The notes beneath the pieces are model-generated. The model worked only from the letters and a program-made list of their open reading frames with translations. It had not been told where the DNA came from and ran no database searches. This document shows positions 1-64,000 of a stretch of DNA of 64,000 nucleotides, one piece after another. The DNA comes from Octopus sinensis (taxonomy: Eukaryota), in NCBI RefSeq assembly GCF_006345805.1, contig NC_042998.1, positions 132,742,001 to 132,806,000 on the forward strand, written 5' to 3'. Each line of letters begins with the position of its first letter. Within the stretch, counting starts at the first letter, position 1. Position numbers and translations under genes: made by a program.

Positions 1-85
1 GTTTGGCAAGAGAGACCGATAGAATAAGTATCACATTTGAAATGGGTACGAGAGAAAAAGAGTGTATTTTAAATAGATATTGTAA

Positions 86-470
86 GCGTAGGAGTGGCCG
101 TGTGGGAAGTAGCTTGCTTAACAACCACATAGTTCCGGGTTCAGTTCCACTGCGTGGCACCTTGGGCAGGTGTCTTCTACTATAGCCTCGGGCCGACCAA
201 AGCCTTGTAGACGGAAAATGAAAGAAGCCCGTCGTATATATGTATATGTGTCTGTGTGTGCGTGTGTGTGTTTGTCTGTCTGTGTTTGTCCCCCCAACAT
301 CGCTTGACAACCGATGCTGGTGTGTTTACATCCCCGTAACTTAGCGGTTCGGCAAAAGGAGACTGATAGAATAAGTACTAGGCTTACAAAGAATAAGTCC
401 TGGCGTCGCTTTGCTCGAGTAAAGACGGTGCTCCAGCATGGCCACAGTAAAATGACTGAAACAAGTAAAA
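86..470 (+). mobile_element. tRNA-derived SINE, family A (near full length, internal TA/TG microsatellite)
   Basis: Pol III A-box-like GGAGTGGCCGTGTGG and B-box GGTTCAGTTCC, CORE-like CCTTGGGCAGGT, tail ending CAGCATGGCCACAGTAAAATGACTGAAACAAGTAAAA. The same sequence recurs many times in the window. Confidence 0.85.
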
Positions 471-521
471 TGGCTTTGTGTAAAATGAATGAGCGACAAT
501 AACTGAAGGTTTAGAATAATC

Positions 522-790
522 GCAGGCATGGGTGTGTGATTAAGACGTTCGCTTTTGTAGCCACGTGGTTTCGTGTTCATTCCGTCTGCAGGACATCTTC
601 AGCAAATTGTTTACTATCATAGCCTCGAGCCGACCAATGCCTTGTGAGTGAATTAGGTAGACGGAAACTATGTAGAAGCGTATCGACTGTGTGTGTGTGT
701 GTGTGTATGTGTGTGTGTGTGTTACATCACCACCGCTTCACAACCGTTTCCTTACACGTGGTCCGATGACTGAAGCAAGTGGAAGAGGAT
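522..790 (+). mobile_element. SINE family A, diverged and internally deleted copy
   Basis: Shares ATAGCCTCGAGCCGACCAATGCCTTGTGAGTG...GTAGACGGAAAC and the GATGACTGAAGCAAGT tail with 86..470. Confidence 0.7.
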
Positions 791-1090
791 GAAAGGACAA
801 AACTAAGCATAATCTGAAATAGTAAGTCTTCCTCGGGCGAACATTAAATCTAGAAATATTAGCATAACGGTAAACAAACAAAAAATGATTTGTGACGCTT
901 ATGTCTTTTCTCAGAGCATTTCTGCCGCCTCTACTTTGAGTTTACTACGTCCTCCAACTCCTTACGAACCCACACGACCAACTGAGACCACCAACGTTCT
1001 CCGACGAATTCCAAAGCCTAAATATCATTGTACTGAAGCGTCATATTTGATTCGATGACATACTGAAAATGTCATCAGCACTTAAAAGAG

Positions 1091-1128
<38 letters not shown>

Positions 1129-1335
1129 AGGGGGGGAGATAGATGGAGAAGGGGAAAGGGGAGGGAGGTAGATGGAGAAGGGGAAAGGGGAGTGAGAGAG
1201 ATGTGTGGAGTTTTAGTATGAAATACCATTTCATTGTTCTTTAACATCCGGGAATTTATTGCACAAATGTATGACGTTAAACAAGCAAAATGTGTCAAAT
1301 GAGTCACACCTAAGTAGATTGTCGACAATCAAAAA

Positions 1336-1374
<39 letters not shown>

Positions 1375-2150
1375 CAGCGTTGGTAGTAGTCGTTGTTGTA
1401 ATTGTTGTAGTATTTATTGATTTCGTCAAGCTTTAAAACTTTATAAATCTACAAATACGGAAGGTAGTTAAGTCGAGAGGTGATGTAACGAATGACGTAT
1501 GCAAAAAATATTTTTAGAAATTTCATATAAACATAAATCAACAATTACCTCTTCGTTGGAGAGGTTATTACTAGCAACATTCGAAGTAAAAAAAAAAAGG
1601 AGATAATTTCAAGAAATTAAGATTTAATTCCTCAAAAGTATAAATGCGTGTTTAGGGAAAGTCGTATCATTGTTTACGGGTTTAGATGTTTCCGCCTTAT
1701 TAGACCTCATCATCACAGTAATAGTCTTCTCAAGTCTGCTGTGAATAGTTGACAAGTTTTATATACAGAAAAATGTAATGAATACTTTGTAGCCAATATA
1801 ATTTGCATAATCAAAATATTTAGATAGCTCATTATATTTTAATCAAATAAATAATATAGAGTATTATCACATATATGACATTGTAAGCTGCAAAATTTCG
1901 ATCAGCATAGATAACCTAAACAATATTTTGACAAAAACTCCCTAGATGGGTGTTTAAAAAGTTAAAAGCAAATAAGGGCGATAATGCCATGAAATTCGAT
2001 TGATTGCAATTTTTCGACGCGGTTGATTATACAGCTTGGCACGGTTATGGATTTTCAAAGTCAACATGAACACACCGACACAAATTAAGACAATTGTAGT
2101 GAGAAAGGAATCACCGATTTCGGAACAGCACGAAGATTTCGTTTTTCTTC

Positions 2151-2181
<31 letters not shown>

Positions 2182-2314
2182 TCACTATTTCATTTCATAT
2201 TCAAATCAGAAATCAATTTCCTGTATAATAACGACGCTTTTGCTGCTCGACTTTGAGAATATATACTTACATAAATAAATTACGTGCACACACGCATCAG
2301 TGTATATATTTTTA

Positions 2315-2985
2315 AAGTTGTTTCAGTCCTAAGGCTGTGACCATACTGGGGCACCACTTTGAAGAATTTGTTGATCAAACTGACAACTGTACATTTTTTA
2401 AAGGTCTGCTTCTTATTCTATCGGCCTCTTTTACCGATCCGCTAAGTTGTGGGAAGTAAACAAACTAACAGCGGCTGTCACGTGGTAAGGGGACAGATAT
2501 AAAAACACGCACGCAGGCACACACACATATATGTAGTGTATTATATGATGTCATAGAACCATGTGGCTATCATAGAAAGCACTTCTAGCGGACTCGGCTA
2601 ACAGACCACACAGTGAACCAATACTGGGGAGTATAACGCAGAGTTCTATGCAGCTGAAATCCAGGAGATCCGAACGATGAAATTATTTCATGAGGGTTAA
2701 ACCATAAAAGTATTAGGAGGTATGAGAGGTGAATATATTTATTTAGTTACTTGTCATCCTTAGGGTTATGGACGTTTCGAAGCCATCATCATGTAGTAAT
2801 AATTTTGTATGGTTTATATATGTATGTATTTATTCGACGAGCGTCCACACAGCTTCCGGCTACTGAATTCACTCGCAAGGCATTCGCAAGGCATATCTTA
2901 CCCAAGATATCGTGCAGAGGCACTGAACATGAACTTACATCGTTCCGAAGCGAGCTTCTTAACCATATAGCTATGACTACGCCTG
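2315..2985 (-). mobile_element. SINE family A, diverged copy split by an unrelated insert (about 2540-2830)
   Basis: Reverse-complement tail at about 2315-2520 (GTTTCAGTC...TTATTCTATCGG...CGCTAAGTT) and head at about 2835-2985 (GAGCTTCTTAACCATATAGC). Confidence 0.6.
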
Positions 2986-2998
2986 TGTGTGTGTGTGT

Positions 2999-3064
<66 letters not shown>

Positions 3065-3097
3065 CGCGTGTGTGCGTGTGTGTGTATCTGTGTGTGA
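2984..3097. repeat. (TG)n microsatellite
   Basis: Directly visible. Confidence 0.95.
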
Positions 3098-3955
3098 CAG
3101 AGAGAAAAGAGTGTATAATACTATAACTTATAGTTACAGTATTACATAGATGTTTATGACTTTTCAGACACTTAATCTCCCAAGTGTTAATACACTTTAT
3201 GAAATCAGAAAGTAATGACTACTTAGAAAATTACAATTAATGAAACTGTAAAATTATGTAAAAGTTTATCTGTAGTATATACACAAACTCATGTATGAGC
3301 TGACGTATATATCCTTCGTGCAGAAGGCAGCCTAATGAAATCAGCTAATAAGATTAATCTGTGAATGTTTATTTTTTTCACTAAACCACCATGTGTTATT
3401 TATTCCCTTGATCGAGTTAAAATGTGGTAAATACGACAAAGACTAGAACATACAAAAGAAATATACCAGAGTTACCATTGTACATACCAAAATTAGATTC
3501 ATTCCACTTTGAATGCTCTCATTCAACTTTTATTCGTTTCAAATTTCGGAGTTGTCTCCCATATATTTCTTGAAAAGAATAGTCATTAACGCTATTGTTT
3601 GTTTGACTGTTTTTTTCATTATAGATGTAATCTTGATTTAATAAGCAATTTTCTTCCATACTGCATTTAGTATCTTAGCCTCCACCAACCCGCCCGCTTT
3701 AAGAATATGTTCTTCGTGTAAACGGCATCTCTAGGAAATTTTCTCAAGCTATTATTTTAAATTGCCTAGTCAATGGATGTTTTCTTTTGTCTTTTTTTTC
3801 TGTGTGTGAGAGTTTTTCTTTCTTTAAAACCTATATATTACTCAGTCATTCTGTTCTAAGGTCTCGTAATAGAAATAAGCCTATGCTACTTTGGGGAGGT
3901 CTAATTTCACTAGAACATATCTGATATCATTACTGCATTAATATGCGTGTATATA

Positions 3956-4353
3956 AAGGCGGCGAGCTGGCAGAAACGTTAGCGCACCGGGCGAAATGCT
4001 TATCGGTATTTCATCTGCCGCTACGTTCTGAGTTCAAATTCCGCCGAGGTCGACTTTGCCTTTCATCCTTTCGGGGTCGATTAAAGAAGTACCAGTTACA
4101 CATTGGGGTCGATGTAATCGACTTAATCCGTTTGTCCTTGTTTGTCCTCTCTGTGTTTAGCCCCTTGTGGGTAGTAAAGAAATAGGTATTTCGTCTGTCT
4201 TTACGTTCTGAGTTCAAATTCCGCCGAGGTTAACTTTGCCTTTCATCTTTTCGGGGTTCGATAAATTAAGTACCAGTTTCCTACTGGGGTTGATTTAATC
4301 GACTGGTCTCCTCCCCCCAAAAAGTTCGGGCCTTGTGCTGAGAGTAGAACAGG
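3956..4353 (+). mobile_element. tRNA-derived SINE family B dimer (Tx1-type-tail unit followed by the alternative-tail unit)
   Basis: One head GGCGGCGAGCTGGCAGAA and two bodies GAGTTCAAATTCCGCCGAGGT..CTTTGCCTTTCATC..TTCGGGGTCGAT (resembles the MetaSINE central domain, from memory). Flanked by a 15-bp TSD ATATGCGT(G/A)TATATA at 3941-3955 and 4354-4368. Confidence 0.9.
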
Positions 4354-5092
4354 ATATGCGTATATATACATACACATTAAAACAAACTTACATAGACGAC
4401 ATACATAGGTAACTACCTAGATGATGTTATCTTTATTGCATAAAGAGAAGCTTGTTTCTGGGTTAGAATCCAACTCCTCTATTTGAAAGAGATTTGGGAA
4501 ATATAACGAGAATAACATACGTACCTGCATGCATACATACATACATACATACATACATACATACATACATACATACATACATACATACATACGCACAGAC
4601 AGACAGAGAAATAGAGAAACAAGCAAACCGACAGACAGGCAGGCAGGTAGGGTAGTCAGACAAACAAACAAACAGACAGACAGGCAGGCAGGTGGGGTAG
4701 GCAGACAAATAGGCAGGCTAATAGAAAGATATACACATACATGCATATGTGGGAGCTAACAGTCTTCTTTGAAAGAAGGAGATTACGAGTTCGCGTCTCG
4801 TTCCTGTGATCAGTTAGCTGAATACCCCTTTTACATTCCAAGGAATATTGATGAAACATTCTTACCAAGGATTGTATTTTGCTGTGTAGCTAGCACTGGG
4901 AGTATTTTCATCCAATATCAAAAAAGGAACCTGCCTCAAAGGGCCTATAAACGTTATAGACGCTACCCCTTCTGCCAGAAATACAGAAGGACGATCTGAA
5001 GTTGACCTGAAGTAAAGAGGGCAAGTCATTGAAGATATCGCGAATGGATCCGAAAAGACTTTGATTAACATAACCAATTGATTTATTTACAG

Positions 5093-5293
5093 CAGTGCTT
5101 TTCAAACTTTTTGCTGGAGCGGAACCCCAAGGAAACGTTCCACTGGCTCGAGGAACCCCTGTGCAATAATTTAATAGTCTTATGCACACATATCTGCACA
5201 GGCGACTTTAAAATTACTTCCGATTTTAGCAGTTTTGTAACTTCTTGCGGAACCCCTGCACTGTACTGGCGGAACCCTGGTTGAAAACCACTG
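5093..5293. mobile_element. hAT (Charlie-like) MITE, intact, 201 bp
   Basis: TIRs CAGTGCTTTTCAA / TTGAAAACCACTG and a perfect 8-bp TSD ATTTACAG at 5085-5092 and 5294-5301. Confidence 0.92.
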
Positions 5294-5889
5294 ATTTACA
5301 GAATGATTAATCAAACAATAGATTATTTAATTGGCTACATAGTTAGCCAAGTAACAAATAATAAATAAGTGAAATAGAAACAGTACGTGTGTTTATTACT
5401 GGCATATTGACCCTCCCAAGACTCAACAAAATCAGTATACGAGATTACATAAAGACTGGCAAACCAAATTCAAAAACAATAAGCTGTTCTCAAACTTACA
5501 AATAATCTATACGAGTTCACGTGTATAGCCACAATTATTATCTCGCTTAGTTTTCTTAAAACCTTGAAAAGATCTGGATTTTCAGGCAGAGATACTAACC
5601 TGTATTCAGCAAATTTAACCCGTGAGCTAGCTGAAGTGAAAATATGCAAGATTAGAAGTTATAAATTATTTATTGGTGCTATCTAATTTCTAAAGATGGA
5701 GCTTTCTTTCTTTGTGAATAACCACTCCTTTTTTCATAAAATTTCTTTCATCTCTATCTACCCGTATCTACCCGTTTGTCGCTCTCCTTCTTCCTATCTC
5801 TTTTATCGGCCTTCTCCCTATTTCTTTTGTTACATTTTCTTAGATCTTGTCGCTTACTTTTCTCTTTCTCTTTTACTATCCCATATTCA

Positions 5890-5893
5890 AATC

Positions 5894-5931
<38 letters not shown>

Positions 5932-6093
5932 TGCTCTCTTTCTCATACACTTTCTCACAGCTTCTCTCCCACTCGGCTCCATATGTAACCAAATTTTAAT
6001 CTCTCCCACCGCTCTCTACTTGCCTCTTATAAACAATTTTTTCTTGAACCATTCTTCCAACTTTCTCTCCCACTCTGTCTGTCTCTGCCTCTT

Positions 6094-6178
<85 letters not shown>

Positions 6179-6745
6179 TCATACACTCATTCCCTTTTTC
6201 ATTCACACCATCTCACCAACTCATGTTTTCACCTTTACACTCACTCATTTATTCCCTCACTAACATAGACACTCACTCACTCCTTCACTCATGTAATTCC
6301 CTCAATTGCACATTTCTTACAGTTATTCACTAACGCACACGCACAAACACACTCCACGCACGTTCAGTCCTCACTCACTTACAAAGCCTTACCTTCTCGC
6401 TTTCAAATCCAACTTCCACCTCACTCACAAACGACCTCTACTCACTCTTTCACTCACTCACTCACGAGTTTCACTTAGAAAACCAACTTACCACAAACTT
6501 ACCCTCTCACTCACAAACCATATCTTCTCACTGTCTCTTTAGCTCACGCACAAGTTTCACTCACAAACCTAACTCTCTCACTCACTCACTCACTCACAAA
6601 TTCATCCGTCACTAACAAACTTCTCTATCTCACTCACAGAATTCACGCTCTCACTCACACAATCAATCAATCAATCACTCACAAACATATTCACATGTTC
6701 ACAAGCTCACTCACGTGCCCACACTCATTCGCTCACATACATATG

Positions 6746-6800
<55 letters not shown>

Positions 6801-6802
6801 AG

Positions 6803-6836
<34 letters not shown>

Positions 6837-6930
6837 ATGCACACATGCAATGATGCGCCCACTCATTCGCTCACACGTTTACATATACATCCTCACACTC
6901 ACTCACTCACTCACTGACTCACTCACTCAT
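5890..6930. repeat. Low-complexity block: (CT)n, (TA)n, degenerate (TCAC)n, (CA)n
   Basis: Directly visible; strong pyrimidine and C/A strand skew. Confidence 0.85.
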
Positions 6931-7954
6931 AGTCTATCTGTCTATCCTATGACGTTCGCTTCTTCCACCACAGACATCTCCCTCCGCCCACCCTCTTTTG
7001 CATTACCTCCCCTTATTCCTTCTTCACAAATACCACCACCACCACCACCACCACCCTCTACCCCATCAGACAAACATAAACACTGATATCGCCAAGCGTT
7101 CCGGTCGTTTTGCTTTTTAAACTATTTCGCTTCCTTTCTTTCTTTTTACTTTTCTTGTTTTTTTTATTTATTTATTTTTTTTTTTCATATTATTTATTTA
7201 TTTATTTTATATCTGTTTTCACCTTTGAAGTGTTTTTGCTTCGTTTTTTGTTTCGTTATATATATATTTCTTTATTGCTCTTTTTTTTTGTTTTGTTTTG
7301 TTTCGTTTTGTTATTTCTTATGTTCTCCTAAAAATAACTCAGAATTCACCGAGGTTATTCGGTGCAAAACTTAGCAGGCCCCACTCCCTCACTTTCTCTA
7401 CATGCTCAGTATATCTCATTTTTTTCTCGTTCCTGCTGTGTTAGGCTTTTTTCTTCTCTGTTTCTCTCACATTGTCTCTCTATCTCACGTTCTATCTCTC
7501 TCTCTCTCTATCCCTCTCTCTCTCTCCACCCCTCTCTCTCTCTCTCTCTCTGAATATACATCTGTCTATATAGTCAGTCTATCTATTTCTCTGTAATATA
7601 TGTCAGTCTATTTCACTGTTTCTCTATTTATTACCAGCTAGGGTGTCTCTTCTCTCATATTCATTTCAGATTATCTATCAGTTTATCTACTATCTTATTC
7701 TCTCTCTCTCGATATATACTTGTGTGTGTGTGTGAATGCCGATTTGTTTACACAGATGGTGCCCCAGCCTGACCATAGTCCAATGACTGAATCCTCACCC
7801 ACTTCCAATATATATATATGCATGTGTATGTATATAAAACATACACTCACACACACACACATATATATAAACACAGTCATTAGACTGCGGCCATGCTGCT
7901 ACGTATGTGTGTGTGTATCTATCTATCTGAACCGGCAGTAAATTACTTTTGCAG

Positions 7955-8040
<86 letters not shown>

Positions 8041-8044
8041 GCTG

Positions 8045-8102
<58 letters not shown>

Positions 8103-8110
8103 ATCTATCT

Positions 8111-8185
<75 letters not shown>

Positions 8186-8217
8186 TATATATATATATGT
8201 ATGTATATATATATATA
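7955..8217. repeat. (TATC)n plus (TA)n microsatellite
   Basis: Directly visible. Confidence 0.95.
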
Positions 8218-8311
8218 AACACAGTCATTAGACTGCAGCCATGCTGCTACATGTGTGTGTGTGTGTGTGTGTGTGAGTCAGTGTGTGTGTAGCTATATAA
8301 TATATATATAT

Positions 8312-8530
8312 ATAGTTCAAATTTACAAAGAAAAAAGCAAAAGACGAAGACAGGTGTAGGAACAACAAGGTGTATTAGTTTAACGCTAAGGGACAAATGA
8401 AAAAGTATTTTACGTTTTGAGCCTACGCTCTTCAACTAAAAGGAATACGAGGTAAAAGATGGAGAGAGAACGAAAAAAACGAGAGAGAAAAAAAACTGTG
8501 TAGTGTTCAGCAGTCCAACATAGCGGGATG
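8312..8530 (-). mobile_element. Probable Penelope-like element terminal-repeat fragment with a decayed hammerhead motif
   Basis: Minus strand 8436-8408 reads (G)TTGAAGAGCGTAGGCTCAAAACGTAAAA, two substitutions from a minimal hammerhead CTGAAGA-GC..GCTC-GAAA-CG-TA. Confidence 0.45.
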
Positions 8531-8559
8531 ACTGTATATATATAAACTTAGATATGTTT

Positions 8560-9330
8560 CGACCAAAGATTGGTCCAGGCCATGTCTAACTTTATAGCAC
8601 CACCGTATAGGATTATCAAAATCCTTTTAAAGTCAAGATTTGTGGTATCATGATCCGTTCGAGTAAGGAGTTCTTGTTGGGTGAGATGTATCAAGGTATG
8701 AGCGGCTTATCTGGTATTCTTGAAGAAATCTGTCCAGATTCCGTTTGAAGTTAATGGGATCCTCTTTGATTTGTTTTGGGACAATGTTAAATAGGGCAGG
8801 GCCTGTTGAGGAAAAGAAATATGTTGCAGTGTATATATGTGTTGTGATCTTGAATTGGCTAGGGTACGTATGGGCCCGTGGTTTTAGCCGTGGATGAATT
8901 TTGAAGGTAATGTTGAGGTCGTTTGGGCAATGCTGGTGGTATATTCTCCACATCGTGCAAATGATGCATCGCTCACGGCGACGGTGGAGAGAATGCTTTA
9001 AGGCGGTCCCATTAATCGAGATCAGTCATACCCTTAATTCTTTTAGTGAATGACTTCTAGGGTGATTCAATTTTTGAGATGTTTTGTTTTGTATGGGGAG
9101 ACCACAGAGAGCAGCAGTATTCGAAGTATGGCTGTACAAAGGAGGAGAAAAGGGGTATGATGCTACCTTGTTCTCTGGACCAGAAGGTTCTTAGGATCCG
9201 GGAGCTCATCCTACGAGCTATATTGACCTTATTGTTGATGTGGGCACTCCAACTAAGATTCTTATCAACAATTATTCCTAGCTCTCTGATATTATTAGAT
9301 GCTATGGGAGGTTCCCCTGAAGAAAGTGAG
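8560..9330 (-). pseudogene. CR1-group LINE 3' fragment (RT C-terminal region), decayed
   Basis: Minus-strand translation GIIVDKNLSWSAHINNKVNIARRMSSRILRTF...FVQPYFEYCCSLWSPH..., then RRRER-like and GPALFNIVP..IK...FKRNLDRFL motifs typical of CR1/L2-group ORF2 ends. Confidence 0.75.
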
Positions 9331-9336
9331 TATGGA

Positions 9337-9403
<67 letters not shown>

Positions 9404-9424
9404 GATATATATATATATATATAT

Positions 9425-9462
<38 letters not shown>

Positions 9463-9624
9463 CCCCCTTAATGTAGTGACTCTGAGTACAGGACCATTGA
9501 ATACCGGAGGGAAGAGAAATTTCTATGTATTTGAAAGATATACCCGCTGATGGCGACACATATGTGTGTGTGTGTGTGTGTGTGTTTTCATACACTCTCA
9601 TTACATATAAGTGGGTGTAGGTGT

Positions 9625-9890
9625 ATAATTGACAATCGCTTCCCAATAATGAGATTTGGGTTTCGATTCCGGTGAGAGCAAATATCATTTTCTATAGCCA
9701 TACCAAGTGAGTGAACCAACTGAGTAAACGGAGAGAGTACAGAAGGTTGTCGGGTGGTTTGCTTCTGTAATTCAAGAAATACAGCCCTGTCACACGCTGT
9801 GTCACACTGTATCGCGCCGTGTGACACTGATTCTAGTTGATAATTGCATTAAAGTTATACGTCTGTCGAATGCTCAGTAAATTAGGAGTA
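9625..9890 (+). mobile_element. SINE family C, diverged copy
   Basis: B-box GTTTCGATTCC and GTCACACGCTGTGTCACACTG shared with 50090..50405. Confidence 0.55.
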
Positions 9891-10467
9891 GGTAATTCAG
9901 CTGTTACAGAAGAAAGGGTACATTTTTTAAAAATCGTCAAATTTAGTTCGAACACTCTTTAAATATACTTATAGTTGCTTAACTACTATGCTAGAAGCAG
10001 ACTGGATGATGATAATCTATGTGGAACACTAAACTCAGAAGCAGCTATCTGTACACACACGTGTGTGTGTGTGTTTGGCTACGTGTTGGTGCGCCATTAT
10101 TCATTTCCACGCATTCAACGTATCGTGAGTTTCATCTCAAGTTAAATTATTAGTAGTCCTAACCTATAACAATGTCAAAACCATTTCTATTATCCTGAGA
10201 TATGTTAAAACCTTGAAAGATTTTATTACACTTGTGAAGGTCGCTACACTGTTGCCTGTTGTCCATGATGTTAGTCTTTTGAACAGAGTTGCAAATATTT
10301 TAAAGGTAAGCCATTTCGTGTAAAGGTAACATGAGCAAGTGTCATTAAATTGCTTAGGGCAGCTGGCAGGTCTAATGTAAATATATTCTTTCTTCTACTT
10401 TCTGGCAGTAACTGAATTTCTAGTGTCCTTAAGCAAAAACATTATTATAAATGATGTATTATTATTA

Positions 10468-10990
10468 TGTTTTCCTTCTTTCTTCAAATTTTCTTCCGTT
10501 TCTCGCCGAGTGTTTTCCATACACCTAGGGCAGAGAAGCTCATTATATGCATTCCCAAATTACACGCGCAAATTCACAGGTTAAATATGTATTTAAAAAT
10601 TAATAAATAAATAAATTCATGGATGGATGTTGTTTTCACAGCGATAATGCTCTTCTCAGTACATGAGCCGTTCCAGTTAATACGATTTTTTGCACTTCCT
10701 GTAGGGGTGGTAAGCCTGGTATCATTTTCAAATAGGTTTCAGTACCTTTTTTTATCATTCCTAGAGATCCTACAATCACTGGTACTGTAGTCGCCTTGAG
10801 ATGCCACCTTTTTTCAATTTCTATGAGCAAGTCTTCATATTTACTTATCTTGTCAAATTCTTTCGCCGCTATATTGTGATCGCAAGGAATACTCATGTCA
10901 ATTAATAAACACATCTTTTTTGTTTGATCTTTTATAATAATATCCGGTTTATTAGCTTTTATAGTTTTGTCGGTATGTACGGGGAAGTCA
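10468..10990 (-). mobile_element. R4/Dong-clade LINE, 5'-truncated (endonuclease C-terminus plus 3' UTR)
   Basis: ORF 10636..10914 CLLIDMSIPC...K..KYEDL...VPVIVGSLG is highly similar to the end of the 12460..15750 element, with a similar 3' UTR. (ATT)n on both sides. Confidence 0.9.
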
Positions 10991-11005
10991 CTATTATTAT
11001 TATTA

Positions 11006-11058
<53 letters not shown>

Positions 11059-11059
<1 letters not shown>

Positions 11060-11455
11060 GACGTTTGGTAGTTTCAGACAAACTTCTACTGCATCACCTG
11101 CTACACTTCCTTATTGCTGGGGTATATGCAGCATCGTGTGTTATTTTTTTATTGTTGAGAGTGTTCAAATTTTTCCTGGTATTATATTGCGTCAGTTTCT
11201 TTTTTGTAGGGTTGTAATGCACTCTTTTGTTGTATTAGTGTTTGCATTGTGTGTTGTGAGAGTAATACGTTAGGTAATTGGCCTGCTGGTAGTCGTTTAT
11301 TTCATTGGATATTTGCTATATAGACTGTGTCTTGGGTATGTGGATTGTTTTGTTTAGGTTGTATTATTGAATTGACAGTGTCATGCGTAGGATGTAAGCT
11401 GTTCCTAGCAGAGCTATTTCTTTGATAGTGTGTAGCGTTGAGGATCCAATATTAT
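11059..11455 (-). mobile_element. R4/Dong-clade LINE extreme 3' fragment, distinct 3' UTR
   Basis: Minus strand encodes TLHTIKEIALLGTAYILRMTLSIQ*, homologous to VQKIVLTGTAHVLRRALS*. The 3' end abuts (TAA)n. Confidence 0.75.
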
Positions 11456-11458
11456 TAA

Positions 11459-11670
11459 AGTAGCGAACTGGCAGAATCATTAGCACGCTGGACGAAATGC
11501 TTAGCGGCATTTCGCCCTTCGCTACGCTCTGAGTTCAAATTCCGCCGAGGTAGACTTTGCCTTTCATCAATTCGGAGTCGATAAATTATCAGTGAAACAC
11601 TGGGGTCAATGTAATCGACTAGTTCCCTCCCCCAAAATTTCAGGCCTTGTGTCTTTAGTAGAAACGATTA
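11459..11670 (+). mobile_element. SINE family B, alternative tail running into (ATT)n
   Basis: Head GCGAACTGGCAGAATCATTAGC, B-box GAGTTCAAATTCC, tail CCCCAAAATTTCAGGCCTTGTG..TAGTAGAAA, then (ATT)n to 11772. Confidence 0.85.
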
Positions 11671-11772
<102 letters not shown>

Positions 11773-12442
11773 TCTTTTTAGCACAGGTTTTGTTGGAACT
11801 CCTGGAGCCATACATGCGTAGCAGGATTGCAACCTGCAGCCTATGGTACCATGCCATCTATTCTTTTCAAGTATCTAATACTTTTCTGATTACTCTGGCC
11901 TTGCCAAGGAGGCAAACCTTTTGTAACAGTTCTACAGGGCACTCTATTCCAGTTTCCTTTATATTCCCCTTGATAGCTTCTGATACTGTTCCCAAGGACA
12001 CAACAATAATTGGCACTATCTTCACCTTCTTCATTTTCCATAGCCGAACTATTTTGTACTTAAGAGGGTTGTATTTGTCTATCTTTTCGCCTTACTTCTT
12101 GACTATTCGTGAGTCAATGAGGCATGCAGCATCAACTATATAGCATATATGGTGCACCTTTTCCATCACCACTAGGTCCGATCTGTCATGCTTTAGCACC
12201 TGATCTGTTTGGATTGGGGAATCCCAGAGTATTTTGCAAATCTCCGACTGCCACCCTCTACAGTTTGTGCTCATACCACGTCTTGCCTCTCTCTAGCCCA
12301 CCCTTTTCGCACAGTTTCCAATGTAGCGCTTTCGCTACATGGTCGTGTTACCACAACTTGTAGTGTTTGGGTAAAGTCTAGGGTATTCGCTCGTGATATG
12401 GGCAATGGTTTCATCCACTCTATTGCAGATGCAGCACAGCAG
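11773..12442 (-). mobile_element. R4/Dong-clade LINE 3' fragment, distinct subfamily, decayed
   Basis: KILWDSPIQTDQVLKHDRSDLVV...YIVDAAC (ORF 12092..12274) and LQKVCLLGKARVIRKVLDT*. (ATT)n on both sides. Confidence 0.8.
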
Positions 12443-12459
12443 ATATTATTATTATTATT

Positions 12460-15400
12460 ACTTTTTTTTTCTTCTTTCAAATTTGCTTCCATTTCTTGCC
12501 GAGTGTCTTCCCGACTCCTAGGGCAAAGAAACTCATAGTATACATTGGTAGGCCATTAAACCAAACTCAATAGTTCGTTAATTTTTTTTTTTTTTTAAGT
12601 TAAATTAAAATACATGAGCAGCAACTGTTCTCACATCGACAATGCTCTTCTCAATACGTGTGATGTACCAGTTAAGACAATCTTTTGCACTTCTTGCAGG
12701 GATGGTAAGCCAGGGATCATTCTCATATAATTTTCGGTTCCCTTCTTGATCATTCCTAGTGCTCCTACGATCACTGGTATTGTAACCGCCTTGAGATGCC
12801 ACATTTTCTCAATTTCAATAAGTAGGTCTTTATATTTTCTGAGCTTGTCAAACTCTTTCGCTGAGATATTATGATTACAGGGGATGCTCATGTCGATCAA
12901 TAAGCAAACTTTATTGTTTTGGTCTTTCACAACAATATCTGGTTTATTGGCCTTGATGGTTCGGTCTGTATGTATTGGAAAGTCCCACAGAATGGTTACA
13001 TTTTCTCCTTCAGTTACAGCCTCAGGGTGGCGATTATACTACTTGTCGGCAGTTTTGATATTGTAATGCCGACTTATTAGCCAGTGTAGATATTGGCCAA
13101 CTCTGTCATGTCTTAATTTATACTCCACTGGAGCTAAGACTTTACATCCAGAGATTAGGTGGTCCACTGTTTCAATCATGTCGTTGCAGAATCGGCATTT
13201 TGGGTCTGCTCCATTTTTCATCACATTGGCCTGGTAGTTCCGGGTTAATAGGCTTTGATCTTGAGCAGCCAGGATGAAACCTTCGCTCTCTGCTTTTAGC
13301 CCTGAGCTCCGTAGCCACTGATGGGTTTGCTTCTGGTCAACATCAGCTTGTTTGCTGCGGGTCACATATTTGCCGTGCAGAGGTTTCTCCTCCCACATAT
13401 CAGCCAATTGCTCGTGCGCTTTTTTCGTTGCCATTATTTTCACCTTCTTTGCAACAATAATTGCCGTACTTCCCTCGGGTTGTTCTGTTTGGGTATCCTG
13501 CACGAGATCAATAGCAAATTTTTTGCTTTCCTTTATGATAGAATGAAGCTTCTTTCGTCTCTCGTGATTTTCCACGAGCTTTAGCATCCAGTCATTCGAT
13601 ATTTCGAGATATTTGGCCAGTCCAATTGTGGTTATTTTGTAAGCTAGTTCAAATTGGATCAGGCCTCGACCTCCTTGGGCTCTGGGAAGGTAAAGGCGAT
13701 CTACGTCTGCCTTTGGGTGGTGCATCCTATTACAACTCAGCAGCTTGCGTATTTTCCTATCTATATTTTTTTTACTTCACTCATATTCCAGTTCAACACA
13801 TTGTAGCTATAAGTAACAACTGGAACTGCTGAGGAATTTATAGCTAACACCTTGTTACGTGCATTTAGTTCAGATTTCAGGACTGCACGAACTCTCCTAT
13901 AACATTCTTTCCTGATCTTCTCTTTCATGCTTGCATGCTGAATACCAGAGCCTTCATTTATCCCTAAATATTTGTATGTTTGTTCCTGCTCAAGCTCTCT
14001 TATGACTGTGTCAACATCTAACACGACTGAATTTGTGGTCTTCACTTTCCCTTTCTGGAAAGTGGCCTTGGCACACTTCTCAAGTCCAAACTCCATCCCG
14101 ATGTCATCGCTGAATGCTTTCACAGTGCGCAATAGGCCTTCAAGTTCATTATTGTCTTTACCATAAAGTTTTAAGTCATCCATATAAAATAGATGGCTTA
14201 TTTTTTTATTGGCAATTTTATACCCATACCCTGTTCTGTTTAATTCACTTGTAAGGGGTATTAGGGCTATGCAGAATATTAAAGGTGAAAGTGAGTCACC
14301 TTGAAAAATTCCACAGTTGATGTTTATATTTTCTGAGGCAAGTACTCCATTAGAGTGGTATAATTGGAGATTCGTATTCCACAACGACATATTGTGCTTC
14401 AGGAAGTTTGAAATCACAGGGGAAATTTTGAAGATGTCCAGCGATCTCAAAATCCATGGATGCGATATACTGTCGAAGGCCTTTTTATAGTCAATCCATG
14501 CGGTGCTGAGATTTCTGCGCTTGTTGTGACATTTCTCAAGGATCATACGATTGATTAGCAGTTGATCTTTGCATCCGTAAGAGCCTCGGCGACACTCTTT
14601 TTGTTCAATGGGGAAAATATCGTTCTTCTCCATGAATGCATATGTTTTCTCCGCCAGGATAGATGTTAGGATTTTATACGTGGTGGATAGACAGGTTATA
14701 GGCCGATAGTTTTTTGGAAGGTTGGTTTCGTTATTCTTTGGGAGTAGATAAGTAATGCCACTTGCTAACCATTCAGGTGTTTTCTTTGGGTCTCTCATAA
14801 TTCCATTGAGCAGCTGAACTAGCTTACCGTGTGCGCATGGGAGCGATGCGAGCCAGAAATTCGGCACCCTATCTTTACCGGGGGATTTCCAATTATGGGC
14901 CTTCGTGAGTGCCTTTCTTAGGTCTGCTATTGTGATGTCTTCCCATGCTTGTTGTTGTAAATTTTGGTAGGATCCTTCAGTTTGTATAATCCAGTCTGTA
15001 TTTATGTTGTACGTCTTCTTGTCACTCCAAATACTTTTCCAAAAGTTTTGAACTTCTTCCATGGGAGGGGGGTCTTTAACGGTTACTTTCTCCTTCCCTA
15101 TTTCTCTGTAGAATTTTTTGGCATTGGATGTGAACAGCTTATTTTGCTTGTAAAACTTGTTTCTCTTCTCAAATCTTCGTATTCTTTGGGCTTTTGCTTG
15201 GACTTTTTGTTTCAGCGTTTCTTTTATTGATATCAGTTCTTTTCTTGGTGAGGATCCAAATTTTCTCTTCATCTTTCTTCCTGTTCTGGATCTTACATCA
15301 TTTCCACATATTAGTTCATTTAATATTGATATTTCCCCTCTCATAAATTCAATCTCTTTTTCAATTTTACTTCTCCAGGTTTGATTTCTTCCCAGGTTAG

Positions 15401-15749
15401 GTTTTCTTTGTTTTTTCGGGGGCATACAGCTGGTTTCAATTGCCCTAGCAGAAGCGTAAATAATTTCATTTAACTCAGTGAAATCAGGTTTTAATTCTCG
15501 TATTATTTCATTTGTTACATAGTTGCCAATTTGGATTTGTTTTTTATTTTGGTTTGTATTTGAGAGTTTATGAAGTGGTTCTCTATCATTCATACTTGTA
15601 TGTCTTACAACTTCAAGTGTATTCAGGATTTTCTGCCTCATTTCTGCCATAGACTCTCTGTGTTCTTCAGCAAATGCGAGATCTTCAGTTACTGTTGTTT
15701 TTTCGTTTTCCTGGCTATCTTTAACAGGTACAATAGAATTTCTTGTATC

Positions 15750-15750
<1 letters not shown>
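12460..15750 (-). mobile_element. R4/Dong-clade non-LTR retrotransposon, 5'-truncated, young
   Basis: RT, CCHC and PD-(D/E)xK endonuclease order with no APE domain. Both junctions lie in (TAA)n. Confidence 0.93.
12631..15650 (-). pseudogene. RT plus restriction-like endonuclease ORF of the R4/Dong element (one frameshift near 13761, one in-frame stop at 13039)
   Basis: [91 protein letters not shown]. Confidence 0.93.
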
Positions 15751-15825
<75 letters not shown>

Positions 15826-15827
<2 letters not shown>

Positions 15828-15881
15828 CGTTCTGAGTTCAAATTCTGCTGAGGTCGACTATTATTATTATTATTATTATTA

Positions 15882-15918
<37 letters not shown>

Positions 15919-16067
15919 CGTTCTGAGTTCAAATTCTGCTGAGGTCGACTTTGACTTTCATCTTTTCGGGGTCGATAAATTAAGTACCAGTTGCGTACTG
16001 GGTGGATCTAATCGACTGGCCCACTCCACAAAAATTTCGAGCCTTGTGCCTAGAGTAGAAAAGATCA

Positions 16068-16070
<3 letters not shown>
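15826..16070 (+). mobile_element. SINE family B, 5'-truncated, first 34 bp duplicated across an (ATT)n tract
   Basis: TACGTTCTGAGTTCAAATTCTGCTGAGGTCGACT occurs near 15826 and again near 15917. Alternative tail followed by (ATT)n. Confidence 0.85.
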
Positions 16071-16131
<61 letters not shown>

Positions 16132-16150
16132 CATGAATATTATTATTATT

Positions 16151-16448
16151 GAGTGACAGAGCAGCGCATGCCATCAAAGTGACACTGGGGTACAAATATA
16201 CAAAATTCAATATAACTATCATGACTACCCGTCTGATAAAGGTACATCAGGCACATGCATCACAGCCATATGTGCACAACATGGTGATTTTATATCAAGA
16301 TAAACAGCACATGACCGTGCAGGTGGGGCCCAGTTAGAATTCTCTTCGGGTTGAGTAACCCACTCCACTCAAAATAATAAGGTTTATTTAAAGATGAAGA
16401 ATAAAACATCCATGTTTCCAGATGTGAATTATTCAAACCCCAAAGAAG
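16151..16448 (-). mobile_element. Interspersed repeat abutting (TAA)n, possibly another LINE 3' UTR
   Basis: Begins exactly at the end of an (ATT)n tract, like the Dong 3' ends. Its distal TTCAAACCCC(T)AAAGAA also occurs near 38061. Confidence 0.4.
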
Positions 16449-16699
16449 GATTACTCGGAAACTTTCGTGGCAAATATTTAAAATTAAATCTACTTTACTG
16501 CGAGAAAGAGAACATATAAGACAACGTGTGTCAGCTTAGAAGCAGAGGATGAGAAAAGGAAGCGTAAGTCCAAATTTTAAAAGATACTTTTGGAGAAGGT
16601 TATGATTTATTAAATTCACTCTTGTACTTCACTGCTAATATATTTTATCGAACCAGGAGAATCAAATGTACAAAATATTGATCTCAATTTTTGGCACCC

Positions 16700-16877
16700 G
16701 GCCAGTAAGATCAAGTCGAATCATCCCCGGTGCTCAACTGGTACTTATTTTATCGACCTCAAAAGGATGAAGGTGCAAAGTCGACCTTGGCGAAATTTTC
16801 ACTGAACGTAAAGATGGAGGAATTTCCGCTAAGCATTTTGCCTGGCGTGCTAACGATTCTGCCAGCTCATCGCCTTG
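16700..16877 (-). mobile_element. SINE family B copy
   Basis: Reverse complement of head and body (GGATGAAGGTGCAAAGTCGACCTTGGCG...GCTAACGATTCTGCCAGCTC). Confidence 0.8.
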
Positions 16878-17469
16878 TAAATGAGTATAAAATATTGCCA
16901 AGATAAAACTGCTAAAATTTCTAAACAAAAATTAACGAAGTGATTACACTGATTAAGATTTATGAGTTGGGAAGGATGTAATTAAAGCAGTATTTGAAGT
17001 ACTTTGTTATATGATACATACAGGAAAAATGATGGGTAGGGCGCTGGTCAAACGTAGTTAAATTAATGAGAAGTGAATTCAAATCCACTTCAGAGCTACT
17101 TGTATTTCTGAGCAGGACATTTTATTCTGCATTACCCCAGTTATCTACAATATCCATCTGAATCTCTTGTAAAGTTATCTACTATAGTTGAGTGTTCAAT
17201 TTCAAATGATTAACGCTAAAGAAATATATTAAATTCCTGACGTAAGCATTCGTGATATTCAGGAATGAATTTCTTTTACACGCCCAGAATTCGTGCCATA
17301 TAATTTTAAGCTGCCCATTTAACAAATTCAGAATCTAAGAAATAAGATATCGAACTACCAACACAGATGTCGTAAATCGGTTTTGTGTATCCCTGTCAAA
17401 CGATTCATCTTTGTCGTAATGTTCCCGGTTATTGTTGTTGTTGTTTTCACTGCTCTTGATTTTCTTGTT

Positions 17470-17680
17470 GCTCTGCCCTAAGTCGACCAAAATTGAGCAG
17501 ATTAATAATTAAAAGCGTTGCAGTTGTGACCATACGCATCTTTCTTTCAGGCTCAAAATATACAGAATTAAATTATTCATTATATCTTCTTTTTTTTTTT
17601 ATTCAGACGTCAGGGTGTGATTTGAAAGACATTTGGTTGCTACTTATAGCAGATCATGTAATAATGGAGTGACTCCTGTA
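17470..17680 (-). mobile_element. Old SINE-like family D (other copies near 26440-26630, 38590-38760, 38900-39075, 41930-42125, 49045-49250, 58550-58735; inverted piece near 29490-29560)
   Basis: Shared motif GTGATTT..AGATTTGGCTGCTATTTCTAGCAG. Several copies are preceded on + by (GTT)n, read as an (AAC)n tail on the minus strand. Confidence 0.6.
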
Positions 17681-17857
17681 TTTGATTTTACTTTTCGAAT
17701 AATGAAATAATATTACATTGCAGTTACCTCGTTGAATGATACACGAAATATAAACTTGTGTCACACACACACAAAAAAAACTAACTCTCCAACTCTGTAA
17801 GTTCTGCCGATTATTATAATTATTATTATTGCTGTTGTTGTTGTTGTTGTTGTTGTT

Positions 17858-18860
17858 ATTTATGGTTTCGTTTCATTATAACTATATTTCAGCTGTCTTA
17901 GTACCGGGCATCCCCCAGAGGCCAAGAGTTGCAAGGGCACTTTTGTTATGCTATACATGCTAACATTATCAGCACATTTATTCCATTTTAGACGGAGAGT
18001 GCTTTCCGTAGTATATGGGCTGTACCCATCAAGGTTATCTGTTGTAGTTCACGGAGATGGAGTTACCAGGGAGTTACTTAATATACTTTTCAGCTCCCTT
18101 CTTTATTATCCGCAACGCACCAATTACTACTGGTATTAGCGTAGTACAAAGCTTCCACATTTTTGTGATTTCAATTTGCAGATCTTTATAGTGAGAAAGC
18201 TTTTCGCATTCCTTTCTTGAGACATTTTGATCTTGTGGGGCAGACATATCTAGTAACAGACAAGTTCCTCTGTTGTAGTCCACGATCACAATGTCTGGTC
18301 AACTGGAGTCAATTTTCCTGTCTGTTTGTATTGGAAAGTTCCAAAGTATGTTGACACCCTTGCCATTTATAACATCCGCTGGATGGTGCCTGTACCACTT
18401 ACCATGGGATTTAATATTGTAGTATTTACAAGCATTCCAGTGGATGTACTGCCCTGGTCTGTCATGTCTTGTGAGGTACTTCTTTTCAGCGAGGTCTCCG
18501 GTAGCCAGAAACAACATGATCAATTGTCTCTGTGAAATTTCCGCAAATTCTGCACGAGGAGTCAGATCCGTCTTTAAGAACGTTTGCATGGTACTTTCTG
18601 GTAGGTAAGCTCTGATCTTGTGCTGCAATAACAAAACCTTCTGTTTCCCCTTTCGGACATGTCCCTTGTAACCATTGGTGAGTTAGATTTTCATAAATAT
18701 CTGGCTTGGACGGGTGGTTAAGGTATTTTCCATGCAGGAGTTTACCTTTCAAGTTCTCTTCGATATTATTCATGCAAGCCTTCTTTGCTTTTTGTTTGAC
18801 GCTTTTTGCATCAGTGTTAGGTTTGTCACTATTTGGATCTTCTTCTTCTTCTTCTTCTTC
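17858..18860 (-). mobile_element. R4/Dong-clade LINE 3' fragment, distinct 3' UTR
   Basis: LHGKY, ETEGFVIAAQDQSL.TR.Y, CRIC..ETIDHVVSG, RHDR, ILWNFPIQTD, LLDMSAP, K..HYKDL across ORFs 18074..18773. Flanked by (GTT/ATT)n and (CTT)(ATT)n. Confidence 0.88.
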
Positions 18861-22540
<3,680 letters not shown>

Positions 22541-23149
22541 GAATATACATGTCTATGAGGAGACATAAACAAGTATAGCAAAAATCTACTATACCAAAAT
22601 AACTGGTGATACATACTTTACAAGTGTTCTATGAAGAGAACATAAGATTGCTGCATAATTCAACATGAATGTGAAACGACATTAAACATCGTTTAAAGTA
22701 AATGAAGGTTTCTGTAGAAACGCTAAGTAATATTCACTTAGTGAGTTTACATGAGCAAGGATGATTTATGATATTGTCGTCGGCGATATCGGCGATGATG
22801 AATTTCATTGTCCTAACGCCGAGAAAGTGAGCAATAGCTTCATGGAGGCAAACGCAGGCTAGACTTTTTAAGCGGAGAAAAACTTATCTATTTAAGGAAA
22901 TTGCTGGGCTCCATTTCGATAGGTAGAAACTCCAAGCAATGTAAAATATGGCATGGACCATGATTACCAGCATGAATAAGTAATTAACCATTTAATGGTT
23001 TTAGTAAAGTTATACAGAAAACGTATGCATTATACTGTCCATCATAAATAAAAGTCAACTTCATTATATTTTTTTTCTGTAAAAACCTATTCTGACATTA
23101 ATTAAGCCAACTTCTCATACGAATGTTTACATTTGTACGTCATTTTTCA

Positions 23150-23259
23150 ACAAAAAAATTCTAAAGAAAATTCTGGAAACAATCTGGTCATGTAAATTAC
23201 GCACCCACTAAAGATGTTTTTTTTTGCGAAAAAAGTGCGTAAATTAAATGGGTTTTTAC

Positions 23260-23261
<2 letters not shown>
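23150..23261. mobile_element. Possible Tc1/mariner-superfamily (Tc2/pogo-like) terminus
   Basis: Ends GTGCGTAAATTAAATGGGTTTTTACGG|TA, a CCGTA-type TIR followed by TA. Partner TIR not found. Confidence 0.35.
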
Positions 23262-23299
<38 letters not shown>

Positions 23300-23300
<1 letters not shown>

Positions 23301-23665
23301 TAGCAGTATCGCCCGGCGTTGCTCAGGTTTGTAAGGGAAATAACTATAAAGCATTTTTAGAGAGTTATAGCCAAAAATAGCAAAAAAATGGAAAAAAAAT
23401 GATGGTAAATTTTTTTTGAGAGTTAAAAAGGTGGAGTTGCGTCCCCTAGACGGTCTATGGTTTGGGTTTCTGATTCTCGACCCCATGTCGAATTTATCGA
23501 TTTTTTTCAGAACTGGGGGAACTTTTCAAAATTTTCGCTGCGTTAGTTTTGAATTATGACATTGGGCTATGTGTGTGTCAAGTTTCATCAGAATCGGTTG
23601 AAAGCCGTGGTCAGAGTGAGGGTACGAGAAAACAGACACACAGAAAACGCACAGACAAACTGCCG

Positions 23666-23680
<15 letters not shown>
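23300..23680 (-). mobile_element. Non-autonomous Helitron
   Basis: Minus-strand 3' end: GC hairpin CCTGAGCAACGCCGGG, then CTAG|T. 5' end merges into (TA)n. About 65 bp shared with 28604..29120. Confidence 0.8.
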
Positions 23681-23737
<57 letters not shown>

Positions 23738-24149
23738 ATATATATATATATATATACTCATGTTCTGAGTTCTATTTTCCTGTTTGTACCACCAAACTTA
23801 TATGTATATTTATCTGTGTATATATCTATATCATAATTTTACTTGTTCGTTCGTTCACACGTTACGCTTTAGTTTCTTAGAAGAGGGGGTGGAGTGAGAG
23901 TAACCGAGAAAGAAGGAGAGTGAGAGAGAGAGAGGAAGTGTGTGTGTGTGTGAGAGAGAGAGGGGTCGGGGAGTGAGTGAGATAGTAGATAGACAGCTGA
24001 TGCATTACGGTGTCATTCTCATGGTTAGTGAAAATAAGAGATTGGAAAGAAACAAAAAAAATGAAAATGTTAACGTAGTGAAGAGGGGATATACATGGTC
24101 AAAACACTTGGTGAAGTAAAAGGTAAAGATAAAGAGAGAGAGAGAGAGA

Positions 24150-24189
<40 letters not shown>

Positions 24190-24399
24190 TTAACTTGAAG
24201 TGTAATGACTTGAAGTGAAATAATTTAGCAAAATTAAATAAAAATGTATATCATCCTTTTTTTCTTCTTAAATAGCTTCTCTTAATGTTTCCCGTTCCGT
24301 GGAATTTCCACGAGTTCTACTGCTATATATATATATATATATATATAACTAGTTAGTTATATATATATATTATATATTATATATTACGAAATTCGGTCT

Positions 24400-24430
<31 letters not shown>

Positions 24431-24572
24431 GAGAGTGGGGTAAATGTAGGGATAAGCAAATTAGACAGATCAATATATAAAGTGTATTAAATGAAATACA
24501 AATATTGTTTGTGTGTGTGTATATATATACATACATACATACATACCTACATACATACATACATACATACAA

Positions 24573-24608
<36 letters not shown>

Positions 24609-24727
24609 AAAATTCCAACTTAACAGATATAGAAAATTAATTGGGTGGAGAAAAGTATTACAAATTCAACAACTGTTTCTGGAGACACAGCTGTCTCATG
24701 TGTTCGCTCATGTGTGTGTGTGTGGGA

Positions 24728-24975
24728 CGAGACAGGAAAGTTCTATTTTGTTGCTGTGGCATAGTTCAGTTGTTCTGTGGAAGATTCCAGCCAATCAGAG
24801 TTGGAGACGTATGAATAAAACGGCAGTGATCTGCCGCTTTGCTGCTGTAGTGAGTTCGTTCAGCTAAGGCAGATCACTGCCGTTTTATTCCTAGGCCTCC
24901 AGGTCTGATTGGCTGGAATCTTCCACAGAACAACTGAACTATGCCACAGCAACAAAACAGATCTTTCCTATCTCG
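24728..24975. repeat. Long inverted repeat (about 108-bp arms, 32-nt spacer)
   Basis: Arm 24728-24835 is the near-perfect reverse complement of 24868-24975. Confidence 0.92.
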
Positions 24976-25229
24976 CTGCACTCCCCCTGCAGACTGCAAG
25001 CTGATATAAACAAGAAAAAGTGAAAAGCAAAGAAAGAAAAAGTACAAAGCAAAATATTTCAAATGGCAAAAGAAGTATACATTGCATACAGTTGAATAAG
25101 GTACTTAGGTTCAGACACCGCTTTAGGTCGGAATAATATACACACACAACAATATTAAGTAAATATCAACATTTCTTATGCACGTCCTCATATTGTCCGT
25201 TTTTATTCGTTTATTTGAACTGTTTGTTT

Positions 25230-25490
25230 ATTTGAATTGGCGGTCTTATACGTGTGTGTGTGTGTGTTTGAACCTGTGTTTGTCCCTCCCCCACCATCGC
25301 TTGACAATTTTTATTGGTGTGTTCACGTCCCCGTAACTTTGCTCTTCGGTAAAAGACTCCGATAGAATAAGTACTAGGCTTTACAAAGAATATGCCCTCT
25401 GGTCGATTTCTATGACTAAAACACCTTTTAAGGTCGTGCTGCAGCATGGCATCAGTCAAATGACTGAAACCAGTAAAAGAACAAAAGAAG
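25230..25490 (+). mobile_element. SINE family A 3' half
   Basis: CACCATCGCTTGACAA...GATAGAATAAGTACTAGGCT...CAGCATGGC..AGTCAAATGACTGAAAC. Confidence 0.8.
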
Positions 25491-26237
25491 AAAAGAATAT
25501 GTGTTGTGAGATTTTTATTCGTGCGTGTCGAGTGTTTGGATACGTAGGAATTCGTGGGTGTAGGCTATTAAAACCATGCGTTCGCTCAGTTTGTTTTTTA
25601 TCGGTAATATTTCGTATTTCCTTGTTTATTTAATCCTTCATATTTTCTACGAAAGAAATAAGATTTTTAGCTTTATCAAGTTTCTTAGAAAACACGCTGT
25701 CTTATCTTCTGAACGAAGTAGTTATTGCTGACGTTTTTTTCCTAGTATATAGCAATTATATGATTATTGTAGTGTTAATGATGTCATTATTTCGGCTTTT
25801 GACATTTTGTCTGTTATCTCCAAGATCCTTTCAATACACAGTTTGTTTCTCTAATACGTTTGCTTTTAAATTAGCGTAAATCATTAATCGTTTTATTTAT
25901 TTATTTGTTATCATTATTCTTTTTTTTCTGTGGGATAGTCTATATAATATTGTGTTATCAACTAGTATTTTTCTATCGAGTTTTATTTTGTTTTGTGTTA
26001 TGTAATGTTACTGTGTTGGGTTGAATCCTCGTTGAAAATCTATAATGAACTACCAATACTGCTTTTATGGTTCAATAATGCAACAGTAGAAGTCGTTAAA
26101 ATTTCCCAACTTTTATGTTGGAAATTTTTATTTGTTATAATCTAAAAAAAAAACTTTTTATTCATGTGTAAATTATAGTCATCAGAATTTCGTGCAGCGA
26201 TTTGCAAATGTTTTGTTATTGTTCTTGTCTTTGTTGT

Positions 26238-26400
26238 AGATGATGATGACGACGACGACGACGGCGGCGGCGGCGGTGGTGGTGGTGGTGGTGGCTTTTG
26301 TGGTGGTGGTGGTGGTGGCTTTTGTGGTGGTGGTGGTGGTGGCTTTTGTGGTGGTGGTGGTGGTGTCTTTTGTGGTGGTGGTGGTGGTGGTGGTGGTGAC
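26238..26400. repeat. (GAT)(GAC)(GGC)(GGT)n triplet run with a higher-order period of about 24 bp
   Basis: GGCTTTTGT-type interruptions recur every 21-24 bp. Confidence 0.9.
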
Positions 26401-27904
26401 ATTATGATATTTGAACGATTTTGATGATAAGTAATCTATGTTAATAAAACCGAAATTCAGTCTGTCCATCTGGGACCTCTGTATCTTAGTCTAGATTTGC
26501 TCTACATAGACATACACCTTCTTGGAATCAGGATGATCCCGGGATTCAAAATCTGCCCTTCATTTAGTTCTTGAACATCTAGCTGGGATGTGATTTAAAA
26601 GCATTTGGTTTGCTATTTCTAGCAGGCAAAATTTGATTGATTTACACCATCTTCGTGGCGTTTGTCAGATGACGTTAGAAATCAAGGAGGAGATAAATGA
26701 CATTCGCTTCGTTAATTTTACATCGAGATAACGACTTTGGGGCAAATTGGCCAACAGTTGGAAGTCAACTTGAGACTGGAAGAATAGAATAATTGCATTA
26801 CAGAATCAATTCTCATCTATCCTTAACCTCTGATTAAACACCATCGGGGCATATAGTCATTATAAACGTATTATAGTTACGCTGTTTAGCTCTCTTTAGT
26901 TTGGGGCTGCAGACCCAATTAGCCCTCTATATAAGCTAGAACAAAAGTCCGCACAGACTGAGACTTTTTAAAGCTACTATTAATAATTTTGTGGGATTAG
27001 GTGTAATGCATGTTTTGTTTAGTTTAATAAAATTTTTGATAATGTGGTCACCTATTTCATATTTACAGTGCATATTTGGCTCAGGTAATATATTCTATGT
27101 GCGTTTGGTTTAATTTTTACTTAGTATAGTGGCTGTTGTATTTAATGTGCAAAATTTGCTTCTGTGTTGTTCAATAGTTTGATTTATTAACTTATTTGTA
27201 TAAGTTACTGGTTATTGTTTGTATTCATTAATCTATAACATTCGTTTTGTCATGCTTCGATTGCAAATGAGAATCTAAATGTCCTAATGAAATTTTGCAC
27301 CTCTGAAGATATTCCCTATTCCTAAATATGTACAGGCATGTTTATTAAGGATTTTAGTAATACAATTATTGCTTCTTATCTCTATATTTATATGGAGCAG
27401 ATGTACTACTGGGATGTATGCTTAAGATATCGTGAATATTTAAGTCCATGAGAGTTATTTTTTTTTATTTTTCAAGTATTCTTTTAGTTGTGTTTCTTTC
27501 TGGTATGATATAAAGTTCCTGGCTAGGACAACAGAAGAGTATTGTGCACTTAACCGAAAACTGTCGTTCGGTTAATATCATATGGGAAAAATTTATTAAT
27601 GTGTGAGAATTTGGTAGAATTTTTGACCCTCTTTAAAACCTCTCTGTTGTACATTGGCGAGATATCATAGAACTATTTCCGTGTGGATTACTATTGTTTA
27701 GTATCTCCTAAATATTGTTAAATTGCTAATTTCTTGTTCAGTTTCCATATATAGATGAAAGGGTTGTGTTAATCTTTTTTCTTTCTTTTGTCGGTTAGGA
27801 AAGCTGAAGTTTGTGTGAAATTTCTCTTAGTCATTCCTATGTAATGCATTGTAGTGCTGTCAATCAAATATCACATAATGGGGTTACATTGTAGCGGGAT
27901 AGTT

Positions 27905-28098
27905 TATTCTTTTACACTTTTACTTGTTTCCGTCATTTGACTGCGGCCATGCTGGAGCACCGCCTTTAGGCGAACAAATCGACCCGAGAACTTATTCTTT
28001 GAATGCGTAATACTTATTCTATCGGTCTCTTTTGCCGAACCGCTAAGTAACGGGTACGTGAACACACCAACATCAGTTGTCAAGCGATGGTGGAGGGA

Positions 28099-28168
<70 letters not shown>

Positions 28169-28342
28169 GTATACGCATATACGACGGGCTTCTTTCAGTT
28201 TCCGTCTGCCAAATCCACTCAAAAGGTTTTGGTCGGCTCGAGGCTGTAGTGTAAGACAATTGTCCAATGTGCCACATAGTGGGACTGAACCTGGAACCTT
28301 GTGGCAGGGAAGCCAGCTTCTTTACCACACAGCAACTCCTTT
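27905..28342 (-). mobile_element. SINE family A, full length
   Basis: Reverse complement of 86..470 over its whole length, with an internal (CA)n. Confidence 0.88.
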
Positions 28343-28603
28343 ATTACTTTTCTCTCACAATCCTGTTTAAGGAGAGTATAACATAATATTTTTATGTGTG
28401 CACTTTCAATTATTTTCCTTAAATTCAGTAAGCTGCTCAGATAATATGTTTCATATTTGTTGTAAATATGTAGCTGGAATTTTAGGGATAAAGCATGTGC
28501 CAATGAGGGCGAGAAATATTTTTGCTACATTGATTTTGATATTTAGAAAGAGATTGAAGGGGTTAAAATACCGTGATATTACAGCTTATATTCTTATTAG
28601 AGA

Positions 28604-29120
28604 CTAGCAGTATCGCCCGGCGTTGCTCGGGTTTGTAAGGGAAATAACTATATAAGCATTTTTAGAGAGTTACTTCCTTTATAGATGCCAATTCGGGCTT
28701 TCTTAGCCATTTCTGTTTTGGTGTCTTCAAGCCATGAAGTCGTTGTTCTAAAAGAACGCTGGTCTCCTTGACAACGTTTTACGACGTTGATTTCCTTACA
28801 CTCCCTTCCCCACAGCTTCACGAGGGAGGGAAGAAGGGGGAGAAGCAAACACAGGTGCAGGTGTTTGAGCGTTGACGCCAACTCCGCCGCCATCGACACA
28901 CGAAAAATTATGCATTAAAATGGAATAAAAAATGATGTTAAATTATTTTTAAAATCGTAGACTCATCGTAGACGCGCGCTAATAGCCAGACGGACTCGAT
29001 ATTAACCACGACTATAAGATACCCGAATTTGGTTAAACTGCACCGCAAAATGTGGGAGGAGTTAGGAATCTAAATCGTAGGAGACAGACACTCACACAAC
29101 TACAGTTTTATATATATAGA
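28604..29120 (-). mobile_element. Non-autonomous Helitron, intact termini
   Basis: Minus strand A|TCTATATATAT...CCCGAGCAACGCCGGGCGATACTGCTAG|T: 5' TC, subterminal hairpin, 3' CTAG, inserted between A and T without a TSD. Confidence 0.88.
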
Positions 29121-30092
29121 TTTGTAAGTGAAAGGAATCTTTTCATTGAATCCACTATTTTATAGGATGTTATTGCAATGAGGTGTAGGTTTATCGAAGA
29201 TATTCTTTGCTTGACAATAATAAGTCAGAGGCTCTTTTGCTTTTGTGATTAATTTTTTTTTTAAAACTACGAGGCTTAGTTTGCATGTCTATGTGTGCAC
29301 ACAAGCTTTTCATTTAGTTTAATATAGAGTTGATATCTATTCACTTCTTAATTAACTGTTGCCTCGAAAATGTTAACAATATTCATATTTCTGGATATTG
29401 TGGTTTTAAGCCGACGGTGATGACGTACTGGTTAAATATTTTCTGAAGTTAGAATCACTATGTTTGGGGAGTCGGGATGATCATAGACTGCTGTGATCGT
29501 TGACAGGACAGCTTGATCAGAACAGACTTGGAGTTGAGCAACAAAAAACAACGACGACACGATGATGATTAATTCATAGTGATTAAGACATGACCCTATG
29601 CAAAACCAAAGCGAGATTTTTACGTATGTCAAAATGAAATATGGAGATTAAAAATAGGCCAACAATGTCTGGAATCAAACCTATGTTTATTAATATGATA
29701 AAACTGCGAGAAGAGATAGTAACATGTAGAACCCCAGCTTATGTTTATGGCAACACGTCACTTTACATTATAACTCCAGCCGAGGCTGACTTTTCCATCC
29801 GCCCATCAACTGTCGTCGATAAAATAAATACTACTTATATAGCGTTTCAATACAGAACTAACACCGACATTGAACGCGCACAGACACATACCCGCACAAT
29901 GTCTTTTCTTCTCACGCAGTTTCTCTTTCAAATGCGTGTTCTCTCTCAATTAGTTTCCTTTCTCCCCTAACACATTCTCTCTCTCTTTTTCTTCTTTCTC
30001 TTCATCGTTCCCTCTTTTTTTTTTCACTTTGTTATATTTTCCCACTACTTCACACAATCTACTTTTCTTTCACGGCTTTACTTGTTTTTTAC

Positions 30093-30108
30093 ATTATTAT
30101 TATTATTA

Positions 30109-30180
<72 letters not shown>
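30093..30180. repeat. (ATT)n microsatellite with no LINE insertion
   Basis: Directly visible. Confidence 0.95.
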
Positions 30181-30182
<2 letters not shown>

Positions 30183-30459
30183 TTGCCTTTTCTTGTTCTT
30201 AGCCTTCTAACCCATTCCCACTCCCTCCTACTTTCCCTGGCTGACATTAGATAATTGATGTTAGAACAACGATCCATCATAGCAAGGACTTCTGCCGGCG
30301 GTTGTGTCACCTTCAAAGAACACCGCCAGTCACGTGCCTAGCATTTGCAGACAGGTGCCCGTCGCTGACAGTAACGGAGGTGCCCTGAAATTATGGATGA
30401 CAGCATGTCTCTTTCTGTTACTTACTCTTTTCTTTCTCTTTTCCCTCTTTCTTTAAACG

Positions 30460-30462
30460 TAC

Positions 30463-30494
<32 letters not shown>

Positions 30495-30621
30495 CTATGT
30501 GTATATACATACATACACGCACACATACGCATACACGCACATATATACATACATACATACATACATATATGCGTGTGTCTATGAGTGTCCATACATAAAT
30601 ACGTGTGTTTATATATATATA

Positions 30622-30667
<46 letters not shown>

Positions 30668-30764
30668 GTATATACATATGTATATATATAATATGTATGT
30701 ATGTATGTATGTATATATATATGTATGTATATGTATATATATATTATATATATATACACACACA

Positions 30765-30796
<32 letters not shown>

Positions 30797-30926
30797 GTAT
30801 GTATGTATGTAGTATGTATGTATATATATATTATATATATGCACACATATATATATGTATGTATGTATGTATGTATATATATATGTATGTATATGTATAT
30901 ATATATATTATATATATACACACATA

Positions 30927-30962
<36 letters not shown>

Positions 30963-31200
30963 TGTATGTATGTATGTATGTATATGTATATATATATATT
31001 ATATATATACACACACATATATATGTATGTGTGTATGTATGTATGTATGTATGCATGTATGTATGTATGCATGCATGTATGTATGTATGCATGCATGCAT
31101 ACATGTATGTATGTATGTATGTATGTATGTATGTATGTATGTATCCATGTATGTATACATACACATATTTTTGTATGTGTGCATGCATGTATGTATGTAT
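30460..31200. repeat. Compound (TG)/(TA)/(TATG) microsatellite with higher-order reiteration
   Basis: A block of (TATG)n-(TA)n-TT-(TA)n-CACACA repeats about four times. Confidence 0.9.
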
Positions 31201-31680
31201 GCCTAAAAGCTATCGTTATTGATGCTGCTTGCTGTTACTTATCAATATTGCTTGCTTGCAGATGTTATCGTTATTGTTGTCTTTATTACTTGTTCGTTTC
31301 TTCCTATTGATTTTTTGTTTTACTGTTGCTGTTGTCGGTGATAAGTGAAGGGATGACGGTCTTTCTTTCTTAATGGTTGTCTATATAAAAGGAAATATCG
31401 CTGTATTAGATTTCTTTAACAGTTGACTATATGAAAGAAAATAAATGCCTCTCGTCGGGACAACAGTGTAAAAGAGATATTTAGCGAAATAAAGAGCTAG
31501 ACAAGTGTATGTTAGTTTTGCATTGTTGGTTTTGAATGTGTGTGTGTGTACATGTGTGTGTGTGTGTGGGTATATATGTGTTTGTGTGCGTGCCTGTGCA
31601 ATTATGTAGTCGCGTTTTGTGCAGGTTTTCTCATTATGTGCATATCATTTGCTTTATGATAACAACTGATACACACACAC

Positions 31681-31759
<79 letters not shown>

Positions 31760-31874
31760 CATGCATACCCGTGTTCACACGTACATAGATAGTTAAACAG
31801 ACAGACAGACAGAAAGACAGAAAGACCAGACAATTAGATAGACAGGTAGACAGATGGATAGGTAGACAGACAGG

Positions 31875-31875
31875 C

Positions 31876-31964
<89 letters not shown>
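31875..31964. repeat. (GATA)n tract at the 3' junction of the Tx1 LINE
   Basis: Directly visible; the matching tract is at about 36009-36097. Confidence 0.95.
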
Positions 31965-34900
31965 TGTTTCTTTATTAGCCACACAGGGCTGCACACAGAC
32001 AGGACAAATTACAAGGTAGAGCTTTTCTTTTGGGGGTAAAAAAAGAAGGTTTGGTTTTCGATCAAAAGGGATCGTAAAAGGAAAGAAAGAGGCCAAAAAA
32101 GGAGGGGATAAAAAAATAATAATAATAAAAAGGGGGGAAGGGAAAGAAAAAAAAATTGATCAATAGGGATCGTTATCACAGAAATGTCAATATGAAGTGT
32201 AAAGGGGAGGACAGGTGAGGTTTACCCGTGGAAAGAAAAGCCTACGGAAAAGACCGCGGTAACCTCGGTCAATGAAGTCATGTTATATTTCTTTTTTTTT
32301 TTTTTTGCAAATAAGCAACTCTCTGTTTTAAATTTTTACGGTTCATAGAATCATAGTCAAGGTAGCTTCGTCATTCATACGTGCCATCCTTGCTACATTC
32401 ACCCATCTTTTTTTAAAACATTCACTAGACAAAACTTGCCTCTCTACTCTCACTTTCCTCCTCAAGTGATACTTGAAGAAGTTGATGAGAGATTGACCAG
32501 AGAGGAAAGTGTTTGTCTCTAATCCTTTCAGGCGCGTCCACCAGATACATTCTTTCGCCATAGCCACAAGTATGATAAAAATAGCTCTTCCCTTCCCGTT
32601 TGAAGGAAGGAGGCGTGACGATATTAACGATAGACTCGGCTGATAAACCGACACGTCCCACACGTGACAGCAGTCGTTCGACATAAGCCCACAGGTCGGA
32701 GATTGTTGGACACTGCACGATTGCGTGCAGAGCGGTTTCGTCGCTCTGCCCGCATCTCGGACAGGTCGGCCCCGTGTTTCTCGAGCCATGCCTATACAGC
32801 TTATCCCGAACGGGTATTGCTTCTCGGTAGCACCGCCAGGCCAGGGATCTCTGGAAGTTGTCCATAGGTCCCGGCCCGAAAGTCGTTTCATACAGGCGGG
32901 TCAGGTATTCCTCGTCGACGCCCAGGTTTGCCCCAAGATCGTCGTCGTACCTCCCCTCCACTAATCCCCTATAGAATGCTTTGGTTGTGTTGAAGTCACT
33001 CAAGGTCGACCCGGGACGGCAGAGTTGCTTGAGAGCAACGTGACACTCGCGGTGCCATTCGTCCTTCCTCGGCCTCTTTTTGATCCACGACTGCAGTTCG
33101 GTCATGGAGACGAGCTGCGGGAACGCGTGCCTCACAAACGGCGACCACACCTGTTCACCGTCGTCTACGTAGAGCCGGAGATGTCGCAGTCTCAGCGCGT
33201 CTCTGCGCATCATCAACCATGGCATGCCCAGCCCTCCTTTTAACGGGTGTTGACAGCAAATGGATCGCCTGACCATCGGGACGCATCCTTTCCACAAGAA
33301 GCGGAAGAGAATGCGTTCTAGTTTGGTGATGGTAGGGTCGGGACAAGGTACGACGGTCAGGCGGTAGTAGATGATGGACGCGATGTACGTGTTCTCCACC
33401 TCCGCCCGACCTTTTAGGGACAGTTTCCTCTCGGCCCATTGCCGGGCGAGTGTGACCACCCTACTCGTTATCTCGTTCCAGTTCTTCTCCATTTGGAGGT
33501 CCGGACCGAACAAGACCCCGAGCAACTCAACCGGGCCGTCTGTCCAGCGTCCCACGACGGAGGTACTGGTGGACGGCATGGGCTTGCTTCTCCAGGTGCC
33601 GAGCCGCAAGCCCACTGACTTTTCCCGGTTGATTTTTGCTCCTGTCACCGCTTCGTAGTCTTTCAGTGTCTCGCCGACCAGCTCGATGTGCTCGTGGCTT
33701 GACACTATGACGGTGACGTCGTCCGCGTATGCAGACACGCTCGTCCCGCATCCCAATTCTCGCGGGATGCCCCTCAGAGTCGCCAGCTTCCGCAGTGCTC
33801 AATAGTCAATACGTATAGAAGCGCCGAGAGTGGGCATCCCTGACGGACCGAACGTGCAATGTCGAAAGGTCTCGATAGATGTCCATTTACGCGAATTACC
33901 GAACGGATGCCTCTGTACAAGGCAGCTATCCAGCCGCGGAAGACGGGACCGAAACCAGCCGCTCTCAGGACTGCCTCCAAATATCGATGGTCTACCCTAT
34001 CGAAGGCTTTCGATTGATCCAAGTTGATCAGGGCCCCACCCATGCCAGGTTCCTTAACTACTCTGTCTATGATGTAGCGCATCAGATGGAGGTTGTCATG
34101 GATGCTCCGGCCCGGCACGGCGCACGTTTGTGCGTTGTCGACCTGTTTCTCGATGACAAGCGCCAACCTCTTGGCTAACACCTTTATCAAAATTTTCAGG
34201 TCTGCATTGAGCAGAGTGATTGGTCTAAAGTTATCTATAATGTTCCCCCTGTTTGGATCTTTCTTCAGCAGCGTTACGGCTCCTCGACTCACAAAACCGG
34301 GTATGCTCCCGTTTTGCTGCCAGTTGCAATATACCGCTGCCAAGACGTCTCCAAACAAGTCTGGCATACAATTGTAAAACTCGTAGGGCAGACCATCCAA
34401 ACCCGGCGATTTGTCTCTCGAGCATTCTGCCATCGCGTCCCGCACATCCGCCGCCGTGATGGCACCTTCGCAGCACTCTGCCTCTCTTGCCGAGAGTCGT
34501 GGTATGCTGTGCAGGTAGGCACTGAAGTCCACCCTGCGTTCACGCTCGCCACTCGTCCCGTACAGTCGGGAAAAGTGCCGCTGAAATGTCTCGCACATCT
34601 TGCTGGGCTCGAGCAATTCGCGCCCTTGTTCATCTACCAGAGACCGAATGGTGGCTTTGTTGCCCTGCTGCGCCTCCGCCACCCGGGCCTCCCTCGCGGC
34701 TCCAACACCTTCCATCCTTAGAGCACGCATCCTAGCCCTGACAGCACACCCTTCGTGTTTGGCGTTGAAGTGTTGGTCAAGGGCCAACCTCGCCGCTAAA
34801 ACGTTGGATGTGATGCCGCTTCTTATTACCTCTTCTAACTTCTTAACTAACTCACTCTCTACTCTATTTCTATCTACGGCTAGTGCCTTGCTATATCTAG

Positions 34901-36004
34901 TTGCTTCCGCTTTTACTGCTCTCTTGAGGGCGAACCACCATTTATTGTTGACAATGGCTCCCGTTAAAGCCCTTTTTACTAACGTGTTGATTCTGTCACT
35001 GAAAACCTGTCTGGACGGGAAAGATGCGTTCAGTTTCCAGTAACCAGGACCCTGTCTATGTGCCTTATCTAAGTCTAGCGTACACGTCACGAATTTGTGA
35101 TCCGTGTAGCTGACTGTGTGGAATTGTGGACATCCTAAGTTATCCCTGTCTACTGTCCTACACAGTATCCTATCTAGATACGATCTCGACGACCCACTGC
35201 GGTTGCTCCATGTCCACGTTGGTGCATTCGGGTGGTCGAGTCGGTACCTGTCAGACAGTTGGAATCGTCTGAGCAGGTCTCTGAGGCATTTGCATCCCCT
35301 TCTGTTTTTGTCTCTCCCCACATAGTCTAGATGCGTGTCCAAGGTAGCATTCCAATCCCCCACTAAAAGTAAAGGACGAGACGTTCCCAGGAATACCACT
35401 AGACGTCGAAAGAAATCCGGCCGACCTGTTAAAGGCGGTGCGTAGACTGATACGAGTCGAAAAGCACACCCATTGCTGCCGTCGACATCCAGAACGACCA
35501 GTCTACCCTCCGGGTCTACGAATATCGTCTTGACTTCGAGATCCAGGCTCTTGTGAAAAAGTACCGCGGTGCCACTACCACCCATCCTCGGCAGACAGGG
35601 AGCAAAATAAATGTTAAACTGTCCGCCAAACATGGACTTTAGGGCCCGTGGCTCGTGGAGTCTGGTCTCACTTATGGCTATGATTCCCAAATCGTGTGAC
35701 TTGATGTCATTTAGGAGGTATCCTGGTTTCCAAGGAGACCCCCAAGCCACGCGCATTCACACAACCAATCTTGACCATGATTCTATTGGGGTGTGTGCTT
35801 TAAAACACAAAAAGGAAGGTACAGAGAGTTACTTGTGTCGAAAGTTTTGGCTTCCTCGTCCTTTGATGTGTCTTGGAGAAGGTTTTTATAGAGTTTTTGC
35901 GAAAGGTATTTTTGGAACCCCCCAACCGCATTTGGAAAGAGAGCTTTGAGTGTGTGGTGTTGTGTTTGTGTGATGTGTAGTATTTTGATGTGTTTGGGTG
36001 GTGT

Positions 36005-36008
<4 letters not shown>
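31965..36008 (-). mobile_element. Tx1/L1-clade LINE, 5'-truncated just upstream of ORF2, inserted in (GATA)n
   Basis: APE-RT-CCHC ORF2 plus a 3' UTR of about 380 bp ending AATAAAGAAACA directly against (TATC)n. (GATA)n on both sides. Visibly more GC-rich than the flanks. Confidence 0.93.
32343..35778 (-). pseudogene. Tx1-type ORF2 (APE endonuclease, reverse transcriptase, CCHC), complete but with three frameshifts (near 35740, 33795, 32590)
   Basis: MVKIGCVNARGL, AISETRL, VYAP, VGDWN, SYLDRI, TDH, GYWKLN, KSPGLDG, NFRPITLLN, DQSKAFDRV, VRQGCPLS, AYADD, CPRC...ETALHAIVQC. No in-frame stops seen within the segments. Confidence 0.93.
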
Positions 36009-36088
<80 letters not shown>

Positions 36089-36508
36089 TGATAGATAGTT
36101 ATATGTACATAAAAATATATGTATACGTATGTGAATGTAATCTTGAGTAACAATATGTTAATTGAAAATATTTAATGTAGATTCTACTCTATATGTATGG
36201 ATAACGTTTTACAAAGAAACATTCATTAATAATCGCAAAATACTCTATTTTACAGTTCAGCAAAAGCAAAATGCCTTACAATGATTAATTTAATCCTCTG
36301 TAAATAAAAAGGTCAATCCTATATACGTATCAAAATTTCGTAGTTATTTTCTAATATATATTCTTGAATATACAATACTGAGTAAATAAATCGACTCAAG
36401 GTTCAAAACTGCAGCGTTAAGATATATTTATTTACGTTCAGAAGCGTCCAGAAATATGTAAATAAGCCTTTAGTAACGATTTGTCAGCTATAAAATGATA
36501 CCTCAAAC

Positions 36509-36621
<113 letters not shown>

Positions 36622-37613
36622 GCAAGATTCTAACACAGTCCAACCATTGAATTCTTAGTGATGGTTTTTTTTTTCGTTTTTTTTTTTCGTTCTTTCTGTT
36701 TTCATCTAATGCGTTTTTAATTAAATGCCTTATAAGCTATCACTTATAGCTAAATTCGCTTCGAGACACATCATTATTTATGTATTTTTATAATTTATTT
36801 GAAAGCGTGGAATGATCATAACGCCTGCCATTTCCCAGTATTGGCGAAATTAAATGCAATTCATGTTTGTTTTGAACGTCTGAATATCAGTAGCCGCGAA
36901 TTTAAAGTCCAAGAGGCATGTGGTTTGGGGTAGAGAGAATGAACCAAAGTGTTTAGGGCCTGGTTATGGAGAATGGGACAAAGTAGTGAGACTGAGTGAA
37001 AAGGTTGCGAGTGCACCAGGAGTGCTTATACAGTTACAAGTTTGAGTGGCGGTATTTAAACAGCAGTGATTAATATGCATGCCTGCCGTGTGTTGAAAGG
37101 TAAAATACGAGTGAGATTGGTATCATCTACGCGTAGCCGTATCCAAATGAAAGTAACAGCAAGTAAGCAACTTATATCTCAAATGAGAGTGTTTGTATGA
37201 GTGTGTATGTATGTATTGAGGTAGTATGTATATTTGTGTGTGTATGCGTGCGTGTGTGTGTATGTGTGCGTGCATGCGAATGAAAAGTGAAGCAAACTTA
37301 TATTGGCCTTGAGATGTACAATAGTTAATAGAACATGAATCGGAGAGAGGGACCTCTATGATAGTAGATTACAATGGAACATTCTAGCAAAAATATTCTC
37401 TGCCCCAGAGATAAGGAACATTGATGATTAACTAACTTAGCAGTGAGATTCTAATATAAGTAACGACGGAGGGCTTTTCTAATATCAACGCACCTTTGTT
37501 TTCTTCGAAATTCTCGAGGTTGAAAAAGGCCGGTAGTGTGTGTTTTAGGAAAGTAATACGTAGCATATTGGGTTCTATGAAAATCATATTGGTGGTCAGT
37601 GATGAAGAAAAGG

Positions 37614-37649
<36 letters not shown>

Positions 37650-39497
37650 AATGAGGGTAGTGGTTGTTTCTGATTGTTTTCGTCGGTTTTGTGATTTGAG
37701 AAGTATTGTAAAACAAGGTTTTGTGCTGCAGGAGGAGAGATTTAATGCTTTACTTATGCAATGGTTAATCATAAATTCATGAAAACGAGTAACTGTTGTA
37801 GATAATTAAGTTGGTAAGCGAGTCAGTCTCCGCACCGGCAATGTCGGTTTGAAAGGAAAGTCAGATTCAGAGCCAAGAGATGGTGTGCGTGTTGAGTTAA
37901 CCGAAAAGGATATCAAAAGAGAAGAGCAATGCTATTAATGCAAGACGAGAGGTAATCAAATAGCTGCTGGTAACACTATGTAACACGATATGTTTGCTTA
38001 CCCATAGAAAGTATGAAAAATTACTGATATTTCCTTCAAACTTTGATTTTGTTACATCTCTTCAAACCCCTAAAGAATCCCTCTCAACACATGGTTATGA
38101 TACTCCTCCACTACTCCAGGTCATGATCAGAGATGCACATTGTCAGCCACTAAGAGGTATATTCAAGCGGTTTAGATCAAGTAACTGACAAGCAAATCTG
38201 TGGTGCTGAGCAGAATAATTGCTCTAACGATATTTCTGCTTCAGCAACTCAGTACTGAATATGTCTGGAATGTAATGGAAAATAGGTAATTTTCAAGCAT
38301 TGATGCCACGTCAAAAAGGCAAAGTTGAAAGGAACAGTAGTCATCTCTTTTGATTTCTAGTTAGAAGCAAATAGGAAATAACAATCCCTGACCGAAGACA
38401 ACAAAAATCATTAAAATTTTGTTACGCAGTGTAATTGGAGGATTAAAAAGAACTGTTACAACAAATATGATTCATGTATTACGCAGCAAATCCTTAACAA
38501 GAAGTTATCTCTTGAATTTAAATAGAAAGATATGATACGGGATAGAATATATTTCTAAAAGTTAAGCTATATATGATGTTGATATTATTTAGATCAAGCT
38601 CAACCCTCATGAAGCAAATTCACGATCTTAGGCATTTCGTTTTAGCTGTGATCATTCTGTCTTTTTTCCAGACACAGAGCTTTAAGGACTACGTTATCCA
38701 TTGTGTCCTTTTCTTAAAGTCGTTAGATTTAGTTTGGGAGAGAGTTGGGTGCTATTTCTCATTCAAAAAGTATTTGAAACATTTATATAATTTCAACACA
38801 CATTATTGCACGCTTGTTTCTGTCATCTCTGCTTTCCTGAATTTAGTAAGATCTAGAGATCTGGCGGTTAATTTTCAGTTCTGGACATTGTCACGGTTGT
38901 TCAGTCCCAGTTAAGTGTGGACAGCATACCTATGATCATCCATTTTCGGCTACAGCATATCTTGGAGTAAATTATCCAACGTGTTCTTTATTTTTCAGAC
39001 GATAGTGTGATTTAAGATTTGGCTGCTATTTCTAGCAGACCTAGCAACTGCTGCTTGGAGCCTTCTTCATTCGTGCTGCCCATTCAGCTAACAAAGAAAA
39101 GTAAATCCACGCTCATAGAATGAGTGTGTTTTATTCGTACGTTACCGATATTCACGCTCACATATTTATTCGCACACACAAGTGCACACATGTGCGCGGA
39201 CACACGAATGCGTATATGAGTATATTTAGATGTATGAAAGCTAATCCACACAGGGCTACGCACACGCGTGCTCATACATACGTACGCATGCGCGCATACA
39301 CATGCAGAATATTTTCGCAAAACATGCATTGCATTCCAGGTGATACTTCCTTCTCGGCTTTATAATTTCTTTATTTTTGTTTTCAAAAAGATCAAATATG
39401 CAGCTATTACGTAAATAAGCCAAGACTTTAAACACTTCCGCTCCCTTGTTGCAGCAGGCTGGGAATGCATAAATACAAACATAAAGATCATAGATAT

Positions 39498-39541
<44 letters not shown>

Positions 39542-41032
39542 TATATATATATTATATATATATATATATATACTTGTACAAACACACACAAGCACACACA
39601 TATGTGGGTGAGGATATGTATGTACGTATTTTTTCCAAATTTTATTGTATCTTTGTAAAGGAATGTTCACATGTACATAGCTTGCAACTTTGCAGCTTTG
39701 CCCTCACGATCTGTAGACATCAGGAAAACTCATTTTACCAAAATGCTTGTTGCTGTATCGCTTGCAAGTTAAGTATTAAAGTACAAAACAAAAGGCGCTC
39801 TTTCCAACGGAACAGTTGCTATCGTTTAACACCATTTCCTTTTTGTATGTTCTTCACATTAAATATATGTATTTGTGTAGATGTTTATTGGTCTCGAAGA
39901 AGGCAATGTGTCTATAACCTTAGCAAGCAACCGAGACCGGTGAGGTCGAAGTGGTCAATGCTTGTCGTGAACATTTGCAAGAAGACGACTGCAGGAAAAC
40001 GTGCTGAAAGGGAGTTGACGTCCTGGGGAGGAGGAATAAACATGGTGGTTCATATAAAATCTTGAAGACTGACACAGTAAGGTTGATGGGTGGAGGGAAA
40101 GGCGAGTATGTTGGGAGTACCTTAGTGGAAGCGATACCGGACTTGTCAACTCCGCGGCATAGTATCCAAATGTAATCGCGGTAGAAAAGACAAACAACTG
40201 AGATTGCACATGTGAGAGACAGAATTTGGAGCGTCTGTGAGTGACTTCATGCTTTTCTTTGGATGTTTGTCGAGAGTGTCCGTGTGTATAATAACATACT
40301 GTCCCAAATGTGGTAGCAATAATACTCTACCAGTACACCTGAGATTTATAGATAGTTGTTGCAGGTGGCAGAAGTATTTTCTGATATAGTAGGGGAAAGC
40401 TAGTGATAATGATGCAGTTTTAGCTACATTGTGGATGTACGCTCAAAAGGAGTGATTCTCAGTAAGGCCTAGCATTTGAGGCGAGTATTGTATCCTGTTG
40501 AAAGAAGGGGCTTTTATTAATGAGAAACTAGTCAAGTTGCAATAAGCAAACACTATAACACAGCAATTTACAAAAGCGGGCGGAGACGCTCTCTCGGCAA
40601 GAACATAATTCTTGCTTTTTATGATAATAGCTTATGCTTTGAATAGTCTATTGTTTGGGCTAGCATTTTTTCTTTTGCTTAGTTTTCTACTTCTAGCGCA
40701 AAAGTAGTAATGATTGCTCAATCCAAAACATCGATCATACGATTTTAGACATTGACAGCCAGTATCTAGGTTCTATTTGCATGCCGTTTTTGATACAGAA
40801 GGGGAGAAATGCGCGCGCGCGCGCGCGCGTGTGTGTGTGTGGTGTGTGTGTGTGTGTGCGGTTAATGAATCTTTGTGTTGGGGGAAAAAGGACATGTTTA
40901 CCTATGATAGATATCTTATCATAATTCAGCTGGCTTTTTTTTTTTCGTTTTACCTGAATGCTTATAAGTAATTTTGAAAAATGCATCCTGTATCTCGTAG
41001 TATGTAGAACCTTGCATCTTGTGGTATACCGA

Positions 41033-41260
41033 GTTGAGCTGGCAGAAACGCTAGCGTGCTGGGCGAAATGCTTAATGGTATTTTGTCTGCCGTTACGTTC
41101 TGAGTTCAAATTCCACCGAGGTTGACTTTGCCTTTCATCCTTTCGGGGTCGATTAAATAAGCACTAGTTACGCACTGGGGTCGATATAATCGACTTAATC
41201 CGTTTGTCTGTCCTTGTTTGTCCACTCTGTGTTTAGCCCCTTGTGGATAGTAGAGAAATA
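41033..41260 (+). mobile_element. SINE family B monomer with Tx1-type tail
   Basis: Perfect 10-bp TSD GGTATACCGA at 41023-41032 and 41261-41270. Ends TTTAGCCCCTTGTGGATAGTAGAGAAATA. Confidence 0.92.
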
Positions 41261-41419
41261 GGTATACCGAATCAGCGTCAGTCCAGTAGTACGATCAATT
41301 TAATTCAGTATGTTACCTTTTCCTGATAAATACGCTGTCATGTACTAATGTTAAACAAAAATCAACAAGTGTTATTTCCAGGATCTCTTACATTTAAACT
41401 TCAAAATAAGAAACGGGAA

Positions 41420-41625
41420 AATTTCTCAGTTAACACACGCTGTATTAGTTGTGAACTCTTATATCTGGAGTTCAAATCACTTCAGAGTTAACTTGCTTTC
41501 TTTCTTCCATCGTCGATCAGTCACGTAACGGAATCGATTAAATCGACTAGTGTATCCTCAAAATTGATGGCATCGTGCCTCAGAAATCTCTATAATGATA
41601 ATAATAATAATAATAATAATAATAA
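41420..41625 (+). mobile_element. SINE family B, heavily diverged copy
   Basis: GAGTTCAAATC..AGAGTTAACTTGCTTTC..GTCGAT..AATCGATTAAATCGACTAG, ending near a (TAA)n run. Confidence 0.5.
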
Positions 41626-42237
41626 CTAACAACAATATTTATGGCAGTTATCATTAAAACAGACTATTCTACCGGAAACGCTTTCACAGTTTTGATAAAT
41701 TTTCTTTAAAGTCAATGCCAACTCGAAAAGTTGGAAACGTAGCTGGTTTTACTTTTGAAGTTAAATTAACCAAAAACAGTAATGAGGTAATTGTGATTAA
41801 GTACCAGCACCTTAAGTGGAGCATATTTGGCAGTATTTATTTATTTATTTATTTATTTATTTATCATTCACAGACGACGCTTTTCTAAATGGTTACTGAA
41901 GTAGTAGTAAGAATTATTGTTGTTGTTTTTAGCACTGGGTTAGCCCCGAATCGAGAACACCCATGACCAAATGCACCCAGCTATAACCACCCCACTTTTT
42001 TTTTATTGAATTTAGGTCGACACTAGGCTGCGTCTTTTCTTCATTTTTTTTTATTTTTTGCAATTTTCGGGAGATTTAGCTGCTATTTCAAGCAGGTTAG
42101 GCGACCACGAAAAGTGGCTGAAGGTTCTAAGAGTAAGATTCGATAGTGCAGAAAGCCACGGGCTGACCAAAGCCTTGTGAGTAGATTTTGTTGACGGAAA
42201 CTGAAAGAAGTCCATCGTATATATATATATATATTAT

Positions 42238-42281
<44 letters not shown>

Positions 42282-42282
<1 letters not shown>

Positions 42283-43262
42283 TAGATTGGCAACTAAATT
42301 CCCACCGTTCTTTTTTAATTAAAATTTTTTAATGGTTTAATAAAATATAAGAACTAATTAATCAATAATGTATTCACCCTTGTTGTTTACAACTTCTTCC
42401 CAACGTTCAACAAGATTTTCAATAACTCTTTAGTAGAAATCACCCGACTTCGACTCGAAAAATTGATTCAACCAAGCTCTCAATTCTGCATCAGTATTGA
42501 ACGAAACTCCGCGCATAGCATTTGAAAGAGATCGAAAGAGGTGGAAATCCGTTGGTGCCAAATCAGGAGAGTCCGGCAGGTGTGGCAACACTTCCCAGGC
42601 ATGCATTTCAATGGCTTCCTTGGTCATATTGGCGATATGAGGGCGGGCGTTGTCGTGCAGCCAAAGAACTCCATGCTGACGATTAGGTCTTTTCTCTTGA
42701 ATAGCCGTGTTGAGTCGTTCTACCTGTTGAACATAAAGTTACACGTTGACCGTTTCGTTCCGTTCAAGCAATTCGTAATGGATAATCCCTTCCCAGTCCC
42801 ACCATACGCACAACATCGTTTTACGCGGATGAAGATCTTGTTTCACGCACAGTGTCGCTTGCTTACCGGGGCTAAGCCATTCCTTACGCTGCTTCATATT
42901 GATGTACAGGCACCATTTCCGTCGCCACTAACGATTCGGTAAAGAAATTGTTGCTTGTGTCCATGAGTTGAGCAGTGACGAGCAAGCAAACCAGCGGAGA
43001 TTGTTGCTCATTGAATTTTATTGTTGTCACTTAAAGCATGCGGAACCCAAGCTCCATACTTGTGAACCTTTCCCATCGAGTGTGGGAGCATTCCATTTTC
43101 TCTGCCAGTTCCCTTGTCGTTTGACGAGAATTTTCATGCAAAAGATGGTTTAATCGCTCTTCATCGAACTCAACTGGACGGCCAGAACGAGGTGCGTCTT
43201 TGAGGTCAAAATTTCCATATTTGAACTTGGTATGCCAATCACGAGCGGTTCTTTCAGACAGT
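42282..43262 (-). mobile_element. mariner (DD34D) transposon, 5'-truncated and decayed, lying inside the TA tract of a family A SINE
   Basis: LSERTARDW..KFK.GNFDLKDAPRSGRP, WVPH, HDNARPH, WEVLPH.PDSPDLAPTDFHLFRSL, GEYIID*. TIR TA|TTAGATTGGCAAC. SINE halves at about 42155-42220 and 43340-43560. Confidence 0.9.
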
Positions 43263-43804
43263 TAGGTGATACAAAAAAGGACAAGAAAACATCCATACAG
43301 ACACATGTATGTATGTAATGTATGCATGTATGTATATGTGTGTATGTATTCGCGCACATATGTTTAGTGTCTGTGTTTGTCCCCCACTACCACTTGATAA
43401 CCGGTGTTGGGGAGTTAATGTCCCCGTAACTCAGCGGTTCGGCAAAAGAGGCCGATAGAATAAGTACTGGAGTCGATTCATTTGACTAAAAATTCTTCAA
43501 GGCGGTGCCCTAACATAGCCGAAGTCCAATGACTGAGGAAAATAAAATGTAAAAAGTAAAAATGATGTAGAAGAAAGAATGCAACGTCACCTTATTTTCA
43601 CTCTGTACCACTTACGATAATGTTCTATACGTTGTGTGTACACAATTTTTTTGTATCAGGATTACTGGATCTGTGAATCACGTCTAGTCTTGATAACGTC
43701 AAGTGTTGTTATAGATAAAGCACCATAGATCTGCACGATAAAGACTGACTGCTGCACGGCATCTTGAGAAATTTAGTGCAGTAGAATATTCGATATTAAT
43801 GGTA

Positions 43805-44015
43805 TACCATACTGGCCCTCCGTCGGTTGCGACGACAAGGGTTCCAGTTGATCCTTGATCCAAGAACAGCCTGCTCATGAAATTAACGTGCATGTGGCTG
43901 AGCACTCAACAGACACGTGTACCCTTAACATAGTCCTCAGGGAGATACCGCGTGACACAGAGTGGGACAAGGCTGGCATTTTGAAATACAATTACTACTC
44001 ATTTTTGCTAGCTGA
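43805..44015 (-). mobile_element. SINE family C 3' portion
   Basis: Reverse complement of about 50205-50400 (CCGTCGGTT..GACGA..AGGGTTCCAG, AACAGCCTGCTC.TGAAATTAACGTGCA). Confidence 0.8.
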
Positions 44016-44204
44016 AAAAGAGGGAATACAAGTGAATTTAAAGTAAATTTTTCTAAAGATTTGTTGACTTTCCATAGAAATTGATCAGAAAGAGAAACGC
44101 TCATCACTTCTTATGATTTCTTTCTCGAATAATCCAGCAGATTGATTCCTTCCCTAATCCGTTATGATCAGTCTTCAACATGGTAGATCATCTAACACCC
44201 TTTT

Positions 44205-44702
44205 TTTTCAATTGCTTCAGTCATTAGACTGTGGCCATGCTGGGTCACTACCTTGTAGAATTTTGGTCGAATGTATCGACCGCAGTACATATTTCATTTT
44301 TTGCTAAGCCTGGTACTTATTCTGTAAATCTCTTTTGCCGAACCGCTAGGCTACGGAGCCGTGAACACACTAGCACTGGTCGTCAAGCGATGCGAGGGTA
44401 CAACACAGACACAAAGACATATACACACACATTCTTTTATTCTTTCATTCTTTTATTCTCTTACTTGTTTCAGTCATTTGACTGTGGCAATGCTGGGGCA
44501 CTGTCTTGTGTCGAACAAATCGATCCCAGGTCTTATTATTTGTAAGACTAGTGCTTATTCTATCAGTCTCTTTCCCCAAATCGCTAAGTTACGGGGACGT
44601 AAACACCCAACATCGGTTGTCAGGCGATGGTGAGGTACAAACACAGACACACAAATACAGATACGCAGACACACACACACACACACACACATACATACAT
44701 AC

Positions 44703-44738
<36 letters not shown>

Positions 44739-45045
44739 ACGACAAGCTTCTTTCAGTTACCATCTACGAAATCCACTCACAAGGCTTTGGTCGGCCCGAG
44801 ACTATAGCAGAAGACACTTTTCCAAGGTTCCAAGCAGTGGGACTGAATCCGGAACCAAGTGGTTGGGAAGCAAGCTTCTTACCACACAGCCCACTCCTGC
44901 GCCTATATACATATATACGATAGGCTTCTTTCACTTTCCATCTACCAAATCCATTCACAAGACTTTGGTCGGCTCGAGGCTATAGCAGAAGGTGCCATGC
45001 AGTGGGACTGAAGATAGAACCATGTGGTTAGGGAGCAACCATCAA
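44205..45045 (-). mobile_element. Cluster of SINE family A copies (tail fragment, full copy, extra head fragment)
   Basis: Repeated CAGTCATT.GACTGTGGC, TTATTCT, AAATCCACTCACAAGGCTTTGGTCGGC and GCAGTGGGACTGAA motifs. Confidence 0.8.
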
Positions 45046-46369
45046 AGAAATACCACACAACCATGGAAAAAAAATACTAAATGCAGAGTATTTTACGTAA
45101 AATTCTAAAGAAAGGCAAAGAAGAAAAGAGTGCAGGAAGAGAAAGAGAAGAAAGGGAATGCAGTCACCCAGTCGACGGATACGAAAACACAGCTTGGCAC
45201 CCTACTATCTCGCAAGAGGACCACGTGCGTCAGAGAAAAAAATACCCACCACCAGTCTATACCACGTGATCGCTTGCATAAGGAAGCGAGAATGTGTTGG
45301 GTGTGAAACTTTCGGAGAATAAACTTAGATTTCCAGACATTGTTGATAGCGTAATTCTGTAAAAACATGTATATGTGTCTGAGCGTTGTTTGATGTCGAC
45401 ATGGTCCAGTAAGTCGACAAATAGTCATTAGAGTCACACTCGAAGGCTTGCCTTTAGTGATTCAAGGATGTATATTTGCTCAAGTGGTTCCCGTTGTGTT
45501 CTCTTGCCTCTTGCGGTGATCTGAGATTTACTGTTACAAAATATATATATATATTATATATATATATATACACGACAAGCTTCTTTCAGTTACCATCTAC
45601 GAAATCCACTCACAAGGCTTTGGTCGGCCCGAGACTATAGCAGAAGACACTTTTCCAAGGTTCCAAGCAGTGGGACTGAATCCGGAACCAAGTGGTTGGG
45701 AAGCAAGCTTCTTACCACACAGCCCACTCCTGCGCCTATATACATATATACGATAGGCTTCTTTCACTTTCCATCTACCAAATCCATTCACAAGACTTTG
45801 GTCGGCTCGAGGCTATAGCAGAAGGTGCCATGCAGTGGGACTGAAGATAGAACCATGTGGTTAGGGAGCAACCATCAAAGAAATACCACACAACCATGGA
45901 AAAAAAATACTAAATGCAGAGTATTTTACGTAAAATTCTAAAGAAAGGCAAAGAAGAAAAGAGTGCAGGAAGAGAAAGAGAAGAAAGGGAATGCAGTCAC
46001 CCAGTCGACGGATACGAAAACACAGCTTGGCACCCTACTATCTCGCAAGAGGACCACGTGCGTCAGAGAAAAAAATACCCACCACCAGTCTATACCACGT
46101 GATCGCTTGCATAAGGAAGCGAGAATGTGTTGGGTGTGAAACTTTCGGAGAATAAACTTAGATTTCCAGACATTGTTGATAGCGTAATTCTGTAAAAACA
46201 TGTATATGTGTCTGAGCGTTTGTTTGATGTCGACATGGTCCAGTAAGTCGACAAATAGTCATTAGAGTCACACTCGAAGGCTTGCCTTTAGTGATTCAAG
46301 GATGTATATTTGCTCAAGTGGTTCCCGTTGTGTTCTCTTGCCTCTTGCGGTGATCTGAGATTTACTGTT

Positions 46370-46373
<4 letters not shown>
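44738..46373 (+). repeat. 833-bp tandem direct duplication (44738-45539 and 45571-46373), bounded by (TA)n
   Basis: Identical ORFs offset by 833 bp (44764/45597, 45081/45914). I see one 1-bp indel (GAGCGTTG vs GAGCGTTTG). Confidence 0.95.
45045..45538 (+). mobile_element. Possible solo-LTR remnant (duplicated at about 45878-46372)
   Basis: Ends CTGTTACA at a TA tract (TG..CA-type end), with AATAAA about 220 bp upstream. No 5' TG end found. Confidence 0.3.
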
Positions 46374-46411
<38 letters not shown>

Positions 46412-47009
46412 CACACACACACACATACACATACGAACCAATGAGCACTCGATCTTTATTACAGTTTTACATGTAAGAGATGCTCCTTTGTACAAATTAC
46501 GCAACCCGTTACCAAAAACATTCTGCCAATCCTTGGTTCACGCAAATTCGTCCAATATTCAAAGCAAATGACAAGTTACTATAAAAGTTTTCAACCGTAA
46601 TTATTCAACAGTAAATAAAACAAAGCTTGTAGATATAAAAAGCATATGAAAAGAAGATGGCATATATATACGTACACGATAACACACAGACACACCTCTT
46701 TGTTCACAATAAATACACAAACCCACATGCACGCACGCACGCACTCATGCACGCACGCACGCACTCACGCACGTACGCACACACTCACATATATTAATAC
46801 ACATTTACACATACTATGAATACATGTATAGATATATACGTACACACGATAATTAACTGTGAAAATACATAAGTGACTCAAAGCTGTGTGTTTTATATAT
46901 CGCACTTCGGGCCTTGAATCATTTGGAAAAGTTTACAGCCGAATAGAAATAATGGATATATATTTTTATGTATCGACTTCTGTTCCTCCTCTATGCTCCA
47001 ACGAATCCA

Positions 47010-47103
<94 letters not shown>

Positions 47104-47120
47104 TCTATCTACCTACCTAC

Positions 47121-47185
<65 letters not shown>
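47010..47185. repeat. (TATC)n microsatellite
   Basis: Directly visible. Confidence 0.95.
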
Positions 47186-47684
47186 GCTAGCTATCGATCG
47201 ATCGATCTGTTTATCTGTCTATTTCCGAACATCTGATGATGTGGGCGTGCCTTATATGCACGAAACTTATGTGCAGCTGAGATAAACTGTTATTAAGTAC
47301 ATGTAATTCCAAGTATGATGATTGCTTCTTTCTTTCGTTTGTTCACTCATGCATGTATGATTGAACACATATATTATTTACTAATGATAAAGCTGAAGTA
47401 AAGACCAAACATATTGTGTGTGTGTTTAACTGGCAACATATGACCATCCCCAAGTAAAGTAATATATATACAAATTGATTTATTTGTTAATTAAAGTTCG
47501 AAACCTAGGTCCGGGAGGTAAATATTGTAATTTTTTTTTATTTTTCATTCCCTTCCAAATTGCTCTTAACCGTGGTTTGGACTTTGACTGTTCCTTCTAT
47601 CATGTAAGGTGTCCTGTTAAGGTCACCTCTTTTGTGTTTAAATATACACTAATTTTGTGAATAATATATATACATATATATTCC

Positions 47685-47905
47685 TTTTTGTTTAATTGTT
47701 TCAGTCATTTGACTGCGGCCATGCTGGAGCACCGCCTTAAAGGGTTTTAGTCGAAGAAATCGACCCCGGGACTTATTCTTCGTAACTTTAGTACTTATTC
47801 TATCTGTCTCTTGTGCCGAACCGTTAAGTTACGAAACGTAAACATACCAACATCAGTTTTGAAGAGATGGGGGAGAGACAAACGCAGGAACAAAGATACA
47901 CACAT
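47685..47905 (-). mobile_element. SINE family A 3' half
   Basis: TTTCAGTCATTTGACTGCGGCCATGCTGGAGCACCGCC...TACTTATTCTATC...GCCGAACCG.TAAGTTACG. Confidence 0.85.
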
Positions 47906-48437
47906 AGATCTATCTATATATCTATATAAATATATATATGTAGCTGGAACAAGGAAGACGTGTTCTTCTCTGTCTCCTGTCCAAGCTTGATTTACGCGTT
48001 CGCCAGCACAACCTCGATTAGGCTTCGAAACCCTTCCTGTTTGTTTTCACTGTCCTGTTTGTGTTACCAATTTTGACCCTCCGCAAAATCACAAATTTTA
48101 TTTAATTTGCTTTTCGGGAGCAACTGTTTTATCGAAAGCGTATGTTGTTAAATGCTCGAAATACGAGAGTAGAAAAACGGCCAACAACTGATGAAGGGTT
48201 GTTCTTTATATTGTTTGTCTTGTTTTCCATTTGTGCCTTTCGTTGTTCGAAAAAATAGTTTATATTCCATGTACTCGTACTTCGTTTTTTTGTACCCGTT
48301 TCGTGACATTCTGTGCCCACATATGCCTATGTATATATATATATATTATATATATATATATATATATAATATATATATATATATATACATATATATATCC
48401 GTATGTATATATATATACATATATGTATATATATACG

Positions 48438-48498
<61 letters not shown>

Positions 48499-48723
48499 GT
48501 GTCTTTCTTTCTTGATGAGAAAGGTAACCTACCACGTTTATATTAATTATGTACGTTGTTAATAACGTACTAATTACGTAATTACATATGTTGGTGCTTT
48601 TATTCGATTGAAACATCTGCTAAAAACAACAAAATAATGAATCATGTAAAATTTTCGTTTTACTGCTGTTTACTATATAATATAATGTATATGATAGTTA
48701 GATAGACAGACAAACAGACATAC

Positions 48724-48760
<37 letters not shown>

Positions 48761-50089
48761 CATACATACATACATACATACATACATACATACATACATA
48801 CATACATACATACATACATACATACATAGAAATGCATACATGCATACATATGTTTGTATACATGTATGCAATTTGCATGGCCTCAATTCCTTGTCAAAAG
48901 TATGACGGCATTTGTATCATAACATGACCTGTAGATTTTGTAGAGGGCACGCAACAGTATGGTGGTAATTAGTTTAAAAAATACTTACTGCTTTATAAAT
49001 GGAAACCCATAATCATCCTGGTCGTTTGTGATGCCTTCGCTTAGTCTTAGGTCACCCCAATCGAGGAGACCTATAACGAAAAAAGCGTTCAAGTCTTGAA
49101 TGTCGTGTTTTTCATTTTGCGTTTCATTTTGCGATTCATTTTGCCATTGTGTATTTACCTTTCTTAAAAGAGAGAGTACGGTTTGGGGGAGATTTAACTG
49201 TAGGTTTTAGCGGGGTGTGAAACTACGTAAAGGTTCCGTTTCTGGCTCGCGCGTATCATGTGAATGTATTTCTTCGCTAGCGCTTAAGGTTGTGAGTCAC
49301 AATGAAACTTAATACATACACACCGATATGCATGCACATATGTATGAGTGAATGTATATGTGTGTGTGCGTGTGTGTGTGAGAGTGAGTGTGTGTGTGTG
49401 CTTGTGCGTGCATGTGTTTGCATATATGTATATATAAACATATATACTTGCATATGAATGTGTGAATGTGTGCATATATATATATAATAACAGCTATCAT
49501 TCTTTATTGATACAAAACAAATAAGTAAATAAGCAATTTTTAGTTTAAATACTTAAATAATTATACATTTTCTATAAATCTTCTCTATTGATGTTAAGAT
49601 ATATATATTTTATCATGGTTTTAGGGATTAAGCTATTTTATTCCTCTTCTATAGTGTTCTACCCAACCTGATCATTTCATTATTTTATAAAAGCCTTTAT
49701 AAAATAAACCTAATTTTTATACCCCTATAAATTCATATTTAGCTTATATAAAACAATACCGGTATCTTCGCAACTTAAACTGCTTAGATTATATAGTTAA
49801 CATGTTCTTTCACCTCAGTACTCCTTTATTAAATACCAGTAAATACCAATGATCAATCTTCGTAGATATCATCTAACAAGTTAATATTTAAGTGTATAAT
49901 ATGCATAAATATTAAACTATTTCTATGTAATTTTCTTTTCCTCCTTCTATTGTGGTAAAATTTGGTATATACTCAAAAGTATTCAAAAAAATTATCCTTT
50001 TGTTATAATATTCTTCTTAGTATTCTGAATAACCCTAAATTTTAACTTTATACAATATGGCAATATTGTTTAAAATATTTAATTATAGT

Positions 50090-50405
50090 ACCCCATGATA
50101 AAATGGTTAGGGCATTCGGTTCAGGATTGTAAGGTCGGGAGTTCGATTCCCGGCGACGCGTTGTGTCCTTGAGCAAGACACTATTTCACGTTGCTCCAGT
50201 CTACTTAGCTGGTAAAAATGAGTTGTACCTGTATTTCAAAGGACCGGCCTTGTCACACTCTGTGTCACGCTGAATCTCCCTGAGAACTACGTTAGGGGTA
50301 GACGTGTCTGTGGATTGCTCAGTCACTTGCACGTTAATTTCACGAGCAGGCTGTTCCGTTGATCGTATCAGCTGGGACCCTCATCGCCGTAACCGACGGA
50401 GTGCT
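50090..50405 (+). mobile_element. tRNA-derived SINE family C, near full length
   Basis: A-box-like TGATAAATGGTTAGGGC, B-box GAGTTCGATTCCC, then GTGTCCTTGAGCAAGACACT (resembles the V-SINE domain, from memory). Confidence 0.8.
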
Positions 50406-50433
50406 CATACACACACACACACACACACACACA

Positions 50434-50500
<67 letters not shown>

Positions 50501-50655
50501 TGATTATTAAGCCGGTGAGAGAGTAACCATTAGTTTCGCGCTTAGCTATATAGGCGACGGTCACCCTCTTGACGGCTATACCAAACTTCTAAAAATGCAT
50601 CACTGCCTTAATGTTTTAGAGTGAGTTTCTTCTTCAGATATGTAAACTACTGACG

Positions 50656-50700
<45 letters not shown>

Positions 50701-51519
50701 TGTGTGTGTGACTGTGTGTGTGTGTGTGTGTGTATGTGTACGTATATATGTATGCGTATAAGTATTTATTTAGGTTTGTGTATGGCAACTACTGCGGCTA
50801 TATTTGCAATTGTGTATGTACACTTGTGTGTGTGTGTGTGTGTGTGTTTTCGTGTCTGTGTGTCTGTGTGTTTGCGTGTGCGCGTGTGTGTGTGCGCGCG
50901 AGCATGTAAAACCACAGACTGTTCCTGAACTTGAAAACTATACGAAAACTAGCTGTGTATATATATAACCAGATCTAGTTTATTCTCGCAAATGCACCGA
51001 ATGACATTGTACGGTGTGAATTCTAGGGAAACAGGCAGAAGCTATTTGAATTAGAGGCTTTGGTGCTAAGCTTAATATTTTCGGTTTCGGCTGGATAATT
51101 GGTTCCAGTGAATGGGACCAAAATTGCACCTTCACCTTCACCTTCCTCTAGCTCTCCATTTTATAGAAGTTTTCCACCATCACCACAACTATGAGCACCA
51201 CCATCACTAGGACCTCTCTCTCCTCCACCAAAAGCATCACCACCATCTCCACATTAGCTATACTCTATTTGCTTCATATATAAGACTGGCTTGCAAAGAA
51301 TGTATCGTTACTGATCGCTTACGGATTCATGCACTGTTATTGTTGTTGTTGCGGAGAAAAACTCTCTCTTCTTCTCTCTTTCTCTTTCTCTATCACTCTC
51401 TCACACACACACATGCGCATATTCGTACGTAAACACGCACCCTATGTATATTATCCGTTAGTCGTGCGTAAATCAGAAAAAATATCACTCAAATATATTA
51501 AGGCAAATATTTATTTATA

Positions 51520-51705
51520 TCCTTTTCTACTCTATGCACAAGGCCCGAAATTTTGGGGGAGGAGACCAGTCGAGTAGATCGACCTCAGTACGCAACTGGT
51601 ATTTAATTTATCGACCCCAAAAGGATGAAAGGCAAAAATGACCTCGACGGAACTTGAACTCAGAACAAAAACAGACGAAATACTGCTAGCGCCCAGCGTG
51701 CTGAA
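51520..51705 (-). mobile_element. SINE family B, alternative tail
   Basis: GCACAAGGCCCGAAATTTTGGGG...CAGTCGA...GGATGAAAGGCAAA...GAACTCAGAAC. Confidence 0.8.
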
Positions 51706-51803
51706 AATACATATTTATATCGTCCATGGATAGATAGCTGTATATATATTCACACACACTCACTCACACACACACATTCACACACGCATACACACACACA
51801 CCC

Positions 51804-51870
<67 letters not shown>

Positions 51871-51951
51871 CAGATAGATAGACAGACATCTATTTGTTTA
51901 TGTGCATGTATTTGTATATGTTTGTACGTGTAAATGCGTATATGAATATAT

Positions 51952-52072
<121 letters not shown>

Positions 52073-52725
52073 TTCGTATTTTATGTTCTCGTCTTTCATG
52101 TTGTTTACGATGTTTTGACGTCCTGTACCGATATATGCATGTGTATATACATATATATGTAAGTATGTACATGTGTGTGTATATGTGTATGTATGTATGT
52201 ATGTATGCATGTATGTATGCATTTATATATATTATATTATTATATGATTGAACGCCATGAGATCCAAATAAGTTTCATCTTAATAATTCTGATGCGACAC
52301 TAATTCTATCACTATCTCTATTTCTCTGTCTCTTCCTCTTTCTATATTCTTTTTATCTCCCTTTTTCTCATCCTTTCTCTAATTCTTCTCTTCCCCCTTT
52401 ACCGTTCTCTATCTATCTCTCTCTCTCTCAATCTCTCCTCTTCCTTGACTCTCTCGTTGCTCACACGTGAACAGCGGCCATCTTTCTTTACTTAACTCGA
52501 ATTTCTTTCTTCTTGTCGACTGTTTATTACTACATGTTCGGAGCTTTTAACGACATCTCTCGTTGGTGATGCCCTGCACTTATTGTGTATGTTTTGATAT
52601 TTTGTCCTGTACTTAATAATAATTTTTTATTTTATTTTATAATTAAACGCCACGCAGCCTTGTCCGCAGTACATTCTTACATTTATACATATATACACAC
52701 ATACATACATACATACATACATACA

Positions 52726-52759
<34 letters not shown>

Positions 52760-53149
52760 CTAGCAGTATCACCCGGTGTTGCTTGGGTTTATTTCGACCC
52801 TTTAGAATTGGAATTTTTGAAAAGTAAAAATTTTGCATTATGCAACTTGTTATTCTCTTCAAGTGAACATTTTTCCAGTTGAAATACACCGAAAAATGGT
52901 GACACAGCAGTCAAAAATCGTAAAAAATAGGGATTTTCATAGAAAAAAATGCACCTTTTTGATGTAAATAATTTTTGGTGTTAACATGGTCCCATTTGAA
53001 TTTTATCTTCCACAGAATGAAGAGCAAGCCTTCTTCTATCATTCTCTCAATTTTGGTCAACTTGCGCTGTAGGGTCTCGAAGGAGATAGTGTTAGTTGAA
53101 GGCTACCAAACCTGCCACATACAGACAACCTCAGCTTTATATATATAGA
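52760..53149 (-). mobile_element. Non-autonomous Helitron, intact termini
   Basis: Minus strand A|TCTATATATAT...CCCAAGCAACACCGGGTGATACTGCTAG|T. Confidence 0.85.
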
Positions 53150-53160
53150 TTTGCTACACA

Positions 53161-53243
53161 CTAGTTTCCATCCTTAATAATGAAACTTGGTAGATCCAAA
53201 AGTTAAACACACAGACACACAAGTTGAGTTTTATATATATAGA
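53161..53243 (-). mobile_element. 83-bp Helitron-like remnant (second 5' terminus)
   Basis: ACAGACA...GTTTTATATATATAGA|T end like that of 28604..29120. A|CTAG at the other end, but no GC hairpin. Confidence 0.45.
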
Positions 53244-53838
53244 TTTCTCAACGGGGATTTCAGGGGAGAGTTTCAGGGAGTCGCTGGCGATGTATCGTGA
53301 TGATCAAAAATCCGGCCTGCTAAAATTTGGTTAAAGTGATTCAAACTGCAGACTCAACGCAAAATGGTCACATTTAATTCAAAGCGTTAAAAATGTTATG
53401 AAAACAATTGGTATGTGTTCACAAAGTTCAAACGATTAATACGAAAAAACCCTCCAGGCTACATCCCGAAAATTCATTTGTCTACAAATATACCAGAGGG
53501 AATCCCTTTGTTTTAAAGTCCACCAGGAGCCTCTCGATCCTCTTGATGTTCGTTGCTGGGGTGTCGTGAAGGGGCCTGGATTAGGGATTGGATTGTTAAG
53601 CTAACTATTAAATCCTGAGATGAGGAATCCTATTGCAGTCCAAGCGACCGGATGTTGTCAGTAGGCTCCAGTCCACCATTCAGTTGGAAACGAGTTCAGT
53701 TTGCTGCAGAGTGGCGCCTCACAAAAATTTTGCAAAAATGGGAGACGTGTACGGGATTTTGGTGGGTACGTCAACTCTAGTTGATGAGGCTGGGAAGCCA
53801 CCACCGTCTTTGTCATCATCATCATCCTCATCATTATC

Positions 53839-54061
53839 TATTTCTTTACTACCCAGAAGGGGCTAAACATAGAGGGGACAAACAAGGACCGACAAAGGGA
53901 TCAAGTCGATTACATCGACCCTAGTGTGTAACTGGTACTTAATTTATCGACGCGGAAAGGATGAAAGGCAGAGTCGACCTCGGCGGAATTTGAACTCAGA
54001 ACGTAACGGCAGACGAAATATCGCTAAGCATTTCGCCCGGCGCGCTAACGCTTCTGCCAGT
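53839..54061 (-). mobile_element. SINE family B monomer with Tx1-type tail
   Basis: TSD (TCA)TCATTATC at 53828-53838 and 54062-54072. Tail ...TTTAGCCCCTTCTGGGTAGTAAAGAAATA. Confidence 0.9.
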
Positions 54062-54724
54062 TCATCATTATCGTCGTAGTCGTCGTCGTCATCATCATCC
54101 AAATAAAGATCGGTACCCACCATTTTTAACTGCCAATTCATTCTCAAATGTTATGATAAGAAGCAGTGGGAAATAAGCTATTACAAGACCAGTTGCAAAA
54201 ATCCTCGTTATTGCAAAATAAGATTCTTACGTTTGATTATAGATTGCTAATTGCTACATGGAAGTTTGGTTGATAAGTTGCCTGCAATGAAGAATAGAGG
54301 TGAATTATTTCGGGAATGATGACTGCCTTAGACCATTGTTCACAATGTTTCTGATCCCTAAGGGACAGCTAAAACATGTGCAAGGAATAAACGGTGAAGT
54401 AATCAGTAATGTACGCTACGTTTTTTGTTTCGAAACCGAAAGTGTTTGTATCTAAGATTTGGATCAATATTAATCCGTTTAGGAGATGTTGATCGGAATG
54501 GGATAATTATTATTACTCTCGAAAAACCAATCTTTGAGTAGATTTCGGTGCCTTCTTGATGACTGTTCATTTTGATTTACTTAATGTGGCCGATACCCTT
54601 CACACGGTTGCAAACATCAAACGCGCGCGCACGCATACACACATATACACACATGCACACAGACACACACACACACACACACACACACATTCGTTTCCCA
54701 TTTTGTAAATTTATCGCCAGCTGC

Positions 54725-54725
54725 A

Positions 54726-54758
<33 letters not shown>

Positions 54759-54865
54759 TTGATGATGTTGATGATGATGATGATGAAGATGATGATGATG
54801 ATGATGATGATGATGGTGATGGTGATGGTGATGGTGATGGTGATGGTGGTGATGATGATGATGTT
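54725..54865. repeat. (GAT)n/(GATGGT)n microsatellite
   Basis: Directly visible; a similar tract is at 62940-63020. Confidence 0.95.
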
Positions 54866-55148
54866 AAAGCGGAGAATAAGAATAATACTAAAGCTGAAGT
54901 GAAGATCAAGTATATAGTACGTGTAGCTAATTAGCAAAATAAATTACCATCCCCAAATATAACAATATATATACATACATACATATATATATACATACAT
55001 ACATACACACATATCATACTTGTATGATTATGTATGGAAGAATGCATTAATCAATGAAATTCCTGCTTAGTCTGATTTTCATATTTCATTATTTGTATAT
55101 TTTTCCCATTTTACAATTTTACAATTTTACACTTTTACAATATTGAAA

Positions 55149-55188
55149 TAAACTAGTACTTTCATGCGTTACGCAATCATCAGGTTCA
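55149..55188 (-). ncRNA. Minimal type I hammerhead ribozyme candidate (Penelope-like-element style)
   Basis: UGAAC-CUGAUGA-U-UGCG-UAA-CGCA-U-GAAA-GUAC-UA-GUUUA: stem I UGAAC/GUUUA, stem II UGCG/CGCA, palindromic stem III AGUACU, UH cleavage site. Confidence 0.65.
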
Positions 55189-55572
55189 TGTAATGACAGT
55201 CATGTTCCACAATTGACGTACATATAAAGTGTATGTATGTGTATGTGTGTACGTACATGCATATATACACCCATACACACATGCATACACATGTAGTTTC
55301 ACATGTCTATAACACACATTTTATTCATTTTATCGGAATCATGTAATAAGAAAATAATAGATAAATAACAATAATGAATGATGTAAGAGAACTAATGTAA
55401 TCAAGAACAGATATTAAAAAAAATAATACATGATTGCTAACCGTTTATTGAGCAGAGTGACGCAATGGAAGCAGAATATCCCATAATCCAGAGGTTCATA
55501 GATTGTACCTGTGCTCTGCAAAGAAATGGATAATTTTTTATATACATACATACATACATAACACACACACAC

Positions 55573-55604
<32 letters not shown>

Positions 55605-55606
55605 AT

Positions 55607-55762
55607 AAACAATTGCAGCATGGAAGCTGTTTATAAGCCATTTAAGAAACACACAAAAACCGTTAGATTCACTTCAACATTTCAATTTATGTTGAAGTGA
55701 ATCTAGTGGTTTTTGTGTGTTTCTTAAATGGCTTATAAACACCTTCCACGCTACAATTGTTT
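55607..55762. repeat. Long inverted repeat (74-bp arms, 8-nt loop)
   Basis: 55607-55680 is the near-perfect reverse complement of 55689-55762. Confidence 0.93.
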
Positions 55763-55831
55763 TCGTTCCAGCACACGATCTCAGATCAAGTCACTCGCTA
55801 TGCAAGTACATCTCCGTAACATATATATATA

Positions 55832-55893
<62 letters not shown>

Positions 55894-56674
55894 CAAAGGA
55901 GTTGTCAACAAGTATACCAACCGTACACATGTATATATAACAAGAAAGATTGCTACCAAGTATATCATGCAACAGAAACTTATACAGAATCAAGGATCAC
56001 CAACTGACCGGAGTGCACCAAAACGCAAGTAGTATAGTGGACAGAATTGACAACAACGGCAGGACTTTTCGTTTAGTATATAGGGTGTATCACAGATTCT
56101 CTTGTTTCTTCTTTCACGCTCTTTTTCTCTCAGATCTCGCTCATTCTCTTCCTAAAAGAAATAAATCCTCTGAATTTTCAGAAATTTAAAAACTGTGTAG
56201 ACTTTAAGAAAAAACTTCTAATGTCATCAACCGCAATAAATAAATAAATAAATAAATAAAATAACTGTTGCATGAATATATTTTTTACTTGTCTCTCAAT
56301 TAATGCGAATGACTTCGACCAGAAATAGCCTGACATGATTTTCAGTAAACCAGCAACTGTTTGGATAGTTTATCATCGATTACATTGATTTTTCCCTCAT
56401 CATGTTGCATAGCAACCATTTCGTCTATACGTTGTCGAAAGCCAATCTATACATTCGTCATCTTCGTTAGATTTACGACCATATTGGAAGTGTTTGTGTC
56501 AACTGATAACCGACAAGCTTACCTTCTTTGCGGAGATTTTAATATTTACAGGACCTCCTGTTGTTATGAGCATTCAGTGAGTGTTAATCACAAGATAGAT
56601 TAAAGCTAAATGTCAACCTGACAACAAAGTTTGATGACATCGTCCAATGAACAATTTGGGAACTCCAGCTAGAA

Positions 56675-57224
56675 CAAGGGTTCTCAACCATGTTTTTATC
56701 TATAAACCCCTTTGGTTGCTATTTTATTCTGGTATACCCCCATAGCCATTCGATGTTTAAAAACTAGTTTAATAGAAGCTCCTTTCAAAATTTCTATTTT
56801 GTTTTTCACACATCAATTCGTGGAGGTTGAACTATGTAAAATATTAGAGAAAGAAGTCTAGCTGTATCTTACAAAACATACCAGTACATACATCTAAAGC
56901 AAACTTCTTTTTCAGGGGCTCCTTAAAATGCTATTGCGGCTCCCCAATTTACTATTTAGTTGCGTGGACCCCAAATCTTATACGGACCCTAGAACAACGA
57001 TGGCGAATCATTTTAACCTGGTGTGTCAACATTTTTATTTCTTTAAATAATCCTGTCGCATAAGTCTGTAGAAATATTTTAGACTTAGGTAAATACTTAT
57101 AGGTATATAAATAAGCTTTTTATAATGATATCGCGGGGAGATTTTTTTCAAAGTCCATCGCATGTCACCCAAAAGCATGCAATGCATAAATGCTTAAATT
57201 ACGTTTACAAATTCGCCTTCATTG
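56675..57224. mobile_element. Two abutting hAT-Charlie-like MITEs (56675-~56990 truncated; 56995-57224)
   Basis: First starts CAAGGGTTCTCAAC. Second has TIRs CAACGATGGCGAAT / ATTCGCCTTCATTG. All junctions carry NNCTAGNN, the Charlie-type target consensus. Confidence 0.6.
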
Positions 57225-57792
57225 TTCTAGGCGTGCATAACTTTTGTTTTTTAATGTTATGAAAATGGACTCGTGCTTTAGATGTTATAGTGTATGATGT
57301 CCTTCATACTTTCTCTAAGAGTATTAACAACATAAAAGTCGGAAATGTTCGATTAAGATTCACCTGGTGCTGAGCAAGAACGACATTTTAACATAATAAG
57401 CATTCACTGTTGACATTTTAACATAATGAACATTCACGGCGTTAGTTCAATAAGAATTTGAAACTGCATCGTTGTATCGGTTTGATGGTAGTGTATCTGT
57501 TGTTCTATGTCACACGTAAGTTAAAATAGCTTAATATCAATATCTTGCATAGGCACAAGTCTCAAATATATATAAAAAAAGAGCTCTAGTCTACTGGATC
57601 GATTGCCTGTATATTGCTGACATTCGTTCTTGTCGATCTTGGGAGATGAAATAAAATCACCAAAACTATGTACTGAAAGGGATGTTGCCTGATGCTCTGC
57701 CGATTGACATCGCATGACCATTGATACAGCTTAATATCCGAAAATATAAGCAGTTTATAAACGTCGACTTGGCTAACACAGTCAATAAAATA

Positions 57793-58462
57793 TCGAGGAG
57801 GTGGTATCATAAAGCTCCTGGTCTAGTTGTTTAATAAAAAATAACTTATTTACATAATTTTTTACGAGAAACTTACTAGTAAGGAGAACTCCGTGACAGG
57901 GTGCATTATGGTCGAGAAGAATCCAGTTCTTCACGCTCCACAGGTCCGGTCGCTTTCGCTGAATGTCCTCCCTCAAACGCTTCAAACATTGCAATAGAAT
58001 TTTCGATTGACAGTTTGGCTCTGATAGACAAATTCTTGATGTACAATACCATATTTCCGGAGGTGACACTCGTGGCAAATCTTCCAGATCGCTCACCGTC
58101 TTCAAGGGACGGTCTTCGCTTTTGAAGCGCCCGTGCCACTTGAAACATTGTGTACGAGTCGTTGCCTCGTCGCCGTAAGTTTGCCGAAACATGCTTAATA
58201 TCTCTGACGCAAACTTCCGAAGCTTAATGCAAAATTTCACGTTGGCTTTTCGTTCCAACTTCCTGTCCATGGCAAAATCGCAGACTACAGCATACACGTG
58301 ATCACAAAAACATATTTCGCATCTTGCGAAGTAAACACAGAGATGTCACTCGGCCCAATGCCTCATGAAGGTCATTGCTAGCTCTCATTGCGCACGCAGC
58401 CGTGTACTGCCATCTGTTGGCACGCTACAGAACTAGTCCTGGAACTTCTTGTTGCCATCTCG
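57793..58462 (-). mobile_element. mariner transposon, internally deleted, both TIRs recognisable
   Basis: ORF 57782..58297 ERKANVKFCIKL.K.ASE..M..TYG, DGERSGR, LKRLREDIQRKRPDLW..WILLDHNAPCH. TIRs GAGGTGGTATCATAAAGCTCCTGGTCTAGTT / AACTAGTCCTGGAACTTCTTGTTGCCATCTCG|TA. Confidence 0.85.
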
Positions 58463-60255
58463 TACTCAGTATGTGTGCATCTAGTTAACTAAATTCACTA
58501 TCTCAGCATATCTTATATTCAACAATGAAAGCTAATTATACGAAAATGTCGTTGTTCAGCACCAAATCAACCTTGATCAAACAGTTCCAACCATGACAAT
58601 CTTGTTTCTTTTGTAGTATCTAGGTCTACAGGATGTGTGTCTTTTCCATTTTAAAATACTAGTGAGTGATTTGAAGAAGATACAGCAGTAATTTCTAGCA
58701 TTTCAAACAATCACACAAGGGCTTTCTCATCAAGTAATTTTGAAAAGTTGAGTAGATCAGATGTATACTGAATATATACTGACAGTTTGCCTTCACTCGG
58801 CAGGAATATTCTAATTACGTTGATAAGATGACAGAGTCAGATGTTGATTGGATAGACAAAGACTGTGAGTGATGAAGACTGGATACAGTCTGCAGATGTA
58901 GACAGATTCATGGACACTGACTGTAGACATTAGCAAGACACAAACACAGCCTAAAGATATAAAAGATTTGATTTTTTATTTCATTCAAAAAGAAATATTA
59001 ATATTTTTGTGTTTTCGCATATATATTTGATAATGGTATTTGAAATGCCAAATTAGTTTCAAAACTGGAAATAGAACAATGAAATTTAAAATTAAATGTG
59101 TGTATATACATACATACACACATATACATGTACACACGTACACACGTTCACACACACGTTGTTTATTATGAACAGACAAAATATTCGACGTATGATATGG
59201 TATATTATTTACTCATCTGATGATAAAGTTTTACGAATGTTCCAGTAATCAGATTGTCATACTGGTCTATGACGAAAAGTGAAATAGTCACAGCTAAGCC
59301 ATTAGCTTAGATCCCGAAATAAGAGTAATGGTACATTCCGTTCTCAATATATTTGAAATAGTGAGAAGAAAGAAGCCCGCGATAAAATGAAGAATTGTTG
59401 CAAAAGCAAAGGTATATAGAACGGATGAAGTACATCACCAAATACATTTTTAAATCTACCTGGTTATGTTCTCAACTAGAATAGAAATCTTCTCATCATA
59501 CCACCACATCAACAAAATACATGCTTCAATCTTTCAAACACATTCCTGTACCATCGGATTTTGAACTACATTCAGGCAGAACCTATAATCGATACATGTG
59601 GTAGGAAGAAATTCCACAGATGAAACTAAGCTGATTTTTAAACTGGTCATATCACACCCAAATATTCAACCTGTTTTATGTTCAAATCGATGAGATCCAG
59701 GTTTTCACACCTACTCTAGAATGCCATCTAAAAAATAAACAATCATATCATCGAAATCTCAAAGCTGTTTGATAATGCATGATTAATTCAAAATAATGTG
59801 AATACATTTGACTGAATATTCTGAAGTTAAGCAAAATTTTGACACAAGTCAACTAGAGTTATTTCCTCCTTAAGAAAGATATTCTCTTCTGTGAACTATA
59901 TAAAGAAAGGGGATTTAAAAAAACATATGGAGAAATGAGCTAATATTTTGGCCAAGCTTCGAATTTTTACTAACCAGTCACATTTGTTTCCTACTGAGAT
60001 ATCTTTTTTTTGTTGGGGATTATTACATCATATATGTGATTCATGTGGTCTGTAATAACCAATGAACCGTGATTTTTTCCAGATATTACCTTCGATAAGG
60101 ATATGTGCTTATTAATAAAACAACATGGTTGCGTGATTGCAGTAAGTGATCACACACACACACACGCACACACACGCACACACACACACACACACGCACG
60201 CACACACACACACACACACACACCACACACACACACACACATAAATGTATATGTA

Positions 60256-60470
60256 CGAGGGTGTGCTGAAAAGTTCCTGGCTTCGGGTTAAAGAAAATGC
60301 AGGAGATCAATTAAATATGAGTTTATTGAACATATTCCCACTCTCAGATACACACTTCTTGCAGCTATCCTTCAGTTTTTCTAAGCCTTCTAAAATAACT
60401 CGGAAGGTTGAACCTCCAGCTAGGTCTTTAGTGATACCCTTAAAGCCAGAAGCTTTTCAGCACCTCTTCG
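60256..60470. mobile_element. mariner-derived MITE
   Basis: TA|CGAGGGTGTGCTGAAAAGTTCCTGGCTT ... AAGCCAGAAGCTTTTCAGCACCTCTTCG imperfect TIRs. Confidence 0.75.
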
Positions 60471-60639
60471 CTTATTACATTATTACAGACTTCAAAATAA
60501 TCTTATAAATTTGAGCTAGCTTTGAATGCGTAAATTATTGAAGTTAGAATTAATGAAATACATTAAGCGGTCGTGCACAGCTGTCTTTGCTTATACAATT
60601 TCACCTTCGATAGAAAAAGCTGGATCGAGTGGATTATAT

Positions 60640-60900
60640 TTGAAATCAGCGACCGTTTATCCTATTCTTCATTATCCCCGTCGAAATTACATTCATAATC
60701 ACTTCTATTAAGCGTGTTATCAAATTGGGTACACCGATTTTCATATTTGACGCATTCTTGGCAATTAGTTCGATTAAACGATTTGCAGCCATGCCAGAAG
60801 TGCTTGTTCTTGATGCTGTGTTGTTCGATAGAACATAACCCGACAATATGTGTCTAAAATAATTTGAAGTTAAACACACTGGTCAGTCGTAAACAGCCGA
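60640..60900 (-). pseudogene. Highly decayed hAT Charlie/Buster-type transposase fragment
   Basis: VLSNNTASRTSTSGMAAN resembles the LSNNTV.RRI.DMA motif; single motif only. Confidence 0.35.
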
Positions 60901-60954
60901 CTCGTTCATACAATTTCATTATGTACGGAAAGCGAGGTAACGGCATTTATACCT

Positions 60955-60961
60955 ACACACA

Positions 60962-61043
<82 letters not shown>

Positions 61044-61052
61044 CACACACAT
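60955..61052. repeat. (CA)n microsatellite
   Basis: Directly visible. Confidence 0.95.
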
Positions 61053-62040
61053 ACGCGTGTATGTATGTATGAATGTATGTATATAATTTTATTTCAATAT
61101 TTCGCTTAGGTATTGCGAGGCCAATGATCCGATGTAGAACTCAATATACGTTGTTTCAGAACGAAGTGTTGGCTGAGTATAGAGCAGTAATAAGAAAAAG
61201 GAATGACATGGGAATAAAAGATTATCTTATTGAACTTCATTGTATAATTGTAGTAACATTTATAGTGGAAAGCTAGTGTTTGTGTATACTATGGGTATGT
61301 TCGTGTGTGTTTATGTCTGTCTGTATGTATATATGTATGTATGTGCGTGCGTGCGTACGTACGTACGTATGTATGTATGTATGTATGTATGAATGTATGT
61401 TTGTATGTATGAATATGTGTATATAGTAGCAAGATGCATACGCATTTCTCAGAATACGTCATACTTAATGTTAGTGCTGTATTTTTAGCAAAAGTACACC
61501 AACAAACATTCATATAGACTGTGAATTATTGCAAACGAGTTTATACAGTGAAAGAATTGATGGAGGCAGGTAATTTTTGTTGCACAGTACAACGCCGATA
61601 TCTTTGATCATACCTCGTAGCAAGTCTTATACAACAAAACCTTCTGTTTCAGGAACTGTATTTCTCCTCAGGCGGTGCAAAAGGACAAAAATCCCATTGT
61701 GACCAGCAGTTGTGTGACACAGAATATACGTTGCTAGGTAAAGACAAATGTATTAGAAAACTGACATTACTATACTAAAAATTTGAAACCATTTGCGAAA
61801 GAAAACCGCTTCAAATTTTCCAATATGAAATTAAATTCCTGTCAATATACATACCGTTTAATTATACACATACATACTCCACGGGATAGACTGTAATTAG
61901 TTCTGGCGAGATATTTTTCAGCGAAAGTGTTCGGAAAATTATGAATTACTTAGTATTACACTCACACAAAAGTTTATACATATATACAGATATGTGCATG
62001 TCTGCATGTGTGTGTGTCTGTGTGCGTATGTATGTGTGTA

Positions 62041-62087
<47 letters not shown>

Positions 62088-62390
62088 GCGTGCGGCATAA
62101 ACAAACATTCTTGCTTGAACCTATGCATACATGTGTGTGCTGCCAGAGATGGCTTGTAATAAAACCGTATCATTAAGGCGTTATGCAGTGCGTCAAGTGC
62201 TTCAGTTAGTTTATATACAACAATGAATAGATCCAATTAAATGGCAGGATTAGGAAGGTAGCTTAGAATTTTTTTTTTAAATGGTCGACAAAAAAATTGA
62301 ATTAAATAATCAGTATTTAAGTTGAAACTAATGATATGAAATGGGCTAAATGAAAGTAACAGTTTTCGAGGACTATTATATTACTGCAAA

Positions 62391-62445
<55 letters not shown>

Positions 62446-62562
62446 TAACTTAGTTTATGTGCGCACATTCGTGCATACACACGCACTTACACGCATACAT
62501 GTATGTATGTATTCTTCTACACACACACACATATATATAAATATACACACATATACATACAT

Positions 62563-62593
<31 letters not shown>

Positions 62594-62617
62594 CATATAC
62601 ATACATACATACATACA

Positions 62618-62653
<36 letters not shown>

Positions 62654-62964
62654 TACATAGATTTCCCTATATCATTATATATGTGTGTGTGGCGTGCGTA
62701 AATATTTGTGTGTACGTGTGTGTGCATGTGTGTGTGTGTGAGTGTGCGTGCGTGCGTGTGTGTGTGTGTAAATGTGGTTATATGTTTCTTTTTTTTTTGT
62801 ATTTCAATAAGTGCTCAATAAGTGCTCCCACCAAGTTGTGGGTTCACCAACACTCTGAACAGTAAGTCATTTTATAGTCATTTGCATCGACTACAATTAC
62901 AATTACAGCTACTGCTGCTTCTGTTACAGCCGTTGTTCTTTGTTGTTGTTGTTGTTATTGTTGT

Positions 62965-63017
<53 letters not shown>

Positions 63018-63294
63018 TTATTGTCAATTCTAAATGTGAAACTGTAGCGTAATACTCCTCTTTTACCGAATGGCATTTGGTAAACGTCCCCTTCGTATGT
63101 TTTTGCAAAAAGAAAAAAATAATAATAATAATGATAAATAAATAAATAAATAAATAAAACAAGAAGAAAAAAGAGGAAAAGAAACGTTATTTTAATGAAA
63201 CAGAAGCTAATTTCAAGTGATGGCTTAATATTATTTTCTTATTCCATATTAGCGATGGGAAACAGTATTAGTTCCGAACACTAATAGTGGATAT

Positions 63295-64000
63295 ATTCTT
63301 TTCTCCTCTAGGGACAAGGCCTGAAATTTTTAGGGAGGGGCCCAGTCGATTAGATCGACTCAGTACGCAATTGGTATTTAATTGATCGACCCCGAAAGGA
63401 TGAAAGGCAACGTTGACCTCAGTGGAATTTGAAATCAGAACGTAATGGCAGACGAAATACCTATTTTTTACTACTCACAAGGGGCTATACACGGAGGGGA
63501 CAAACAAGGACAGACAAAGGGGTTAAGTCGATTATATCGACCCCAGTGAATAACTGGTACTTAATTTATCGATCCCGAAAAGATGAAAGGCAAAGTCCAC
63601 CTCGGCGGAATTTGAACTCAGAACATAAAGACAGACGAAATACCGCTAAGCATTTCGCCCGGCGTGCTAACGTTTCTTATTTATTTATTGCCCACAAGGA
63701 GCTAAACATAGAGGGGATAAACAAGGACGGACAAAGAGATTAAGTCGATTACATTGACCCCAGTGCATAACTGGTACTTAATTTATCGATCCCGAAAAGA
63801 TGAAAGGCAAAGTCGACCTCGGCGGAATTTGAACTCGGAACGTAAAGACAGACGAAATACCTGTTTCTTTACTACCCACAAGGGGATAAACACAAAGAGG
63901 ACAAACAAGGACAGACAAACGGATTAAGTCGATTATATCGACCCCAGTGCGTAACTGGTACTTATTTAATCGACCCCGAAAGGATGAAAGGCAAAGTCGA
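63295..64000 (-). mobile_element. Head-to-tail array of at least four SINE family B units, running off the window edge
   Basis: Junctions at 63461/63462, 63677/63678 and 63861/63862. Three units have the Tx1-type tail; the terminal unit has the alternative tail. Confidence 0.92.

What the first reader, a model, noticed from the sequence alone, without database searches (positions are those of the whole stretch)
31965..32016. SINE family B tail matches the exact 3' end of the Tx1 LINE: candidate stringent SINE-LINE pair in the L1/Tx1 group
Seen: LINE 3' terminus (minus strand) TTTGTCCTGTCTGTGTGCAGCCCTGTGTGGCTAATAAAGAAACA versus SINE terminus 4141-4184 TTTGTCCTCTCTGTGTTTAGCCCCTTGTGGGTAGTAAAGAAATA. 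By hand count that is 36/44 identical, ungapped and co-terminal, plus a shared upstream CCTTG. Both can form a small terminal stem-loop (AGCC-CUGUGU-GGCU vs GCCC-CUUGU-GGGU), and neither has a poly(A) tail. The same tail is at 41210-41260, 53839-53890 and three times in 63462-63915. Established: shared 3' tails mark SINEs mobilised by a specific LINE and are typical of CR1, L2 and RTE partners, whereas mammalian L1 recognises poly(A). Inference: this SINE variant captured a Tx1-family 3' end and is mobilised by a Tx1 ORF2. I cannot check whether this pair is already described.
Basis: partly seen in the sequence, partly recalled or inferred. Interest (0 to 1): 0.85.

Follow-up and report, generated by a model that had tools for sequence, protein, structure and literature searches.

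The report
Octopus SINE shares L1/Tx1 LINE tail
An abundant short repeat (SINE) in what is likely an octopus genome ends in the same 44 to 50 bases as a microsatellite-embedded L1/Tx1-type jumping gene, so it likely borrows that lineage's enzyme through tail recognition, a pairing known from plants and algae but not found for animal L1/Tx1 elements in the papers searched here.

Summary
In detail: the last 44 nt of an L1-group LINE (31965-36010, minus) match six SINE tails at 30-36/44; 300 shuffles reach at most 28. The named refutation failed. Contigs from four runs (four organism labels) cover the tail with LINE-type variants, and two divergent copies bridge 3'UTR, tail and (TATC)n, so the tail belongs to the LINE family. 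Corrections: (1) seven or eight fixed differences, and SINE copies lying outside (TATC)n while the LINE sits inside it, suggest that the working partner is a sister or ancestral family. (2) The hairpin is no more stable than shuffles (z about 0), but a second tail type on the same SINE body keeps it through two compensatory pair changes. (3) The example at 4141-4184 lies inside a SINE dimer; monomers at 41036 and 53839 do end there, with target-site duplications. (4) L1-group membership is shown; Tx1 is inferred. Relatives are annotated in Argonauta hians, so the host is likely an octopus. No animal L1/Tx1 tail pair appeared in the papers read; Repbase, Dfam and SINEBase sequences could not be checked. 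New variant of a known kind.

The parts
31965..36010 (-). 5'-truncated L1-group (likely Tx1) non-LTR retrotransposon copy, inserted in a (TATC)n microsatellite
35783..36010 (-). open frame of 75 codons ending in a stop 4 nt before the ORF2 ATG; likely the C-terminal remnant of ORF1
   Evidence: open frame; ORF1 identity is inferred, and the ORF1-like relative P0046 gave no tblastn hit
32343..35778 (-). ORF2: APE-type endonuclease, reverse transcriptase, C-terminal CCHC; broken by frameshifts near 35765, 33800 and 32585
   Evidence: Pfam PF03372, PF00078, PF13966; E 1.6e-43 to human L1 ORF2p; 66-70% identical to the intact unnamed relative P0221 in three frame blocks
31965..32342 (-). 3' UTR of the LINE, with T-rich and A-rich stretches, no poly(A) tail
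31965..32016 (-). tail shared with SINE type T1 (44-nt core plus upstream CCTTG)
31977..31990 (-). predicted 4-bp hairpin with 6-nt loop, followed by AATAAA at 31971-31976
31877..31964 (.). (TATC)n tract, 3' flank of the LINE
36010..36085 (.). (TATC)n tract, 5' flank of the LINE, same orientation
3957..4184 (+). SINE monomer with T1 tail (4141-4184), first half of a T1-T2 dimer; tRNA-like A and B box motifs by eye
4185..4357 (+). 5'-truncated SINE monomer with T2 tail, second half of the dimer
41036..41260 (+). stand-alone SINE with T1 tail; 10-nt target-site duplication at 41023-41032 and 41261-41270
53839..54063 (-). stand-alone SINE with T1 tail; 11-nt duplication seen by eye, inside a GAT-rich repeat
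63293..64000 (-). head-to-tail array of three T1-tailed monomers (tails 63862-63905, 63678-63721, 63461-63504) and one T2-tailed monomer; runs off the window end
11463..11668 (+). same SINE body with T2 tail, followed by (ATT)n
15917..16066 (+). 5'-truncated SINE with T2 tail inside (TTA)n
51519..51690 (-). SINE with T2 tail; 10-nt duplication
16670..16876 (-). older copy of the same SINE head and body with a third, degenerate tail (T3)

Best explanation
The T1 tail of this SINE is homologous to the true 3' end of an L1-group LINE family that is likely Tx1, and the SINE is likely copied into new sites by the ORF2 enzyme of that lineage, most likely a sister or ancestral family rather than the exact (TATC)n-embedded family seen here. 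Shown: tail homology; the tail is part of the LINE family; the LINE has EN-RT-CCHC, no poly(A), and microsatellite on both sides. Inferred mechanism: the SINE is transcribed by Pol III from its tRNA-like head; ORF2 binds the small terminal hairpin (4-bp stem, CU(G)UGU loop) and the purine-rich end in trans; the endonuclease nicks the target; target-primed reverse transcription starts at the tail and leaves 10-15-nt duplications. The T2 tail on the same SINE body would be a second version of the same recognition element, kept in shape by compensatory stem changes and possibly served by another sister LINE.
For: Six tails at 30-36/44 against a shuffled maximum of 28 in 300. In four runs 32147, 21928, 7804 and 5810 contigs lie on 31950-32850; summed depth at 32000 (2.40M in X1) is like that in ORF2 (2.11M at 32388, 2.19M at 32675), though the tool warns that depth is no copy number. 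2 of the 32 listed pieces (X1 record 1, 31954-32074, 15 differences; X8 record 25, 31953-32081, 18 differences) bridge UTR, tail and repeat in divergent copies. The three tail variants among the 40 rows shown are not the SINE's letters. Two joints (X1 at 32363, X3 at 31999) run from the LINE's 5' side into the same repeat, as expected of further 5'-truncated copies in the microsatellite (reading inferred). Two T1 monomers end at the tail and carry duplications. RNAalifold independently picks the hairpin on 12 tails, and 2 of 4 pairs change on both sides between T1 and T2; 83% of cells pair, 0/500 shuffles reach that, and slid controls give 25-60%. The shared segment is about the length of the maize L1 pair's conserved end (last 45 nt; PMC3747384 passage).
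Against: Five T1 copies compared (the one with a deletion left out) agree with each other at 38.2/44 on average but with the LINE at 31-36; five columns are fixed against the LINE in 5/5 copies and three more in 4/5. None of the 8 SINE loci read sits in a (TATC)n tract, while the LINE does. Hairpin energy is at chance level in 11 of 12 tails folded (z -1.05 to +1.56; the one exception, z -2.36, is a different fold). The covariation rests on about two ancestral events between two related subfamilies, which the tool warns can beat all shuffles; with family-majority stems the permutation chance is 0.11 for LINE, T1 and T2, and 0.01 only if the degenerate T3 copy is added post hoc. LINE and T1 hairpins are one base out of register. 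T2 does not match the LINE tail significantly (43-372 of 1000 shuffles as good). No listed contig spans ORF2 to tail in one piece, one bin (32105-32135) is empty, and 32 variant rows were hidden. Rfam and ARAGORN find no tRNA in the SINE head. No functional data.
Confidence: 0.62

Rival explanations
1. Reverse capture: a master copy of this LINE family picked up its last 50 nt from a T1 SINE (template switch or 3' transduction), and the SINE is moved by some other LINE.
For: T1 and T2 tails sit at the same position of the same SINE body and share the hairpin loop, so the hairpin may be old within the SINE. The LINE resembles T1 only. Homology begins abruptly after a low-complexity UTR.
Against: The usual direction is LINE to SINE (PMC3747384 passages). 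The tail carries the LINE's only terminal AATAAA. It is present with LINE-specific letters in copies from four runs, so any capture predates the family's spread.
Confidence: 0.15
2. Relic tail: T1 came from this LINE lineage long ago, but recognition is relaxed or the SINE now moves by another partner (for example through T2-ended dimers), so the shared tail is history and not a working signal.
For: 4 of 6 T1 tails are followed by another monomer, and the 3957-4357 dimer is flanked as one unit. SINE sites do not follow the LINE's microsatellite preference. Hairpin energy is at chance level.
Against: 2 of 6 T1 copies end exactly at the LINE-equivalent terminus with their own duplications. Compensatory stem changes between T1 and T2 suggest selection on the tail's shape.
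Confidence: 0.17
3. A SINE fragment merely abuts this one LINE copy.
For: The SINE is very abundant (12 monomers in 64 kb).
Against: Other LINE copies in runs X1 and X8 carry the same tail between UTR and repeat, coverage is continuous across the junction in all four runs, and no loose-end row among those shown falls at the junction. The tail differs from every T1 copy at five fixed positions.
Confidence: 0.03
4. Chance or low-complexity similarity.
For: The tail is short and TG/A-rich.
Against: 36/44 against a shuffled best-of-window maximum of 28 in 300, a gap in the real score distribution between 25 and 30, and co-terminal placement.
Confidence: 0.01

Closest known systems
Maize ZmSINE2/ZmSINE3 with LINE1-1_ZM, and Chlamydomonas SINEX-3_CR with L1-1_CR (Ohshima 2012 PMC3472496; 2013 PMC3747384)
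   Same: SINE with a tRNA-type head sharing a short 3' end with an L1-clade LINE; in maize the last 45 nt form a hairpin with variable, compensating stem bases and a conserved loop (passages; Table 1).
   Different: Those are plant and algal L1s and were the only three L1-tail SINEs among 58 pairs; the algal pair ends in poly(A). This case is in an animal, likely in the Tx1 branch, has no poly(A), and the LINE sits in a microsatellite.
SINEU with Tx1-Mar in crocodilians (Kojima 2015, PMC4494074)
   Same: A SINE proposed to be mobilised by Tx1 elements.
   Different: [quoted passage not shown] Here the 3' end is shared and the target preference is not.
Microsatellite-specific Tx1 families Kibi (TC)n, Koshi (TTC)n and crocodilian Tx1 in (TTCC)n/(TTTC)n
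   Same: APE-type L1-group element inserted in a simple repeat (PMC4494074).
   Different: Target here is (TATC)n; no tree with these families could be built.
Stringent L2/CR1/RTE pairs such as UnaSINE1-UnaL2 and ZfL2 (Hayashi 2014, PMC4176376)
   Same: Recognition of a 3' stem-loop by ORF2 is the working model (passages).
   Different: Shown by experiment only for L2-clade proteins in that paper; untested here.
Octopus SINEs OK, OR1, OR2 (Ohshima and Okada 1994)
   Same: tRNA-derived octopus SINEs; this abundant family may well be one of them or a Repbase/Dfam entry.
   Different: Paper not read (seen only as a citation); sequences could not be compared.

Membership tests
L1 group of non-LTR retrotransposons | ORF2 with APE endonuclease, RT and C-terminal CCHC, closest to L1 ORF2p | tested here: met
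   Pfam; E 1.6e-43 to human L1 ORF2p over residues 6-653 against 5e-14 for R2 proteins. The PDB comparison holds no CR1, L2 or RTE ORF2 hit to weigh against it.
L1 group of non-LTR retrotransposons | ORF1 upstream of ORF2 | tested here: inconclusive
   75-codon open frame ending 4 nt before the ORF2 ATG; copy is 5'-truncated; no homology shown.
Tx1 clade | RT phylogeny groups with Tx1, Kibi, Koshi, Keno rather than L1 proper | not testable with these tools
   No hit carried a Tx1 name. The DQxKAFDRV form of the RT motif is recalled as Tx1-like and comes from no call.
Tx1 clade | target-sequence preference, often microsatellites | tested here: met
   (TATC)n on both sides; same repeat beyond the tail in two other copies, in one loose-end group of 10 contigs, and at two inferred 5' junctions.
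SINE (tRNA-derived, SINE2) | head with at least 60% identity to a tRNA over 60 nt (SINEBase criterion) | tested here: inconclusive
   A and B box motifs and complementary head ends by eye and in the fold; no Rfam match at E up to 10 and no ARAGORN hit.
SINE (tRNA-derived, SINE2) | short, interspersed, non-coding, many copies, target-site duplications | tested here: met
   About 230 nt; 12 monomers at 8 loci in 64 kb; duplications at several loci.
Stringent SINE-LINE pair | shared, co-terminal 3' sequence | tested here: met
Stringent SINE-LINE pair | conserved 3' stem-loop with compensatory changes | tested here: inconclusive
   Covariation between T1 and T2, but few events, chance-level energy, and a register shift in the LINE.
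Stringent SINE-LINE pair | shared insertion signature with the partner | tested here: not met
   0 of 8 SINE loci in (TATC)n; argues against this exact family, not against the lineage.
Stringent SINE-LINE pair | tail required for trans-mobilisation by the LINE protein | not testable with these tools
   needs a retrotransposition or binding assay
MetaSINE | 66-bp Meta domain after the head | tested here: inconclusive
   By eye only, the body does not resemble the bivalve MetaSINE alignments in the supplement of PMC4824008; no alignment was run.

The most novel reading that the evidence does not exclude
This is the first tail-sharing, stringent SINE-LINE partnership in animal L1/Tx1 elements: one octopus SINE body has been fitted with several Tx1-derived tails (T1, T2, perhaps T3), each keeping a CU(G)UGU-loop hairpin through compensatory stem changes and each read by its own Tx1 family. 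Animal L1-group enzymes would then have kept structure-specific RNA recognition, and poly(A) recognition in mammalian L1 would be the derived state.
Probability: 0.35. Interest if true: 0.8.

Novelty: new variant of a known kind. Interest (0 to 1): 0.6.

Why it matters
Whether the L1 group was ancestrally stringent (reading its own 3' RNA structure) and later relaxed to poly(A) in mammals is an open model that so far rests on three plant and algal SINEs (PMC3472496, PMC3747384). An animal L1/Tx1 pair with a 45-nt tail, a four-pair hairpin and natural stem variants would make it directly testable in a close relative of mammalian L1. It would also name a likely driver for part of the SINE expansion in octopuses, where SINEs are 11.7% of the O. 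vulgaris assembly, mostly unclassified, and 80 L1-Tx1 families cover 56 Mb (PMC13282606 supplement).

Tried and rejected
No whole genome is held, so the genome-wide split of tail hits into SINE and LINE ends could not be run. A degenerate tail motif found nothing in metagenome contigs; ORF2 queries found no loci in viral, genome or metagenome contigs, so no DNA of sister families was obtained. No RNA holder is listed on record; this says nothing on expression. No protein search gave a Tx1-named reference. The 3' ends of the two other RT elements in the window (12.4-15.7 kb and 18.9-22.3 kb) match neither T1 nor T2. Folding energy does not support the hairpin. SINEBase supplements could not be read; Repbase and Dfam are not available. 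The 29 'Tx1' hits in PMC4176376 are mutant names, not the element. Paper searches that turned up no animal L1/Tx1 tail pair: (open-licence library only). The empty depth bin 32105-32135 lies in a T-rich stretch the tool skips; joints such as 32073-32174 and 32088-32174 cross it. Earlier-findings look-ups by sequence and place were empty.

Full report
Observation. The last 44 nt of the element at 31965-32008 (minus) match 4141-4184 at 36/44 without gaps, and five more SINE tails at 30-35/44. Nothing else in the window exceeds 25, and 300 shuffled tails reach at most 28. The upstream CCTTG is shared with a 3-nt offset, and neither end has poly(A).

The LINE. It spans 31965-36010 on the minus strand with (TATC)n on both sides in the same orientation. 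ORF2 has an APE endonuclease, RT and zf-RVT and is broken by three frameshifts; an intact unnamed relative aligns at 66-70% in three blocks. Among solved structures the best match is human L1 ORF2p (E 1.6e-43), far ahead of R2 proteins (5e-14). The first 230 nt hold a 75-codon open frame that stops 4 nt before the ORF2 ATG, which I read as the end of ORF1 in a 5'-truncated copy (inference). The closest named relatives are Argonauta hians proteins (56-58% identical to the window's frames), so the host is likely an octopus (inference). Tx1 rather than L1 proper is inferred from the microsatellite target, a Tx1 hallmark (PMC4494074), and from L1-Tx1 outweighing L1 five to one in O. vulgaris. No named Tx1 sequence could be fetched for a tree.

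Is the tail part of the LINE family? No genome was held, so I laid contigs of four runs with four different organism labels (X1, X3, X5, X8, chosen from 24 listed) on 31950-32850 at 85% likeness. 32147, 21928, 7804 and 5810 contigs were laid, so the family is multi-copy and varied in all four. Coverage runs across the UTR-tail junction, and summed depth at the tail is similar to that in ORF2 (the tool cautions that depth is no copy number). Of the 32 pieces listed, two bridge UTR, tail and repeat with 15 and 18 differences from the window, so they are other copies. The three tail variants among the 40 rows shown (32000, 32001, 32003) are not the SINE's letter at 32000, and no row shows the other SINE-diagnostic positions; 32 rows were hidden. 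A loose-end group of 10 contigs in X8 continues into TAGA/TAGG repeats, and two joints (32363 in X1, 31999 in X3) lead from the LINE's 5' side into the same repeat, which I read as further truncated copies in the microsatellite, one of them little more than the tail. Limits: no listed piece spans ORF2 to tail, and one T-rich bin is empty, though joints cross it.

The SINE. Twelve monomers at eight loci share a head with A- and B-box-like motifs and a common body, then split after a short palindrome into tail T1 (6 copies), T2 (5) and a degenerate T3 (1). Rfam and ARAGORN do not recognise the head as tRNA, so tRNA origin is motif-level only. Two T1 monomers (41036-41260, 53839-54063) end at the LINE-equivalent position with 10- and 11-nt duplications; the second was read by eye in a GAT-rich repeat, where the script picked another 12-mer. 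The other four T1 tails are followed by a further monomer, three times starting at the same internal GGTAT site, and the 3957-4357 dimer is flanked as a unit.

The hairpin. Folding energy gives no support (z -0.13 for the LINE, +0.02 for the 4141 copy). Comparison gives some. Around a CU(G)UGU loop the stems are AGCC/GGCU in the LINE, GCCC/GGGY in T1 and RGGC/GCCU in T2. RNAalifold finds this helix unprompted on 12 tails (LINE, 6 T1, 5 T2; T3 left out), 83% of cells pair, two of four pairs change on both sides, 0/500 shuffles match, and slid controls are lower. This is about two historical events between two related subfamilies, and the permutation chance on family stems is 0.11 without T3 and 0.01 with it, so it is suggestive only. 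T2 alone does not match the LINE tail beyond chance.

Against this exact family as partner. Five T1 tails differ from the LINE at five fixed and three nearly fixed positions and are closer to each other (38.2/44) than to the LINE (31-36). None of the eight SINE loci lies in a (TATC)n tract. Since the endonuclease sets the target, the mobiliser is more likely a sister or ancestral family; several unnamed relatives at 64-69% protein identity exist, and O. vulgaris has 80 L1-Tx1 families.

Mechanism (confidence 0.62). Shown: homology, family-wide terminus, domain content, duplications. Inferred: Pol III transcription of the SINE, binding of the terminal hairpin by a Tx1-lineage ORF2 in trans as for L2-clade proteins (PMC4176376 passages), and target-primed reverse transcription from the tail. 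Rivals: capture of the tail by the LINE from the SINE (0.15), a relic tail with relaxed or switched mobilisation (0.17), an abutting fragment (0.03), chance (0.01).

Comparison with the literature. Ohshima's survey of 58 pairs found three SINEs with L1-clade tails, in maize and Chlamydomonas, and its table lists none for Tx1 or for octopus. Kojima links SINEU to Tx1-Mar by target preference and states that no LINE shares the SINEU-1 3' end. The octopus repeat papers checked do not discuss tails or partners. Ten searches of the open library showed no animal L1/Tx1 tail pair. Repbase, Dfam, the SINEBase supplements and the 1994 octopus SINE paper were not seen and may already hold this SINE or the pair. 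What I saw of each paper: PMC3747384 passages and part 1 of the tables section; PMC4494074 passages and sections 15-16; PMC4824008 passages, section 9, supplement parts 1 and 3; PMC13282606 passages and its supplement text; passages only for PMC3472496, PMC4176376, PMC5786205, PMC3531059, PMC4758252, PMC5804259, PMC5753468, PMC8967140, PMC10294476.

Verdict. A real and well-supported shared 3' end between an abundant octopod SINE and an L1-group, likely Tx1, LINE lineage. It is a new variant of a known kind of partnership. The exact partner, the direction of capture and stringency remain untested. Interest 0.6.

Noticed in passing
window 4184/4185, 63861/63862, 63460/63461, 41260/41261: Four of six T1 tails are followed by GGTAT: three times at the same internal site of another SINE head (just after a head hairpin loop), once as the start of an unrelated duplication. 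Either a target preference, or reverse-transcriptase jumps between SINE RNAs that build arrays. Several T2 duplications also start with ATAT or GATAT.
   Followed up: partly
window 3957-4357 and 63293-63677: The same T1-then-truncated-T2 dimer structure occurs twice (84.6% over 390 nt); possibly a dimeric subfamily.
   Followed up: partly
window 12440-15749 (-) and 18860-22342 (-): Two other RT elements, without an APE endonuclease hit in the ORFs scanned, bordered by (TTA)n/(AAT)n; by recalled motifs they look like Dong/R4-type elements. Their 3' ends match neither SINE tail.
   Followed up: partly
window 83-470, 521-744, 27918-28340, 44206-45862 and others: A second abundant SINE-like family with an internal (TG)n tract; it shares a short body piece and palindrome with the SINE studied here but has a different tail.
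   Followed up: no
window 44905-45862: Near-identical blocks 833 nt apart, a probable tandem duplication.
   Followed up: no
window 57782-58345 (-): Mariner/Mos1-type transposase fragment (PF17906 HTH_48, below strong significance).
   Followed up: no
window 15769-15950: 91-nt tandem duplication that includes the 5' piece of a truncated SINE and its (TTA)n flank.
   Followed up: no
proteins P0031, P0241, P0249 and their clusters: A large group of unnamed ORF2 proteins about 40% identical overall (50-56% in the RT region) to this lineage lies on long contigs of other, unnamed organisms; their 3' ends would be a good outgroup for the tail.
   Followed up: no
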